Shown one piece after another: positions 1 to 64,000 of a stretch of DNA of 64,000 nt; within the stretch, counting starts at the first letter, position 1, and the number at the start of each line of letters is the position of its first letter. The stretch is from the IMG/VR virus record IMGVR_UViG_2648501187_000001; one strand, 5' to 3'. The position numbers and the translations under genes are program-made. This DNA comes from an uncultured virus (IMG/VR IMGVR_UViG_2648501187_000001) (taxonomy: Duplodnaviria > Heunggongvirae > Uroviricota > Caudoviricetes). The notes beneath the pieces are model-generated. The model searched no databases, had not been told where the DNA came from, and worked only from the letters and a program-made list of their open reading frames with translations.

Positions 1-1206
1 ATGGCGGACACAGGCGGACACACGACAAGACGAGACAAGGGAGCCGGCGCGATCACGAAACTCGGCAACGGCAGATACCGGGCGTTCGTCGAACTCTCCC
101 CCAACCCGGCCGACGGCTCCAGACGACGCACCAGCGCCACCGGCCACACCCGGACCGAAGCCCTGAACAACGCCCGCGCCAAAGCCCGCCGCATCGAGGA
201 GGACATCACCCTGGTGGACGAACCGCCCACCGTGAACGAATGGATGCGACGCTGGATCGACGAGATCGTGACCCCCAGACGCGCACCCAACACGACCCGG
301 TCATACCGGTTCCGCATCGAACACGACATCACCCCCGTCATCGGCGCCGTACGCATGGACAGGCTCAAACCCGCCCACATACGCCTCGTCGAACGCCACT
401 GCCTCGAAGGAAACCCCGCGAAAGGCATCCAGGGCAAATCCCCCGCCACGGCCGCCCTGACCCACACCGTCCTGTCCGAGGCATGCAAGGCCGCCGTCGC
501 CGAAGGCATCATCCGCAGCAACCCCGTGGACGCGGTCGAGAAGAACCGGGTGCCGCCCGCCCCAATCGCCACCCTCACCCCCGGACAGGCCGCCATGCTC
601 ATCCACGCCGAAACCGACCCGCGATGGAGCATCATCTGGCGGCTCCTGTTCATCACCGCACTGCGCGAAGGCGAAGCCCTGGGCGTCACGCGCAACGAGA
701 TCGTCCGCTCCGACGGACTGCCATGCCTGCTCGTCGAATGGCAGCTCAAGGAATTCGACGGCATCACGGACATGCCCGCCGGCTTCGAGGCCCGCCGGCT
801 CGACGGCCGCACATGGCTCACCAGACCCAAGACCAGATCCGGACGCCGGCTCATCCCCCTGCCCGCCGACCTCGCCGCCGACCTCGCCGCCTATACGGCC
901 GACCATCCCGACATCGACCCGGACACCCCATTGTTCCGCTCCGGCCGAGGCAACCCCATCCGCAAGGAAACACTCCAGAACGCATGGCGAAAAGCGTTGG
1001 AACGGGTGGGACTGCCCCGCGTGCGCGTCCACTCCGCACGCCACACGGCGGCCACCGCCATGGCGCGCATCGGCGTCTCCGACCTCGCCCGCCGTGCCAT
1101 CATCGGCCACGCCGACATCGGCACCACGGACGCCATCTACACGCACGTGGACGCCGGCATGCTCGCCGGAGCCATCGACGGCGTGGAACGCCTCATCGAA
1201 GGATAA
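1..1206 (+). CDS. Tyrosine recombinase / phage-type integrase
   Basis: 401 aa. N-terminal arm-binding-like region (GAITKLGNGRYRA), TALREGEALG (catalytic R), RPKT (K), VHSARH (H-x-x-R), IIGH...IYTH (catalytic Y). Confidence 0.95.
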   Translation: MADTGGHTTRRDKGAGAITKLGNGRYRAFVELSPNPADGSRRRTSATGHTRTEALNNARAKARRIEEDITLVDEPPTVNEWMRRWIDEIVTPRRAPNTTRSYRFRIEHDITPVIGAVRMDRLKPAHIRLVERHCLEGNPAKGIQGKSPATAALTHTVLSEACKAAVAEGIIRSNPVDAVEKNRVPPAPIATLTPGQAAMLIHAETDPRWSIIWRLLFITALREGEALGVTRNEIVRSDGLPCLLVEWQLKEFDGITDMPAGFEARRLDGRTWLTRPKTRSGRRLIPLPADLAADLAAYTADHPDIDPDTPLFRSGRGNPIRKETLQNAWRKALERVGLPRVRVHSARHTAATAMARIGVSDLARRAIIGHADIGTTDAIYTHVDAGMLAGAIDGVERLIEG

Positions 1207-1566
1207 TCAGTCGATCACCGCGAGATCGACGAGCCCGTCGCCCGTGGACACGGCCGCGCCCTTCAGATCCGCGTACCCGGATGCGACGCACCCGTCCATG
1301 ACCCGTTCGAGCAGCGCCCGCAGGACGCCGTCCAGTTCGGAGGCATCCTGCGGGCACAGGACGGGAACCTTCACGTCGAACGGTTTCACATACGCGGAAT
1401 GGACCATCAGGTCGATCCGCTCCACCGCGTCGCAGCCCCTCCTCACATCCACCGTCAACGGAATCAGGTTGCCGTCCTTGTCGGTCACATCCCAGCGCAG
1501 CGAACCAAGATACCTTGCCCAATCCCAATCGTCCCGCAGCACGGCCATGATATAACGCTCCCTCAT
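1207..1566 (-). CDS. Hypothetical protein
   Basis: 119-aa ORF convergent with the integrase. The start may be the downstream MAVLRDD, which follows an AGGGAG SD. Confidence 0.65.
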   Translation of the reverse strand: MRERYIMAVLRDDWDWARYLGSLRWDVTDKDGNLIPLTVDVRRGCDAVERIDLMVHSAYVKPFDVKVPVLCPQDASELDGVLRALLERVMDGCVASGYADLKGAAVSTGDGLVDLAVID

Positions 1567-1613
1567 ATCGTCCCGATATCATCGACGCCGGCATGCATGC
1601 GTCCCCGGCGATA

Positions 1614-2849
1614 TCAGAACAGCACCGGGTTCGTCGGCCTCGCCATCCGGCGGGCTATGAGCCGCACGTAATCCGGATCCATCTCCGCCGCCACGCACCG
1701 CACGTCCTCGATCCGGCACGCCTCCAACGTGGCGCCGCTGCCGGCGAACGGCTCCAACACGAGCCCGTCCGGCGGCGTGACCAGACGCACCAGCCAGCGC
1801 ATCAGTTCGACCGGTTTCACCGTCGGATGGAGGATACCGTCCACGGTCGGCCTCTCCCCCGGTCCCGCCTTCGGACAATACCGGAACACCGGGTAGAAGC
1901 GGGACGCGCCGCCGGCATCATCGTATTCCGCACCCGTATGGGTCATGCCCCAGCCGTCACCGGGTTTCGTGCTTGCGCGTGGTTTGCCTTTTCGACTGAC
2001 GGTGACGCCGGACTGCCGGTCGAGTGCCTTGGCCGCGGATCGGTCGAACAGCATGTTCGGCGCGAAACGGGCTTCGGCCGTGTAGTCGGCGCGATCCGCC
2101 TTGTCCGCACCGTATACATGGTTGTCGCGCGGCCCGGAGCCGAACCGTCCATGCTGGTTCTTGCCCTTCGACTCCGCCTCGTCCGCCATGTTGCGGAACG
2201 GGACGCGGCATGCGTCGATATGCAACGCGCCCGTCCCGTATTCGAGCAGATTGCGGGCGAGATTCCCGTCCAGGGGCTTGCGTGCGAGGCAGATGGGTTC
2301 GTGCGCGGGTTTCAGCTGACTGTACCAGCCGGACCATCGCTCCGCCTGTTCGGTGGCGGGCGCGAGCACATCCCATTCGGATTTCGCCTTCCCGCCGTTC
2401 GCTGTGCTGCTTCCCCAGCCTTTCACGTCCGAATATCCGACGCCCGCGGAACCATGCCCGACCACCTTGGTTCGTTCCGCGCCCAGCTCCCTGTCCACGA
2501 GCAGGCTCGCATCCGACCCGTGCGGCATGCCGGACGCGTACACCCAGTCGATCTGGTCGCGGATTTCGAAGCCCGCATCCTCGATCGCGCAGGCGAGCCG
2601 ATGATAGGTGCGGCTCGCGGCGAACGCGGCCACATGCCCTCCCGGCTTCAGAACGCGCAGGACATCCCGCCACAGATCCACGTCGAACGCGACGCCCGTC
2701 GAATCGAACGCACGGTTCATGAAACCGATCTCGTACGGCGGGTCCGTGACCACCGCATCCACACTGTCGTCCGGCAGCATGGCGATGAGGTCGCGGCAGT
2801 CGCCCGGCATCAGACGGATGCGGCCCCCGTCCCATTGCATAAGACTCAT
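1614..2849 (-). CDS. DNA N4/N6 methyltransferase (beta class), orphan
   Basis: Catalytic VVTDPPY near the N-terminus. HPTVKPVELMRWL and the SAM-binding VLEPFAGSGAT near the C-terminus. Confidence 0.93.
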   Translation of the reverse strand: MSLMQWDGGRIRLMPGDCRDLIAMLPDDSVDAVVTDPPYEIGFMNRAFDSTGVAFDVDLWRDVLRVLKPGGHVAAFAASRTYHRLACAIEDAGFEIRDQIDWVYASGMPHGSDASLLVDRELGAERTKVVGHGSAGVGYSDVKGWGSSTANGGKAKSEWDVLAPATEQAERWSGWYSQLKPAHEPICLARKPLDGNLARNLLEYGTGALHIDACRVPFRNMADEAESKGKNQHGRFGSGPRDNHVYGADKADRADYTAEARFAPNMLFDRSAAKALDRQSGVTVSRKGKPRASTKPGDGWGMTHTGAEYDDAGGASRFYPVFRYCPKAGPGERPTVDGILHPTVKPVELMRWLVRLVTPPDGLVLEPFAGSGATLEACRIEDVRCVAAEMDPDYVRLIARRMARPTNPVLF

Positions 2850-3127
2850 GGCTCCACGTATGCGTTCCCGCCATGCAGGCGCGCGCCGGGCATGAGCGCG
2901 CGGGGACGCGCATCCACGTAGGCGAGCCGACGGCTGTCGCCCGGATAGGTGCGCACGTTGCCTCCCCCATCCCGGGTCTCGTAATAGACGACCGTCACCG
3001 GCATGCCGTTCAGGCTCGCATCATCCCAGCCGACCACCCTGACCGGCATGCCGCCCGGCCCGTAGCCTCCCGACAGGAGAAGCCTTTCCAACAGCCTCTC
3101 CCCCATATCGCGTCTCGAAACAACCAT
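2846..3127 (-). CDS. Hypothetical protein
   Basis: Stop overlaps the MTase start (ATGA). Start placed at the ATG at 3127, 8 nt after the dispersed promoter-like motif. Confidence 0.6.
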   Translation of the reverse strand: MVVSRRDMGERLLERLLLSGGYGPGGMPVRVVGWDDASLNGMPVTVVYYETRDGGGNVRTYPGDSRRLAYVDARPRALMPGARLHGGNAYVEP

Positions 3128-3257
3128 GGGAAACGGTATGCGCCACCCGGCTCCATGCAAATCCGAAGCCCCCACGTTGGCCGGTCATCCGGCGAAAACG
3201 AGCCGCCACGGGGCCGGTCCCGAACCGGACGATCATCCCATCCGGACGATGTACGGC

Positions 3258-3565
3258 TCAGTCGTCGCCTTTGGCCCTGTTGCACGCCTTGCACAGCCAA
3301 CGGCAGTTGTCGGGCACGGTGCGCCCGCCCTTCGACCAGGCGATGACAAGGTCGGCCTCCCCCTCCTCGACATCGGCGAACGCTTTGCCGCATGCGGGGC
3401 AGATGCGGTTCTGCCGTTCGAATGCGGCGCGCCTGTCCGCTTCCCTGAATTTGCGGATGCTCAGGACGCGTTCACCCCCCGGCACGTACGAGTAGACGCC
3501 CGTCTTGGCGGTCACGTCATCATCGGCCATGAGCGTCGCGATCCGCACCTCCGGATCGGCATAGA
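3258..3565 (-). pseudogene. C-terminal HNH fragment of a DUF262/GmrSD-like HNH protein, degenerate
   Basis: LMADDDVTAKTGVYSY...ERQNRICPACGK...EADLVIAWSKGGRT...NCRWLCKACNRAK. The expected EADH His is Leu, and the N-terminal domain is absent. Confidence 0.7.
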
Positions 3566-3622
3566 ACCGGGCGCGTCCGACACGGGCGCGGAAACACGAA
3601 AAATCGAAAGGCAGAGAAACCA

Positions 3623-4093
3623 ATGAGCGACTTCACCGTCAACGTCACGTCCACACCCACGCCGGCATCGACGCCGGCGGCCGAGCCCGCCCGGCATGCG
3701 AGCCTGAACACGCGGCGCGGGCTTGCCAAATACATTCTGCTCGGCCTGATCACGTTCGGCATCTACGACCTGTGGCAGATGAGCGAGATCACCGATACGG
3801 TGAACCTGATCTGCACGAAGCGGGACGGCAAACGCACCATGCACTACCTGCTCATGTTCTTCCTCGTCGGCTGGATCACGTTCGGCATCGGCTGGCTCGT
3901 CTGGGGACACCGGCTGAGCGCCCGCATCGGCGTGGAGCAGGCCGCCCGCCGACTGCCCGTCACCATGACCGCAGGCACGTTCTGGCTATGGAACATCCTC
4001 GGCGCGTTCATCATCATCGGCCCGCTCGTCTACACGTACAAGCTACTGCACGCCATGAACGATCTGTGCGCCGACTACAACCAGCGCGGCTAG
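3623..4093 (+). CDS. DUF4234-like membrane protein
   Basis: LLGLITFGIYDLW...GWITFGIGWLVW...AMNDLC pattern, several TM helices, GAAAGG SD. Confidence 0.8.
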   Translation: MSDFTVNVTSTPTPASTPAAEPARHASLNTRRGLAKYILLGLITFGIYDLWQMSEITDTVNLICTKRDGKRTMHYLLMFFLVGWITFGIGWLVWGHRLSARIGVEQAARRLPVTMTAGTFWLWNILGAFIIIGPLVYTYKLLHAMNDLCADYNQRG

Positions 4094-4100
4094 ACGGCCG

Positions 4101-4592
4101 TCAATCCTCCCTGCGATCCTCCCGGTATCCATCCGACGCGACATGGTCGAGCACGAAAGCCGCGATCTGGTCGCGCAGCTTCGGGAAAGTCTCCTTGCCG
4201 GTCGTTTGACGCCGGTCCATGATCCATGCGAACACGCAGGTGAGAATAAAGCCGCCCATCAGGCCGTACACGTCGATGTCGGCCCGCTGGCGGAGAGACA
4301 GTGCGATGCCGGCCGCCCACCATCCGATGCACAGCATGATGCCGAGCGCGTGCAGGATGATGGCGAACGGCGTCTTGTCGACTTCCACGATGTCCAGCCA
4401 GCACTGCAATCCAAGGACGATGAGCAGGAACGCGACAAGCCACAACGGCGCCTGAAGGATTCCGACGAGCAGCGGCGTATGGTTCGCGGCCAGCCACGCG
4501 AGTATCGGCCCGCGGTTGAACGCGAACACCAACGCCATGACGAACAGGATGATCGCCGTCCACGCGAGACGGCGCACGGTTTCCAGGCTCAT
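4101..4592 (-). CDS. Membrane protein
   Basis: Four hydrophobic segments. SD (GAAGGGGG) before MSLETVRR. Confidence 0.7.
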   Translation of the reverse strand: MSLETVRRLAWTAIILFVMALVFAFNRGPILAWLAANHTPLLVGILQAPLWLVAFLLIVLGLQCWLDIVEVDKTPFAIILHALGIMLCIGWWAAGIALSLRQRADIDVYGLMGGFILTCVFAWIMDRRQTTGKETFPKLRDQIAAFVLDHVASDGYREDRRED

Positions 4593-4641
4593 GATTCCCC
4601 CTTCTGTCGCCTTTCCTTCTTTTTCCCAAATAACCCGAACA

Positions 4642-5004
4642 TCATCGGTTTCCTTCCTGATTGTCGAAACCGCCTTCCGGCCCGTAGTCGCTATCATCCA
4701 ACGTCCATTCGCTTGTCCCGTCCGGCCCGGTCTCGAATGCGATGGTCGTGTTGCAGAACCCGCAGCGTTCCACGGTGATGGAGGTGCGTCCGTCGGCCGT
4801 CAATCCCTGCGCCCACCATGGCTGGAACGGGTGCCCGCATCCGGAACACGGTTGCGGATCACGTCGCAAGCCGTTGTTCTCGCAGGGGAACAGTGCTCGG
4901 GCTTCGATGGGCTGATGCCACCCATGCCAATCGACGGGCCGTCCGTCCCATGCGGGCGGCAGCCGAAAGTCGGTCAGGTCGGCCGGCCATTCCAGAATGT
5001 TCAA
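4642..5004 (-). CDS. Hypothetical Cys-pair (zinc-binding) protein
   Basis: CSGC and CGFC pairs. TTG start overlaps the stop of the upstream gene. Confidence 0.6.
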   Translation of the reverse strand: MNILEWPADLTDFRLPPAWDGRPVDWHGWHQPIEARALFPCENNGLRRDPQPCSGCGHPFQPWWAQGLTADGRTSITVERCGFCNTTIAFETGPDGTSEWTLDDSDYGPEGGFDNQEGNR

Positions 5005-5537
5005 TGGTCCAGCTCCTTTTCGTATTCGTCGATGATTCGCTGGACGTCCTCGCCGGTCCAGAAACCGTAATGGTCGAGCCTTGCGGCGACCGCCTGAATC
5101 AGGGGCTTGTTGTTCCTTGCCGCGAGCCGCGCCCTGACCCACAATGAGTCCATGATCTCGTCGGTGGAGCCCATCGCCGGGTCGATACGGTGGATGATCG
5201 CCGCGTTCACCAGCTCCATTTGCACGTCGCCGCCGATGCGGAGCGCGTCGGTCCGGTATTCCGGATATTCCAGGGTCACGGCGAACCCGGCCATGGAGAT
5301 GATCGTCTCCGTCTGCAATCGGACGGACATATCATCGTCCATACCGGTGGCATGCTGCTGGCTGGTCTCTCCGGTATCGTCCTCCCGCAGCATGATTCCT
5401 TGTTGCGTGTATCCGAACCGATAGCCGACCACCGCATGCCCGGCCTCGTGCAGGCGGACGCGCATTGGCGGTTCGGGCGGCTTGGAATGGCGGACTGCCC
5501 GGAGTTTCGCGACCCACCAGTCGTATGTGCTTATCAT
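5001..5537 (-). CDS. Zincin-like protein (peptidase M41-like HEAGH)
   Basis: VRLHEAGHAVVG followed by SMAG...E...GGD, as in stand-alone FtsH protease-domain proteins. Confidence 0.7.
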   Translation of the reverse strand: MISTYDWWVAKLRAVRHSKPPEPPMRVRLHEAGHAVVGYRFGYTQQGIMLREDDTGETSQQHATGMDDDMSVRLQTETIISMAGFAVTLEYPEYRTDALRIGGDVQMELVNAAIIHRIDPAMGSTDEIMDSLWVRARLAARNNKPLIQAVAARLDHYGFWTGEDVQRIIDEYEKELDH

Positions 5538-6130
5538 CGCCTGCCTCCCGTCATCACGTCCAATATGACGGCCAATGGCACGACATCATGGTTGGCGTGC
5601 GTCTTGCATACGGGACCGTACCAGCCGGTTTCGGGCATATCCTCACAGTCGGGGCCGTCCGTCCGCATCCAACGGCGGATCGCGACCACGGGTTTGCCGC
5701 AGGATTCGTAGTCGCCGTCGCGGGATACGCCGGCCGTGCATCCTAGACGCAGCCAGGACGGGTCGTATGCGGCGAAGACGCGCATCGGGTCGTATGGCAA
5801 TACGCCCGATAGCGGTGGCATGAGCGACGGATCATGCTTCCAGCAGCCGGCATCGGCCACGGCCTTCAACACCTCCGATAGCGGGACGACATCATGGTTG
5901 GCATGCAGCTTGCACGCGGGCCCGTATACGCCCTCCTCGGGCAGAAGCCCGCTGTCGTCGTACCCGTCGTCGCGCGTCCAACGGCGAATCGCCACAGGCG
6001 GTTTGCCACACATGTCGAAGTTCTCGCCTTTCCAGCATCCGGCCGCGCAGCCGAGCCGCAGGGCCAACGGGTTGCATTGTTCGGCGATGAGCTTCGGATC
6101 ATACGGCAATGGCTGTTTGGTTTCACTCAT
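5534..6130 (-). CDS. Protein of two tandem C-x12-C...C-x2-H zinc-finger-like domains
   Basis: LPYDP...LRLGC-x12-CGKPxVAIRRW...YGPxCKxHANHDVVPL occurs twice. GGAAAGGGGAG SD. Confidence 0.8.
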   Translation of the reverse strand: MSETKQPLPYDPKLIAEQCNPLALRLGCAAGCWKGENFDMCGKPPVAIRRWTRDDGYDDSGLLPEEGVYGPACKLHANHDVVPLSEVLKAVADAGCWKHDPSLMPPLSGVLPYDPMRVFAAYDPSWLRLGCTAGVSRDGDYESCGKPVVAIRRWMRTDGPDCEDMPETGWYGPVCKTHANHDVVPLAVILDVMTGGRR

Positions 6131-6169
6131 AGTCTCGGCTCCCCTTTCCGCTGTGATATGCGTTCGCGG

Positions 6170-6260
6170 TTGACTTCCTCCCCCGACTGAAGTCGGGGGA
6201 TTCTTCCCCTCGCGGGGAGGAGTTTCCTGTGGGTTTAGACGATCCACGCTCTTTGGGTGT
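6170..6260 (-). mobile_element. Orphan IS200/IS605-family right end with 3' part of an omega-RNA-like scaffold
   Basis: Minus strand reads CAGGAAACTCCTCCCCGCGAGGGGAAGAATCCCCCGACTTCAGTCGGGGGAGGAAGTCAA, a subterminal hairpin plus terminal TCAA like the intact element end at 27273. Confidence 0.75.
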
Positions 6261-6542
6261 GAATCATCCAGTCGAACATCGCCGCAGGCAGGCAGGCCTC
6301 CAGGTCGCCGACATCGAACCGGCGGTGGTATCCGACCCAGCCGCGCAACGCGTTCAGGACCTCCGTCACTGGTACCACGTCGCGTCTGGCGTGCGGCTTG
6401 CATACCGGGGAGTACAGGTCGCCCTTGGAATCGATCGCGTCGTCGAGCAGACGATCAGACTCCCGCTCCCCCATCGGCGCACCGCAACCGGCGGACGGCC
6501 GCAAACGGCCAGGTCGGCATCCGAGAACACGCTCGCGCCGCA
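6235..6542 (-). pseudogene. Frameshifted third copy of the zinc-finger-like domain
   Basis: CGASVFSDADLAVCGRPPVAVRRW in one frame and LYSPVCKPHARRDVVPV in another. The shift falls at or just after the G-run following TGG. Confidence 0.7.
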
Positions 6543-7184
6543 TCACGTCCCCCAGCCGACCGGGATGTCCGCGCTTTTCGCCGTCTCCAACAGAAGCCGG
6601 AACAGCTGGATGGCATCTTCCTTGCCTTCCATGGGGTCGAACCGGATGCCGTCATTCTCCGCCATGGCGGTCTCCAACATGGAAGCCACCTGACTGTCCG
6701 CGCCGACGAACGCGAGCCCGGAACCGGCTTCCACCCACGCCTCGCGGATCGTATTCCAACGGAAGTTCAGATACCGGCCGAATCCACGGAGGACATCCGC
6801 GCCGATCCACATGGAGCGGCAGCAGGCCAGGAACTCCGCCGACGTGATATTGACGTTGAAGCCGTTCGATGTATCGCCCATCATGAATCCCACCTGGTCG
6901 CCGTCCTTCCCCTCCACGAACGGGACGAGGGTGGCGAGGACGGCGGCAAGAAGGGCGAGCAGTGCGTGATCGCCGTCCTTCAACGGTGTCCGCTCCCCGT
7001 TCACGATGCTCATGTTGACATGGTTGAACGCGTCGACGATGGCGGCGGACTCCTCGAAGGCGGCGGGAATTTCCCCGTCCCCGCTCATGTGGAACGTGCC
7101 GTCTGGGTCGAATTCCCAATCATATTCGACCGGATTGTTGCCGGTCTCGTCGTTGGTTTCTACGATGATGCGTTCGACGCTCAT
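6543..7184 (-). CDS. Hypothetical acidic protein
   Basis: 213 aa, AAGGAG SD, translationally coupled to its neighbours. Confidence 0.75.
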   Translation of the reverse strand: MSVERIIVETNDETGNNPVEYDWEFDPDGTFHMSGDGEIPAAFEESAAIVDAFNHVNMSIVNGERTPLKDGDHALLALLAAVLATLVPFVEGKDGDQVGFMMGDTSNGFNVNITSAEFLACCRSMWIGADVLRGFGRYLNFRWNTIREAWVEAGSGLAFVGADSQVASMLETAMAENDGIRFDPMEGKEDAIQLFRLLLETAKSADIPVGWGT

Positions 7185-7774
7185 TGCTTCTCCTTGTCCA
7201 ATACGGTTCTGGATACTTTCAGATATCGTGTGCCGCCCGACTGGCGTAGCTGGCGGTTGTTGATGCTGTCGATGACCGGGGCTGGGGGATCCGTATACGA
7301 TTCATGCGCCCGGACGATCACATGATGATTCGGGTTGAACCCGGAGTACAGGTGCGTGATCGCGAAGGTCGCCGATAGTACGTCCAGATCCTTGAAATCG
7401 TAGATGGTGTCCGTTCGGAACCCGTCGATGCCGGTCGGCGGTTCGACCGGTTCGAGACCATGGACGCCGAACATCGCCACCCTGACCCTCATGTCCGGAT
7501 CATGCTCGAACAGGTGCGCATATTCGTCGCGCAGCACATCATATTCGGCTATCGCCCGTTTCGCGGTCATCGGCATGCTCTCCGGGTCGGCAAGCATACG
7601 TTTCACGAACGCAATGCCCTCGTCGGTGATGATCCGGTCATGCTGCCCGAAATCGACCAAGCCGCGTTCCTTCAACGCGTCGAAACCATAGGGGCCGGTA
7701 TACCACGAGTCTTCCTTGAGCCTGTCGACGGCGAAAAACAGCATGGCGTACTGGGCTTTCGTGATGCTCTTCAT
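7181..7774 (-). CDS. Hypothetical protein
   Basis: Coupled ORF (ATGA overlaps) starting MKSITK. Confidence 0.7.
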   Translation of the reverse strand: MKSITKAQYAMLFFAVDRLKEDSWYTGPYGFDALKERGLVDFGQHDRIITDEGIAFVKRMLADPESMPMTAKRAIAEYDVLRDEYAHLFEHDPDMRVRVAMFGVHGLEPVEPPTGIDGFRTDTIYDFKDLDVLSATFAITHLYSGFNPNHHVIVRAHESYTDPPAPVIDSINNRQLRQSGGTRYLKVSRTVLDKEKQ

Positions 7775-8547
7775 CGATTGTCCCCCGTCCATTGGCTCAG
7801 GTATCCGCGCACGTCGGCCGCCGTGCCCTCCCTGTCGGAGTCGAAGCCGTCCGGCTGCCAGGTGCCGTCTGACATGATCAGCAGGTCCAGACTGATGGGA
7901 TGGTCTTCCGCACCTTGGCTTTGGAATATGACGGCGCCGGTTTCGACCGGGTCGCCGTTCGAGAACAGGTCATCCCAGTACACGTCATCCGCCTCCAATG
8001 CCTCGACCCTGCCAAGACCGGCGACGGTCTTCCGGTAGCCATCGAGAATCTTCCCGCGATTTCTGACCGCTTCGATCAGCCGACTTGCCGCATGCGTCGG
8101 ATCGGCGGACAATAATGCACGGAACACGCTCTCGCCGATCTCAAAGACGAGATAGTCCGGATCCGAGGAGCGCGTGGCGGGGATACCTGAATCGTTCAAC
8201 CGTTTCACGGCCTTGTCGGCCTCTGTCATGGCCCGTCGTCCTTCCGCCTGTTCGCGGCGGGCGTCATGGGCTTGTAGTTCGGGCCCATCATCCGTCCATG
8301 CGTTCCCGTAGTTGCTCGTGTGCTGTCCGTGCAATGCGAGCAGGGTGCCGGCGTGGTGTTCGCACAGGTCGAGCGTCCGGTTGATGATCCGGGTGCGCGT
8401 GCCGCCGAAATAGGAGCCGTCGTCGTAATTGTCCTGTGCGATGACGGGAAAGCTCACTCCCCAGTACATTGGATTTTCGGCCATGCTCGCACAGCCGGCG
8501 ATATCACAGGAATGCCGTTCGACGGCGGGCTTGGTGATGTTTGCCAT
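7771..8547 (-). CDS. Hypothetical protein (possible fusion of two small genes)
   Basis: AAGGA SD. N-terminal CDIAGC...CEHH. An internal GGAAGG SD precedes MTEADK. Confidence 0.65.
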   Translation of the reverse strand: MANITKPAVERHSCDIAGCASMAENPMYWGVSFPVIAQDNYDDGSYFGGTRTRIINRTLDLCEHHAGTLLALHGQHTSNYGNAWTDDGPELQAHDARREQAEGRRAMTEADKAVKRLNDSGIPATRSSDPDYLVFEIGESVFRALLSADPTHAASRLIEAVRNRGKILDGYRKTVAGLGRVEALEADDVYWDDLFSNGDPVETGAVIFQSQGAEDHPISLDLLIMSDGTWQPDGFDSDREGTAADVRGYLSQWTGDNR

Positions 8548-8651
8548 TGATTAGTCCTTCTTGTTTTCCGGGATGTCGCTGCCGTAGCGTTCCAATGACT
8601 CATTGATATCGTGCACCAGTTCGCGTAGATATTCTACCTGCTCCTTATTCT

Positions 8652-9062
8652 CTAATGGCAGTATTCGCAGTAGCCGTAATCATCGTCCGCCATGTTGTCC
8701 CAATTCAGAAGAGCACCGCAGCCCGCGCAACGTTCGCACACGCACTTGTCGGATTCCCGCCCGCAGTATGGGCAACGGTTCCAAATGTCCTCCGCGATGG
8801 CTTCCGGGTCGGCTGAATCGTATTCATGCGTCCAATCCGGCTCGGGCATGGTCTTGTATTCGTACGGATTGTCCGACCATGCCATAACGGACACCTTGCC
8901 CGCCTTGTTTATAGTGACGCGGGCGAGGCCGGTGTGCTCGCCGTCATACTGGTCTCGCAGTCGGCATTCCAGCACGCCGTCCTTCAGTTGAGTCCAATCG
9001 TTTTCGTATTCGAGGGCCTTGCTGATTTCGGACAGCATATCGACGGCGATGAAACCGGTCAT
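8652..9062 (-). CDS. Hypothetical protein with Cys-rich C-terminus
   Basis: MTGFIAV...CPYC...CVCERCAGC...CEYC. GGAG SD. Confidence 0.7.
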   Translation of the reverse strand: MTGFIAVDMLSEISKALEYENDWTQLKDGVLECRLRDQYDGEHTGLARVTINKAGKVSVMAWSDNPYEYKTMPEPDWTHEYDSADPEAIAEDIWNRCPYCGRESDKCVCERCAGCGALLNWDNMADDDYGYCEYCH

Positions 9063-9088
9063 TTCTCCACTCCTTTTTCCTTTCTGCC

Positions 9089-9292
9089 TTACTGCGGAAC
9101 GTTTTCTAACGGCACGAGTTCGGCACCGGCCTGTTTGGCGTGCCGCTGGCAGACGCCGCCGAAGCTTTCCCCGTCGCCCTCCAGCCATCGGCGGATTGCC
9201 ACAATGGGTTTGCCGCACGGGTACATCCAACCGTCCGAATCGACCACGGTATGGGCGCAGCCAATGTCCATGAGTTCTGTGAGGTTCAACAT
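9089..9292 (-). CDS. Stand-alone copy of the C-x13-C...C-x2-H zinc-finger-like domain
   Basis: IGC...CGKPIVAIRRW...GGVCQRHA...LVPL, paralogous to 5534-6130. Confidence 0.75.
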   Translation of the reverse strand: MLNLTELMDIGCAHTVVDSDGWMYPCGKPIVAIRRWLEGDGESFGGVCQRHAKQAGAELVPLENVPQ

Positions 9293-9386
9293 GATTCATC
9301 CTTTCCAAAGTTGAATGCTCTGCCATAGTTTGAATCGCTCGGCTATTGCCTTCGGAGATTGCCCAAACGCATTCTCATCGTCCTCT

Positions 9387-9656
9387 CTACCTTTCCCCGC
9401 AATCCCAACGGTCGTAGCATGCGGGGCATTCGTATTGCGCGTATTCGGGATTCCACTTGGCGTGCTCACGGCATACCAGACGCCAGCAGGCCTCACATAT
9501 CTCGCCGCAGTCCGTGCAGTTGACGCGCCCGCAACAGGGGCATTTCCTCGCATGCTCCTCACATAACGGTATGCCGCAACCTCCGCAGTGGTCAGCCACG
9601 TCATCCGGCTCGTACGGCCCGTGGATTGAATCTTCGCAGGTTTCGTTCGCGTTCAT
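9387..9656 (-). CDS. Small Cys-rich protein
   Basis: 89 aa with many CxxC and CxxH pairs. AAAGGA SD. Confidence 0.7.
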   Translation of the reverse strand: MNANETCEDSIHGPYEPDDVADHCGGCGIPLCEEHARKCPCCGRVNCTDCGEICEACWRLVCREHAKWNPEYAQYECPACYDRWDCGER

Positions 9657-9668
9657 GATGGTTCCTTT

Positions 9669-9860
9669 TCATTCCTTGCCTAACAGGTCAAGTCCGGCGC
9701 ACACCGTCTCCCATACGGTCTTGCCGTCGAATGCGATGAGCATGCCGGATATGCAGTATTCGCTGGCGTGCGGTGCGGGCTGTCCGCAGTCCACGCCTTC
9801 CTTGCCCAGCCTGTCCAATAGGTCGCGGACGGATTGCAGCGTCTTCTCGATGTTCAACAT
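9669..9860 (-). CDS. Hypothetical protein
   Basis: 63 aa, AAGGAG SD, in operon context. Confidence 0.6.
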   Translation of the reverse strand: MLNIEKTLQSVRDLLDRLGKEGVDCGQPAPHASEYCISGMLIAFDGKTVWETVCAGLDLLGKE

Positions 9861-9863
9861 GGT

Positions 9864-10409
9864 TCACTCCTTGTCCAGTCGGCGCACGCTGGCCAGCATG
9901 CGCGACGCGGCCTGACGGCGCGTCTCATACGGGGTGCCGAGTTCCTCGCCCAGCAGCCACCCCTCGAACACGGACACCGGGTCATGTCGGCCGGAGTATT
10001 TGTTGTTGCAGGATTCGCACACATGCATGTAGTGTTCGGCCATGTCTTCCACATCCTTCGCCTCCTGTTCGTCGCCAAGCGTGTTCCGGCACCATTCGGC
10101 GGTCCTGTCGAACTTGTCTTTCAACCGCATGAGACGGTCGGTGCGCGGCATGGGCGAAGCCAGCAGGCGTGCCAGTTCGTCCAATGCCCGTTCCTCGCCC
10201 ATGTCGGCTGTATCGAGGACGGTGTTATCCTCGACAAGCTCGTACTGCGTGCGGACGATGCTGATGGTGTCGCTGTCGGGAAGGTTGACGGTGACCTCGT
10301 ATCCCGCTTGAGGGTCGAATGCGGTGATTTGTCCGAACTGGTGGTCGTTGTACACATGCCAGTCCGGCAGTATGCGGGTGACGATGCTGAGGATGTCGCG
10401 TGTTTTCAT
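9864..10409 (-). CDS. Hypothetical protein
   Basis: MKTRDILS..., in operon context. Confidence 0.7.
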   Translation of the reverse strand: MKTRDILSIVTRILPDWHVYNDHQFGQITAFDPQAGYEVTVNLPDSDTISIVRTQYELVEDNTVLDTADMGEERALDELARLLASPMPRTDRLMRLKDKFDRTAEWCRNTLGDEQEAKDVEDMAEHYMHVCESCNNKYSGRHDPVSVFEGWLLGEELGTPYETRRQAASRMLASVRRLDKE

Positions 10410-10574
10410 TCCGTCAGTTCCAGTTCTTCGGCGCGACGACGATCCAGCCGCGATGCCTGTCGGCCTCACGCCTCTCCTGTTCGTCCGTTAGCCATTGCTC
10501 ATGCGTTTCCGCTTCCTGCCTGTCATCGAACTGCTTGCCATCCGAAGTGGTGTATGCGATGCTTGTTTCGACAC

Positions 10575-11120
10575 TCATGATTCCTCCAACTGGTATCCGA
10601 TGTGGCGCAGCGCGTCCGTGATGGTTTCGCCCGGTTCGCCTTCAAGCGGTCGCCCGCCATACTTGTCGTATATCCGCCATTCGCCGGGTTCGGACTGGTA
10701 GGCGTATACGGTGCCCGTCGGCTTCCCGTCCGGCGCCGTCAGTTCGATCGGCTTCGATTCGCCCCGCTCCGACCGCCATCGTGCGATGCCGTGCTTGCGT
10801 TCCATGAGCGTTAGGCTCGCGCCGTCCAGTCCGGCTTCCAGCAGGCTCATATATTGGCTGTCATCGTTTTCGCGGATATGCCAGTCATCGCCGTAGTCGT
10901 CCTCCATGCCGATCAGGAGCAGGGGCAGGCCGGTGCGACCGCGCCCCTCGTCGCGCACGATTTCGAACGGACGGTCCAACTCGTTGAACGCGGTCTGCCA
11001 GACGATCCAACCCTTGTCGCTGACGCGCGGCGAATCCGGGCCATACCCGTCGTCCTGCCGGTCACCATAATGGAATCTGTCGAGCAATTGGTGTTCGATT
11101 TTTTCGCCAAGCGGCTTCAT
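10575..11120 (-). CDS. Hypothetical protein
   Basis: GAAAGGA SD before MKPLGEK. Confidence 0.7.
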   Translation of the reverse strand: MKPLGEKIEHQLLDRFHYGDRQDDGYGPDSPRVSDKGWIVWQTAFNELDRPFEIVRDEGRGRTGLPLLLIGMEDDYGDDWHIRENDDSQYMSLLEAGLDGASLTLMERKHGIARWRSERGESKPIELTAPDGKPTGTVYAYQSEPGEWRIYDKYGGRPLEGEPGETITDALRHIGYQLEES

Positions 11121-11375
11121 GGTCAGGTTCCTTTCTTTCGAAAAGCGTGGTTGTCGCATCCTCAAGAAATGCGGTGAACAGATCGTAGGGTTCGGCCTGA
11201 TTGGGATTCAGATACCAGTCCAAAGGTTTATAGCCCAGTTTCATGCACGGGAGTTTCGTGCCGATATACCGGGTGACCCGGATATGCCGGAATACCCATC
11301 GTATGATGTCGATTCCGAGCCCATATTGTTCCGCATATTCCTTATACGACTTCACAATCGACCCTTTCCTCCGCT

Positions 11376-11705
11376 TCACTGGTGCGCCTTCACGTATTCG
11401 GGTCCGTGGTAGTGCGATCGGCATGCGTATCGTTCGGTGACCGGGGTTTCGAGAATCCGGTCCACATCCAACGTCACGGTCTCCCGATCCGTTCGGGCGA
11501 GGTATTCACGCAGCCAGTCGCCAGCGTTGAAACTGTCCGCACACCATGCCGGATCGTCCGTCAGCTCTTGGATGCGCCGGACGCCGTTCGGGTCGTCGAG
11601 GAGCCCGGGGTTCCAGCCTGCATGCTCGCAGACCACGTCGATCAGCGGGTCAAGCCGGCTGATGGCGCGTGTTCTGCCGGGCGTGACGATCACCGTGCTC
11701 CTCAT
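11376..11705 (-). CDS. Hypothetical protein
   Basis: 109-aa ORF in operon context. Confidence 0.6.
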   Translation of the reverse strand: MRSTVIVTPGRTRAISRLDPLIDVVCEHAGWNPGLLDDPNGVRRIQELTDDPAWCADSFNAGDWLREYLARTDRETVTLDVDRILETPVTERYACRSHYHGPEYVKAHQ

Positions 11706-11708
11706 CGT

Positions 11709-11987
11709 TCAGTCCTTCTTCTCTTCGAGATCCTTGAACATGTCCCATCCACCGCGTCCGATATCGGCGTCTTTGCTGCCGATTACGACGATGCCGCCGC
11801 CTTTCTTGAGCCGCCGCGTGCAGACTGGGTCCGTGTTCTCCTTGCCGTAAATGTCGAAGCTCTTGAGCGGGATCGCCCGCAAACCGTATTCGTAATCGTC
11901 GTTGATGCGGTACACGGGCAGGTCGCCGTACCGGTCGCGGATGGCTTCGAGCTTCTCGATGAGTTCGGTGATGGTCAACGTGTCCAT
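11709..11987 (-). CDS. Hypothetical protein
   Basis: TITELIEKLEAIRDRYGDLPV, a common phage-type N-terminus. GAAAGG SD. Confidence 0.7.
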   Translation of the reverse strand: MDTLTITELIEKLEAIRDRYGDLPVYRINDDYEYGLRAIPLKSFDIYGKENTDPVCTRRLKKGGGIVVIGSKDADIGRGGWDMFKDLEEKKD

Positions 11988-12034
11988 GGTCGGATGCCTT
12001 TCTTACGTCTGCATCCCACGCATGCGTCCCCGGC

Positions 12035-12526
12035 TCACAGGCCCTTCGCCTTGAGGATCCCGTCCGCCTCTCTGGTGAAGTCATGCCGGCGGCGCAGCCG
12101 TCCCGCCTCGTAGCGCGCATCACGCGCCGTCGGGTCGATGTCGCGCGCGAATCCGGCCATCACATCCGGGTCGATGCGGTGCGCGTATCGGAGCGCGATA
12201 TACGGGTCGGCCGTCCGGACGAGAGCGTGTTCGCCGCCCGGATGCTTCTCGCACGCGATCAGCCATGTGCCCGGATCGTCGCACCAGCCGATGAGGCGTT
12301 CCAACTGGCCGGGCGTGCACTCCTGGTTGGCTATCAGCTGGTAGGCGACGTCGGGCGACCATGACGGGTTCGACTCCTCCATGAGCCGGACGAGCATGCC
12401 GATCTGTTCGGGACGCAGTCTCGCGCTCGCGGCCAGATCAGTCATGACGCCGTCGCCTTTCATGAACAGGGCGAGCAGTTGGCCTGGCGTCAACGTTTCG
12501 ACGAAATCCTTTAATCGTGCTTCCAT
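12035..12526 (-). CDS. Hypothetical protein (probably leaderless)
   Basis: 163 aa. ATG lies 8 nt after GACGCATAT and has no SD. Confidence 0.7.
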   Translation of the reverse strand: MEARLKDFVETLTPGQLLALFMKGDGVMTDLAASARLRPEQIGMLVRLMEESNPSWSPDVAYQLIANQECTPGQLERLIGWCDDPGTWLIACEKHPGGEHALVRTADPYIALRYAHRIDPDVMAGFARDIDPTARDARYEAGRLRRRHDFTREADGILKAKGL

Positions 12527-12550
12527 GGTGCCGGATATGCGTCCCGGCCG

Positions 12551-13357
12551 TCATGGCCGGAGGCGTGCCGCATCCGTTCCCGGGCGGGCGATCCTCCGTT
12601 TCGCGTCCTCGTAGTCGTCGCGCATCGCGGACAGGACGCGTCCCATGCCGGCCAAGGCCTCTATCGCCGCCCGCAGTTTTCCGGCGTCCGCGCGGGCGGC
12701 CGTCTTTTCGAGCCGGCGGCGTTCCTCCTCGCGTTCCTTTTCGAGCGCGTCGGGCGTGAAATAGTCCTCCCTGTCGTGGACGGGGAACCGGTCTCGCAGC
12801 ATCGCGTCGAGCGCGTTCGCCGCCTCGAACCTCGCCCTGGCCGCCGCATCCATGTCCCTCCCGTAGCCGTGGGCCGCCTCCGTCGGATCGTCGCAGCGTT
12901 CGGGGTCGCGCCATGAGATGCGGACGAGCGGGGCGAACGCGTCGAGCAGCCGCTCGTCGACGCTCATGAGCAGGGCGGACAGTTCGCGCGACCGGTCCTT
13001 CAACGGTTCGTAGCCTCCGTCCGCGTCCATGCCGGCCAGATCCATGATCGCGGTGACGCAGTACGGGTCGATGCCGAGCAGGCCCGCGACCTCCTGGATC
13101 CGGTAGTCGTCCGTCTGCATGTCGCCGGTCAGCCGCCAGACGGGCATTCCCAGCGTCCGGGCGATCCGGCGCAGGCGGCCCAGGGGCGGATACCGGTCCT
13201 CGTCGGTGATGTTCTCCCATCCGCTGACGGTCTTCTGGGTGACTTCGAGCAGGACGGCCAGCTCCTTCTGCGTCATCCCGCCGTTGTCCCTGCGGTAGCG
13301 GCGCAGGTTCGCGCTGAATGGGGTCAGCCCGTCACCGGATATACCTTTTTCTTCCAT
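12551..13357 (-). CDS. XRE-family helix-turn-helix regulator
   Basis: NLRRYRRDNGGMTQKELAVLLEVTQKTVSGWEN...LRRIARTLG. Divergent from 13458. Confidence 0.85.
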   Translation of the reverse strand: MEEKGISGDGLTPFSANLRRYRRDNGGMTQKELAVLLEVTQKTVSGWENITDEDRYPPLGRLRRIARTLGMPVWRLTGDMQTDDYRIQEVAGLLGIDPYCVTAIMDLAGMDADGGYEPLKDRSRELSALLMSVDERLLDAFAPLVRISWRDPERCDDPTEAAHGYGRDMDAAARARFEAANALDAMLRDRFPVHDREDYFTPDALEKEREEERRRLEKTAARADAGKLRAAIEALAGMGRVLSAMRDDYEDAKRRIARPGTDAARLRP

Positions 13358-13457
13358 TATCCTCCGATATCGGCCGATTATGGTGTGTCCACGTATTTGA
13401 GAGTATATCCGGACGCCTGTAGCATGGCCCATATCCGCAAACGAAAGGAATAACGAC

Positions 13458-13925
13458 ATGCGCGAGAAGATCATCACGGGCACGCGGGACGACGGCGAGA
13501 AGACGGGCCCCATGGCGAAGGCCCGGCGTTGGGCGGGCGGCCACAAGACCATGCTCGTCTGCATCGGCGTCGGCGCGCTCACGGCGTTCGCCGCGATCGC
13601 CTCCTGTCGGACGGGCCATGCGGGCGGCGTGAAGACCGGCTACCTGGCCGGGTTCCCCGACGGAAGAACCGAAGGATACGCCAAAGGCCATGATGCGGGA
13701 TACGCGGACGGCCTGGCCGACGGCATGGAGATCGCCGCCGACGCCATGAAGCCGGAGACGATCGTCAAGAACACGTTCCCGGTCGCGTCCCATGTGCGCA
13801 GGCTGCACGAGGGGTGGCGGCGCTCCCCCGCCAAGGACGCGCAGATCGCCGCCCTCGGCAAGGACATACCCGAAGGCTATACGCTGGTCGACGACCAGAC
13901 GCGCACCCGCGTCACCGTACGTTGA
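13458..13925 (+). CDS. Membrane-anchored hypothetical protein with GxxxG repeats
   Basis: One TM segment, then GYAKGHDAGYADGLADG. GAAAGGA SD. Confidence 0.7.
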   Translation: MREKIITGTRDDGEKTGPMAKARRWAGGHKTMLVCIGVGALTAFAAIASCRTGHAGGVKTGYLAGFPDGRTEGYAKGHDAGYADGLADGMEIAADAMKPETIVKNTFPVASHVRRLHEGWRRSPAKDAQIAALGKDIPEGYTLVDDQTRTRVTVR

Positions 13926-13967
13926 CGATACGTCGGCATGGACGGCCCGAAGCCCCGTCGAAAGGCA

Positions 13968-16766
13968 TCAGGACGCCTCCCCCGTGAGCCGCGCGTACCC
14001 GTCGAACAGGACCTTCAGACGCGCATCATCATCGTCCTTCAACCATTTCCTCGCGCCAAACGCCACGTCCGCAACCTTGTCCAATTCCCGGTGGGCGGCG
14101 CGTAGGTCGGTCGGCATGTAGTCGGGATCGTACAGGTCGGCCAGGGACTGGCCGGGATGGTTGGCTCGCGCCACCAGCACGTTTCTGCCGGCCTCGATCA
14201 ATGCGGTGCGGGTTTCATCGTCGAGGGCGGGCAGGGGCAGGTTGTTCCAAACCACCGTGTTGCTGAAACGGCAGCGTGATTCCAGTCGCCCTCCAATCGT
14301 CTGCTGCCATGTCATGAACATGCGTGATTCGATGACGGCGAATGCGAGGCCATCCCGGTCGGGACTGGTGTACACCATGTCGCCGGCGATGATGTCCGGC
14401 GTGTACCAGTCGCAGGTCATGTATTCCCGATCCTCGCTGAACACCTTCGGGATCGCAAGATAGTTCGTGGACGGCTGATGGTCGTCACGGAACAGCCAAG
14501 GTGTCGCACGATGCTTGTAGGCATCGCCCTTCATTGGAGCATTGCGACGGTATTCGGCGCATGCGTCGACACGCTTCTTCAGGAACGAGGATTTCCTCAG
14601 TTCCCCGGGCTCCGCGTCCCTGAGCCATAGGCACCAGCGGTCCGTGCCGTTGATGAGCTCGCGTCCCATGCGGAACGGCCGGACGAAGCGTGCGGCGATG
14701 GGATCGGCCATGGCCCTGTCATATTCCTCACGGTCGGCGAGCAGCAGGTTGCCTCCGTCCAGGGGCATGGAACCGGAATCGGTGACATCGAGAAGAGGCG
14801 AGACCGGTCCCGTCTTCTGGCTTCGTTTGCCTACGTACAGGTCGGGGGCGTCGATGAGATACCCATTGATGTTCAATGCCGTTTCCTGTACCGGTTCCCC
14901 GCTGATATCCGGGTATTCGAACAGTACGGGCGCGGGCTTCGCTTTCCTGTCCAGGCCGATGATGACGACGTGGACGTGCGCGTTGTCCGTGGACTGCGCG
15001 TCCCATGCGAACGTGCGGTGCGCGAAACGGATATGCCAGCCGTCCGCATGCAACGGTTTGAACAGGGGTTCCACGGGCTGCCCCTGGGTGATCGAATTGG
15101 TGGTGACGAATGCGAACGCCGCATCCGGTTTAGACAGGTAGGAGGCGGCCTTCCGGTACCATCCGGTCGCGTAGTCGAGATATCCGTCATACTGGCGGCC
15201 CCACACGGTCTTCAGATCATCGGTCTGACCGGCGGTCTTGGTGACGTGTCCGATGAACGGCGGGTTGCCCATCACATAGTCGCAGTGGTCGCCGGGTAAT
15301 AGTTCGTTCCAGTCGAGGCGCAGGGCGTTGCCTTGTTGAATATGGGCCGTATCGGTGAACGGGAGCCGGGGCAGGCCACTGATGGTCGATTCGGTATCAT
15401 CCAATGCTTGCTGTTCCGCGATCCATAACGCGGTGCGGGCGACCGCGCACGCGAACCCGTTGATTTCAATGCCGTGGAAGTGGCCGATGCTGACCCTGAC
15501 CGGGTTCAGGTCGTCGCCCAGATCGAGGGCGAGCTGCCCGTCCTTGTCCAAATCGGCGAGGATCCGGTTCTCGATGCGGCGCAGTTCCAGGTAGGTTTCG
15601 GTCAGGAAGTTGCCGGAACCGCAGGCGGGGTCGAGGAACCGGAGGCCGGCGATCCTGTCGTGCAGCCTGTTGAGCGCGTTGGTGCGGGCCCCGCCGGCGA
15701 CCGGTTTCGCTTCGGCCTGTTCGAGCTCCGATTTCAGCCCGTCGAGGAACAACGGGTCGATGAGACGGTGGATGTTCCTGACGGACGTGTAGTGCATGCC
15801 GCCCTTGCGCCGTTCGTCATGGCTGAGCGTCTCCTCCATGAGGGAGCCGAAGATGACGGGGCTGATGCCGCTCCAGTCGAAGCCCTCGCTGATTTCCAGC
15901 AGGGCGTCACGCAGCTCCCCGGTCAACGGGGGCACGTCGATCCGGTCGGCGAACAGGCCGCCGTCCACGTAGGGGAACGCCTTCAACGATTCCGGCAGGT
16001 AACGGCGCCGCTTCCCGATCGGCGTGTCCAGCACCTCGAACAGGTCATAGAGGTCCTCGCCCAGCCGGTCGGGCGTGGATGCCGCCACGTAGTCGCGGAG
16101 CGCGTCCGGTTTGAACAGGTTCGCGTCCTCCGCGTACAGGCAGAACACGAGGCGTACGGTCAGCATCGCCAGCGCGTCATGTTCAGACGGGTCATCGGGA
16201 TGTTCGAAGCATTTCGCCAGGGAATCATGCAGTCTGGCGACTCGTTGGCCTGCTTTGACGGACAGTTTCTCCTGTTGGACGACACGGGAGTTCTCGTGCG
16301 CGAACAGACGGCCAATCTCGTTGATATGCTCCGGCAGTTCCGCAAGCGTGAACTCCGATTGCGGCGTACGGGCCAAAGGGTCGGCTTCCAGATCGTAGAG
16401 GCGGAACAATCCGAAATTGCAGGTGATGAGCACGGACGGGTGTTCCGATGGCGGCAGGCTGTCGGAATACCGTTTCGCCTGTTCCACCGGGGTGACCATG
16501 GTTCCCTGACGTGGTTCCGGCTTGTCCAAATCCACGCCGAGGCTCTTCTGCTCGACGAGCACACGGGCCTGGATCATCAGCGCGTCGATGAACCCGTCCA
16601 ATGCGGTGCGCCGTTCGAACCAGAGCGTCTGCCTGTCGCTCGTGTTCGGGATGAGCAGCACCTTGTCCAACAGGTCACGCCAGTACTGTTGGGTCTCGGA
16701 TTTCTCGTCGCCTCGTCCCGCCCATGATTCGGCGAACCTGGCCGCCCTGCTCTTCAGATCATCCAT
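13968..16766 (-). CDS. MmeI-family (Type IIL) restriction-modification enzyme
   Basis: 932 aa from MDDLKS. FIDAL...VLVEQKS nuclease motif, GMHYTS, FLDPACGSGNFL, VMGNPPFIG, C-terminal GGRLESRCRFSNTVVWNNLP and SLADLYDP. Confidence 0.92.
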   Translation of the reverse strand: MDDLKSRAARFAESWAGRGDEKSETQQYWRDLLDKVLLIPNTSDRQTLWFERRTALDGFIDALMIQARVLVEQKSLGVDLDKPEPRQGTMVTPVEQAKRYSDSLPPSEHPSVLITCNFGLFRLYDLEADPLARTPQSEFTLAELPEHINEIGRLFAHENSRVVQQEKLSVKAGQRVARLHDSLAKCFEHPDDPSEHDALAMLTVRLVFCLYAEDANLFKPDALRDYVAASTPDRLGEDLYDLFEVLDTPIGKRRRYLPESLKAFPYVDGGLFADRIDVPPLTGELRDALLEISEGFDWSGISPVIFGSLMEETLSHDERRKGGMHYTSVRNIHRLIDPLFLDGLKSELEQAEAKPVAGGARTNALNRLHDRIAGLRFLDPACGSGNFLTETYLELRRIENRILADLDKDGQLALDLGDDLNPVRVSIGHFHGIEINGFACAVARTALWIAEQQALDDTESTISGLPRLPFTDTAHIQQGNALRLDWNELLPGDHCDYVMGNPPFIGHVTKTAGQTDDLKTVWGRQYDGYLDYATGWYRKAASYLSKPDAAFAFVTTNSITQGQPVEPLFKPLHADGWHIRFAHRTFAWDAQSTDNAHVHVVIIGLDRKAKPAPVLFEYPDISGEPVQETALNINGYLIDAPDLYVGKRSQKTGPVSPLLDVTDSGSMPLDGGNLLLADREEYDRAMADPIAARFVRPFRMGRELINGTDRWCLWLRDAEPGELRKSSFLKKRVDACAEYRRNAPMKGDAYKHRATPWLFRDDHQPSTNYLAIPKVFSEDREYMTCDWYTPDIIAGDMVYTSPDRDGLAFAVIESRMFMTWQQTIGGRLESRCRFSNTVVWNNLPLPALDDETRTALIEAGRNVLVARANHPGQSLADLYDPDYMPTDLRAAHRELDKVADVAFGARKWLKDDDDARLKVLFDGYARLTGEAS

Positions 16767-17391
16767 GATTCCCAATGGTATCCGGTTTCCCGCATGCCGG
16801 TCGGATATCGACCACATCATGCGGCGTGATCGTCCATAGGCAGGCCTGAATCCACCGGTCCGGCAGCCGTTTCGGATCCGCGATCGCGTTCGCCCTGTAC
16901 TGGAGCCGTTTCCTTTCGGCCGGATCGTCCCAATGCTCGTCCAGCCACCGGTCGTATTCGGCGGGAGTCCACCTGTCGGCATCCAGCGGGGCGCACGGCC
17001 ACCGGTTGATGACGCAATGGTATTGGTCGAAATCCGTGCAAAGCACCCGGTTCTCATCCACCCGCAGATGCAGGAGCTCCAACCCGTCGTACTGGTTGCG
17101 GAAGCCCGGATACCGTCGGTCGGGACGCGTATGCGCCCTGCCTTTCGAATCGACCCAGCGCGCCCACGCCCATAACGGGGCCGCGTCCGGGTCCGGACGC
17201 GGCATGCCGGCATGCTCCATTTCGCCCATCATCCACTCATAGGCGGGTGAAATCGTGTTCCACCAGTCCTCATCCCCGTCGTCGGCGATGGCCTGCCGGC
17301 GTGCGGCCGACCATGAGGGCGTGTACGAGCCGGAATGCCCGAACGACTTCACGATGTCAGGCCACCGTTGGAACGAATACAGGTCGATCAT
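16759..17391 (-). CDS. DUF3841-like protein
   Basis: AYEWMMGEM...PLWAW...RPD...VLCTDFDQYHCVIN...IQACLWTI pattern. Confidence 0.75.
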   Translation of the reverse strand: MIDLYSFQRWPDIVKSFGHSGSYTPSWSAARRQAIADDGDEDWWNTISPAYEWMMGEMEHAGMPRPDPDAAPLWAWARWVDSKGRAHTRPDRRYPGFRNQYDGLELLHLRVDENRVLCTDFDQYHCVINRWPCAPLDADRWTPAEYDRWLDEHWDDPAERKRLQYRANAIADPKRLPDRWIQACLWTITPHDVVDIRPACGKPDTIGNHG

Positions 17392-17394
17392 GCG

Positions 17395-18024
17395 TCAGAA
17401 CCCCCAATGGCCCTCGTGCCCGTCGCCGGCCGTCTCGAACCGTACGACGGGGCCGGCGGGCGGGTCGTGGATGAAATCCTCGATGAGGTCCATCTGGGGA
17501 CGGCTGACCCCGATCGCGGAATCCGGACCGACGCCAAGCACGGGAGCCTCGTGCGGCGTGGTCTGGATGGCGAGCCCCGCATTGTAGGTGGTCTCCTCGT
17601 CGTCCAGCCACACGATCGGCCGGTCCTGTTTCAGCGCGTCGAGGATGGTGCGGCGTTTGCCGGTCGGGATCCCGTCGCGGGTGATGGGATCGTACCAGCG
17701 GATGGTCGGCCAGTCGACGCCCAACGCCCGGTTCAATCGCCCGGTTTCCGGCTGCCAGGTGGTCAGCCACCATTTGTCCGCATCCAGGGCGTCCAATCGG
17801 GCCACGAGCTCCGCGTTCCACCGGATGACGAACCGGCGTCCCAGGTCGCGGACCAGGAGCCGCTCCCTACGGTCCGGCCTGAACCAGTTGTCCGGCGCGT
17901 ACGCGGCGCGGTGCGGATCGTCGGGTCTCATCCAACCGGTTCTCCCCTGCCGGCGCATGACCTTGTCGTCGGGGAACTGGTTGATCACCCCATCGAAATC
18001 GATGAACAGCAACGGCCGACCCAT
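17395..18024 (-). CDS. HAD-superfamily phosphatase (Swiss-Army-Knife RNA-repair-type HAD)
   Basis: LLFIDFDGVIN motif I, WLTTW motif II, K, IVWLDDE motif IV. Confidence 0.75.
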   Translation of the reverse strand: MGRPLLFIDFDGVINQFPDDKVMRRQGRTGWMRPDDPHRAAYAPDNWFRPDRRERLLVRDLGRRFVIRWNAELVARLDALDADKWWLTTWQPETGRLNRALGVDWPTIRWYDPITRDGIPTGKRRTILDALKQDRPIVWLDDEETTYNAGLAIQTTPHEAPVLGVGPDSAIGVSRPQMDLIEDFIHDPPAGPVVRFETAGDGHEGHWGF

Positions 18025-18210
18025 TCGTGTCCCTCCTTTCACCGTGCCGGACGGTTCGGATTCGACGGCGTACAGCCGTTGACGGATGGAATCAAGCTGA
18101 TTCCCATGGTAGGTCCATGCGGCCCGGACGGGCGGGAATTCGGGCCGCATGGACCTTTGTTGCGGCTTCCGTCAACAAACCGGCTGTTCCGGCGTCACCG
18201 GATTCGACGA

Positions 18211-18792
18211 TCAGAACACGAAGAACGGTTCGCCGATTTGTTCCATATAGCTTCTGGCGTTCCTCAACGGCATGAACATGGTCTTCGCGTCGGGTAGCCG
18301 CAGGAACCCATGGTCTTCATACCATTTGCCCAACGTGTCGTTCAGAGGGTCGAGCATGACCAGTCTGCCTCCGGCCATCACGCTCAGATCGCATGCCATG
18401 TGGACCGCATGACACAGCAAGGCCGCGCCGACACTCCCGTTTTCCTTTTTTCCTCTGAGGTCCTTGCGGACGGCGAGCTCGCCTATCAGCCATGAGGGAT
18501 GCGCCATGGTGGGTTTGCCCGCCTGACGGCTTTTCGGCAGACCGACGCCTCGGATTACGGACGGCGAAATCGTGTAGAATCCGGCGATGTCCTCACCTTT
18601 CATGGCGACATGCACGGCGCACATGCCTATCTTCGAATAGGTCAGGCTCTTGTCCAGCCAGAAGTGATCCAATTCTGGGTTGCCGCTGGCGAATCCCTCG
18701 ATGGCGTCCTGGGTCAGATTCGTCTGGGGGATGATGCGATCCCATGCCACGCGCATGCTGCCGGGACGCATCAGAGCTGGGAGGTCAGCCAC
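18211..18792 (-). CDS. GNAT-family acetyltransferase toxin
   Basis: FASGNPELDHF...IAGFYTIS...LIGELAVRKDLRG...VGAALL...WYEDHGF, as in AtaT/TacT-like toxins. Confidence 0.85.
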   Translation of the reverse strand: MADLPALMRPGSMRVAWDRIIPQTNLTQDAIEGFASGNPELDHFWLDKSLTYSKIGMCAVHVAMKGEDIAGFYTISPSVIRGVGLPKSRQAGKPTMAHPSWLIGELAVRKDLRGKKENGSVGAALLCHAVHMACDLSVMAGGRLVMLDPLNDTLGKWYEDHGFLRLPDAKTMFMPLRNARSYMEQIGEPFFVF

Positions 18793-19307
18793 TCGAAGTC
18801 CTTTTCGTTAATGTCCACGACCGGGCGGACCGTGAAATGAGGCACATGATGGTTACGACGCGTCGTTTCGTCCGAGTTCATCAACCGCGAATAGTAGTCG
18901 TGCATGCTTTCGTCGCTGATCGTCGCCGCCTTGAGCCCGTTGTTCCCGTTGTAGGCGTCCTTCCAAGGTTCCTCGGCGTGGGTGAGATCCCGAAGATCGT
19001 CCCCGCCCATTCTCCCGTATGACGAGAGCACCCCATCGAGCAGGGGCATGTAATCGGCCGGCACCTTGTCACGGTCGCCGTGGATGTCGTCGGCGATGAC
19101 GCTGTACTGGTGCGCGTGCCGCTTGTACACGTCGTACACGACCGGACCGTCGCCCCAGGCGGCGATCGGCTCGCCGAACACCGGGGCGTTGCCCCATACC
19201 AGACTCCATGCCTTGCAGTAATAGAGAAGTTTCTGCAATTGGAAGGCTGTCAGACGTCCTTTCTCCTGAAGGATGTAGTCCGCCACATCCAACGCTCCGC
19301 ACATCAT
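18771..19307 (-). CDS. Panacea (DUF4065/SocA/GepA-like) antitoxin
   Basis: ALDVADYIL...QLQKLLYY...IAAWGDGPV...LRDLTHAEEPW. Confidence 0.9.
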   Translation of the reverse strand: MMCGALDVADYILQEKGRLTAFQLQKLLYYCKAWSLVWGNAPVFGEPIAAWGDGPVVYDVYKRHAHQYSVIADDIHGDRDKVPADYMPLLDGVLSSYGRMGGDDLRDLTHAEEPWKDAYNGNNGLKAATISDESMHDYYSRLMNSDETTRRNHHVPHFTVRPVVDINEKDFEWLTSQL

Positions 19308-19391
19308 CGGCCTCCTTTCGCCTGCATCGCAACACGGTAAACCCGTCTATCCAACATTATAGTGCGGACACGGCTCTTCACGGCGTGGGCG

Positions 19392-19650
19392 ACGTGCCTC
19401 ACGTTTTTTGAGCGCGTAGTGCATAGTGGTGCCTCATCGGGAATGAGCGCGAACGGTACCGGTCCTGTTTGGCTTGTCTTATGGAAGACAGGATCAGCAT
19501 GGCGACGAAGCGACAGGTCACCCTGAGATTCAGGGATGAGTACATGAAGGCATCGAAGAAGGACAAGGGACGCATCCTCGACGAGATGTGCTCCGTGTTG
19601 GCAATCGGCAGGAGCACCGCAAGACGCAGGCTCGCGGAAGCCGGACGCGG
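19392..19650 (+). pseudogene. IS left end and 5' fragment of a transposase
   Basis: MEDRISMATKRQVT...KASKKDKGRILDEMCSVLAIGRSTARRRL, an HTH N-terminus typical of actinobacterial transposases. Preceded by a tandem GTGCCTCA...TGAGCGCG repeat and truncated at about 19650. Confidence 0.65.
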
Positions 19651-20104
19651 CCCAGCATCGTTCCAGCCATGCGCGGCTTTTCACCTGCTTCATGCCCAGT
19701 TCTCTTTTGCAATAGTCGGAGGGCTTCAGCCGTTTGGAGCCGTTCGTGTATTTGCCGTACATGCCCTCGTTGATGATGACCAGCATTTCGATTTCGGGAT
19801 GGGTTCGCAGGTTCACGACCTCGGCCGCATGCTCGTAGCCTCGAGGTATGCGCAGTACATCCGAGTCCGAGTCGACTATACATATGATCAGCAGCGGGTG
19901 TTTGCCGTATGACATGTTGAGGAACCGGTCGAGCATCCGCTTCGATTCCTTGCGGGTGAAATACCATGTGCCTCGCAGCTGATTAGGCACGATAAGCTCG
20001 TTCGGCACGGTCAGTTCGCCGCGTTCGATAAGGGTCGTGAGTATGTACTGTTCGGCCACGCCCTCGCAGACGAACAGCACATACTGGCCTTCCGCATTAA
20101 GCAT
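19650..20104 (-). pseudogene. TOPRIM/RloB-like partner of the AAA ATPase, 3' end replaced by the IS remnant
   Basis: FVCEGVAE and IVDSD motifs, THPEIEMLVI. The frame then runs on into the antisense of the IS fragment. Confidence 0.6.
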
Positions 20105-21278
20105 GCACGTACCTTTCCGCATAATCCTGGAGGGCGCGGACGGCCGCGTATGAGGGCGCGGTACCGGGTACCCGGTTGGCGAAGAAGGAAACGCTCTTCT
20201 TCAAATCGGTGCGGCCCAGGTATGCGCCCAGATTCCGGAGGGCGAAGCCTTTTCCATCGCGGACGGCGAACCATATCGAATCCTTGCGGGTGAAATGATC
20301 CAGCAGCTCCGGATAGTGGGTGGAGAACAGGAGCGTGGCCCCATGCGGGTTCGTGACCGGGGAGGCGAACAGGTCCATGATGGCGAATACGAGCTGCTTG
20401 TTGATGCTGTTCTCCAGTTCGTCCACAATCAGATAGCCACCCGCGCGCAGTGTCTCCAATGCTCGGCCGACCAGTGCGCCGCCTCTCAGGGTACCGGATG
20501 AGACCATGTTGACCAGCGAGTTCGGGGTGACCTCCCGCTCCTTGCCCTCATTGCGGAATTTCAGATGGATTCCGTCCTTGTCGTAGTCGAGACGTTCGAT
20601 GCTGGCATCGAACAGCGTCACGACGGGGCGGGCCGGGCTGACGGTGAGCGTCGGGGACACCGGCAGCAGTTCGGTCGCGATGTCGGTGTCCTTGACGAAG
20701 GCCCCGCAAATACTCCGGTCGGGCGGCAGATACCGTTTCGCGTCGGCGGACAGTTCGCCCCGGACGCCGGGCCTGCCCACGTTGCGGGATGAGAGCACGG
20801 TCCACCGTTCCGGATCCAACGTGCCGTTCATGGCGGAGGCAAGCATTTTCTTGCTGAGCTTGCCATGGTGGATGCTCAGGGTCTCACGGATGAACCTCAA
20901 CGGCGTGCGACCCTCGCCTGTCCGCTCGAGCAGGCTGTCGATGAGATGGAAGCGACCGTCCTGTTCGAACAGCGCGCGCACCCCGATCCGGTCGTCCATG
21001 GTGTCGTACAAAGGGAACAGGTCGGGGTTCAACGATCCCAGCGACATGCCGCCGGCGACGGCGAGGGCGAGTTCGGTGACCCTCAACGCGGTGGTCTTGC
21101 CGGAGGCGTTGATGCCGGCGACGCCGATGGCCGTGTTGATGCTGATGTTGCGTGCGGCGCCGTCGAGCATGTGCGTGTATCCGGGTTCCCTTACGGCGTC
21201 GATGGCGTACAGATCCATCCTGCATTCATGGTTTTCGTATAGGCGCAGGCCGCTGATGGCGTAGCTCAACAACCTCAT
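20097..21278 (-). CDS. AAA_21/AbiEii-like (RloA-like) ABC ATPase
   Basis: Walker A GINASGKTT, signature VSSGT, Walker B LIVDELE, LLFSTHYPEL. Confidence 0.88.
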   Translation of the reverse strand: MRLLSYAISGLRLYENHECRMDLYAIDAVREPGYTHMLDGAARNISINTAIGVAGINASGKTTALRVTELALAVAGGMSLGSLNPDLFPLYDTMDDRIGVRALFEQDGRFHLIDSLLERTGEGRTPLRFIRETLSIHHGKLSKKMLASAMNGTLDPERWTVLSSRNVGRPGVRGELSADAKRYLPPDRSICGAFVKDTDIATELLPVSPTLTVSPARPVVTLFDASIERLDYDKDGIHLKFRNEGKEREVTPNSLVNMVSSGTLRGGALVGRALETLRAGGYLIVDELENSINKQLVFAIMDLFASPVTNPHGATLLFSTHYPELLDHFTRKDSIWFAVRDGKGFALRNLGAYLGRTDLKKSVSFFANRVPGTAPSYAAVRALQDYAERYVHA

Positions 21279-21390
21279 GCTTTCTCCCTTGTAAACGTTT
21301 TTTCTGTATACATAGGCTATCACTGAATGGAGACCGTCGATACCCGGAAACCGTCAGATCGCCTCCCCCCCCCTGACTCCCAGGCAGCCG

Positions 21391-22789
21391 GGCGAGTTCT
21401 AGTGATCGTTGCAACACCTGACCTACCGCAAGGAGGGTCAGGTGACCAGAAGCCACCGAAACGAAGACCGTGGCGGGGAACACCGTTGGACGTTCAACGG
21501 CGTCGAATATCCGACGAGGAAGCTGATGTGCGAGGCGAGACGCGCCGAGTACGTGCGCCTGCTGGACGAGGAAGGCATGAACTTCACCCAGGCCGCGCAC
21601 GCGGTCGGCGTCTCGAAACGCACCGGCAAGGCGTGGCGCAACGGCAGGACGCGCGCCACGGGAAGGAACGAGAAACCCCTGGTGGACTGGTATCGTTCCA
21701 CCATGGACAAACCCAAGACCCTCCATCCGCGCTACCTGAGCCAGGAGGAGCGCATCCAGATCGCGGACCGTCTGCGTCTGGGCGATTCGATCCGCGCCAT
21801 CGCCCGCCTGCTGGGCCGCGACCCCGGCACGGTCAGCCGCGAGGTCGAGCGCAACAGGAATCCCGAGTCCGGCGGTTACGAGCCCTGCCGCGCCCAGCAG
21901 AAGGCCGCGGACCGGCTCAAACGCCCCAAACCGCGCAAGGCGGCCGAGGGCACGCGACTGTGGGACGAGATCGCCGCCGGGTTGCGCAGGCATTGGAGCC
22001 CGGAGCAGATAGCCAACCGGCTGAGGCTGGACTTCCCGGATAATGGGGATATGCACGCGAGCGTCGAGACGATCTACCAGGCCATCTACCTGCAGGCCAG
22101 GGGCGAACTCAAGCAGGAGCTGAAACGCGCCATGAGGCAGGGGCGAACCGCCCGCAGACCCCAAGGCGGCCAAGGCCGCAAACCCCGTTTCCGCGAACCC
22201 ATGGCCATGATCTCGGAGCGACCCCCGGAGATCGAGGACCGGGCGGTCCCGGGCCACTGGGAGGGCGATCTCATCACCGGCAGCCGCAACAAAAGCGCCA
22301 TCGGCACGCTCGTCGAGCGCACCACCAGGTTCACGATCCTGCTGCACCTGCCCGACGGGCACGACGCCGAACACGTCCAGCAGGCCATCATCGACAAGAT
22401 GCAGCACCTGCCCAAACTCCTGCGCAACAGCCTGACCTGGGACCAGGGAGCGGAACTCGCCCTGCACAAACGGATCGGCGCCTCGCTGGACATGGCCGTC
22501 TACTTCTGCGACCCGCACTCCCCGTGGCAGCGCGGCACCAACGAGAACACCAACGGGCTCCTGCGCCAGTACTTCCCCAAAGGCACCGACCTATCCGTCT
22601 ACCCGGAGGACTACCTCGACGCGGTCGCCGAGGAACTCAACGACCGGCCACGCAAAACCCTCGGGTTCATGAAACCAAGCGAGAAGATCATCGAACTGCT
22701 CGACGCCGCGTGATAACCTCAACAACCGACAACGTGACCATGGAAGGCCGCTCAAACCTCAGGTGTTGCAACCACCACTAGAATCTGCC
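21391..22789 (+). mobile_element. IS30-family insertion sequence (1399 bp)
   Basis: Imperfect terminal IRs GGCGAGTTCTAGTGATCGTTGCAACACCTGA and GGCAGATTCTAGTGGTGGTTGCAACACCTGA. 3-bp target duplication CCG. Confidence 0.95.
21409..22713 (+). CDS. IS30-family transposase
   Basis: GHWEGDLI, SLTWDQGAE and PWQRGTNENTNGLLRQYFPK DDE motifs. Start codon uncertain. Confidence 0.95.
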   Translation: MQHLTYRKEGQVTRSHRNEDRGGEHRWTFNGVEYPTRKLMCEARRAEYVRLLDEEGMNFTQAAHAVGVSKRTGKAWRNGRTRATGRNEKPLVDWYRSTMDKPKTLHPRYLSQEERIQIADRLRLGDSIRAIARLLGRDPGTVSREVERNRNPESGGYEPCRAQQKAADRLKRPKPRKAAEGTRLWDEIAAGLRRHWSPEQIANRLRLDFPDNGDMHASVETIYQAIYLQARGELKQELKRAMRQGRTARRPQGGQGRKPRFREPMAMISERPPEIEDRAVPGHWEGDLITGSRNKSAIGTLVERTTRFTILLHLPDGHDAEHVQQAIIDKMQHLPKLLRNSLTWDQGAELALHKRIGASLDMAVYFCDPHSPWQRGTNENTNGLLRQYFPKGTDLSVYPEDYLDAVAEELNDRPRKTLGFMKPSEKIIELLDAA

Positions 22790-23805
22790 CCGGGCGTCGC
22801 CGTCCGTTTCGGGTCGGGCATGAACTGAGCCGGATTATTCCCGATCGCCGTCAGCAACGCATCCATGTCGAGCGCGTACAGGCCGCTGTTCGACTGCGGG
22901 TTCAGCTCGATCACATGCGGCCGCCCGGCATCATCCAGATACAGGTCCATCACGTATGGGCCTTCGACTTCGCCGCGTATCGCATGCGCCGCCTCGTGCG
23001 CGAACTGCTCATACAACCGTGCGATGTCGGGATGCGATTCGATGCGCCCGCTGTTGCGCGTCTCCTCCATCCGCGGATCATACCGGTTCCCACGATTGTC
23101 GGCGGGCGTGAACCGTTCGATGCAGCCGGCGCCGCACACCGGTTCCCCGCCTATCACCTGCATCCGGTATTCGTAGCGCATGCGCGCCTTTTGCTGGACG
23201 AGCACCGCGTCCGGCTCGCCCTCGAACAGTGCGAGATCGTAGCCGGCCCACCGCCAGGCGGCGAACGGGATACGCTCCGGCTTCCCGCCATACTCGTCCG
23301 TCTGCATGAACGTGCCGTCCGGGTCGATGAACGCGAGCGGCAGGCGTTTCTCCCTGAGCATGAACTTGGCGACCACGCCCGCACCGGGATGACGGTCGAG
23401 CATGCCCCGCACCGCCGCATCGATCATGTCCCCGTCGCAGGCGACGGATCGCGCGTCGCGCCCCAGAAACGGGCGCAACGCGGGCATGAGATCCCACCGG
23501 TCGACGTTCGAGGCGGGCAACGTCAGCTGATCCATATACGGCCTGATTCTCACCACGCCGTAATGGGCTAGCGTCATCGGATCCGGCCCCCCGTAAGGCC
23601 GGCCCGCCACCCTTACATGCGGGTCCGGGAGGATACGTGTCGCGGCCTCCAGGCGCGCCGCCTGTTCGCGCCAATCCTCCGGATCCCCGTCGCCCGGCAC
23701 GGCCTCGCCGACGTATCGTCCCCATGCGGCGCGATACGCTTCCGGCGCGTCCATCACGTCGGGCGGGCACGCCTGGGGGATGATGTCGATGAGCCAGTCG
23801 GTCAT
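22759..23805 (-). CDS. ATP-grasp protein (DUF4343/R2K-like), last residues replaced by IS30
   Basis: MRYEYR...YVMDLYLD...HVIELNPQSNSGLY. Removing the IS restores the C-terminus ...ATPGCLGVRGGEAI*. Confidence 0.75.
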   Translation of the reverse strand: MTDWLIDIIPQACPPDVMDAPEAYRAAWGRYVGEAVPGDGDPEDWREQAARLEAATRILPDPHVRVAGRPYGGPDPMTLAHYGVVRIRPYMDQLTLPASNVDRWDLMPALRPFLGRDARSVACDGDMIDAAVRGMLDRHPGAGVVAKFMLREKRLPLAFIDPDGTFMQTDEYGGKPERIPFAAWRWAGYDLALFEGEPDAVLVQQKARMRYEYRMQVIGGEPVCGAGCIERFTPADNRGNRYDPRMEETRNSGRIESHPDIARLYEQFAHEAAHAIRGEVEGPYVMDLYLDDAGRPHVIELNPQSNSGLYALDMDALLTAIGNNPAQFMPDPKRTATPGADSSGGCNT

Positions 23806-24185
23806 TCGAAATCCTTATCGGTCAGCAGATGCCCGTTCTGGTTGAGCATCAGCATGTCGCCGTGCGGATGCCGTTCGCGTAGGCCGCGCGCGGCATCCGC
23901 GCCGCATCCCGCATATTCGAGCGAATACATGCTGTCGGGAGAACCCAGATCGAGGTGCAACGGGTCGGAATCACCCAGTATGTACCGGTCCAACGCCTTC
24001 ATGACCAGTCGGAACGCCTCATATCGGGAGGGCAGGCCGGGCAGTCTTTCCCCATCCGGCATCGCCCCTGTGAAGATGGTGATGCCGAGCATTTCCGTTG
24101 GTTGTTCAACCCAGCCCACATACTGGTCGACCAGCCGCCAACAGGTGCAACCGGATTCGTATGCTGCGAATGTTTCAGAGTCCAT
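23802..24185 (-). CDS. Hypothetical protein
   Basis: TAATG coupling with Lar and ATGA overlap with the ATP-grasp gene. Confidence 0.65.
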   Translation of the reverse strand: MDSETFAAYESGCTCWRLVDQYVGWVEQPTEMLGITIFTGAMPDGERLPGLPSRYEAFRLVMKALDRYILGDSDPLHLDLGSPDSMYSLEYAGCGADAARGLRERHPHGDMLMLNQNGHLLTDKDFE

Positions 24186-24463
24186 TATTTCCTTCCAGTT
24201 CGGGTATCCAGTCCTCTCCTGTTCCATTTCTCGACCGCCGAATGCAGGCAGGTGACGCGGGTCTGGAACGACGGGTCGATCGGAACGTGCCGGCCGGGCA
24301 TGTTCCCGCCGCAGTCGCATCGCACCGTGTACCGTTCCGTCGTATCGTCCACATCATCGTCGATTCGTGGAGTGCCGCCGCAGAACGGGCATGGTCTCAA
24401 CGTCTCGTGTTCGACCGTCGCATGCCTGTTGTTGCGGGAATCCCATATTCTCGTGGTTTCCAT
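24185..24463 (-). CDS. Lar-family restriction alleviation protein
   Basis: LRPCPFCGG...VRCDCGG...AVEKWNRR. Confidence 0.8.
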   Translation of the reverse strand: METTRIWDSRNNRHATVEHETLRPCPFCGGTPRIDDDVDDTTERYTVRCDCGGNMPGRHVPIDPSFQTRVTCLHSAVEKWNRRGLDTRTGRK

Positions 24464-25299
24464 CAGAGTCTGCCCTTCCGCCTGTTTCGTTCCAGACAGT
24501 CGTCCATCGCCCGTTCGACCTCCTCATCCGTGATGCCGAACGCGGTGATCAGGTTGCCGACCGTCTGCAACACGTCGGCCAGCTCGCCGAGCATGGCCTG
24601 ACGACGCTGGTCGCGCACGTGGTCATGCCAGTCGGCCTGCGCCTTGTCCAGGTCGATATCGGGTTCGTCGCCCACGGCCGCGCCATGAATGTTCAGACAG
24701 TTCACGACGCCGATGAACTGGCCGTCGATGCCGCTCGGGTCTGTCGGGTCGCTGGCTTTCAGGTATTGTTTGCAGGCCTCCACCAGTTCGGCGCTCTCCT
24801 CAAGGTTCTTCACGGCAAGCCACTTGTCCTGTTCCATGCGTCCGAACGATCGGACATCCGGGAGATGCACGGTGCGGCTCCCCTCATGAATCGGAGTGGA
24901 ATCGTCGGAGGCCGGCTTCCACGGGACCTCTTCGACGGCTTGGAGCGAATACCGGGCGTACGGGCCATGTTTGGACAATTCCCAGGGGTCGTTTCCGAGT
25001 TCTTCTGCCATCCAGTCATGGTCGTCCCGGATTCTCCATACCCGTCGTCCGCCGGACAGGAAGTACAGGCTCCCGTCCTTGTCCATCCACAGTCCGGGAA
25101 GATTCGGGACCGGCGCGGAGCCGACCGGAACTCCGGGCTGGAGCCTCGTATACGGGCCGATGGCATCCAAAGCACGAACCTTCGCGCCCGGGCCGAACAG
25201 GAGCATGGCGGGTTCGCCGTCATCGTGGAACATCACGCCGTATCCGCCATGTGCGGCCTTCCACAGTCCGGGCGCATCCGGTTTCTCATGGCCGCTCAT
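24463..25299 (-). CDS. Protein with C-terminal MazG-like nucleotide pyrophosphohydrolase domain
   Basis: KNLEESAELVEA...MLGELADVLQ...ERNRRKGR (ExxE...ExxD). Confidence 0.75.
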   Translation of the reverse strand: MSGHEKPDAPGLWKAAHGGYGVMFHDDGEPAMLLFGPGAKVRALDAIGPYTRLQPGVPVGSAPVPNLPGLWMDKDGSLYFLSGGRRVWRIRDDHDWMAEELGNDPWELSKHGPYARYSLQAVEEVPWKPASDDSTPIHEGSRTVHLPDVRSFGRMEQDKWLAVKNLEESAELVEACKQYLKASDPTDPSGIDGQFIGVVNCLNIHGAAVGDEPDIDLDKAQADWHDHVRDQRRQAMLGELADVLQTVGNLITAFGITDEEVERAMDDCLERNRRKGRL

Positions 25300-25523
25300 T
25301 CGTCTTCTCCCATCTGCTCGTCCAGCCATGTTTCGGCCTCGTTCAGGGTCGAGCATTGTCTCCGGATGCTGTTCTCCACGCCGTTCGGCTGGCGGACGAG
25401 CAGTATCGCCGTGTATCCGCCGACCATGCTCGCCACGACGCCGCCGCGCCGGGTGCGGGTGCGTCTGGGATGCTCCCACATGCGCGGCAGGCCGACGCGC
25501 GCCTCATGCTCGATCAGCGTCAT
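25296..25523 (-). CDS. Hypothetical protein
   Basis: Coupled 75-aa ORF, GAGG SD. Confidence 0.6.
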   Translation of the reverse strand: MTLIEHEARVGLPRMWEHPRRTRTRRGGVVASMVGGYTAILLVRQPNGVENSIRRQCSTLNEAETWLDEQMGEDE

Positions 25524-25987
25524 GCGTCCTCCTCTTCCTTCGGATGGCTCGCACCGTCATGGTCCAGGTATTTCACATGCAACCGGGTCGATTCGCGTAT
25601 GGGCAGGGAGTCCACCCAATGCTCGATTGTGGCCCTTTTCGCCCGGTTCAGCCATGCCTCGTACGCATCCGATGCCTCGCCCGACGTCAACCCGACCGCG
25701 TCGCGCAGCATGGCCGTGACCGCCATGCAGACCATGTCGTCGGTCAGCGGGAGACCGCCCTCCACATGCTTGGGGCCGATATCCACCGATTTGACGCCAT
25801 CAGGCATCGAACCGTCAGGCAGGAGCGCCGTCTTGAAGAATTCGCCGGGAATCCTGACTCCAACTGTCCCGTCCTGCAGGGTGACGGCCTTCCCGGTCAG
25901 CTCCGTGCCGTTCTCGTAATGGATGGTGGCAATAGGATTCTCGTCTGGTTTCGACTCGCCCATGACTTGCCTTTTTCCATCGTTCAT
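25520..25987 (-). CDS. Hypothetical protein
   Basis: Coupled ORF. Confidence 0.65.
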   Translation of the reverse strand: MNDGKRQVMGESKPDENPIATIHYENGTELTGKAVTLQDGTVGVRIPGEFFKTALLPDGSMPDGVKSVDIGPKHVEGGLPLTDDMVCMAVTAMLRDAVGLTSGEASDAYEAWLNRAKRATIEHWVDSLPIRESTRLHVKYLDHDGASHPKEEEDA

Positions 25988-26676
25988 CTTGTTTGTCCTT
26001 TCGATTCGATTGAGTTCAGATCGTACGATTGTTCGCCAATCAGTTCGCGCAGCTCATACATCTTGTTTTCGATATCATGCCGTCGGGCTTCCATTCGGCT
26101 GGCATCCTCTTTGCTGAAACGCGGTAGCCGAGAAAATGATTGGGTTAGTAGATTCTCCGTTTCGGCGAGCTGACGGCGGGCCACGCGCAGCAGGGTCCGG
26201 GATTCGATGAGACGGGAGGCGTTGATGGCCGGCACCGGTTCGTCCGGCTGGTCTTCCACAGGTCTGACCCTGACGAAGCCCGGTTGGGCGAACCGGTAGC
26301 CGGAATCGCCGAACACGTATTCCAGGCCACGGCCGCCGGCCCGGATGCCCAATACGCCGTCAAACGGTTCCAGCGGCCCCTCGAACGCCCCACGCCGTCC
26401 CCCGAATTCGACGCGCACCCGGACTCCTTCCAGCTCGTCCAGAAAACGACCCTGCCAGAACGGCTCCTCGGGACGCAGACGCACATGGTCGACTTCTTCC
26501 ATGAGCCGCACGCCATCGCCCTTGTCCTTCCGTGTGAAGACGCATGTATCGTCTACCGTCAGATAATCCCCAAAACGGACGAACGGGCCGATATGCCGGC
26601 TGCCGTCCGAGGTCACGGCCGCGGCCTCCAACCCAATCAGATCGTCGAACAGGTAACGGTCCCACCATTCAGACAT
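25984..26676 (-). CDS. Hypothetical protein with two similar N-terminal modules and a coiled-coil tail
   Basis: WDRYLFDDLIGLEA vs WQGRFLDELEGVRV internal similarity. Confidence 0.7.
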   Translation of the reverse strand: MSEWWDRYLFDDLIGLEAAAVTSDGSRHIGPFVRFGDYLTVDDTCVFTRKDKGDGVRLMEEVDHVRLRPEEPFWQGRFLDELEGVRVRVEFGGRRGAFEGPLEPFDGVLGIRAGGRGLEYVFGDSGYRFAQPGFVRVRPVEDQPDEPVPAINASRLIESRTLLRVARRQLAETENLLTQSFSRLPRFSKEDASRMEARRHDIENKMYELRELIGEQSYDLNSIESKGQTR

Positions 26677-26918
26677 GATCCTGCCTTTCCTCCTCCCTGT
26701 GGCGCCATGCGTCGCAGGCGGCGCATCTGTCGTTTTCGCCCAAGGCCGCGTACGCGCCGCAATCCGTGCAGAATCCTCTGTGCATCAGCGAATCTCCTTG
26801 AGTTCGGCCTTCAACCTGCGGACGACGAGCAGGCCGTGCCCGCCGTCCATTCCACCGGCCGTTCCCCGTCGCGGCCGTCGCAAGGTTCGGCCGGTCCGAC
26901 GATCCCCGATTCAGGCAA

Positions 26919-26966
26919 TTGACTTCCTCCCCACGGCTGAAGCCTGTGGTCTTACGGCGCGATTCG
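26919..26966 (-). mobile_element. 48-bp IS605-derived mini element (fused left and right ends, PATE-like)
   Basis: TTAT|CGAATCGCGCCGTAAGACCACAGGCTTCAGCCGTGGGGAGGAAGTCAA. The 5' part matches the left end and the 3' part the right end of the adjacent IS605. Confidence 0.75.
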
Positions 26967-27272
26967 ATAAGTCCATCAGAAAAATCCTTCCAAAACGGAT
27001 AGGCCGAGGAACAACAGCCACGAGACCAGCTCCGAGAACATGATCGTGAACGCGATGGCCGCATGCAATCGTCCCAACCTCAGGTCTTTCGATCTGAGCA
27101 GCGGCGCCAGAGGAATGAGTGCGAGAAGATTGGCTCCGACCCACATGATTCGAACATAGCCCATTGCTTAATCCCATTTCGGTTTGATGGTGGCGACGTG
27201 GCGGGCGACGAGGCCGGTCGGGTCGATGATGGCCGCGTCCAGGGCGGTCCGGTTGTCTTTCAGGTATTTCCC

Positions 27273-27420
27273 TTGACACTCCCCACGGCTGAAGCCGAGG
27301 GGATTCTTGTTTCATCGACCGGTTGCCTTCGAGTCCATGAAGGGCTTACAGGGTCTCCGCAAGCGTTTGGTTTGGACGTGTCCCGCCCTACCGTTTGTTC
27401 AGTTATGTTCTATGCGGCTG
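27273..27420 (-). ncRNA. Predicted TnpB omega-RNA (reRNA) scaffold
   Basis: Lies between the tnpB 3' end and the right-end TCAA, the established position for IS605 TnpB. 5' boundary not determinable. Confidence 0.7.
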
Positions 27421-28564
27421 ATTCGAGCTGGCTGAGAATCCTCAACCCCTCGTCCCTCAGGTTGTTGGCCGCGTTGACATCCCGGTCGTGGAACACACCG
27501 CATTGCGGGCATGTCCATTCGCGTACTTCGAGGTTCTTGACCTCCGGGTTGAGGTATCCGCAGTCGTGGCAGAGCTGGCTGGACGGGTAGAACCTGTCCA
27601 CGTGGATGATTTTGCGCCCGTACCATCCGGCCTTGTAGTCGAGCATGTGCGCGAACTCGCCCCAGGCCGCGTCGCTGATGTGTTTGGCGAGCCTGTGGTT
27701 CCTGATCATGTTCTTCGGCATGAGGGTTTCCATGCAGATGATCGGATGCCTGCGGACGAGCATGGTGGACAGTTTGTCCAACGTGTCGCGCCGCTGGCGC
27801 GCCACCTTCTGCTCGAGTTTGGCGACTTTGATGCGCTGTTTTTCACGGTTGTTGCCGCCCCTTGGTTTTCGGGACAGTTTCCGTTTTTCGCGTCGCAGTC
27901 GTTTCTCGCTCTGCTTGAGATACCGGTGGTTGGGATGTTTCACCTCCTCCGACGTGATGCAGTAGTCCTTCAGTCCGAGGTCGATGCCGATCGCATCGCC
28001 TTTGGCGGGTGCCATGCTTTTGTGGACGCCCGCGCATTTGATGGTCACGTAGTATTCGCCAGCCGGGTTACGGCTGACGGTCGCGGATTTGACCACGCCG
28101 GTCACGGGGCGGCTGACCTTGGCTTTGACCATGCCGAGTTTGGGCAGGCGCACGTGCTTGTCGTCCGCCACGTACACGGTGTGACCGACGTTCTTGGTCG
28201 TGTATGACTGGTGCCTGTTGTGCTTGCCCTTGAACCTCGGATAGCCGGTGGTTCCTTTGTATCCGCCTTTCTTCTTTGATGCAACGCGACGATAGAAGTT
28301 GTCGTACGCGCGGTCCAGATGCTGGAGCACGGCCTGCAGGCTGACGGAATCCACCTCCCTGAGCCACGGGTTTGCGTCCTTCAGCTTGGGCAGGTCCTTC
28401 ATCTGCTTGAACGCGCGCGAGCTTCTGCCGGTCTCCTCGTATTCGACCTGACGCTTGTTGAGGAAATGGTTCCACACCCATCGCGTGCAGCCGAACGTGC
28501 GTTCGATCAGCTGCCGCTGCGCCTGGTTCGGGTAGATGCGGAACTGGTATCCCATGTCCACCAT
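27410..28564 (-). CDS. tnpB: TnpB RNA-guided endonuclease
   Basis: YQFRIYPN, GIDLG (RuvC I), ICMETL (RuvC II), SSQLCHDCG...WTCPQCG zinc finger, HDRDVNAA (RuvC III). Catalytic D-E-D intact. Confidence 0.95.
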   Translation of the reverse strand: MVDMGYQFRIYPNQAQRQLIERTFGCTRWVWNHFLNKRQVEYEETGRSSRAFKQMKDLPKLKDANPWLREVDSVSLQAVLQHLDRAYDNFYRRVASKKKGGYKGTTGYPRFKGKHNRHQSYTTKNVGHTVYVADDKHVRLPKLGMVKAKVSRPVTGVVKSATVSRNPAGEYYVTIKCAGVHKSMAPAKGDAIGIDLGLKDYCITSEEVKHPNHRYLKQSEKRLRREKRKLSRKPRGGNNREKQRIKVAKLEQKVARQRRDTLDKLSTMLVRRHPIICMETLMPKNMIRNHRLAKHISDAAWGEFAHMLDYKAGWYGRKIIHVDRFYPSSQLCHDCGYLNPEVKNLEVREWTCPQCGVFHDRDVNAANNLRDEGLRILSQLESAA

Positions 28565-28583
28565 GAGCGGGAACCTCCTTTCC

Positions 28584-28976
28584 TTACACGTGCTTCTGGT
28601 TCTCTATGTACTGTCTGACGGTCTTCAACGGGGCGCCGCCCACAGTGGACACGAAATACGAGTTCGTCCACAACGTCGGCAGCCGGCTTTTCAGCCACGG
28701 GTACTCGTCGCGCAACAACCGGGATGACCTACCTTTGATCAGGCGCACCGCCCGGTGTATCCCGTACTGGGGGTCCACCTCGACGAGCAGATGCACATGG
28801 TCGGGCATGACCTCCATCTCGATCAGCTCCGCATGTATCTCGGCGCATGTCTCGCGGATGATGTCCTTCAACCGTCCGTCGACCCCGTTCACCAAGACGG
28901 GGCGACGGTATTTCGGACACCATACCACGTGGTATTTGCATGAGTACACCACGTTCCGATTGCTTTTGCACCTCAC
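28584..28976 (-). CDS. tnpA: IS200-type Y1 transposase TnpA
   Basis: YHVVWCPKYRR, PDHVHLL (HUH), LWTNSYF, QYIENQ. Confidence 0.95.
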   Translation of the reverse strand: MRCKSNRNVVYSCKYHVVWCPKYRRPVLVNGVDGRLKDIIRETCAEIHAELIEMEVMPDHVHLLVEVDPQYGIHRAVRLIKGRSSRLLRDEYPWLKSRLPTLWTNSYFVSTVGGAPLKTVRQYIENQKHV

Positions 28977-29845
28977 GAAAACAATTATACAGCAGGAAGC
29001 TATCTAATTAAATCCGGAAAGACGATACACGCCCAAACACCAGAAAAAAACAAAGCGCCTTATATCCCCATGGCTAAAGCCGGGGGCTTTACGGCGCAAA
29101 CCGGTAACGGACGGCGAACCGTTCGAGTATCTTCGGATGGTCCGCGAACATGGTCAGATCCACGAAGAACCGTCCGCGCGGCAGCCGGCCGAGCGTACGC
29201 GCGGTGATCGCCCACAGTTCGCGTCCCGACCGTTCCAATGCGCCGGTCCCGTTGGCGACGACGGGGCGCAACGGGAGGAACCCCGGATGCCGGTCCGCCC
29301 GGTCGAGCAGGCCGAGCCGGTCGGGGAACCGCATGCCGGTCAGGTTCACGCCATAATCGACGGGCCTGTCGAGCCGGCTATGGTAGGCGAACAGGAATTG
29401 GGTGCCGAGCAGGCGGATGCCGGTCGCATCCAGGAGAACATCGCCTGTCAGGGCGTTCAGCGTGTTCGCGAGACGTTTCGCCGTGTTCTCGCCCGGCGTC
29501 GGCTCCGACGGGATGATGAGGCCCCCATCCGGGGTCTCCGCGATGAAGCAGGCGCATCCTTTGGCCATCTCCATGGGTTTCATGCCGTCGGCGATCGGGT
29601 TCGGCTCCCACTTGTCGCCATCCGTGAGATGACGTGCGCAGGATTCCAGATCCGAGAGGAGCGCGTCCGCGTTCATGTACGTGTCGTACAGGCGTCGCCA
29701 ATGGGCGCGAACCTGTTCCATGATCTTCGGATCGTCGCAGGACAGATGGCCTATCCCGTTCTCCGCGTCGTTGATGGCGGCGGCGAGCCCGCGGCGGGCG
29801 ACCGCCAGCATCATCCTCGCCTCGGTGTTCTGTTCGAGCGTGAAA

Positions 29846-30163
29846 TCATGACCGTTCATTCGGGATCTCCTCCTTGATGCATTCGGGGCATTGCCCGTCC
29901 TTCCAGCCGGCCGGATCGATCATGATGTTCGTGCAGGTCGTGCATTCGGGCAGCCGGTGCGCCGGACAGTAGTGCATGTCGCGTTCCAATTCGGGATGCT
30001 CGTCCTTGTATGGGATTTGCCAGCCTTCGTCCTTCGCGTCGGTCAGCAGATCGTCCTCGTCCGCATACCATTGGCTGTCGTCGAACCGTTGTTCGCAGTT
30101 GGGGTCGTCGCATTCGATCATGAACCAAGCGCGGTCATCGAATGTTTTTTCGATTCTTGCCAT
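29846..30163 (-). CDS. Small Cys-rich hypothetical protein
   Basis: CDDPNC...HYCPAH...CTTC...CPEC. Confidence 0.7.
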   Translation of the reverse strand: MARIEKTFDDRAWFMIECDDPNCEQRFDDSQWYADEDDLLTDAKDEGWQIPYKDEHPELERDMHYCPAHRLPECTTCTNIMIDPAGWKDGQCPECIKEEIPNERS

Positions 30164-30503
30164 CGGGCCTCCGTCCCCTTGCGTGCGTCCGACGGTATGC
30201 GTCGCCCGGCGAGACGTCGGGTGTCGCCGGGCCTTCGGCCTGCGCCTGCTCCAACTGGCGGACCGTGCAGTGCACGCATTCCGGGTGCATGCCCGCCCAT
30301 GCGCCGACCATGAACGCCATATGCCTGGTCTCGCCGGTCAGGCTTCCCATGAGGGGACGCGCCTCCCATGAGGGGAGCGGCCGCCAGCCGTCGCGCCAAC
30401 AGTCCGACTCGAAGCCGATGTCATGGGTCCTGGCGGCCTTCGACGGCCATACGTGGATGAGGTCGGTCTCGACGTGGAGCGCGTATCTGAAGCGTATCGC
30501 CAT
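30135..30503 (-). CDS. Hypothetical protein
   Basis: MAIRFRY..., TGATG-coupled to the upstream gene. Confidence 0.55.
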   Translation of the reverse strand: MAIRFRYALHVETDLIHVWPSKAARTHDIGFESDCWRDGWRPLPSWEARPLMGSLTGETRHMAFMVGAWAGMHPECVHCTVRQLEQAQAEGPATPDVSPGDAYRRTHARGRRPDGKNRKNIR

Positions 30504-30754
30504 CAGTCCCGCCTCTCCTTTTCGTGTTCGAGTTCGTTGACGCAGCAGGCGCACATGCCGTCCACCAAGGCGGGGCGCATGTCGCCGCAGCGGCGGCAAC
30601 AGCCGGCTTCCGGCACGCGGGCCATGCGGTCGAACAGGTAGTCGCCCATGTCGTTGATGTCGATGCGGCCGGCCTTGCCGTGCAGGTATCCGGCCAGCAT
30701 GCCCTTCAGTTCGCGGCGGGCCACCTGCCTCGTTTCGAGATCTTTCAACGCCAT
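30503..30754 (-). CDS. Hypothetical protein with Cys cluster
   Basis: AAAGGGGAG SD. CCRRC...CACC. Confidence 0.65.
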   Translation of the reverse strand: MALKDLETRQVARRELKGMLAGYLHGKAGRIDINDMGDYLFDRMARVPEAGCCRRCGDMRPALVDGMCACCVNELEHEKERRD

Positions 30755-30918
30755 GTCACTCCCCTTTCAACCGGATTTCGTATTCCGGGGTTTCGGCCAT
30801 CCTGTCGTCGAACAGGAAGTCGCCCATATGGTCCACGTCGATCGGATAGCCGCTGCCGTACAGGTATTCGGCTATCGCGTTCTTGATCTCGCGCCTGTTG
30901 ATGACGCGCTCGTCGCTG

Positions 30919-31518
30919 TCATGCCTTGCCAAGGGTGTTTCCTTTCCCGTATTCGCCGATGCGGGCCAGCAGTCCGCCGAACATGCGTGATATGTCGCGC
31001 GCCGCCATACCGTTGTCCCGGGTCGTGAACCGGTGCAGCTCCCACTGGTCGGCCGCGGCAGTCAATAGTCGTCGCGCCTCGGCCGGATGGTCGGATGCGG
31101 GTTCCGGCCCGGCCGGCCCCGTTTCGGGCAGGTAGCACCATGATTGGGGCGCCCGTTTCAGTCCGATGTCGGACAAAGTCTTCGGCTTCCCGTAGCGGAT
31201 GGGGTTTTCCAGACGGTATGCGTACAGCCTGTCTGCGCCTTTCGCATACTCGTCGAATTCCTTTTCCGTCAGGCACGCTGCGGCGCCGTATTCCCTCCAG
31301 ATGGTCTCCGGCGGGGCCGCGTGCATGCCCTTCACCCTGACCTCTCCGACGATCAGTCCGGTGCCGGTCCGGTAGATGAGCATGCGGCCGATCATCCGGT
31401 TCATGCGACTGCGGCGGATTTCGACCGTCTTCGCGCCGGAGAGTATGAGGTCCGCCCATTTGGATCTTAGGGCGAATGACGCCGCCGGGACCCCGGTGTC
31501 GTCATTCATCATCGTCAT
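30919..31518 (-). CDS. ASCH/PUA-like domain protein
   Basis: WADLILSGAKTVEIRR...LIYRT...IVGEV...LSDIGLKRAPQSWCY. Confidence 0.85.
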   Translation of the reverse strand: MTMMNDDTGVPAASFALRSKWADLILSGAKTVEIRRSRMNRMIGRMLIYRTGTGLIVGEVRVKGMHAAPPETIWREYGAAACLTEKEFDEYAKGADRLYAYRLENPIRYGKPKTLSDIGLKRAPQSWCYLPETGPAGPEPASDHPAEARRLLTAAADQWELHRFTTRDNGMAARDISRMFGGLLARIGEYGKGNTLGKA

Positions 31519-31774
31519 CCTCCCATGCCATGCCGTATGCGGCCCTGACCGCGATGGTCGCGATGTCTTCCCGCTGACCCTTGGTCAGCCACGGGTATCG
31601 TTCCAATGCGCGGCGGACCCGTTTGGTCGCCTGCTTGTCCGCGCATCGCATGGCCCCGTCCATCCAGCCCAGCTGGTAGGCGTTCACGAGTCCGCAGGCC
31701 TGCAATACGGTGTCCGGCGTGGTCTCGACCCATTCGGCCGCGGCTTTCGCGCTTTCGTCAAGAGGATCCGTCAT
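31502..31774 (-). CDS. Hypothetical protein
   Basis: Coupled 90-aa ORF. Confidence 0.6.
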   Translation of the reverse strand: MTDPLDESAKAAAEWVETTPDTVLQACGLVNAYQLGWMDGAMRCADKQATKRVRRALERYPWLTKGQREDIATIAVRAAYGMAWEDDDDE

Positions 31775-33042
31775 CGGCCGGCTTCCTTCAGTAGTTTGAT
31801 TGTGTGCGCGGCTTCGCTGAGCTTGTATCGGATCGTGCTGGTCGGCAAAATGAACGCCCCGACCAGCTCCTCAACATGCCCGTTGAATCCCTGTTTGAAT
31901 TCCAATACCCCACAGCCTTCGTCATCCGGGTCGTTGAATACGCCGGTGATGCCGTACATGTTGAAGCGTCGCGGTTGGGTACTGTTGACGCACAGGCGGA
32001 ACATTCCTTCGTGGACCAACAGGGCGGGAGCCTGGTATGCCCGGTATTCGGGGAGAGCGCCGGCTGTCAGATACACGGTTTCACGCCGGTGTTCCACGAA
32101 CAGGGCGCAGGCGGCTGGGATCACGCTACCATGTGTGGTCAAGGCGCGCGCCTCGTCGAGGCGACGTTCCAGGGCGGTCAGGTTGCGGGCCGTATCGTCG
32201 GTCTGGCGTTTGAGCCGGGTCGTGGCATGCGCTTCGTATCTGGTTCTCAGCGAATCCAGCCGATCGGCGAGCCTGTCATGTTCGGCGGTCAGGCCGGCCA
32301 GAAGCTCATCGGCATGGATTTCGGCGAGCATGAAACGGGCTCGGCTTCCGAATGTCTCCTTGAACCGGCGATAGTAGTCTTCGTCGCGGGCCATGAAGCC
32401 GCGTCGTCCTGCGGTCTTCCGTTCGATGTCCACGAACGTGCCAAGCTCATCCGCACCGAGTTCGCGTACTCGCACGCCTGATGTTCTCGCCCGGTTCACG
32501 CTCCACCGGGTGCGCGGCTTACATGAGGCGAGCAGCGTCTTCTCATCCTTGATCCCGTCGAAGGTTCTGATCCAATTCCAACGGTTGACGACTTTCCCGT
32601 ATCCGGTGTCGAATCCCTGATGCCTCCAGCCGCATGACCGGTAGGCGTCGAGAATCATCGTGTCGGGGGCCCCGATCGGGTTCCCGGCCGCGTCATGCCT
32701 CTGGTATTCGATGTTCGGCCAGCATGTGACGGACACGGCATGACGGCGTCGTGCGGCGAGCCGGATTCCACGGGTCATGTGTTCGAGGAGTTTCGGATCA
32801 TCGAGCGCGCATAACGGTCCGAGCCAGATGCTGCCTTCCGGGCCAAGCCGGCCTCGCGTCCACGCGATCAGGCAGCCGGCCGATAGAACGCCGTTGCGGG
32901 TCACGCCGATCAGATCCATGGCATCCACGTCCGGTTCGGCGAGATGAGCCATGTGCCCGGTCTGCTGGAATCCGCCCTGCGGATGTCCGGCAGACAGCAG
33001 ATCCAGTTGGTTGAAGGTGATGGGTGTGATGTCGTAGATCAA
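31771..33042 (-). CDS. FemABX/MurM-family aminoacyl-tRNA-dependent peptidoglycan bridge transferase
   Basis: HPQGGFQQT, GP, GWRHQGFDTGY, RWSVNRA...GVRVRE, RDEDYY, coiled-coil insert, FNMYGITGVF...GVLEFKQGFNGHVEELVGAF. Confidence 0.9.
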   Translation of the reverse strand: MIYDITPITFNQLDLLSAGHPQGGFQQTGHMAHLAEPDVDAMDLIGVTRNGVLSAGCLIAWTRGRLGPEGSIWLGPLCALDDPKLLEHMTRGIRLAARRRHAVSVTCWPNIEYQRHDAAGNPIGAPDTMILDAYRSCGWRHQGFDTGYGKVVNRWNWIRTFDGIKDEKTLLASCKPRTRWSVNRARTSGVRVRELGADELGTFVDIERKTAGRRGFMARDEDYYRRFKETFGSRARFMLAEIHADELLAGLTAEHDRLADRLDSLRTRYEAHATTRLKRQTDDTARNLTALERRLDEARALTTHGSVIPAACALFVEHRRETVYLTAGALPEYRAYQAPALLVHEGMFRLCVNSTQPRRFNMYGITGVFNDPDDEGCGVLEFKQGFNGHVEELVGAFILPTSTIRYKLSEAAHTIKLLKEAGR

Positions 33043-33162
33043 TTCAGTCCTTCCATTATGAGACCGGTTCCGGCATGAAGAGCGTATGTGAAGCGGATCG
33101 TCATCGATATCCCCCCTACCCTCCCGTGTTTGGGTTCGTCTAGGATCAGGGGCACGGCGCTC

Positions 33163-33405
33163 TCATCCAACGGGTTCGTCATCGCGGCCTCCCTTATTCG
33201 CGATCGTCTGGAGGATGCCCGCCAGGCAGCCGATTTCGCCGGGGCTCAACCGGATTCGGCGGATCGTGCCGCCGCTGTCGGTGGACAGCACCCACGTGCG
33301 GACGCCGTGTCGGCCGTCGCCCGGCAGCCAGGTGAGGCTCACATGCCCGCAGGAGGCGCCCGTGATCATGCCGGCGCGGCGTTCGACTTCGATTTCCGGC
33401 TTCAT
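33163..33405 (-). CDS. Hypothetical protein
   Basis: Coupled 80-aa ORF. Confidence 0.55.
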   Translation of the reverse strand: MKPEIEVERRAGMITGASCGHVSLTWLPGDGRHGVRTWVLSTDSGGTIRRIRLSPGEIGCLAGILQTIANKGGRDDEPVG

Positions 33406-33965
33406 CGCACGCCTTCCAGGATCAGGGGCACGGCGGCCCAACGGCGGAACATGCGGCCCGGCGCGGCCGTGCAGTACGCGTGATCCGGGTGAATCGCGGT
33501 CACGCCTTTCGCGGCCATCGCCTCCAATGTGACGGGCCTGTCGTCGATGAGTACGTCCGGTGTGAGCAGCGTCTTGTCGCCGTTGTAGTAGCCGTCGAAC
33601 TGGAAGCCGTTGCGGTGCAGCCAGCGTTGGCTTTCGCCGCGCCGGTCGTCCGCGCGGCTGGTCGCCATGATGACGTTCCAGCCCGCATCGTGCAGCTGGT
33701 TCAAGGCTTCGGCGGCTCCCTCATAGGGTTCTTCGCGTGAGTAGAGACCGTCGGCGACGGCGCGCGTATGCCACCAGCGGAACGATTTCGCGTCGCCGGT
33801 GAACGGCCATCCGCCGGTCAGCGTGAAATCGTAGGCCGTCGGCTCCGGGCACGGGCATTCGTCCATGTCATGTCCGCATTCGCGGATGTAGTCGCGCAGA
33901 CCGTTCGTATAGTCGGCGATCGTGTTGTCGATGTCCACCATGATTGTCTTGGTCAAGGCTGTCAC
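33402..33965 (-). CDS. 5'(3')-nucleotidase, NT5C-like HAD
   Basis: IMVDIDNTIAD, PYEGAAEAL, MATSR, DKT...DVLIDD. Confidence 0.85.
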   Translation of the reverse strand: MTALTKTIMVDIDNTIADYTNGLRDYIRECGHDMDECPCPEPTAYDFTLTGGWPFTGDAKSFRWWHTRAVADGLYSREEPYEGAAEALNQLHDAGWNVIMATSRADDRRGESQRWLHRNGFQFDGYYNGDKTLLTPDVLIDDRPVTLEAMAAKGVTAIHPDHAYCTAAPGRMFRRWAAVPLILEGVR

Positions 33966-34192
33966 CTCTTTTCAAGCTGGTCTGCCAGTTCGTCAAGCCA
34001 GGCGTCGACGGCTTCGCTCTCATACCCGTAGGAGCCGCAGGGCAGGTTCAGATGCCTGATCTCGTCGGCGGTAAGGCCTCCCGGCTCCCCGGGGTGGGCC
34101 AGGGTGAACGAGGCGAGGCGCTGTACCAGGTCGACGGGTACCGGCATGTAGGATGCGGGAGCCGATACGAGCGGGAACATCGGGTATGCCAT
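33962..34192 (-). CDS. Small protein with DivIVA-like motif
   Basis: LTADEIRHLNLP...GYESEAVDAWLDELADQL. Confidence 0.6.
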   Translation of the reverse strand: MAYPMFPLVSAPASYMPVPVDLVQRLASFTLAHPGEPGGLTADEIRHLNLPCGSYGYESEAVDAWLDELADQLEKR

Positions 34193-34194
34193 GC

Positions 34195-35232
34195 TTATAG
34201 TCCGTTCTTCGTCAGGTATTTGTTGTTGATGATTTTGAAGCATCGATTGGCTCCCAGTTCGTTCGCCAATCCTTCGGACAGTTGCTGGTCTTCGTGCAGA
34301 TGCCAGACGATGCCCTCGTCCAGACGGTCTTTGGTGACGTTGCCACGCAACCCGTCTACTTTGGCGATCATGTCGTCCACGCTCCCTGTCAATGCCCACT
34401 CGTTTTCGTCGAGTTCGGGAACGGCAAGATTCGGCATTCCCGTCGGCCACTGGTCGCGGTCGATCTTGTGATGGTCTTTCCAGACGGCGAAGACGAACGG
34501 ACGTTGGGCCGGCAGTTTCAAACGGTTTGATTGGATACCGGGGCCACATAGCTCGAACTGGACGGCCATGCCGGGCCATAGCATCTTGTCCAACTGGAAT
34601 CTTTTGGCGAGCTGCATGTTCGAGGACATGGAGTCAAGCTCCCAGTTGCGTGAGTACACGTGGACTTGTCCGCGTTCGTCCATGCTGAGCGTGGTGCTGG
34701 TGCCATCGACCTTCACGGTCGGCACGGCTTTCAACGTCTTGATTTCATCCCAGTGGTCGGTGAGCGTCTGCAAACGTGGCGCGTCCGACTTGGAGCAGGG
34801 CGCGTCGAACCGGCCGATCTGAGCACCGCCCATCGGCAGGGGCTCCTCGTATTTGAGTACATTCGCCTTATCGGTGATGTCCGTGCCGACTGCCGGCGTA
34901 TACCGGAATCCGAGTTCATCCAAACGCATGATGAGGCCCTGCGAATACACTCCGCGCAGTTTCATGGTGCGCAGCACATGGCCGGTGATTTCCATGGAAC
35001 CGACGATCATGGTCTTCTGACCGCGAGCCTGGAACGCCTTGTAACGCGGGTCATAGGCGGGCAGAAGACTGTCCGTCTCGAAATAGGCGACCCTGTCCCC
35101 CGGCTTCAGATGCATGTCCTTGCCGACGACCACACGCCACCCCAATATGCGGGCGACTTCGATGCGATCGGCCCCCTCGATGGGCTCGATGTTGGTGATT
35201 TCCTGTACGCTGACGAGTTTCCTGCTGCTCAT
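34195..35232 (-). CDS. ATP-dependent RNA ligase (Rnl5/DRB0094 family)
   Basis: N-terminal IEPIEGADRIE...GWRVVV...LRGVYSQGL module. Motifs KVDGTS, FELCG, FVFAV, EGIVW, FKII. Confidence 0.9.
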   Translation of the reverse strand: MSSRKLVSVQEITNIEPIEGADRIEVARILGWRVVVGKDMHLKPGDRVAYFETDSLLPAYDPRYKAFQARGQKTMIVGSMEITGHVLRTMKLRGVYSQGLIMRLDELGFRYTPAVGTDITDKANVLKYEEPLPMGGAQIGRFDAPCSKSDAPRLQTLTDHWDEIKTLKAVPTVKVDGTSTTLSMDERGQVHVYSRNWELDSMSSNMQLAKRFQLDKMLWPGMAVQFELCGPGIQSNRLKLPAQRPFVFAVWKDHHKIDRDQWPTGMPNLAVPELDENEWALTGSVDDMIAKVDGLRGNVTKDRLDEGIVWHLHEDQQLSEGLANELGANRCFKIINNKYLTKNGL

Positions 35233-35370
35233 GCCGCCACTCCCCTGCTGTATCGTTCGGGCGAGATGGTGATGATCATCTCGTTTTCGTCGTAGGCTCC
35301 GTCTTTCATGCCTGTGACCTTTGTCATATTCAAACCGTGTCCATGGCCCGTTCCCCGCCGGTTCGCGTGG

Positions 35371-35592
35371 TCAGACGGGGCATGGGGCGCGCCCCTCGGA
35401 CACGGTGTCCGATTCGATGGTCAGGACCGGTTCGCCCTCGTCGTCGACGAGCGTGGCGGGCCGTCCCGTCGCGTCCGCCGCGGCGCGCGTGGCGGCGAGC
35501 ATGCCGGCGAACGTGAGCCCGCCGGGCAATGGGGTCGTGTAGTCGACGGGCCCGTAGGCGCCGTCCCGGGTCGCGTGGATCTCGTATTCCAT
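35371..35592 (-). CDS. Hypothetical protein (probably leaderless)
   Basis: [14 protein letters not shown] lies 8 nt after GACGCATAC. Confidence 0.6.
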
Positions 35593-35629
35593 GCCCCCGG
35601 GTATGCGTCCCCATACACGCGGTCCGGGT

Positions 35630-35991
35630 GTATGCATTCCGGTCCGCGTGTATGCATCCGTATGCATCCGGGGATGCATACATCTTTTCTTTCCGTTTCG
35701 GCTTGTTTCCAACGTTCCGGGGATGGCCCGGAGGCGTGTATGCATTGTATGCATCATTCCCTTATAGGGGATTCGGGAAAAAGGAAGGAAACCCCATATA
35801 TTGATGCATACAATGCATACAAGAGAAAGGAATTATATTTTTTCCTTTATTTATAAGGGTTTTCGGGCTTTTTCCGGGCTTTTTCTGTATGCATCCCCGG
35901 ATGCATACAGATGCATACACGCATACAAAACGGGCCGGAAAACTTTACAATATTGTAAAGGTCGGAGGTGAGGCTTTACAATATTGTAAAG
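35630..35991. repeat. Origin-like repeat, copy 1 (332-bp direct repeat plus an extra palindrome)
   Basis: Near-identical to 55202-55533. Many GTATGCAT/ATGCATAC units, a perfect 20-bp inverted repeat, an AT-rich core, and the palindrome CTTTACAATATTGTAAAG twice. Confidence 0.85.
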
Positions 35992-36149
35992 TCCGGCCCC
36001 CGGGATGCGGTCGCCCCGCCGGCACATCGGGATGCCTCTTTTTTCAGTTCGAGACCAGATCCGACGCCATATCCATCGGCTCGCCGCCTTGGCGCAGCCG
36101 TTCCGCATGGACGGATGCGCGGACCGGGTCGGCGATCAGGCGGCCGGCT

Positions 36150-36328
36150 ATCCGGTCCGTCTCCCCAGGGCTTCCGGGAAATCCGGGTCGCCCAGCTACT
36201 ACGCCGGTGCCAGCGGCGGAGCACCACCGGAAATACTCAAGCAATACATACGCAACCAGCAAACACCCGAGTCAAGGCAATTCCTCCCCGCCCTCACGGA
36301 CGGGGGTTCCTTGCCCAAATCGGGCTGA
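36150..36328 (+). pseudogene. IS200/IS605 tnpA 3' remnant with end hairpin
   Basis: SPSYYAGASGGAPPEILKQYIRNQQTP followed by TTCCTCCCCGCCCTCACGGACGGGGGTTCC. Confidence 0.75.
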
Positions 36329-36336
36329 AAAAACGG

Positions 36337-36690
36337 CTAATCCGGTTCTGAAGAGCCGGGCTTGCGCCGCAAAAACTGGTCAAGGTTTCTCCTGTCCAGG
36401 TCGAGTTCGAGAAGCGTGCGCACCCGGTCGAGTTCGCCGGCGACGTCCGTCATCCACGCGGCGGCCCGTCTGAGACCGTCCGGCGTGACCGTCCCGCCCG
36501 GCGTCGGACCGCGCCGGGCCCGGAGCCGGATGCCGCCGGCGGGCGTGGGGCAGGCGTCCACGCGGGGCGGCTCCTCCGGGTCGCCGTCAAGCCGGAATCC
36601 CGTGACCCGGTAGCGGACGGTCCCGTCGTCCCGGCGGATCCAGTCGATCCGGTAACGGCCCGTATGACCCAATGTCAGGACGTCGTTCAT
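36337..36690 (-). CDS. Hypothetical protein
   Basis: MNDVLTLG... ORF. Confidence 0.55.
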   Translation of the reverse strand: MNDVLTLGHTGRYRIDWIRRDDGTVRYRVTGFRLDGDPEEPPRVDACPTPAGGIRLRARRGPTPGGTVTPDGLRRAAAWMTDVAGELDRVRTLLELDLDRRNLDQFLRRKPGSSEPD

Positions 36691-36768
36691 GGCCGCCCCG
36701 TCCGGGGCGTGCGGCGCACGACCCATTCGACCGGCCGTCCGCCGGGCAGCCCCTCGGGGCGGATATTC

Positions 36769-37098
36769 TCAGTCGACATAATCGTATCCCGTCCAGTCGC
36801 GCAGCAGCTCGCATACGGTGACGCCTTTGACGAGCAGCACGCGATGATGGTCCTCCGCGTCCTCGAGCGTGACGAGCGCGCACCCGGTGCGGTCCGGCTT
36901 CGGGTCCATGGGGTCGGCGACGTCCTCCCATGCGACGGGCGTGCTCCCGTCCGCCATGTTTTCGTCGTACGGGGCGGGAGCCCACGTGCCGTCCGGCAGA
37001 CGTTCGAACGTGTCCGTGGAATCCCGCCAGGCGTCCATGAGCCGTGTTTTGAGATGACCGGTGATGATGGTCCTGAACTGCTGATCGTTGTCGTTCAT
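36769..37098 (-). CDS. Hypothetical protein (probably leaderless)
   Basis: MNDNDQQF. ATG lies 8 nt after GACGCATGC. Confidence 0.7.
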   Translation of the reverse strand: MNDNDQQFRTIITGHLKTRLMDAWRDSTDTFERLPDGTWAPAPYDENMADGSTPVAWEDVADPMDPKPDRTGCALVTLEDAEDHHRVLLVKGVTVCELLRDWTGYDYVD

Positions 37099-37152
37099 GC
37101 CCCGTGGCATGCGTCCCCGGACGGGCATGGGACGCGTCCGCGGCGAAGCGTC

Positions 37153-37890
37153 TCACCGGGCGTACGGGGGGATCGCGTGCAGGCCGGCCCCGTCCGCCAG
37201 CAGCATGCCCCGGTCGCCGATCGGCGTGCCGTCCGGCATGGTGCTGAACGTGTCGCATAGCCACACGCCCTCCACGTTGCGGACCGACGGGACGGGCGTA
37301 TGGCCGGACACCTGGGTCAGGCGGCCGTCGTAGTCCCCGTGGCCGGGACGCGCCCACAACGGTCCGTCGTCGTCCATGTACAGGGCGGCCAGGCTTCCGG
37401 GACGGTCCGGCAGGCGGTTCAGACGGGCCGCGATCCGGTCGGCGGTCATGCCCGTCCAGGCGTGCCCGAACCGGCGGATCCCCCACCGGCGGGTGAGTCC
37501 CGCGTGCGTGGCGATGATTGTGCCGTCCGTCCATGCGATCCGTATCGGGATGTCCTTCATGAGCTCGTGGACGCGGCGCTGCGCGCCCGGTTTGAAGCCC
37601 GGCGCCTGGGCGCGTACGCGCGCGAACGAGGCGGATTCGTGTTGCATGAGATACGGGACGTCATGGTTGCCGAGCAGCGGGACGATCTCCCGTCGCCCGG
37701 ATTCGGCCCGGTACCATGAGGCGAACCGTTCCATGAACCGTATCATGCCCGTGTTCGACACATGCCAGTCGTCGCATATGTCGCCCAGCAGGACGATCCG
37801 GTCGGCATGCTCCCGGTCTGCCATGTTCGAGATGAAAGGCAGCAGGTCGCCTTTCGCGTGCAGGTCGCCGGCGAACAGGGTGCGGTTCAC
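37153..37890 (-). CDS. Calcineurin-like metallophosphoesterase
   Basis: GDLH, LLGDICD, LLGNHD, THAG, SGHTP. Confidence 0.9.
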   Translation of the reverse strand: MNRTLFAGDLHAKGDLLPFISNMADREHADRIVLLGDICDDWHVSNTGMIRFMERFASWYRAESGRREIVPLLGNHDVPYLMQHESASFARVRAQAPGFKPGAQRRVHELMKDIPIRIAWTDGTIIATHAGLTRRWGIRRFGHAWTGMTADRIAARLNRLPDRPGSLAALYMDDDGPLWARPGHGDYDGRLTQVSGHTPVPSVRNVEGVWLCDTFSTMPDGTPIGDRGMLLADGAGLHAIPPYAR

Positions 37891-38483
37891 GCCCCGCCCC
37901 CTTCCGGCAGGATCGCCGTGCTGTCCGACGTGGCGACGGACACGAGGCCGGGACGGGTCAGGAGCATGCCGGTCCTGACCGTGGCGTCCGCGTCCAGCCA
38001 CCAGATCGCGTACCGGCGGCCCGCGTGCACGATCCGGACGGGCGTCTCCGGATCGTCGGGGTCGATGACGCGCAGGACGCGGACCGGCCGGGTCGCGTCC
38101 ACGCCGCGCATCACGGTGTCCGCGGGCGTCCAGTCCCAGGTGGCGGCGCGCCAGCCGGCCAATGCGAGCAGGGCGAGCAGGAGGATGACGCCCAATGCGG
38201 TCTGGCCGGCCATGAACGAGACGACGGCGAGCAGGAGCACGCCCAGCAGTTGCAGGATCATGGGCGTCAGGGCGCGGCGCCATTCCGTGCGGGTCGGCCG
38301 GGGCACGGGGCTCCACGGGTCGCGCGGCCGCGTCTTCGTTTTCGCCTGTCTGCGTCCGGCTGCGGGCCGGACCGAGGGCGGACGGTCCGGCTTCACCTCG
38401 TGGAATGTTTCGGTCCGCTCGTCGGGGCCGGCGTGCGGACGGTCGGCGTCCAGGCGCCGTTCGAGCTCGTTGACCGCGCTCAC
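37887..38483 (-). CDS. Membrane protein
   Basis: Two TM helices, GTGA-coupled. Confidence 0.6.
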   Translation of the reverse strand: MSAVNELERRLDADRPHAGPDERTETFHEVKPDRPPSVRPAAGRRQAKTKTRPRDPWSPVPRPTRTEWRRALTPMILQLLGVLLLAVVSFMAGQTALGVILLLALLALAGWRAATWDWTPADTVMRGVDATRPVRVLRVIDPDDPETPVRIVHAGRRYAIWWLDADATVRTGMLLTRPGLVSVATSDSTAILPEGGGA

Positions 38484-38704
38484 CTGGCCTCCTTGCCGCG
38501 GCGGCGGAGGATGACGCCCGGTTCGACGATGTGGTAGCCGCCGCATTCCGGGCATTTGCGGATCGTCTTGCCTTCCGGCAGGCGGCCGAGCGCGATCCGG
38601 GCGTCCACGGGGGTCGTGTAGCGGGTGCGACGGCATTTGCGGCTGAACATGGCGTCGGCCTTCAACGGGCGGGGCTGGGTTTTCTCAAGGTTCCTGCGTG
38701 ACAT
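38480..38704 (-). CDS. Small zinc-ribbon protein
   Basis: KC...Y...ARIAL...KCPECGGYHI. GAAAGGA SD. Confidence 0.6.
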   Translation of the reverse strand: MSRRNLEKTQPRPLKADAMFSRKCRRTRYTTPVDARIALGRLPEGKTIRKCPECGGYHIVEPGVILRRRGKEAR

Positions 38705-38751
38705 GGGATGGTTTTCCTTTCGTTTTTGCCGGGTTATGGGCATGCGCCTGT

Positions 38752-39258
38752 TCAGACGGCGGCTTCGATGGCGAGGCGGGACAGTTCGTTCGCGTCGAAC
38801 GCGTGTTCGGCGATCCCCTTGCCGAGGGTGACGGTCACGCCGCCGGAACGGCCCGGCTGGTATTTCACGCCGTCCGGTATCTCTCCCCCGTGTTCGCGGA
38901 TGAGGCGTTCGAGGAAACGTTCGCCCATGGCGTTCGGGGTCGGGTAGTTGACGGTGATGACGGCTGGCTGGCCCTCGCAGTCCAGTCCGTAGTGGCTGAG
39001 GAAGTCCGCGTAGGCGAGCGGATCGTCCACCTTGTAGGAGCCCGTCCCGTCGGCCTTCACGAGCACGGTGGCCGCGTCGAGGCCGGCGAACACGGCGTTC
39101 TCCTTCGGGCTGTCCGCGTCGTGCGTGCGAAGGTACTGGCGTTTCGCCCCGTCCAGCGCCTTCGCGATCTTCTTCTGGAGGATGGCCAGTCCGGCCATGT
39201 GGGCGAGCAGCATGTCGGGCGTCATCTCCGACCAGTCGCATGGTTCGGTTTCCGTCAT
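38752..39258 (-). CDS. Hypothetical phage-like protein
   Basis: 168 aa, GAAAGGA SD, GEIPDGV motif. Confidence 0.7.
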   Translation of the reverse strand: MTETEPCDWSEMTPDMLLAHMAGLAILQKKIAKALDGAKRQYLRTHDADSPKENAVFAGLDAATVLVKADGTGSYKVDDPLAYADFLSHYGLDCEGQPAVITVNYPTPNAMGERFLERLIREHGGEIPDGVKYQPGRSGGVTVTLGKGIAEHAFDANELSRLAIEAAV

Positions 39259-39344
39259 GATTCTTCCTTTCCTCCCCCGTCCGGCACGGGGGTCTTGTCC
39301 GTATCCGCGTATGCGTCCCCCGCCGGTGACGCATACGCGCCCGT

Positions 39345-39620
39345 ATGATGAACGACTATCGGCTGCGCTGGCTGGACGGGTTCCCCGAATACGAGTCCGA
39401 CGGGGGCGGGCCGGCGTATGCCACCGGCCGCATCGTATGGCCGCTCCTCCTGGAACGGCGCGCCTTGGACGGCGAATGGGAGCCGGTGGGGCGCAGGATC
39501 GTCGTCTCCGGCAACCTCAACGAGATCGTGACCGCCGACTGGTGGCGTGGCATGGAACGCGGCCTGTGCGCCGAACACGGGGTCGACGCGGACCGTCTGC
39601 CGGTCCCCCGGCGTCCCTGA
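39345..39620 (+). CDS. Hypothetical protein (probably leaderless)
   Basis: ATG lies 8 nt after GACGCATAC. Divergent from 39258. Confidence 0.65.
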   Translation: MMNDYRLRWLDGFPEYESDGGGPAYATGRIVWPLLLERRALDGEWEPVGRRIVVSGNLNEIVTADWWRGMERGLCAEHGVDADRLPVPRRP

Positions 39621-39638
39621 CCGTGCCGGCGGGCATGG

Positions 39639-39971
39639 GTGTCGGCCCGTCATCCTCATGCCGGGAATGTCCAGGAGGGCGGACGCCCGGTCGCCCGGGA
39701 ACACGTGGATCGATCCGGACGCGTCCGGCGCGTCGTGAAATACGTCGCGGGCCGTCGAGAACTAATCGCAAGAACGTTGTTCGTCCACTTGGATCGCAAC
39801 GAAAAAGGCGAGATGGATGTCACCGGTATTGCGGTCAATGCCAGCCGTAACTCGAACGGCAATTCGGCTTTCTACCGCACCGATGATTTTGACATGAATC
39901 CGGTAACACAAGAGGCCGTCGATCGCGTGCGTGAGATGGTCAACCAGGATTGCGCCAAATTGGTGGATTAG
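39639..39971 (+). CDS. Hypothetical protein
   Basis: Protein-like C-terminal half. Start uncertain. Confidence 0.5.
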   Translation: MSARHPHAGNVQEGGRPVAREHVDRSGRVRRVVKYVAGRRELIARTLFVHLDRNEKGEMDVTGIAVNASRNSNGNSAFYRTDDFDMNPVTQEAVDRVREMVNQDCAKLVD

Positions 39972-40000
39972 TCCGGTTTTAGCGAGAGTGCTGCCTTTGC

Positions 40001-40893
40001 CTAGTTGGTTTGATTCGGAGTCCCGGTTCCGCCGTTCCCGTTGTAGGACAGCGGGTAGGTCGCTCCGAAGCTGATGTCGTCGACCAGATTGCCGCTGCGC
40101 GTTTTCGAACCGCTCGTGTCTCCATAGGTCAACGCCCTGAACGTGAAACGGACGACAGTGACGCCGTCCGGCACCAGATACGTGCCCGTGTACGTCTCCC
40201 ATGGGTGGAATCGTCGATCCGCGGTCGCATGCGTCGTGATCGTCGTATCCGTTTCTCCGATTCGGCCGGTGCCGTTCGACGTGACGCGGGTGGCGGGGGA
40301 GACGGTCTCGTGGCCGGCGGGTCCGACGAGCACCTGCATCGAGTCGTGGTCGATCTGTCCGGCGTAGCCGCGTGGCGCGTGCTTCAGCGTCCAGCGCATC
40401 ACCTCGCCGGGTTTGGCGGACACGTCCTGGTAGATGCTGTACAGCCCGTTCTCGCTGATGATCTCGGCGAACTGCTCGCCGGTCTTCACGTCCCGTTGGA
40501 TCTCCACGCTGCCGGCGTCGAACCCGTTCTGCGCCGGGGTGTCGGATTTCCATCCGAATGCGGCCGCGTTGAACCCGCTGATGGGCAGGGACTTCGTGTC
40601 CTTGTGGTTGTCGTCCTGGAAGACGCCCCTTGTCGGGATCACGTACTTCCAGTTCGCATACCGGCTGGTGATGTAATCGGCCGGCGTGCCGTCGAGCGAC
40701 GGCGTCTCGAAGTCGCCGTTGACCAGATGGTCGGAATATGGGACGGTGGCGGCGGGCATGGCATACTCCGACGTGGATGCGGGCATGGCGGTGGATGCGG
40801 ATTGGCCGCATGCGGCCAGTGGCGCGAGCAGCACGACGGACAACGCCAGTCCGATCAGCCTAAACGCTGCGGGGGGGGGGGGACGGTGTTCAT
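40001..40893 (-). CDS. Lipoprotein with adhesin-type domain, out of frame at a C12 tract (phase OFF)
   Basis: ATG 40893, C12 gives MNTVPPPPQRLG*. C10 or C13 joins the signal peptide and lipobox LAAC. Domain VNGDF...IYQDV...DSMQVLVG...GNLVDDI. Confidence 0.85.
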
Positions 40894-40907
40894 GGTTTTT
40901 CCTTTCC

Positions 40908-41875
40908 TTATTGTTTCTGTTGTGGTGCGCCGGCGCCGCCGTTCACGTCGTAGGTGAGGCGGTAGGCGACGGTCGCGGGCACGGGCCATGCGTTCGACCC
41001 GTTCGTGTAGCCGCCCGCGTTGCTGTAGCGCATGCGGATGGAGGGGCCGGTGAACGTGGTGCCCAGGTAATGCTGCATGTTGTGCTTCGAGTCGGGGGCG
41101 GACGCGAGGAAGTCATCGCTGTCGGTGATGCCGCGCCACCCGTTCGTGCCGAAGCGTTCCATGTGGGCGTCGGCACGGACATAGGCGGCGTCGAAACCAT
41201 CCAGCAGCTCCCAGCCCTCGTTCGGACCTGAACCCGCACCCGGACCGTCCAGATCGGTGAATCCGGTCACGCCGCGAAACCCGGTGGGCGTGGACCCGTC
41301 ATCGAGTTGGAAGTCGATGGTCATGTCGAACGAGTTGCGTTGCGTGACACCGTTGTTCCAGTGGCCGATGCCGATGAAGATTCTTCCATTGGCCGACTTG
41401 TACAGGTAGCCGTCGTTGGTGTCGTTGACGGTGAGTCGAGCGTTGATCCACTGCTTCGCGCCCGTGCCGTCCGTCCACTGGCCGATGTGACGGAACGTGA
41501 CCTGTGCGCCCTTCGAGGGTTTCCAGTACACGCCGCTTTCGTTGGCGACCATGTTCGCGGTGTCGGTATGTTTTGTCCAGCCGGTCATGTCGGTCATGTC
41601 GGAAGCGGTCAGTTTCGACATATCGAAACTGAAATCACCGTACTGGGGTGGCACAGTCGGTTCCTTGATCAGGTCATGCACCGGCAGCGCCTCAGTCGCG
41701 GCCACGGAACTCGCCGTATGAGCGGCGGACACCGGCATCGGCACGGCGGAGGCAGACGAGGCAACGGCTGTTCCCGATTGGCTGGTGCAGGCGGTAAGGC
41801 CGAAACACATGGACATGATGGCTATCGCTCCGATCAGCCTAAGGGCTTGCGGGGGGGGGGGGTGATTGTTTTCAT
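40908..41875 (-). CDS. Lipoprotein, out of frame at a C12 tract (phase OFF)
   Basis: ATG 41875, C12 gives MKTITPPPRKPLG*. C10 or C13 joins the lipobox LTAC. Different body domain but the same Y-x-L-x-YDxNGG tail. Confidence 0.85.
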
Positions 41876-41888
41876 TGCTGTCTCTTTT

Positions 41889-42803
41889 CTACTTGTTTTG
41901 CGGGGCGTTTCCATTCGTGTTCCCGTTCCCGTCGTAAGAGAGCGGGTACGCCTTGGTGAAGATGATGTCGTCGAGCAGGTTGCCGTCGTGGTCGGCCGCC
42001 GAATCCACGTTCCTGAACGTGAACCGAGTGATCTTGCCGGTCGCGATGTACGTGCCCTCGTATGATTCCCATTGCCCGGTGTGGTCGGTTTCCTTGTTCC
42101 AGGATTGGGCGTTCCGATGGTTCGCGACCCTGGTGGCGATGATCTTGCCGACCGGCCCGGTCTTGTCGCCGTGCCCGTTCGACGTGACCCTGACCGCATC
42201 CTGTGCGGTCTCCTTGCCGGGTGTTCCGATCATGACGCTCATTTTGTCGAGATACGCCTCGTCGAGGCTTGCGTGTCTCAGACTCCACTTGTACATGACG
42301 CCCGGTTCGGTGGCGATGTCCTGGTAGATGGCGGTGCCGGTCTGGGCGGCGGCGAGTTCCGCATAATGGTTGCCTCCGTCATAGACGGTCCAGACCTGCA
42401 CGTCGTCGGGTTTCTCGTTGGCGAGCCCGGTGTTCCCCTGAGTGGAATGCCATGCGAATCCGGAGGCGTCGAAACCGGAGGGCAGCGCGAATCTGGGAGG
42501 ATCCGCCGGATTCGTCTTGTCCTGCGTGTCCTTGCGCGCGTAGCTGAGGTCTTTCCGGCTGATGTACACGAACAGGGAATCCCGCGCGCCCAACATACTC
42601 ATGTCGGGGTAGTCGAATCCTCCGTTGACGATATGGTCGGGCAGGTTCGTGTCCGTTCGGGCCGTGGCTGTGACCTGTGGCTGCCGGATTGCGGCGTCCA
42701 TGGCGGTCGTCGTGCCGGTGCAGGCCGTCAGTGATGCGAGCATGCTGGTGAGGGCGAGTGTGGTCAGTGTCCTACGGAACATGCGGGGGGTGATGTTTTT
42801 CAT
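41889..42803 (-). CDS. Lipoprotein with adhesin-type domain (in frame, C6 tract)
   Basis: MKNITPRM...LTAC lipobox. VNGGF...HYAEL...IYQDI...GNLLDDIIFTKAY. Confidence 0.88.
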   Translation of the reverse strand: MKNITPRMFRRTLTTLALTSMLASLTACTGTTTAMDAAIRQPQVTATARTDTNLPDHIVNGGFDYPDMSMLGARDSLFVYISRKDLSYARKDTQDKTNPADPPRFALPSGFDASGFAWHSTQGNTGLANEKPDDVQVWTVYDGGNHYAELAAAQTGTAIYQDIATEPGVMYKWSLRHASLDEAYLDKMSVMIGTPGKETAQDAVRVTSNGHGDKTGPVGKIIATRVANHRNAQSWNKETDHTGQWESYEGTYIATGKITRFTFRNVDSAADHDGNLLDDIIFTKAYPLSYDGNGNTNGNAPQNK

Positions 42804-42816
42804 TGCTGTCTTCTTT

Positions 42817-43014
42817 CTACTTGGATTGCTTCGGCGTTATGCCGCCGGTGTTCCCGCTGCCGCTGTAATTGAGTTTGTAGGCTTTGGTGAAGATGATGTT
42901 GTCAAGCAGGTTGCCGACGTTCTGGTTCTGCGATCTGAGGTTTTTGAACGTGAACACGGTGATGTCCGACGTGGCAATGTACGTGCCCCGGTATGAGTCC
43001 CACTGTCCAGCGTG
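42817..43014 (-). pseudogene. 3' remnant of a fourth lipoprotein paralog
   Basis: AGQWDSYRGTYIATSDITVFTFKNL...GNLLDNIIFTKAYKLNYSGSG...SK*, followed by a spacer like the other copies (AGACAGCAATG). Confidence 0.8.
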
Positions 43015-43531
43015 GCTCCACCGCCGCCAGGCCCCATGGGACGGCCAGGGTGGGCGTCGCGTCCACGAAATCCTGGCATACGGGACCCGCGTTGCGCTCG
43101 TATGGGCTGTCGTCCCAATCGTCTCCCGTATACCCGGGGTCCGGCCGCCCCGCCAGATACAGGCGGATCAGGCCGTGGCGGCGCCGCCGGTCGATGATGC
43201 GATACGTGCCTTTCATGTCGGGTTCCACTCCTTCGACGCCGGCCGTCCGCGCCTCTTTCCCGTTTCCCGCGTGTATCGGATGATGGGGGGCGGGGGCGAG
43301 CAGGCCCGCCGCCAGGACGATGAGCCCGATCCCGGCCCGCATGGTCGCGGGCATGGTCGCGGACGCGAGGAACACGCCCCACATGATCCACCACATGGGC
43401 GTGATCGCGAGCATGAGGGTCCTGCATCGTCTCAGGACGCGCATGTCCGGGTCGGCGCGCCGCATGCGCCGTCGTCGTCGCGTGCCGCCGCTCACCCGCA
43501 CGGGCCGCATGGTTGTCGTCTCGTCGTCCAT
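42902..43531 (-). CDS. Hypothetical membrane protein (probably fused or truncated genes)
   Basis: ATG 9 nt after GGCGCATAG. Two TM helices, then a GDDWDDSPYERNAG module running into the lipoprotein remnant. Confidence 0.5.
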   Translation of the reverse strand: MDDETTTMRPVRVSGGTRRRRRMRRADPDMRVLRRCRTLMLAITPMWWIMWGVFLASATMPATMRAGIGLIVLAAGLLAPAPHHPIHAGNGKEARTAGVEGVEPDMKGTYRIIDRRRRHGLIRLYLAGRPDPGYTGDDWDDSPYERNAGPVCQDFVDATPTLAVPWGLAAVEPRWTVGLIPGHVHCHVGHHRVHVQKPQIAEPERRQPA

Positions 43532-43540
43532 GCGCGCCGC

Positions 43541-44605
43541 CTATGCGCCCGTCATGGACGGGCCGGTGGAGAACAGGGGGATCGTCGCGTCGAGCCAGGG
43601 GCTGAGCCACGCCCATTCGGCGAACAGGATCATGGTCCAGAACAGGCTGAAGAGGATGATCCGCAATGGGACGGGTCCCGTCTGGATGCGCCAGGCGAGG
43701 GTCAGCGGGTTCCATGTGGGTTCGCTCCGGGGCCTGCCCCCATGCCATATGAACCATGCGAGGCCGGCGAGCAGGAGCCAGGCGCCGCCCGCGGCGGCGG
43801 CGAGGATGCGGCTGACGGGCATGCGCACGCTTATGCGGCGTATGACGCGGCTGGCCGCCATGCGCGCCCTGACGGCGGGTCTCGAGGTCCCGTCGGCGAG
43901 TTCGGCGGGGATCCCGTCCCCCACGTCCGACCATGATTCGAGGCGGCCTCGTATGATGAGGCGCGCGGACAGGCTGTCGGCCTCGTCGAGCGACCATTTG
44001 CAGGTGGTGAGCGTGATCGAGCGGGTGTCCCCCTGACCGGGCTGGTCGGCGACGACCGCGACGTCGTCGGGCGTGGTCATCCAGGATGACTGCACCTTGT
44101 ACACGTACCAGTGCCGGGCGGTCTGGATGACGATCGGGTCGCCGGGCTGCAATGTGTCGGCGGCCCCCAGGTCGCCGGGCGTGCGGTGTCCCGCGTACGC
44201 GCTGTTGCCTTTCCCGCCGGGCATGGGCGTGTGCCCGTAGTGGCCTATCCCCTGGTTGGCGAGCACGTCCGTGCCGGTGCCTTCCTGGATGGCGCGTTTC
44301 CAGTCGTGGCCGAACCGGGGTATCCACATCCAGCCGATGACGGCGCCGTGGCCGGGTTCGGTTTCGGCCGGCGGGTCGCCGCCCCGGGGTTCGGCGATCC
44401 GGGTCGCGTCGCCCGCATCCACGTCCTTGACGCCGTGGCGGACGGCGAGGGTCTGCTGCGTGTGGATGCCGTCGAACGCGTCCCCCCACCATACCCAGCC
44501 GACGTGGAACGCGCACAGGATGGCGAGCGTGAGGCTCAGCCCGGACACGAATTGGAGGATGCGGCGTCCCGTGCGGGCGCGTGGGCGCGTGTGCCGGCCG
44601 GTCAA
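43541..44605 (-). CDS. Class E sortase
   Basis: N-terminal TM, GIGHY...AYAGHR, TLTTC, RLIIRG, C-terminal TMs. Confidence 0.9.
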   Translation of the reverse strand: MTGRHTRPRARTGRRILQFVSGLSLTLAILCAFHVGWVWWGDAFDGIHTQQTLAVRHGVKDVDAGDATRIAEPRGGDPPAETEPGHGAVIGWMWIPRFGHDWKRAIQEGTGTDVLANQGIGHYGHTPMPGGKGNSAYAGHRTPGDLGAADTLQPGDPIVIQTARHWYVYKVQSSWMTTPDDVAVVADQPGQGDTRSITLTTCKWSLDEADSLSARLIIRGRLESWSDVGDGIPAELADGTSRPAVRARMAASRVIRRISVRMPVSRILAAAAGGAWLLLAGLAWFIWHGGRPRSEPTWNPLTLAWRIQTGPVPLRIILFSLFWTMILFAEWAWLSPWLDATIPLFSTGPSMTGA

Positions 44606-44943
44606 CGCTCCCCCTCGTCCCCATGGCGTCCGAGGGTCTGTGTGACCGCGTCGAGGATGACGAGGTCCGCGTATCCGGGCGCGTCGGGGAAGGGGAACAT
44701 GGCCTTGTAGGCGAGGTCGGGCCGGGCGACGAGGTTCCTGGCGGCGAGCCCGTCGAGGACGAGTCTGACGATCTTGCGGAACGCGGGCATCGTGTCCTTG
44801 GGGTCGAGGGGGATCATGATCCCGTTCGCCGCGTCGTATTCGCGTGCCAGCTGTTCGCGCAATCGTAGGATCTGCGGGTCGTGGCTGACGTAGTCCCAGT
44901 TCACGGCGTGCGTGTATTTGTCCCTGACCGGATCGTCGCCCAT
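44602..44943 (-). CDS. Hypothetical protein
   Basis: GGAGG SD, coupled to the sortase. Confidence 0.7.
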   Translation of the reverse strand: MGDDPVRDKYTHAVNWDYVSHDPQILRLREQLAREYDAANGIMIPLDPKDTMPAFRKIVRLVLDGLAARNLVARPDLAYKAMFPFPDAPGYADLVILDAVTQTLGRHGDEGER

Positions 44944-45241
44944 GGGCGGCCTCCCCTTCCCTTGTCCCGTGTCCGGCGCGGCCCGGCGGGCGCGTCGGAT
45001 GCTTTCGCGTGAGGGTATGCGTTCCGGTGCGTGGGGTCTGGCCGGGGTGTCGTGTGGCGTTTTTCGACCGGGTTGACGAGGCTGATGTCCCCGCGACGCG
45101 GGTGGACGATGATCTTCGTGAACTCGCGTACCGACTTCGGCGTGATGCCGGTGAAAATGATGAAGCCCACCTTGGCCGAGGTTTTCGATTAGCCGTGTTC
45201 CGGACCGTCCGGTTCTCCCCCGATGCGATTCGTGCGGCGGT

Positions 45242-45796
45242 TCACTGCTTGTGCGTCTTCCGGCACAGATCGAGCATGGGGCGCAGGTCCGGGCTGCCGC
45301 CCTCGCGTTCGATCCGCACCGTATGCGCGGCCAATGGCAGCAGCCGTTCCAGGTTCGAATCCATGGTCTTACGATTCAGGACACCGTCCCAATCGGCGGT
45401 GATGCGGCGGAACGCATTGTGGAATTGCTCCACCACGACGAACCTGTCGACATCGGAACCATACACGATCTCCGGTGTTTCCGGCATGCGCCCCGAAGCG
45501 AGCTCATAGTCCCCCGCCTGTCCGTCAAGCAGTCGGGCGAGGACGATGGCGTTGTCTTCGAACCTGTCCGCCGGCAGGCCGAGCGCCCGCATCCCGTTCG
45601 CCGCCCACTCATGGTCGACGGAGGGGAGGCGCCATGGGCAGCCGCCTCCGTTCAGGTGGAGCTCGTACCCGTATACGCCCTTCAGGACCTTCGCGGCGGT
45701 CTCCCGAGGATGGTCCTTTTGCATCCGATGCCATGCGCGTAAGGCTTCGCACAGCATCGCGTAACAGCCGTTCAGCTCCTCGTCACGGACGCCCAT
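45242..45796 (-). CDS. Hypothetical protein
   Basis: MGVRDEELNG..., GGAGG SD. Confidence 0.7.
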   Translation of the reverse strand: MGVRDEELNGCYAMLCEALRAWHRMQKDHPRETAAKVLKGVYGYELHLNGGGCPWRLPSVDHEWAANGMRALGLPADRFEDNAIVLARLLDGQAGDYELASGRMPETPEIVYGSDVDRFVVVEQFHNAFRRITADWDGVLNRKTMDSNLERLLPLAAHTVRIEREGGSPDLRPMLDLCRKTHKQ

Positions 45797-46223
45797 CGAC
45801 GGTCCCCCTCCCGTCGGATCCGGCATTCCCGCCGGCAACCAACCTGATTATCGTATCGGCCGTTTGCGCGGATTCGAGCAGCGTCTCCTCGCAATCCGCG
45901 AACTCCTCCAGCCGCTCCCAGAACATGTCCAGTTCCGGATCCGTGTCGGGTTCCGGATCGTATTCGAGATCGATGTCCTGTTCGTCGGCCGCCCGCCTCT
46001 TGCATCCCTCGAACCATTCCGTCTCCGAGGCCCATAATTCGTAGGCGAGCCGTCGAGCATCCCTGGCCGCCTTCGCGTAGGCGGCCAGGGCCTTCGCCAG
46101 TTCGGCGCGCTTGCGCCTGCTTGGCTTGAACAGCCGGTCAACCCTGTCCGCGAACCGGCGCCACTTCAGCTGATCCTCGAGGGAACCGTCGTCGGGAATG
46201 CCGGTCATGTCGAATACGCTCAC
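45783..46223 (-). CDS. Hypothetical acidic helical protein
   Basis: 146-aa coupled ORF. Confidence 0.7.
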   Translation of the reverse strand: MSVFDMTGIPDDGSLEDQLKWRRFADRVDRLFKPSRRKRAELAKALAAYAKAARDARRLAYELWASETEWFEGCKRRAADEQDIDLEYDPEPDTDPELDMFWERLEEFADCEETLLESAQTADTIIRLVAGGNAGSDGRGTVDGRP

Positions 46224-46486
46224 TTTTCCCCCGATCGTCCGGCCCCGTCGATGCTCCGTCCGAGACGGCGGATGTCATCCCGGACGTCGGCGGCCGCCAA
46301 TGAGAACGCGGCGACCGGTCCGCATATCGCGCAGACCGCGTGCAGGCCGGACGGGAGCCTCGGGACGCCGAAGCCCGGCCGGTCGCAAAGGAACGCCGCC
46401 AGCGCCGCGGCCAGGGTGACGGCGAACGCGATCGCGCCGACCGTCAGCAGGCGGCCCAATCCGATGAATCGCATCAAACCACGCAT
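46220..46486 (-). CDS. Small membrane protein
   Basis: Two hydrophobic segments, GGAGG SD. Confidence 0.55.
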   Translation of the reverse strand: MRGLMRFIGLGRLLTVGAIAFAVTLAAALAAFLCDRPGFGVPRLPSGLHAVCAICGPVAAFSLAAADVRDDIRRLGRSIDGAGRSGEK

Positions 46487-46785
46487 GAGTTCCTCCTCCC
46501 TCTTCCCATACGGGATGGGTGTTCGTATCGGATGGGCGCCAGCACGCCGGCCCGCCCCAATGCCTCGCTTAACAGGTCGTATGCGAGGAACCTCTCATAT
46601 TCGTGGAGGACGCTTGGAGGCTCGTCGTACTGGACGTGCGAGCATCCGCTCCAGCATCCGTGCAGATGCCAGTCCAACGCGGTGAACCAGCGGCCGCACG
46701 AGCATTGGGACTTGAACGGACGCTCCGGATCCGTGACGCCCGTATCCCGGTGCAGGATGAACGTGGATAGCTCAGTGGACATCAA
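46474..46785 (-). CDS. Hypothetical protein
   Basis: CSCG...H...H motif, coupled. Confidence 0.55.
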   Translation of the reverse strand: MMSTELSTFILHRDTGVTDPERPFKSQCSCGRWFTALDWHLHGCWSGCSHVQYDEPPSVLHEYERFLAYDLLSEALGRAGVLAPIRYEHPSRMGRGRRNSCVV

Positions 46786-47336
46786 TTCCTCTGTTCCTTC
46801 AACGCCTCGCGTACCGTGACCTGCGGTTTCAGAGCATTGCCCTTCCCTTCGGTGACGGTGACGTGAGGCCGGTCCAGGATGATCTGGCCGTAGACGACGT
46901 GACCATCCTTGATATAGCGGACGTCGATGGTCTGTCTATCGGATACGGATGGCCATCCACGAGAATCCGGCAACGGTTCATCGCAGGAACGGGAACCGAA
47001 GAAAGTGTCGCACTCCCCCAACCCCTGTATCCCGTACACGCGCTCCACCGTCGCGTCGAAACCGGGAGCCTGCGAAACCCCGTCCATGGACGGGAGCCAA
47101 GACAACATCAGGAACAGGCATTGGGCCACTATCATGCAGATGATGCCGGATAATACCGGTGTGGTCCCGGTGTACGAACGATCCGGCTTCGCCCCTCCCG
47201 TGAACCACGGAACCACGACCAGAACGGCGCCTGTCAGGGCGATTCCGATTATCAGTATGCTCGCCCAGAGAGGGAGCGACTGTCCCGACATCTCTTCCGC
47301 ATCAATCCAAACAGTGAAATCAGTCATTCGCCTCAT
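46782..47336 (-). CDS. Membrane protein
   Basis: Two TM helices plus a soluble C-terminal domain. Confidence 0.65.
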   Translation of the reverse strand: MRRMTDFTVWIDAEEMSGQSLPLWASILIIGIALTGAVLVVVPWFTGGAKPDRSYTGTTPVLSGIICMIVAQCLFLMLSWLPSMDGVSQAPGFDATVERVYGIQGLGECDTFFGSRSCDEPLPDSRGWPSVSDRQTIDVRYIKDGHVVYGQIILDRPHVTVTEGKGNALKPQVTVREALKEQRN

Positions 47337-47626
47337 CCCCCGTCATCGATGCGCCTGCCGGTTCCTCGCCATGCGCAGCTCACCTCCATCCAGACGAGCC
47401 CATGCTCGTCCACGATCGTCCTGAACTCGTCCACCCGCCACCGGAACGCGGCTGAATCGACCTTGAACGTCTCGCGACCGCCGTCACGCAATGGTTCGAA
47501 CAGTCGGTCGGCTTCGGCGCGCGTGGCGAAGCCGACCGGCCATGGAATCCACCGGCCGGGATAATCGGCTAGCCGGCGGGCCAGTTCCTCGTATCGCCTA
47601 TCGTCCATCGGTCTTCTTCTTGTCAT
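47333..47626 (-). CDS. Hypothetical protein
   Basis: Coupled ORF. Confidence 0.6.
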   Translation of the reverse strand: MTRRRPMDDRRYEELARRLADYPGRWIPWPVGFATRAEADRLFEPLRDGGRETFKVDSAAFRWRVDEFRTIVDEHGLVWMEVSCAWRGTGRRIDDGG

Positions 47627-47918
47627 TTGGCTTGTGGTCGCGGACGATGAGGATCATCCAGCCGAAGCACGGGAGCATCCGGTATTCGCCGTACCGGGTC
47701 AGGGCGGCCGCCAGGCGTTCCGCGCCGGGGCGGGTGGTCCATTCCTTTGAGACCTCGTCGTAGTCCTCGGCGATCCAACCCTTCTTCAGCAGCCCGTAAT
47801 GCGCCTTCTTCCACGCCCGGCTGACGATCGCGGCGAACAGGCTGCCGGCCAGCCAGAGCAATAGGATTCCCAATACGATCATGAACGGGGTGGCCACGCC
47901 CAGCCAGTAGCCGGACAT
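47598..47918 (-). CDS. Small membrane protein
   Basis: MSGYWLGV..., N-terminal TM. Confidence 0.6.
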   Translation of the reverse strand: MSGYWLGVATPFMIVLGILLLWLAGSLFAAIVSRAWKKAHYGLLKKGWIAEDYDEVSKEWTTRPGAERLAAALTRYGEYRMLPCFGWMILIVRDHKPNDKKKTDGR

Positions 47919-48211
47919 CAGACGCGCCCCAGCCGGTGCAGGGCCTCGGCGGCGTGGATGCGCGCCTGTTCGCCGCCCGCTCCCCCACTGGCGTTCATAG
48001 CCGTCTCGTTTTCGGCCGGCGTGGCGAACGTCGCGGGCTCGTCCCGGCATACCAGGCGGGCGAACGCCCTCGCCTCCCCGTCCGACAGCACGACCCGGCC
48101 CTCCGACCCCTCGCGCATGCCGGCGACCGTCCACAGGCCGGACTTCGGATCGCGCCACGCGCGCCCCCATTCGCCGAGGAAATGATATCCCTCCGGAACA
48201 TGCAGACCCAT
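47918..48211 (-). CDS. Hypothetical protein
   Basis: AAGGAGG SD, with the promoter-like motif upstream. Confidence 0.65.
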   Translation of the reverse strand: MGLHVPEGYHFLGEWGRAWRDPKSGLWTVAGMREGSEGRVVLSDGEARAFARLVCRDEPATFATPAENETAMNASGGAGGEQARIHAAEALHRLGRV

Positions 48212-48323
48212 GCGGACCCCTCCTTATTCGAAACGACGATTCCCGGTCGGCGAAGGGTATGCGTCACGTCGGCTCCGACCGTCTCCGTGGCGCGGCCGTG
48301 CGGATCGGGACGATCCCACGCGG

Positions 48324-48632
48324 TCAGCGCGCGAGGCCCCGCATCCGGACGGCGGCGTCGATGCGACGGCGCCGCATGTTCCGGCGCGCCAGATCGCGCC
48401 GTTCCTCCGGGGTCATGCCGCCCCAAATCCCGTACTGTTCGCCCGTCTCCAACGCCTGGCGGAGGCATTCGGCCCGCACCGGGCAGGACAGGCACGCCTG
48501 TTTCGCGATCTCGGTCATCTCACGCGCGTACGCCCCGTCTCCGACCGGGTAGAAGATGTCGGGCTCCAGCCGCGAGCATGCGGCGCGCCCCCTCCAGTCG
48601 GACCCTTTCATGCCGTGCCCCCTCCCGGTCAC
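48324..48632 (-). CDS. whiB: WhiB-family Fe-S transcription factor
   Basis: DWRGRAAC...IFYP...AKQACLSCPVRAECL...YGIWGGMTPEERR (4 Cys plus GIWGG). Confidence 0.93.
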   Translation of the reverse strand: MTGRGHGMKGSDWRGRAACSRLEPDIFYPVGDGAYAREMTEIAKQACLSCPVRAECLRQALETGEQYGIWGGMTPEERRDLARRNMRRRRIDAAVRMRGLAR

Positions 48633-48811
48633 CGGCGCACGGCCGGTTCGATGAATTCGAGACGGGGCACGGGGCCGCGCGTCCTGTCACGGACCATGCG
48701 GATCGCCGTGGCGACCGTCCGCCATGGCAGGCCGGTCCTCGCCGTCAGTTCGGTGGCGCTCATGCCCGCCCTGTGCGCCTCGGCCAGGCGTTCCAACTGC
48801 TCCTCGTTCAA
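48629..48811 (-). CDS. Small HTH-like protein
   Basis: GMSATELTARTGLPWRTVATAI, coupled to whiB. Confidence 0.55.
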   Translation of the reverse strand: MNEEQLERLAEAHRAGMSATELTARTGLPWRTVATAIRMVRDRTRGPVPRLEFIEPAVRR

Positions 48812-49266
48812 GCGATCTCCTCCAACAGTGCGGGCGCGGCCTTGGCGCGCGCCATCCAATCGTCTATCACCGTGTCCTCGGGCACGCCTTTGACACGCCG
48901 GTAAGAGACGGCGAGCCCGCCGTCATGCTCCGCGGCGTCCAGGATCACGCCGACGGGTATGCCGTCGGCGACGAGGATGTCGCGGGCCACGCCCTTCAAA
49001 TCATGGCGTGCAAGGTTCCTCACGGCCATATGGGCGCGCTCGTCGCGGTACAGGGCGAGCAGGCCGGCCGGATCGGGACCGCTCATGCCGTCGTCGCGCT
49101 TCCATGAGCCGTCGTTGAGGACGCGCGTGGTGGGTGCGCCCGACACGACGACCATGCAACGCGAACCGTAGACGGACGCCTCCCTCACGTCCGCCCGGTA
49201 GCCGAGACGGTTCAACGCGGGCAGGAGGCTCGCGTAGGAGGCGGACAGTCGTGACGGGCGCATCAT
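48808..49266 (-). CDS. Hypothetical protein
   Basis: MMRPSRL..., GGAGG SD. Confidence 0.6.
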   Translation of the reverse strand: MMRPSRLSASYASLLPALNRLGYRADVREASVYGSRCMVVVSGAPTTRVLNDGSWKRDDGMSGPDPAGLLALYRDERAHMAVRNLARHDLKGVARDILVADGIPVGVILDAAEHDGGLAVSYRRVKGVPEDTVIDDWMARAKAAPALLEEIA

Positions 49267-49487
49267 CGGCCGTCCTCCCCCATGCGGCGCATGTGGATCG
49301 CGCACCAGTGGACGGCCAGCAGCAGGCCGCAGCAGGCGAACAGTACGGACGAGACGGCCATGAGCCATCCATGGGTCTGCCACATGAGCATGCCGCCCGC
49401 CACGCACAGTATGACGAGCACCAGATCCGCCATGTGTTCGAATTCGCTTTCCAAGGCCGTCCCCCGTCCCGTATCGCACGTTTCCAT
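49263..49487 (-). CDS. Small membrane protein (probably leaderless)
   Basis: ATG lies 7 nt after GACGCATAC. Two TM helices. Confidence 0.6.
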   Translation of the reverse strand: METCDTGRGTALESEFEHMADLVLVILCVAGGMLMWQTHGWLMAVSSVLFACCGLLLAVHWCAIHMRRMGEDGR

Positions 49488-49694
49488 GCCCCGCGTATGC
49501 GTCCCCGGTCAGCGCCCGTCCGGCCGCATGCGATCGCCCCGACGGGCGGCCATGCACAGGGATGCGGTGAAGAAGCCCGCGGCGAACCCCGCGAACAGGC
49601 ATATGACGGCGATCATGATGATGCTCCTTTCGTTTTCTCCGGATGCGCGTGCCGCTATGCGGACAAGGCAGGCCCATGCCCTCAGGCATGGGAG

Positions 49695-49860
49695 GTGTTT
49701 CCGTTCGAAACATACGGTTTTCGGATTGTTCGTGTCAGATAGTTGCAGCACGTCCTGCAATAGTTCCATCCAGTAGCTTCGTGCTTCGCTTTTCTCGTTG
49801 CCACGGTTCTGCCAGTTCTGGGCGAAGATGGTGGCGCGGTTCCTGAGTCCGGAGATGGGT
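49695..49860 (-). pseudogene. 5' fragment of a second MmeI-family gene
   Basis: LRNRATIFAQNWQNRGNEKSEARSYWMELLQDVL...TVCFERK aligns with LKSRAARFAESWAGRGDEKSETQQYWRDLLDKVL...TLWFERR of 13968-16766. Confidence 0.8.
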
Positions 49861-49919
49861 GTTGTCCACTTGATTTTCCTTGCGGAGTCAAGCGACGGCC
49901 ATGAATCTTCTTGCTTCTG

Positions 49920-49959
49920 TTGACGTCCTCCCATGCCTGAAGGCATGGGAGGACGTCAA
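49920..49959. repeat. Perfect 19-bp inverted repeat of IS605 right-end type
   Basis: TTGACGTCCTCCCATGCCT-GA-AGGCATGGGAGGACGTCAA, ending TCAA on both strands. A related hairpin lies at 49673-49695. Confidence 0.85.
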
Positions 49960-50138
49960 TGGTGGAGGAGTTTTTCGAGTTGGATTTCGGCGATGGCGGC
50001 GTTCATGTATCCGCGCGTGTGGAAGTGTTTCGGGTTGAGGCAGCCGATTGTCCATGTGATGCGTCCGGTGGGATTGTCCACGTGGCGTCGTGCCTCCATC
50101 GGCTGCCCACAGTTGGGGCAGAACCAGTCGTTTTTCAA
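49956..50138 (-). CDS. Small zinc-ribbon protein
   Basis: FCPNCG...IGCLNPKH. GAAAGGA SD. Confidence 0.6.
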   Translation of the reverse strand: MKNDWFCPNCGQPMEARRHVDNPTGRITWTIGCLNPKHFHTRGYMNAAIAEIQLEKLLHH

Positions 50139-50261
50139 TGGTTGTCCTTTCTGTCAGAATCTGAGTGTGATGCTGCCTGGCATAGGGCTGCGGTGAAGAA
50201 GCCAAGGATGAAGCCCGTAAACAGGCAGATGATGGCAATTGGCATGGTCTTTCCTGTTTCG

Positions 50262-50504
50262 TCAGATGGTTTTTGCGATGAGGCTGATTGAGACGATCAG
50301 CACGGCCCAGAGGATCGCGATGCCGACCGTCCAACGGTTGAGGTTCCTCTCCGCGACCCCGGAGGTGCCCGCGTTGGCGGTCAGGCCGCCGCCGAACATG
50401 TCGGACAATCCCCCGCCCTTGCCCTTGTGCAGGAGGATCAGCAGGGACAGCAGGACGCTCAGGACGGCGACGATGGTTTTCAAGACGATGACGAGAACGG
50501 TCAT
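50262..50504 (-). CDS. secG: Preprotein translocase subunit SecG
   Basis: ILLHKGKGGGLSDMFGGG...SGVAERNLNRWT between two TM helices. Confidence 0.9.
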   Translation of the reverse strand: MTVLVIVLKTIVAVLSVLLSLLILLHKGKGGGLSDMFGGGLTANAGTSGVAERNLNRWTVGIAILWAVLIVSISLIAKTI

Positions 50505-51090
50505 GGGGTTCCTTCGTAATAGAAAATGGCGATGATGACGATCAGGGCCGTCAGATACGCGACGGCCCAACGGAGGTAGGTGCTGCGATGCTCCGGGTCG
50601 TCCGTCCATACGCTCATGAGGAGGAACGCGGACGAGGCGATGAGCATCCATAGCAGCATGGCAAGGATCACGGGATGTGTTACCGTCACCCGAACACCAT
50701 GAGCGTGAGTTCGCCGAACCCGAGATCCATGCCCGCGGCCAATATCATGGGCAGGATGACGAACACGAATGAGGCGATGCTCCAGGCCGGCCATTCGCGG
50801 GCGGCCGGAGTCGCGGTCTTGCGCAGTTCGTCCACGATCTGCCGGCAATATCGGCCTATCGGCTGAAACGGGTCTGATGCCAACGATTTCCTTTCCATGC
50901 TTCCTCCTATGCGTCCGGAAAACGGAAAAGCCCCTCCCGCGCGGGAGGGGCGGAACCGTTCCGGCATGAGGAACGGCGGATGGGCCATGCGAGCAAAGGA
51001 ATTCTTGTCCCGCGACCGGCTCATGCCACCGATCGCAAACTATCTCCCGTTCGGGAACCCGGCGTTTCGCATGTGGCCGCCGGGCCCATC

Positions 51091-51160
51091 GTGCTTCGAC
51101 GGGATTCGAACCCGCATCACCCCAAAAACGGGGCATCCTGACCGATTGAACGACGAAGCC
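51091..51160 (-). tRNA. tRNA-like gene, anticodon arm degenerate (undetermined)
   Basis: Acceptor, D and T (GGTTCGAATCC) arms are present. The anticodon loop is only about 6 nt (GTTTTT). Confidence 0.55.
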
Positions 51161-51171
51161 ATGTTGCGGAT

Positions 51172-51363
51172 ACGATGCTGGAGAGGCGGTTCCGTTCAGG
51201 CCACTGAGGTGCAGGCCTGCGCCTTGACCATCGTTCCACTCCGCCCCAATATGGCAGCGGGCGGGTGGCGGCGTTGACATCATATTCCGCAAGAATATGA
51301 GCGGAAGCGGGCGCTGCAACGGTTACGGGTCCCAGTTATGAAGAGAACCTACCGTGGCATCGT
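51172..51363 (-). ncRNA. Candidate structured ncRNA (about 190 nt)
   Basis: Closing stem ACGATGC/GCATCGT encloses three multi-stem arms. No credible ORF. Lies between tRNAs. Confidence 0.4.
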
Positions 51364-51420
51364 TCCCGTTCCGGCAGACGTTCGAACCGGATCGGGTGGC
51401 GTTGACGCCATTGCTTCCGC

Positions 51421-51497
51421 TGGTGCTTTCGCCGGGATTCGAACCCGGACTGGATGCGTCCTTGGCGCATTGCCTCTACCGGTTGGGCTACGAAAGC
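51421..51497 (-). tRNA. tRNA-Leu(AAG)-like, short variable loop, encoded CCA
   Basis: Cloverleaf. Stem ATGCG/CGCAT, loop CC-AAG-GA, A73. Confidence 0.7.
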
Positions 51498-51499
51498 AT

Positions 51500-51915
51500 G
51501 CGCGGATACCACCCTTGCGAGGTCGCAATATCCGCACAGTCCACAATCGATCCGGCCACTCGTGCCGGATCCCTGCACCCATGCCTGCGGTGGACGCGCG
51601 TACCACGGCATGAGGCATGACAGGGATCACGGGCTGTGACGCCCATGCTCCACCGAGACCGTTCCCACAGCCTGTGGGTCGGCTGACAAGAAACGCGGTC
51701 GCCCGCGTTCCAGGAAACCTTTCCCGCACTGGGCGGATAGGCTTTATCGGATTCGCACCAACCCTTCCGACAGAGAGCTGTTCGCATCATCCACTCATAG
51801 GATGATGGGCGCCGGCGATGGTCCGCGTGTCCGCCGAACAAACGGAGACGTGGACCATCGGACACGACCCGCATGGTCATGACTGCCCGCCGGGAACTCC
51901 CAACGGGCATGGAAT
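51500..51915 (-). ncRNA. Candidate large structured ncRNA (about 410 nt)
   Basis: At least 8 hairpins or long-range stems and a T-loop-like GGTGCGAATCC. No credible ORF. Flanked by tRNAs. Confidence 0.5.
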
Positions 51916-51922
51916 CGTATCG

Positions 51923-51994
51923 AGCGGTGTGCGGGAATCGAACCCGCATCATCAGTTTGGAAGACTGAAGCACTGACCGTTGTGCTAACACCGC
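51923..51994 (-). tRNA. tRNA-Gly(TCC)
   Basis: Cloverleaf. TCAGT-CTTCCAA-ACTGA. Confidence 0.92.
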
Positions 51995-52038
51995 AAACAG
52001 GAATCCGCAGACACCGTATCAGAAAGCGGATTCCCTAG

Positions 52039-52109
52039 CGGACGCCACGGGATTCGAACCCGGATCTCCACCCACAGGGGTGGCGTGCTGTCCATTACAC
52101 CAACGCCCC
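52039..52109 (-). tRNA. tRNA-His(GTG)-like, 6-nt anticodon loop (degenerate)
   Basis: CCACC-CCTGTG-GGTGG. T arm GGTTCGAATCC. Confidence 0.55.
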
Positions 52110-52239
52110 GCATGGTTGCGCGTCATGATCGTACGACCCATGCGTTTGCCTGACCGGGGATTTATCACGACGGAGGCCGGTCGGGACTCCAACGGTTCCG
52201 TTTTTACCGAGTGCGGGAACCGTCAAAATACGGCACTCG

Positions 52240-52313
52240 TGCATTGCGTTGGAATCGAACCGACGACCTCCCCGTTATGAGCAGGGTGCTCTAACCGACT
52301 GAGCTAGCAATGC
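52240..52313 (-). tRNA. tRNA-Met/Ile2(CAT)
   Basis: CCCTG-CTCATAA-CGGGG. Confidence 0.9.
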
Positions 52314-52317
52314 AAAG

Positions 52318-52390
52318 TGCCCAAGGCCGGAGTCGGACCGGCTACGCCCGGTTTAGGAAACCGGCGCTCTATCCGTTGAGCTACAAGGGC
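52318..52390 (-). tRNA. tRNA-Arg(CCT)
   Basis: CCGGT-TTCCTAA-ACCGG. Acceptor mismatches, T-loop TCCGACT. Confidence 0.8.
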
Positions 52391-52484
52391 GTTGCCTCGT
52401 GATGCACGAACCGTACGAGGCGCGACGGCGTGAGAGAGAAGAGAAGAGAGAATCCGTGCATTATGGTTGACGGAGTTTCGTGCG

Positions 52485-52557
52485 TGCCCTCAACGAGAAT
52501 CGGACTCGTGGCCTTCCGCTCCGGAGGCGGACGCTCTATCCACTGAGCTACAAGGGC
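52485..52557 (-). tRNA. tRNA-Arg(CCG)
   Basis: TCCGC-CTCCGGA-GCGGA. T-loop TCCGATT. Confidence 0.85.
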
Positions 52558-52662
52558 GTGGCGTCGTTTCGCGGCTTGGGTGACGCCTGACCCTGTATGT
52601 CCGGTACAACAAACATCGAATCGAGTGTAGAGGGAAAATCAATTCGACGTGCTGCCGCCAAG

Positions 52663-52733
52663 CTCCTCCTCCTGGATTCGAACCAGGACCAAAGGTTCCA
52701 AAGACCCGTGTGCTGCCGTTACACCAAGGAGGA
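52663..52733 (-). tRNA. tRNA-Gln(TTG)
   Basis: CGGGT-CTTTGGA-ACCTT. U1-A72. Confidence 0.85.
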
Positions 52734-52852
52734 ATGTGCGCGAACGCATCGGACACGTATGCCCGACCGCGTTCCGCCATGCCGATCCAACCCGTTTTTT
52801 GCTGACTGGATTCCAGGCCCTATCCCGTGGCCTATCACTGCAGATCGGCTAG

Positions 52853-52938
52853 CGGATGGTGCGAGAGTCGAACTCGCCGGGGGCTTCCGCCCCAACAGTC
52901 TTAGCAGGACTGCGCCTTTGCCGCACGGCCCACCATCC
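52853..52938 (-). tRNA. tRNA-Ser(GCT)
   Basis: CAGTC-CTGCTAA-GACTG, long variable arm, G73. Confidence 0.85.
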
Positions 52939-53019
52939 CATGCCGGTGTTTGCGATTCAGGGGCACACCGGCCAAACCTCGATAGGTCCCGCATGGGAAC
53001 GATTTTCATGCGGGGTTCG

Positions 53020-53104
53020 CGGAGTAGGGAGGATTCGAACCTCCGGGGGCTTGCGCCCCTGCTGCTTTCGGGACAGTCGCATTCGACCGCTCTGCCACCA
53101 CTCC
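53020..53104 (-). tRNA. tRNA-Ser(CGA)
   Basis: ACTGT-CCCGAAA-GCAGC (C33), long variable arm. Confidence 0.85.
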
Positions 53105-53154
53105 ACTGATCCACACGAAGGAACAAACTGGTTGACGTATTCGTGTGGATCTCG

Positions 53155-53229
53155 TGCTCCCGGTGGGATTCGAACCCACGACCGGACGGGTAGAAGCCGT
53201 CTGCTCTGATTCCACTGAGCTACAGGAGC
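53155..53229 (-). tRNA. tRNA-Arg(TCT)
   Basis: GACGG-CTTCTAC-CCGTC. Confidence 0.9.
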
Positions 53230-53479
53230 AAGGTGGATGGCCGGGTGGTTCAAGAAAAATCGACAACCCTTTCCAAAGGAGTAATTTCGCATTGGTTATC
53301 TGCTTTCAAACCGGCCATCCAAGATTATTTGGAGTCGTTTTTTCTTCCGCTGTCCGACTCCAAGGCAGCTGGAACATGCCGTACCTGTCAATAAAAGAAG
53401 AAAGAAACCAGGCACGTCAATCGGAAGAATACCCGTTGAAATCTTTTCAAAGCGAGTGCGAAAAGGTTTCAACGGATAG

Positions 53480-53553
53480 TGCCCCATGAGGGATTCGAAC
53501 CCGCAACCTCCTGATCCGTGGTCAGACGCTCTGTCCAATTGAGCTACAAGGGC
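53480..53553 (-). tRNA. tRNA-Arg(ACG)
   Basis: TCTGA-CCACGGA-TCAGG (C33). Confidence 0.85.
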
Positions 53554-53813
53554 GACCGCCGGATTCCTTCCAACCGTCCGGCACGGCTGCCACCGACCTG
53601 GAATCGGCGGCTGATGGAAGAAACGCGGGAAGGCGGATTGGATTTTACCGCCAACGTCGAGGACAAACGAGACCATGTCAGATCCCCTCTGGACGTGCCG
53701 CATGTTCGGTCGCAAACCGCCCTGCCGGGCCATGCGCGCCTTGGCGCCCCGTTTCCGATACGCCTGTTCGGCCATTCCCATAAAACAGTCCATTGATCGG
53801 ATGGATTGTTTCG

Positions 53814-53885
53814 TGCCTCCGTCCGGAATCGAACCGGCGTCCACAGTGCTTCAAACTGTTGCTCTACCAGCTAAGCTACAGAGGC
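53814..53885 (-). tRNA. tRNA-Phe(GAA)
   Basis: ACAGT-TTGAAGC-ACTGT. Confidence 0.88.
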
Positions 53886-54045
53886 GAGCACGGCAAGCCA
53901 TCTTTGGGAGCTCGGGCCATAAACCCTTCCCGGCTTGTCGTACTGGTGTGTTTCCTCCCTGTTTCGCGCCCGGCCGGGGGGAGCCTGCCGCAGCCTATTC
54001 GTTGATAGATCGGTGCGCTTATGCTTGGCGATTTACCAGGCATCG

Positions 54046-54117
54046 TGCCCCGACGGAATTACGATATCCGGACCCAGTGCTTAAAAGGCACCTGCTCTTC
54101 CTCTGAGCTACCGGGGC
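54046..54117 (-). tRNA. tRNA-Lys(TTT)
   Basis: GGTGC-CTTTTAA-GCACT. Atypical T-loop ATCGTAA. Confidence 0.8.
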
Positions 54118-54258
54118 GATGGCATGTTTCCTTATTCCTTGACGCTGCGTGCCCATGCCGGGGCTGTTCGTCCATGTTTTTCCGGAAGCGTCCACATGGA
54201 AAGGACGGCTGCGAGTCCCATTGTCGGATCAGATCCATTGTTTTGGTTTTCCGGATAG

Positions 54259-54330
54259 AGCGGATGACGGGGTTCGAACCCGCGGTCTCCTGCTTGGGAA
54301 GCAGGCGTGCTGCCGCTGCACCACATCCGC
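54259..54330 (-). tRNA. tRNA-Gly(CCC)
   Basis: CCTGC-TTCCCAA-GCAGG. Confidence 0.92.
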
Positions 54331-54487
54331 ACGGGCCGGCCCGCGGACGGGCCGGCCGGCCCCGCCGTCTCGCGCGCGGCCGGCGGGAGGCCGCTGTCTG
54401 CGTATCCCATCGCGGGGGCGCGCCGTCTTGACGTGACGTCGTTCCTCGGAATGTCTGCGCTTACACGCGGCGGCATGCCGCATGTCG

Positions 54488-54559
54488 TGGAGCCGGCGGG
54501 GTTCGAACCCGCGACCTTCCCGTTGCGGACGGGACGCCCTGCCACTGGGCGACGGCCCC
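54488..54559 (-). tRNA. tRNA-Ala(CGC)
   Basis: TCCCG-TCCGCAA-CGGGA (C33). G3:U70. Confidence 0.88.
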
Positions 54560-54563
54560 GAAG

Positions 54564-54636
54564 CGCCCCTGACCCGATTCGAACGGGCGACACCCGGATC
54601 CGGAATCCGGTGCTCTGTCCCCTGAGCTACAAGGGC
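54564..54636 (-). tRNA. tRNA-Arg(CCG), second copy
   Basis: CCGGA-TTCCGGA-TCCGG. Confidence 0.88.
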
Positions 54637-54829
54637 GTGCATCCGCCATGCGACGGCATGCGTCCCCGCACTGGGCGGGGGGGATTAGGGCGGGATCATG
54701 GCGCTGGCATGGTCGCGGACGGGAGAATAAAAGAAGAAAGAACCCGTCTCGCATGCCATCGTTCCCGCACGCGCGGAGAGAAGAGTCCGGCGTCGCGTGC
54801 GGGCGGCGTTCACGCCATGAACCGCTTCG

Positions 54830-54902
54830 AGCCCCGGGCCGGACACGATCCGGCGACCTTCCGCTTACGAGGCGGACGCTCTACCGGTTGAGCTACCGGG
54901 GC
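54830..54902 (-). tRNA. tRNA-Thr(CGT)
   Basis: TCCGC-CTCGTAA-GCGGA. Atypical T-loop ATCGTGT. Confidence 0.85.
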
Positions 54903-55024
54903 GGATGCCGGAAACCCCCGGCCGTCCGGTCCGAGGGGCGCGCCGTTTCCGCGGCGCGGGCCGGCGCGGGCCCGCCGTCCGGATCCCGCCGGGACCGGTC
55001 GCCCCGGCGGGATCCGCCGCTTCG

Positions 55025-55095
55025 CGCGCCATGGAGGGGTCGAACCTCCGTCTACGGTTTTGGAGACCGTCGGGCTGCCGCTGTCCCAATGGCGC
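55025..55095 (-). tRNA. tRNA-Trp(CCA)
   Basis: ACGGT-CTCCAAA-ACCGT. Confidence 0.88.
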
Positions 55096-55161
55096 GTTCA
55101 TGTTTTCCGCTCTTCGGTTTTCAAGTCTCGTCGCCGACCGTCCGTGCGGTGGCATGCGACG

Positions 55162-55170
55162 GTATGCGTC
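55162..55170 (-). promoter_or_regulatory. GACGCATAC promoter-like motif heading the tRNA array (one of about 19 copies in the window)
   Basis: Shares GGGGACGCATRCCGTCGCATG with the copy at 54656-54664 upstream of tRNA-Arg(CCG). Confidence 0.65.
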
Positions 55171-55201
55171 CCCGGTCGCGGGGATCCCCTATGCGGGCCG
55201 C

Positions 55202-55533
55202 GTATGCATTCCGGGGCGCGTGTATGCATCCGTATGCATCAGGGGATGCATACGTTTCCGTTCTCCGTTTCGGCTTGTTTCCAGCGTTCCGGGGATGGTC
55301 CGGAGGCGTGTATGCATTGTATGCATCAATCCCTTATAGAGGATTCGGGAAAAAGGAAGGAAACCCCATATATTGATGCATACAATGCATACAAGAGAAA
55401 GGAATTATATTTTTTCCTTTATTTATAAGGGTTTTCGGGCTTTTTCCGGGCTTTTTCTGTATGCATCCCCGGATGCATACAGATGCATACACGCATACAA
55501 AACGGGCCGGAAAACTTTACAATATTGTAAAGG
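55202..55533. repeat. Origin-like repeat, copy 2 (probable replication origin)
   Basis: Near-identical to 35630-35961. Inverted GTATGCAT iterons around an AT-rich tract. Immediately upstream of the helicase-primase gene. Confidence 0.85.
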
Positions 55534-55567
55534 CCGGGACCATGCCCGTCCGGCCCCGCCCCCGCGT

Positions 55568-55576
55568 GACGCATAC
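55568..55576 (+). promoter_or_regulatory. GACGCATAC promoter-like motif for the replicase gene
   Basis: 8 nt upstream of ATG 55585, no SD. Confidence 0.65.
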
Positions 55577-55584
55577 ATGCGCGC

Positions 55585-58128
55585 ATGATCGAAAACCAGT
55601 ACGGCCGTCCCGGCATCACGGGCCCGGCCACCCCCGGGCACGCGGACGGGGCGTTCCTCGCCCGCGTCGCCGACCAGCACGTGCTGCTCAAAAACCCGAC
55701 GGGCGTGACCGGCGTATGCAACACCATCCACCCCATGGCCGGCGACCCCGCGACCGACATGCCCGGCATCCCCATGCTGCGGAGCCTCGTGCAGAGGGAC
55801 GGGGCGAGCACATGGACATGGACCGATCCGAGCGGCCTCATGCCCATGTGGGCGATCCGCATGATCAGCGAGATCGTGTGCCCCGACCCCGACCTGCGCG
55901 TCCTGCCCGACCCGCAGGCGCCCGGCAAGGGCATCCTCTACCGGCGCGTCCTGCCCGACCACACCGTCGAACGCGCGCCCAGCCGATGGGCGCCCATCGG
56001 ACCCGTGCGCATCGCCTACGGCGGCTCCAAGGCCAAGGATGACCAATTGGACGGGGACGACGGATGGGTCAAGGACTCGCTCCTCCTCGCCGGACAGACC
56101 ATACGCCGCGGATGCAGCTTCGTGTGCACGGACGGGGAGATCCGCTTCGAACACGACCCCGTGTCCGGCGCGTGGACGCGCACCGAGACCCGATCCGGCG
56201 TCACCCGCTCCTGGACCGGCGCGAAAGACCTCGAATGCCGGGAACCGGATTTCAGGACGGCCACGCTCCGGGAGACGACGCCGAACCGGGTCGACGAGCC
56301 CATGACCTACACGGTGGAGACCGGATGCACGTGCGAACAGGCCGCGACGCTCGCGAACGAGGCCGGATGGATCCTCGACCAGTGGACCGGCCAGGACACG
56401 GACAGCACCCTCAACCTGCAACGCTCGCTCGCCGCCCCGTTCCTCCGCAGCCATCCGGAATGCGCGTACGTGTACCAGGGGCCGGGCGGCACCGGCAAAA
56501 GCACGCTCGCCAAGGACCTCATGGAGCATCTCGGCGACCAGGCCACGACCATGAGCCTCGACCTGCTCGCCCAGCCGACCGCCATGAGCGCCGAAAACAA
56601 AATGGGCGACCTGATGAGCCACCTGCTCGCCCTGTCCGACGACTACGATCCGACCCACGGACGGTTCGAGAAGAGCCTGCCGAACCTGAAGACCCTCCTG
56701 ACCGGGCTCCTCCCCTTCTCCGCGCGCCGCCAGGGCGAGAACAGCGTGGACGGCATGCCGCAAAGCACGCATCTGATCACCACGAACTACCATCTGCCCG
56801 TGTCCAGCTCCGAGGCCGAACAACGCCGCTTCGCGTTCAGCACCATCGCCTCGCAGACGACGCGCGCCCGCCACTATCTCCCGTTCCGCCGCAAACACGG
56901 TTTCTGGCCGTTCATGCTGGTCGGCGCGATCACATGGCTGACGATCGGCGACCGGCAATGCCGGTCCGTCGCGTTCGTCGACCTGGAAAGCCTGTCCGAC
57001 ATGGAGGTCGCCGCCATCCGCAGCGTGCTCGACACGGGCGTCGTGATCCCCGACCCCGGCATGCGCGTCAACTGGAAGAACATCGGCCTGGTGCGCACCA
57101 GCACGCGTATCGGCAGCGAGGACGGGCGTCCGCACACCGCGTACCGGCCCGCCCCCGAGGGCGACGGCCTGCACGCCGTATGGAAGGCGTGCGCGGCCGC
57201 CGTGTCCGGCATGCCCGCCGACGAGCCCGAGATCCGGCCCGTCCCCGACCGGGATCTCAAGGTCACGGACCCGGACGGGTGGGCGGACATGATCCGGGAG
57301 GCGGATCCGCGGATCTTCCCCTGCCATGCGGACAAGAGCCCGTCCAGCGACGTGCCCCACCATTCGTGGAAGGACGCGTGCCAGGATCCGCGGGTGGACA
57401 TGTCGCACCGGATCGACCCGTCGAAGCCGATCTACGGGACGACCGTCGCCGACGACTACATGTGGGTGGACCTCGACTGCCACAAGCAGGATCAGACGTC
57501 CGGCTGGGAGCAGATCCAGACGGACGTCGGCCCGTACGGGACGCCGCTCCTGCCGCGCACGTTCGCGGTGCGCACCCCGTCCGGCGGCGTCCACCTCCTC
57601 TACCACATCCCTGACGGGGCGCGCCTGAAATCCAGGACGCACAACGGAGGCCAGATCGACTTCAAAATCGGCCGCGACGGCTACGTGGTCATGGGCGGGT
57701 CCGTCCTGCCCGACGGGCGGCGCTACACGCCGATAGACCGGCCCGAGGATCGGATCCCCGACCTGTCCGACGCGTTCCTGCGCTGGGCGGAACGCGTCGA
57801 CGCGACCGACAAACCCCGTCGCCCCGCCCCCGCGCGGACGGCGGCCGCGCCGGCGGGCGGCGCGTACGATCCGCTGGCCGCGTTCGACCTGCCCTCCCCC
57901 GGCGTGGCCGGGGGCCCGGAGGGGGAGCCGGACATGAGCCCCATCCCCGAGGGGCGGCGCAACGACACGCTCTACCGGTGGGGGTACGGGCGTTGGAAGA
58001 ACCATCCCGAGGACGGGGAGCGGATCGCGCGGGACATCATGGAACGCGGACGGATCAGCGGGCTGCCCGATCGCGAGACGCTTCAGATCGTGAAAAGCGT
58101 GAGAAGTTCGGTGGAAGGAGACCGATGA
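55585..58128 (+). CDS. Replication protein: SF3/D5-like helicase + Prim-Pol (AEP) + PriCT-1
   Basis: Walker A GPGGTGKST, LSDD, LITTN (sensor 1), WVDLD and VRTPSGGVHLLY (Prim-Pol), IPEGRRNDTLY (PriCT-1). Confidence 0.9.
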   Translation: MIENQYGRPGITGPATPGHADGAFLARVADQHVLLKNPTGVTGVCNTIHPMAGDPATDMPGIPMLRSLVQRDGASTWTWTDPSGLMPMWAIRMISEIVCPDPDLRVLPDPQAPGKGILYRRVLPDHTVERAPSRWAPIGPVRIAYGGSKAKDDQLDGDDGWVKDSLLLAGQTIRRGCSFVCTDGEIRFEHDPVSGAWTRTETRSGVTRSWTGAKDLECREPDFRTATLRETTPNRVDEPMTYTVETGCTCEQAATLANEAGWILDQWTGQDTDSTLNLQRSLAAPFLRSHPECAYVYQGPGGTGKSTLAKDLMEHLGDQATTMSLDLLAQPTAMSAENKMGDLMSHLLALSDDYDPTHGRFEKSLPNLKTLLTGLLPFSARRQGENSVDGMPQSTHLITTNYHLPVSSSEAEQRRFAFSTIASQTTRARHYLPFRRKHGFWPFMLVGAITWLTIGDRQCRSVAFVDLESLSDMEVAAIRSVLDTGVVIPDPGMRVNWKNIGLVRTSTRIGSEDGRPHTAYRPAPEGDGLHAVWKACAAAVSGMPADEPEIRPVPDRDLKVTDPDGWADMIREADPRIFPCHADKSPSSDVPHHSWKDACQDPRVDMSHRIDPSKPIYGTTVADDYMWVDLDCHKQDQTSGWEQIQTDVGPYGTPLLPRTFAVRTPSGGVHLLYHIPDGARLKSRTHNGGQIDFKIGRDGYVVMGGSVLPDGRRYTPIDRPEDRIPDLSDAFLRWAERVDATDKPRRPAPARTAAAPAGGAYDPLAAFDLPSPGVAGGPEGEPDMSPIPEGRRNDTLYRWGYGRWKNHPEDGERIARDIMERGRISGLPDRETLQIVKSVRSSVEGDR

Positions 58129-58808
58129 CGGGCATGAGCACGGACGAATGGCGGCTCCTGGTCTCGACGCGCGCCACGGGGCGCGGCGACCGGACGGCAG
58201 GCAGGGACGACAACAGCTGCGGGGCGCTCATCGACGGGCGCGGCGAACGGCACACCGCGTTCATCGACCACATGCCCGAACATCCGAGCGACGAATACAG
58301 GCAGTTGCACGAGTGGGCGGACGGATACGGGTGGATGCTCACCCCGGCCGCGGACCGGCTGGCCGACCGGATCATCGACGGCATGGGCCCGCATCCCGCG
58401 CCCGCCGTCGCGGCCGCGCTCGCCTCCTGCTATCCCGACCGGCTGATCATGGCGGACACGCGGGCCGTCCGCCGTCCCGCGGAACGATGGTTCCACGAGG
58501 CCGGACCCCTGCGTCTCGACCGGTACATGCACGGCGGCATGGGCGACGTGGCGCGCATGATCGTCCACGACCGGCTGCACCCGGACATGCCCGTCCTGGC
58601 GGGACGCCGCCTGGACGAGCTGATCGACGCCCACGCGTACGACGCGCTCATCGCGACGGGCATGGGCGACATGCTCACCGTCGCCCAATGGACGAGTATC
58701 GCCCGCCACGGCGATCCGGCCGCATGCCGGATCCTCGACGGGATGCGACGCGGCATGGACGACGCGTTCGCCTGCGGGCGTCTGCGTGGCATGTGCACGC
58801 CCGCATAG
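58125..58808 (+). CDS. Hypothetical protein
   Basis: ATGA-coupled to the replicase, GGAG SD. Confidence 0.7.
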   Translation: MTGMSTDEWRLLVSTRATGRGDRTAGRDDNSCGALIDGRGERHTAFIDHMPEHPSDEYRQLHEWADGYGWMLTPAADRLADRIIDGMGPHPAPAVAAALASCYPDRLIMADTRAVRRPAERWFHEAGPLRLDRYMHGGMGDVARMIVHDRLHPDMPVLAGRRLDELIDAHAYDALIATGMGDMLTVAQWTSIARHGDPAACRILDGMRRGMDDAFACGRLRGMCTPA

Positions 58809-58855
58809 GCCCTCTCCGGCGGATTCCGCGCGCGCGGGACGCCGGAAAGGGAACC

Positions 58856-60583
58856 ATGAGGAACAACAAGATCGTGACGGCAATGGCCTGCGCGACCGCG
58901 AGCATGCTGGCCGGCCTGGCACTGGCCCCATCCGCAATGGCGGCCGACACGACCATCACACTGCAAGGCGCAGACGGGGCAAGCCTGGCCGGACACACGT
59001 TCAACGTCTACCAGATAGGCACATACACCGGAGTGGTGCTGAAAGGCGACCGGATCTCCAGCCTCGGAATCCAAGGCACCACCGAATCCAACGCATGGGC
59101 GGATGACGCCATCACCATCGCCAACGGCTACGACAAGGACACGTCCGACGACATCACCAAGGTCGGCGGATACGATGCCGCAGGCAGCATCGCCGCCATC
59201 GACATGGCCAAGCAGGCCAAGCAGCTGAGCAACATCCAAGCCGCCCTCAACGCCTCCAGCAGGAAGCCGGCCACCGTCACGGGCGGAGCCGACCTGACCA
59301 CGCAGGATGCCACCCTGAACATCACCGTGCCGAAAGAAGGCCTCTACTACATCACCGACTCCGCAGGCAGCCCGATCATCATCGGCACAAAATCCGGTGC
59401 AGGCACCGCCATGAGCGGCGCCCCCGGCCGAACCCTCGGCGTCGCGGTCATCAAGTCGAAGAGCGTGACAACCGACAAGAAGGTCGTCGTGGACCGTGAC
59501 GGCCGACAGGTCTCCAAGCAGGGTGACGCCGCCGACCCGGTGGCCGTGACCGTGGGCGATACCGTCACCCACACCATCGACGTGACTGTTCCGAACACGG
59601 CCGTCAAATTCAAGCTCGCCGATGCCCCTGCCGGACAGGAATACGTGAAAGGCAGCCTGAAGGTGGCTTTGAGCGGGACTGCCACTGACGTGACCGCCGA
59701 TACCGTCATCTACGACGGCGAAACCCAGCACGGCGCGAAAGCCCTGCCGGGCGACGCCACTCTCAAGAAGGAAGACAGAACCCCGGCCGACCCGGATATC
59801 ACCGTTCCGGCCGGAGGCTGGGCTCTGAACGCCACCAAGCTCATCACCACGCAGGGCGGCAAGAAGATCACCATCACCTACCAGAGCGTCGTCACCAAGG
59901 CCACGGCCGAGAAACCATCCGAAAACTCGGTTTCCGGCACCGCCATCTTCAAGGACGGAGCCCACTACACCGTCGTCACCAATGGCGACAAGGTTGACCT
60001 GAAATCCTACGATTTCACCCTCAAGAAGGTGAGCGCAGCCGACGTGAACACGCTCGTGGATGGAGCTGAATTCCAGATCCAACGCGGAGACAAATACCTG
60101 AAGCTGGATACGACGACCGGCGAATGGTCCGAAGCCGCCGACCAGGCTTCCGCGACCACATTCACCACCGGTGACTCCAACAACGACGGCAAGGTCGACC
60201 ATAAGGACAATGCCGCGCAAAAGGGTCTTATCGCATTCAAGGGTCTCGGCTACGGCACCTATACGGTGACCGAAACCAAGGAGCCCGCCGGCTATGCCTC
60301 CTATGCGAAGCCGAGCTTCACCGTCACCATCGACGATGCAGGCACCGCCATCAGGTTCGCCGGCAAGGATCAGCCGGGCCTGACCACCGGCATCGACAAC
60401 AACACGGTCCAAGTCAAGAACATCACCAACCTGACCCAATTGCCGCAGACCGGTGGAGCCTTGGCCTTCGCCTTCTGGCTGGCGGTCTCCTGCCCATTGT
60501 GGGGCAGTGGAATCGTCCTCGCCGAACGCAGCCTGAAGAACCGTCGCAAGGCAGTCAATCTGGCCGGCAACGGTCTCGCCTGA
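58856..60583 (+). CDS. Sortase-dependent pilin (SpaA/FimA-like backbone subunit)
   Basis: Signal peptide (MRNNK...AMA), Cna-B-like domains, E-box YTVTETKEPAGY, VKN...LPQTG plus TM and basic tail. Confidence 0.88.
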   Translation: MRNNKIVTAMACATASMLAGLALAPSAMAADTTITLQGADGASLAGHTFNVYQIGTYTGVVLKGDRISSLGIQGTTESNAWADDAITIANGYDKDTSDDITKVGGYDAAGSIAAIDMAKQAKQLSNIQAALNASSRKPATVTGGADLTTQDATLNITVPKEGLYYITDSAGSPIIIGTKSGAGTAMSGAPGRTLGVAVIKSKSVTTDKKVVVDRDGRQVSKQGDAADPVAVTVGDTVTHTIDVTVPNTAVKFKLADAPAGQEYVKGSLKVALSGTATDVTADTVIYDGETQHGAKALPGDATLKKEDRTPADPDITVPAGGWALNATKLITTQGGKKITITYQSVVTKATAEKPSENSVSGTAIFKDGAHYTVVTNGDKVDLKSYDFTLKKVSAADVNTLVDGAEFQIQRGDKYLKLDTTTGEWSEAADQASATTFTTGDSNNDGKVDHKDNAAQKGLIAFKGLGYGTYTVTETKEPAGYASYAKPSFTVTIDDAGTAIRFAGKDQPGLTTGIDNNTVQVKNITNLTQLPQTGGALAFAFWLAVSCPLWGSGIVLAERSLKNRRKAVNLAGNGLA

Positions 60584-60702
60584 TCCAAGAGAGACCATGA
60601 CGCGGGACGTGCGTCGGAAAACGAAAACCCGTCGAACGTCCCGCTCAATACCTTTTTTCCAAAACCATGCCGAACATGAGATTCAGGGGAAGAGAAAACA
60701 CA

Positions 60703-63700
60703 ATGCACAGCATATTGAAACGTTCCGCCGCACTGATCGCATCCGCGGCCACGCTTCTCGGCGGAGGCATGCTCATGGCGGGCACCGCGCAGGCGGACGG
60801 GATCGGCCTGCCGGTCATGACCATCCATCCGGCCGCGAGCACATCGTATCCGAAGGAGCTGGTCAACGGCGGTTTCCAGACGTTCGGCAACCGGATCGTC
60901 GACAAACGTTCCGGCGGCTGGCAGTACCTCTCGTTCGTCGACGGCAACGGCATGGCCATGGAAGGCTCGAGCGAGCAACCATGGGCGAAGGTGGACGGCT
61001 GGGATGCCGTGAAATTCGGCTGGAAATCCAATGATTCCGTCAGCGGGCACAGAGGGATCGTGGAAGTCCAACGCTTTAGGACGGCCGTCAAAGGCAGCAC
61101 GGGCAACGTGTGGGGCGAGATCGCGGCCGCCACGCAGGGCAAATACCTCTACCAGGACATCGACACGGCGAACACATCCGACGCCATGTACACGGTCCGT
61201 CTGAAGCACGCCAGCCGCAACAAGGACGCCAGGGACAGCATGCAGGTGCTCGTCGGCGCGCCCGGCCGGGAGAAGCCGGTCACGATGCGCCGCACCATCG
61301 CCAATGCGGGCGACAAGGCCGGCGAGGAATCCACCACGATCACGTCCACGGGAACCGGCCAGGACGACCAGTGGGACACGTACGAGGGCACGGTCCTCGT
61401 CCCCAGGGGGCAGGATGTCACACGGTTCACGTTCAAAAGCGTGGCCGATTCGAACAGTGCCGGCCGTCCCGACAGCGCGGAAGGCAACCTGATCGACGAT
61501 GTCGTGTTCACCAAGGCCTACCAGCTCACGTACGACGCGAACGGAGGCGTGAAAACCCGGACCAGCCAGATCGACTACACGACAGGCGGTGGAACCCGGG
61601 GCAAGGTGAAGACCGTGCGGGATTCGCCCGCACCGCCCGCAGGCCAAGAGAAGATCGTCAACGGCGACTTCGAATACTCGGGGACCGGGGCGGGCCTGTC
61701 CGACTCCCCGTTTAACTACGTGAGCCTGAGCCGGAAATCCTACTATTACAAGGATTCCAGGAACGTCAACCACCGTGTCGCCCTGCCCGCCGGATTCGAC
61801 GCGAAACGGTTCGCATGGAAAAGCGACCAGACCGGCAAGGATCTAGGCAACCCGCCCTACGAACAGGCCGGCGACGTGCAGGTGTGGAACAGGTACGACG
61901 GCTCCAACCATTACGCCGAACTCACGGCCGCCCAGGCCGGATCGGCCATCTACCAGGACATCGACACCGAATCCGACAGCGACGTGCAGTACATCGTCAG
62001 CCTCAGGCACGCGAGCCTGAACGCCAGCCACCTGGACAGCATGCAGGTGCTCATCGGCGCTCCCGGCCACGAGACCCCGGTAACCATGACCCGCGTGACC
62101 GCCAACGGGTACGGCGACAAGGTTGGCGAATCCTCCGACACGATCGCCACCAGGGTGTCCAACCCGAAACCCGCGGACAGGGAGGACTCCGACCATACAG
62201 GCCAATGGGAGACGTACACGGGAACCGTGACCGTGCCCGCTGGGCGGCCGGTCACCCGGTTCACGTTCCGCAACGTGTCGTCGAAGAGCGCATGGAACGG
62301 CAACCTCATCGACGACATCGCGTTCACGAAAGCCCGCAGGCTCGACTATGACGCGAACGGGGGAACCAAAGCGCAGGCCAGCCAGATCGGCTACAGGACC
62401 GACGCGACCCAAGGCGCGGTGGAGACCGTCGCATCCAAGACCCTTCCCACCGAACTGGTGAACGGTTCGTTCGATTATCTGCTGGATGGCGGTTGGGATA
62501 CTATCAGCCCGGTAGGTCGTGGCGGATACGCTGATGACCGTGGTTGGGGCAGGTTCACAAGTGTGGACCCCGCTAGCGGCGAATACATCCAGAACGCCGG
62601 ACAGAATCCGGCAACATTCGATTCCACCGGCAAGTGGGTGAAGTGGCCCGGTTTCGATGCTGCGAAGTTCGGCTGGGCTTCGGACCAAAAGGGCGGACAG
62701 CCGCAAGGCGGAGTCGGGTTGACCGACCGGCCCAATGCGGTCGAATTGCAGCAGGATTCCGTGACAGGCAACACGTATGCGGAGATCGTCGGCTCGGAGA
62801 GGGGCAAGGCGATCCTACAGAAGATCGACACGCAGCATGATTCGGACACCGTATACACGGTGCGTTTCGACCATGCGAGCCTGTCCAAGGAGCACGCGGA
62901 CTCGATGCAGGTTTTGGTCAACGGCAAGCCCGTGACCATGACCCGCGTCACCAGCAACAAGGCGGGTGACGAACAGGGTTGGACCGGTACGAGCATCACC
63001 ACGCACGCGACCAACACCAACCGTTTCCAGCATGACGGCCAGTGGGCGACCTACGAGGGCAAGGTCACGATCCCGGCGAACACGCCTGTCAGCACGTTCA
63101 CTTTCAAAGCCCTGAACGCCGTGGACCCGACCAAGGGCAACCTGATCGACAATCTGACGTTCAAGATCGCATACAGGCTCAGCTACGACTCGAACGGCGG
63201 AACCAAGAAACAGGCCAGCCGGATCAGCTCGAAGACCTTCGGCAAGGCGAAGACCGCGAGGACGGAGGCCATCGCCTCCCGCGCTTCGGGTGACGAGCTG
63301 GCCGTGAACGGCGGGTTCGACACCCCGAAGTGGACGATCGCCAAGGAGGGGCAGGGCCTGCCCTGGGTGTATGTGACGCCCAATGCGGGCACGATCCGCT
63401 CCTACGCGCAGGCCATGGCCGGACAGACGGGCGTGAAGGCCGGCGGCCTGACCGCCGCCACGTTCGCCTGGCAGGATCTCGATGCCATCGGCAGCATCCA
63501 GAACTTCGAACTGCATCGCGAGAAGGACGGGAACACGGCCGCCGACGTGCACGCGGGCCGTACCGTCGCCCAGACCGTGAACACGACGCCCGGCGCCAGC
63601 TACACGTTCAGCATCCGCCACTCCGGCCGCTCCAAAGGCAACGCGGGCGGCGTGACCCTGCTCACCGGCCCCGACAAGGATCACCTCACACCGGTCAGGC

Positions 63701-64000
63701 TGACCCGCACCACGGTCTCCAAGACCGGCCAGAAGTACGGGGACAAGACCGGCGATGTGGGAACCGTCGCCTACACGCACTCCGATTCCATGGACGCCAC
63801 GGAAGGCAGCCACGACCCGTGGGACCATTCCGACGACTGGGAATCCTACGAGGGCACGGTCATTATCCCAGCCGGACAATCCCGCACGATGATCGCCTAC
63901 AGGGGCGTCGCCAAGGACGGTACTCTTACTGCCGCCGCCAATGACAGCATCATCGACGACCTGAGCTTCCGCCTCGCCTACAAGCTCAGCTACGACGCGA
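60703..64000 (+). CDS. Large secreted repeat adhesin / surface protein (partial, runs off the window)
   Basis: Open frame from ATG 60703 with a signal peptide (…AQA). Four repeats of about 230-270 aa: VNGxF...F(G/A)W...Q(D)I...HAS...DSMQVL...W-x-TY-x-G...FTF...GNLIDD...Y-x-L-x-YDxNGG. Confidence 0.88.
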   Translation, partial: MHSILKRSAALIASAATLLGGGMLMAGTAQADGIGLPVMTIHPAASTSYPKELVNGGFQTFGNRIVDKRSGGWQYLSFVDGNGMAMEGSSEQPWAKVDGWDAVKFGWKSNDSVSGHRGIVEVQRFRTAVKGSTGNVWGEIAAATQGKYLYQDIDTANTSDAMYTVRLKHASRNKDARDSMQVLVGAPGREKPVTMRRTIANAGDKAGEESTTITSTGTGQDDQWDTYEGTVLVPRGQDVTRFTFKSVADSNSAGRPDSAEGNLIDDVVFTKAYQLTYDANGGVKTRTSQIDYTTGGGTRGKVKTVRDSPAPPAGQEKIVNGDFEYSGTGAGLSDSPFNYVSLSRKSYYYKDSRNVNHRVALPAGFDAKRFAWKSDQTGKDLGNPPYEQAGDVQVWNRYDGSNHYAELTAAQAGSAIYQDIDTESDSDVQYIVSLRHASLNASHLDSMQVLIGAPGHETPVTMTRVTANGYGDKVGESSDTIATRVSNPKPADREDSDHTGQWETYTGTVTVPAGRPVTRFTFRNVSSKSAWNGNLIDDIAFTKARRLDYDANGGTKAQASQIGYRTDATQGAVETVASKTLPTELVNGSFDYLLDGGWDTISPVGRGGYADDRGWGRFTSVDPASGEYIQNAGQNPATFDSTGKWVKWPGFDAAKFGWASDQKGGQPQGGVGLTDRPNAVELQQDSVTGNTYAEIVGSERGKAILQKIDTQHDSDTVYTVRFDHASLSKEHADSMQVLVNGKPVTMTRVTSNKAGDEQGWTGTSITTHATNTNRFQHDGQWATYEGKVTIPANTPVSTFTFKALNAVDPTKGNLIDNLTFKIAYRLSYDSNGGTKKQASRISSKTFGKAKTARTEAIASRASGDELAVNGGFDTPKWTIAKEGQGLPWVYVTPNAGTIRSYAQAMAGQTGVKAGGLTAATFAWQDLDAIGSIQNFELHREKDGNTAADVHAGRTVAQTVNTTPGASYTFSIRHSGRSKGNAGGVTLLTGPDKDHLTPVRLTRTTVSKTGQKYGDKTGDVGTVAYTHSDSMDATEGSHDPWDHSDDWESYEGTVIIPAGQSRTMIAYRGVAKDGTLTAAANDSIIDDLSFRLAYKLSYDA

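Follow-up and report, generated by a model that had tools for sequence, protein, structure and literature searches.

A candidate structured noncoding RNA of about 420 nucleotides between two tRNA genes of pMP7017-type Bifidobacterium megaplasmids

The 64,000-nt stretch of viral-record DNA analysed here (the window) carries on its minus strand an array of 19 tRNA genes, called by ARAGORN between positions 51091 and 55095, of which 18 were confirmed at the Rfam gathering score. The longest gap of this array separates a tRNA-Gly(TCC) from an AAG-anticodon tRNA, called as Leu by ARAGORN although short for a Leu tRNA, and is 1.6 to more than 100 times as long as the other 17 intra-array spacers (3–260 nt). 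A first-pass annotation made from the letters alone had placed a noncoding RNA at 51500–51915, an extent that proved essentially right when measured against the spacer itself. The features of the locus are listed below.

51498–51921, minus strand: candidate noncoding RNA, filling the entire 424-nt spacer between tRNA-Gly(TCC) and the AAG-anticodon tRNA (386–426 nt in homologs)
51922–51994, minus strand: tRNA-Gly(TCC), the 5' neighbour in 82 of 82 complete loci; CCA not encoded (ARAGORN, Rfam)
51421–51497, minus strand: AAG-anticodon tRNA, 77 nt, the 3' neighbour in the same 82 of 82 complete loci; CCA encoded
51161–51420, minus strand: second structured, transcribed spacer of 260 nt, directly after the AAG-anticodon tRNA (fold z -4.18)
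50930–50951, minus strand: intrinsic-terminator-like hairpin of 9 bp, 8 of them G-C, followed by TTTTCCGTTT
55585–58128: Prim-Pol/DUF5906 primase-type gene, ~3.7 kb from the RNA

The surroundings are those of a plasmid. Array and flanks are 84–91% identical to Bifidobacterium longum plasmids of 169–198 kb and to B. breve pMP7017, and match at 99% a provirus-classed record of 186,745 bp (G002), while another copy of the array lies inside a one-contig 2.4-Mb genome (G001). The genes nearby are in keeping with a plasmid backbone and include those for a SpaA-domain protein, an MmeI-type restriction-modification enzyme and TnpB, and a FemAB-family gene. Array tRNAs have been gained and lost between plasmids, with a constant core formed by tRNA-Gln(CTG), tRNA-Gly(TCC), the spacer, the AAG-anticodon tRNA and the following ~500 nt; within this core the spacer is 86.6–87% identical to the B. 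longum plasmids, versus ~90% for the surrounding 1.1-kb block. The terminator-like hairpin at 50930–50951 probably ends the transcription unit containing the RNA. The pMP7017 plasmid family is described as conjugative in the available part of PMC8313286, and the available part of the pMP7017 transcriptome study (Dineen et al. 2024, PMC10832533) gives 20 tRNAs in three transcription units, along with only two noncoding RNAs, a tmRNA (120,876–121,272) and a manA motif (122,656–122,830). The pMP7017 copy of the spacer RNA, located at 124,536–124,946, finds no mention in that part of PMC10832533, the supplement of which might list a transcript in its table of transcription units, and no other paper describing an RNA at this spacer came up in full-text literature searches.

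Dense pairing of the minus strand, which the first-pass annotation had noted by eye and suggested comparing with dinucleotide shuffles, was borne out by that comparison. Folded in the direction of the tRNAs, the spacer reaches a minimum free energy of -217.9 kcal/mol, as opposed to -181.8 ± 6.9 kcal/mol for 100 dinucleotide shuffles, none of which folded as well (z -5.24). The plus strand also folds well (z -4.74), and a scan of all spacers identified 51498–51921 as the strongest fold inside the array (z -5.79). When the consensus structure derived from homologs (see below) is laid on the window copy it comprises 141 pairs, 12 hairpin loops and three multibranch loops, and its helices reach from the first nucleotide to the 423rd of 424, with 67% of the RNA paired. 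Its elements, in 5' to 3' order along the RNA, are the following.

51861–51921, minus strand: long 5' terminal hairpin (helices 1 and 2), starting at the first nucleotide after tRNA-Gly, with apical loop AGUU (51895–51898) and a conserved unpaired CAUGAC (51876–51881)
51816–51860, minus strand: hairpin H2 (helix 3), with double changes in 4 pairs and an apical loop UGUUC (51836–51840) invariant in 59 of 59 homologs
51540–51812, minus strand: central multi-helix domain, delineated from the helix table and per-helix covariation
51755–51812, minus strand: three-way junction of the central domain
51748–51751 with 51540–51543, minus strand: 4-bp long-range helix closing the central hairpins
51717–51742, 51687–51714, 51656–51684 and 51624–51651, minus strand: central-domain hairpins after the junction
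51572–51619 and 51549–51571, minus strand: central-domain hairpins of the 3' part, the former with two small hairpins nested inside and a nearly invariant loop UCCAC (51590–51594)
51499–51538, minus strand: 3' terminal hairpin (helix 17), with double changes in 4 pairs, ending 1–2 nt short of the AAG-anticodon tRNA

Motif scans and BLAST recovered 91 loci, 82 with a complete spacer, which yielded 59 distinct full-length sequences 79–100% identical to the window copy. RNAalifold applied to 10 sequences gave 136 pairs, compensatory double changes being present in 17; the alignment of all 59 produced a consensus of 143 pairs in 17 helices, with standard pairs in 98.5% of its 8362 cells. Double changes affect 28 of the 143 pairs, against 17.5 ± 1.5 when pairing partners were reshuffled (0 of 500 reshufflings reached 28), and 349 cells against 122.5 in the partner shuffles, although these counts overstate independence, because the homologs are close relatives and recombinant mosaics of few lineages whose cells are not independent events (effective sequence number 0.76 for a model based on them). 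Six slid controls contained 2–7 double-change pairs at 33–40% pairing. Since the consensus had been derived from the very alignment on which changes were counted, a further control repeating the whole procedure on column-shuffled alignments was added (n = 20); upon refolding these reached -205.6 ± 8.1 kcal/mol, versus -290.5 kcal/mol observed (z -10.4), and contained on average 6.0 and at most 11 double-change pairs, versus 28. In compensatory changes the RNA lies above all three types of control. Paired columns are also better conserved than unpaired ones (0.919 vs 0.853), and G-U pairs, which account for 11.4% of cells and occupy eight pairs in at least 90% of sequences, identify the folded strand as that of the tRNAs.

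Individual helices illustrate the same behaviour. In the two most divergent variants (L083 and L138) almost every position of the H2 stem has changed, with pairing kept by compensatory changes, and the 3' terminal element takes three forms, two of unrelated sequence and a short one, all of them hairpins. Seven of the eight pairings listed in the first-pass annotation reappear in the covariation-supported consensus, namely the ATGCCCG...CGGGCA hairpin, CGATGGTCC/GGACCATCG, CATCATCC/GGATGATG, AACGCGG..CCGCGTT, CCCACAGGCTGTGGG, ATCCGGC/GCCGGAT and GCGGATA/TATCCGC. The eighth, GATCCCTG/CAGGGATC, is not favoured: it is paired in 87.9% of cells, two of its positions are broken in 25–27 of the 59 sequences, and it competes with better-supported helices. 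Contrary to the suggestion of a T-loop-like element at GGTGCGAATCC, the first base of this loop, which a T-loop would require to be constant, varies between U and C and pairs with an invariant G in a long-range helix, as G-C in 31 homologs and G-U in 28. A brute-force scan of the alignment for pseudoknot or tertiary pairs yielded no candidates beyond invariant or weakly covarying ones (GUCCAC/GUGGAC, CAUGAC/GUCAUG, GUUUCC/GGGAAC), which remain unsupported, and a pairing between the H2 loop UGUUCG and a downstream CGAACA was dropped because the CGAACA segment is altered in several variants. Taken as a whole, the data make it very probable that the RNA structure is genuinely under selection. The narrow range of its homologs sets limits to how deep the covariation statistics can go and to any claim of sophisticated function.

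The sequence matches no described RNA family. Rfam 15 returned no family at its gathering score, nor at E ≤ 10 in searches covering 50800–55400 (4.6 kb) and, with the laxest filters, 51480–51940 (461 nt). In the 461-nt search, four matches at E 2–5 (to scr5239, Mico1, Methylosinus-1 and sR30) were set aside as noise (10–15 bits, against gathering scores of 38–145). Membership in the GOLLD or ROOL families, raised in the first-pass annotation, was not upheld, as neither model (RF01998 and RF03087, respectively) matched the 461 nt at E ≤ 10 and the RNA is shorter than is typical of either; its other suggestion, a new class of structured noncoding RNA in a tRNA array, agrees with the covariation, the absence of an Rfam match and the RNA-seq contigs described below. 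No RNase P model of Rfam matched the spacer at E ≤ 10, ARAGORN detected no tmRNA in the window, no family of the tmRNA clan matched in Rfam, and the spacer shows no similarity to the pMP7017 region published as a tmRNA. That published stretch, as extracted here, gives no tmRNA with ARAGORN either. A tRNA-model match inside 51498–51921 was likewise absent at E ≤ 10, as was a match to manA (RF01745) in the spacer. The sole manA-like match in the array occurs in another spacer (53622–53796; 41.7 bits, below the gathering score of 55.2).

The first-pass annotation saw no credible ORF in the spacer, which holds in substance even though the whole of it is crossed by a stop-free frame in 27 of 59 variants. 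In the window this frame spans 167 codons (51488–51991), and its start would fall inside tRNA-Gly. A stop-free frame over at least 90% of the RNA is present in the same number of variants and absent in the other 32, homolog lengths occupy all three residues modulo 3, variable columns show no codon-position bias (59/141, 68/142 and 57/141; p 0.40), and the crossing frame has no Pfam match at E ≤ 1.

The distribution of the RNA is narrow. Three pattern scans of a viral collection returned the same 11 contigs carrying the spacer (two further hits, L056 and L061, were chance hairpins), and blastn located it in 6 of 72,556 PLSDB plasmids, all Bifidobacterium megaplasmids with a single copy each. 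Two of 151 Bifidobacterium species genomes contain it by blastn, the same two being found by a covariance model of its 5' domain (model R1), and 13 further blastn matches within the genus, shorter than 40 nt and at E 1e-4 to 7e-3, were treated as chance. Metagenomes provided 108 stretches; 80 with full flanks were examined, comprising 78 true homologs and two chance matches. Matches among 50,697 phage records (blastn) were to the flanking tRNAs only. In a class-wide sample of 151 genomes, model R1 detected the integrated copy G001 and two weak matches (27 and 23 bits) with no tRNA nearby, and it found no paralog in the window, where the next best match scored 21.6 bits against 121.9 for the RNA itself. 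Two-motif scans of a species-genome collection gave no match, and then two chance matches in proteobacterial MAGs unmatched by R1; this collection seems to lack the near-kin Bifidobacterium genomes, so that the negative concerns other taxa only. The spacer is retained in chromosomally integrated copies of the element (G001, G078). The RNA was seen nowhere but in pMP7017-type Bifidobacterium megaplasmids, in their tRNA array, and in the chromosomally integrated copies of these. Reads positive for pMP7017 are reported from 206 of 1846 metagenomes in the available part of PMC10832533.

Four RNA libraries from three studies (X1, X3, X5 and X6) were compared with positions 50500–55700. The metatranscriptome X5 contains a 351-nt contig corresponding to 51543–51893 with no differences, and the rRNA-depleted library X6, from a different study and comprising only 386 contigs, contains a 324-nt contig (51586–51906, depth 13.4). 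Both end before the flanking tRNAs on either side, and neither library includes a contig bridging the AAG-anticodon tRNA. In X5 and X6 no contig covers positions 51423–51542, which include the 3' hairpin, or the first 15–28 nt of the RNA. Contigs of the 260-nt spacer (51152–51422 and 51277–51429) and of the manA-like region are present in these two libraries as well. In X1 and X3, which belong to the same third study, long contigs (50947–53343 and 51261–54070) cross the spacer, the former ending at the terminator-like hairpin 50930–50951; however, array and flanking DNA are covered to the same depth (~20–25), so that DNA carry-over is possible in both libraries. The X5 and X6 contigs, which carry no information on strand, ends or level, place the RNA in RNA preparations and hint at a separate species, and we consider it fairly probable that the RNA accumulates as a discrete species.

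The neighbouring 260-nt spacer shares several of these properties. Its sequence is 95–99% identical among homologs, higher than the main RNA, and its alignment folds better than column shuffles (alifold z -6.1), although only one pair covaries among its 11 distinct copies. The 260-nt segment is possibly a companion of the 424-nt RNA. The idea that both form a single bipartite RNA around the AAG-anticodon tRNA was rejected, since the predicted duplex of the two (-206.8) falls within the range of shuffles (-194.8 ± 7.5); 8 of 256 pairs in their minimum free energy structure join the segments. Further stable spacers occur in the array at 53230–53478 (z -4.6) and 54637–54828 (z -4.3). Because other array spacers also fold well, strong folding may be typical of spacers in this array. 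Just beyond the array, the stretch 55096–55584 folds with a z of -8.9.

The reading that we favour, and hold to be probable as a whole, is that the spacer encodes a previously undescribed, highly structured noncoding RNA of ~420 nt that is excised from a tRNA precursor, stable and narrowly distributed. Cleavage of tRNA precursors by RNase P at the 5' end and by other activities at the 3' end is the established route of tRNA maturation. The RNA would be made within the last tRNA transcription unit and freed by two cuts, one introduced by RNase P where the AAG-anticodon tRNA starts, the other by RNase Z (or a different 3'-end activity) behind tRNA-Gly, which has no encoded CCA. Together these cuts would release exactly 51498–51921. 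Such release by processing of the flanking tRNAs, proposed in the first-pass annotation, fits a structure in which helices extend over nucleotides 1–423 and contigs that stop short of both tRNAs. With its first and last nucleotides in helices, the excised RNA would be shielded from exonucleases, and a stable species would accumulate.

The same arrangement might also serve the tRNAs alone, the spacer being transcribed in order to organise or insulate the tRNA precursor, with no role after excision. It could, for example, keep exonucleases away or position the two neighbouring tRNAs for RNase P and RNase Z. Helices abutting both tRNAs exactly, the unusual stability of other array spacers (z -4.2, -4.6 and -4.3), a level of sequence identity no higher than that of the surrounding block and the very narrow distribution all sit comfortably with it. 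Its size is harder to accommodate (424 nt, where the other 17 spacers measure 3–260 nt), as is the maintenance of ~17 helices through 28 double changes, and loops that stay invariant on changing stems would be unneeded in a mere insulator. Also, the module is present in every copy examined despite gain and loss of tRNAs in the array, and even the very shallow library X6 yielded a contig. A role confined to the precursor appears unlikely, though it is the main alternative.

Comparison with known RNAs of tRNA islands clarifies what kind of molecule this may be. Both ROOL and GOLLD are large ornate RNAs of phages and prophages 'often near tRNA islands', with cage-like structures solved and functions still unknown, according to the available part of PMC12286853, which also states that the GOLLD linker sometimes contains tRNAs, that many GOLLD members exceed 800 nt, and that GOLLD has been reported in Mycobacterium tRNA arrays by work cited there. 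ROOL, of 581 nt on average (available part of PMC5737381), combines a complex multi-junction fold with proximity to tRNAs on mobile elements and high abundance (PMC5737381 and PMC12286853, each in its available part). Like GOLLD, the present RNA is a large ornate noncoding RNA among the tRNA genes of mobile DNA, in this case inside the 19-gene array of a pMP7017-type megaplasmid, and just as tRNAs occur in the GOLLD linker, a tRNA here separates the 424-nt and 260-nt structured transcribed segments. Unlike GOLLD, it does not match a covariance model whose 3' domain is universally conserved, measures 386–426 nt rather than more than 800 nt, and is carried by a conjugative megaplasmid instead of a phage or prophage; its 424-nt and 260-nt segments have no significant complementarity. 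With ROOL it has in common a complex multi-junction fold near tRNAs on a mobile element, but the ROOL model does not match, the RNA is shorter than the 581-nt average, its three multibranch loops and lack of a supported pseudoknot do not fit the junction and pseudoknot counts of ROOL, and it is confined to one plasmid family. A divergent or truncated member of either family would explain the shared context in the tRNA array of a mobile element, yet with no match at the gathering score or at E ≤ 10, and with about half to three-quarters of their size, this explanation is very improbable. The RNA resembles GOLLD and ROOL in genomic context and belongs to neither; it makes a new family, though one whose kind these two already represent.

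Two other systems offer parallels of setting. The tmRNA and manA motif published for pMP7017 share its locus, strand and transcription context as stable, structured RNAs interleaved with plasmid tRNA genes, but occupy other positions than the copy of the RNA at 124,536–124,946. In E. coli, the 3'ETS-leuZ and metZWV internal spacers are tRNA-operon spacer RNAs that sponge small RNAs in trans; they too are functional by-products of tRNA precursor processing by the same RNases, but are tens of nucleotides long, largely unstructured and act by base-pairing, in contrast to an RNA of ~420 nt that is 67% paired.

It could also be argued that the structure operates at the DNA level, for instance as a single-strand origin or a transfer-related site, with the RNA being incidental. 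Such a site would be at home in a conjugative plasmid family (PMC8313286, available part), ~3.7 kb from a primase/replicase-type gene, and both strands of the spacer do fold well (z -5.24 and -4.74). Nonetheless, cells that are G-U on the tRNA strand (11.4%) would turn into A-C mismatches on the opposite one. The element is placed between tRNA genes within a transcription unit, occurs in RNA libraries and has been retained in the chromosomally integrated copies G001 and G078, all of which makes a DNA-level role highly unlikely. A functionless remnant of decayed tRNA genes or of a protein-coding gene, brought to mind by the stop-free frame in 27 of 59 variants and the fast turnover of tRNA arrays, is largely refuted by the 32 of 59 variants that have no such frame, lengths in all residues modulo 3, no third-position excess, no Pfam match, no tRNA-model match at E ≤ 10, and compensatory changes showing selection on pairing.

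Returning to an excised and stable RNA, the next step, and the most speculative, concerns its action. We tentatively propose, as somewhat less than an even prospect, that, once mature, the RNA works in trans as a scaffold for a protein or another RNA, by means of its shape and invariant loops. The presence of invariant loops (UGUUC, UCCAC, CAUGAC and AGUU) on variable stems suggests sequence-specific contacts with a partner, for which a protein, the ribosome, a tRNA or another copy of the RNA would be candidates. The RNA could then belong to a translation-related RNA module of the plasmid, together with ~20 tRNAs and, in pMP7017, a manA motif and a tmRNA. A bolder extension, possible but doubtful, is that it represents, after GOLLD and ROOL, a third independent class of large ornate RNA of tRNA islands on mobile elements, the first on a conjugative plasmid and in human-gut Actinomycetota, and forms an assembly acting in translation. 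The RNA excised from the tRNA precursor, possibly joined by that of the 260-nt spacer, would form an RNA-only or RNA-protein assembly of benefit to the plasmid, e.g., by holding or buffering its rare-codon tRNAs or by engaging ribosomes.

Few bacterial noncoding RNAs exceed 400 nt and have many conserved helices; the understood examples, namely ribosomal RNA, RNase P, group I and II introns and tmRNA, perform sophisticated chemistry. A smaller, unrelated RNA sharing the tRNA-island habit of GOLLD and ROOL could make the question of their function testable. At the same time, its presence indicates that the published RNA inventory of the pMP7017 plasmid family is incomplete. As the megaplasmid can be transferred into B. 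breve UCC2003, a harmless and genetically tractable commensal of the gut (available part of PMC10832533), size, context and a tractable host together make the case for a closer study of this RNA.

The tRNA array and its flanks carry the following features, on window coordinates except in the last line, which concerns two related megaplasmids:

50262-50651, minus strand: 129-codon frame with a SecG match (TIGR00810, 55 bits, above cutoff)
51091-51160, minus strand: tRNA unassignable by ARAGORN, anticodon loop read as 'tt'
51161-51420, minus strand: second structured spacer, 260 nt, directly 3' of the AAG-anticodon tRNA
51421-51497, minus strand: AAG-anticodon 'Leu' tRNA, 77 nt (ARAGORN)
52038-52108, minus strand: tRNA unassignable by ARAGORN, anticodon loop read as 'tg'
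53622-53796, minus strand: sub-threshold match to the manA RNA motif (RF01745, Rfam search) in another array spacer
55096-55584, both strands: strongly folding region between the first array tRNA and the Prim-Pol/primase-type gene
L013 3280-3354 and L014 3284-3358 (stretches of B. longum plasmids NZ_CP065398.1 and NZ_CP143940.1): CTA-anticodon tRNA, labelled 'Pyl' by ARAGORN

The 260-nt spacer folds with a z (fold energy against shuffles) of -4.2 as a single sequence and an alifold z of -6.1 against column shuffles, and RNA contigs from two studies lie over it. It is 95-99% conserved among 11 distinct copies, with one covarying pair at a level of variation too low for a covariation test, and its first ~100 nt are replaced in pMP7017 and two other lineages.

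Given that the manA motif was described in marine phages and in gamma-proteobacteria, a tRNA array on a Bifidobacterium plasmid is an odd place for it. The match scores 41.7 bits (E 1.7e-8 in a 4.6-kb Rfam search), below the gathering score of 55.2, and the segment is the homologue of the manA motif of pMP7017, already in print in its transcriptome paper (PMC10832533). Positions 53635-53731 lie under high-depth RNA contigs, at 47 in an rRNA-depleted library (X6) and 838 in metatranscriptome contigs of a different study (X5), the latter depth possibly owed to other organisms. The transcriptome paper places the pMP7017 tmRNA at 120,876-121,272 (PMC10832533), corresponding to 265-661 of our pMP7017 stretch L010. 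ARAGORN did not recognise it in the extract 201-760 of L010, and no sequence resembling it was found within the window; therefore the window's array lacks this element, or the element lies elsewhere.

Folding of 55096-55584 is exceptional (z about -8.9 and -8.3 for the two strands) and includes a long A+T-rich hairpin at ~55307-55396, where microRNA-precursor Rfam matches were discarded as noise. For the replicon, it could serve as a promoter region, an iteron region or an origin. The SecG-matching frame lies immediately downstream of the terminator that follows the array; it has a 55-residue N-terminal extension and resembles a housekeeping translocase subunit of which the plasmid carries its own copy.

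Three tRNAs of the window's array are atypical. Bacterial Leu tRNAs usually carry a long variable arm, and the AAG-anticodon tRNA, at only 77 nt, is therefore without one. Counterparts in relatives of the unassigned tRNAs at 52038-52108 and 51091-51160 are called tRNA-Gln(CTG) and tRNA-Lys(TTT), respectively. In the two related B. longum megaplasmids the CTA-anticodon tRNA takes the array position of the window's tRNA-Arg(TCT), and its target would be the amber stop codon.
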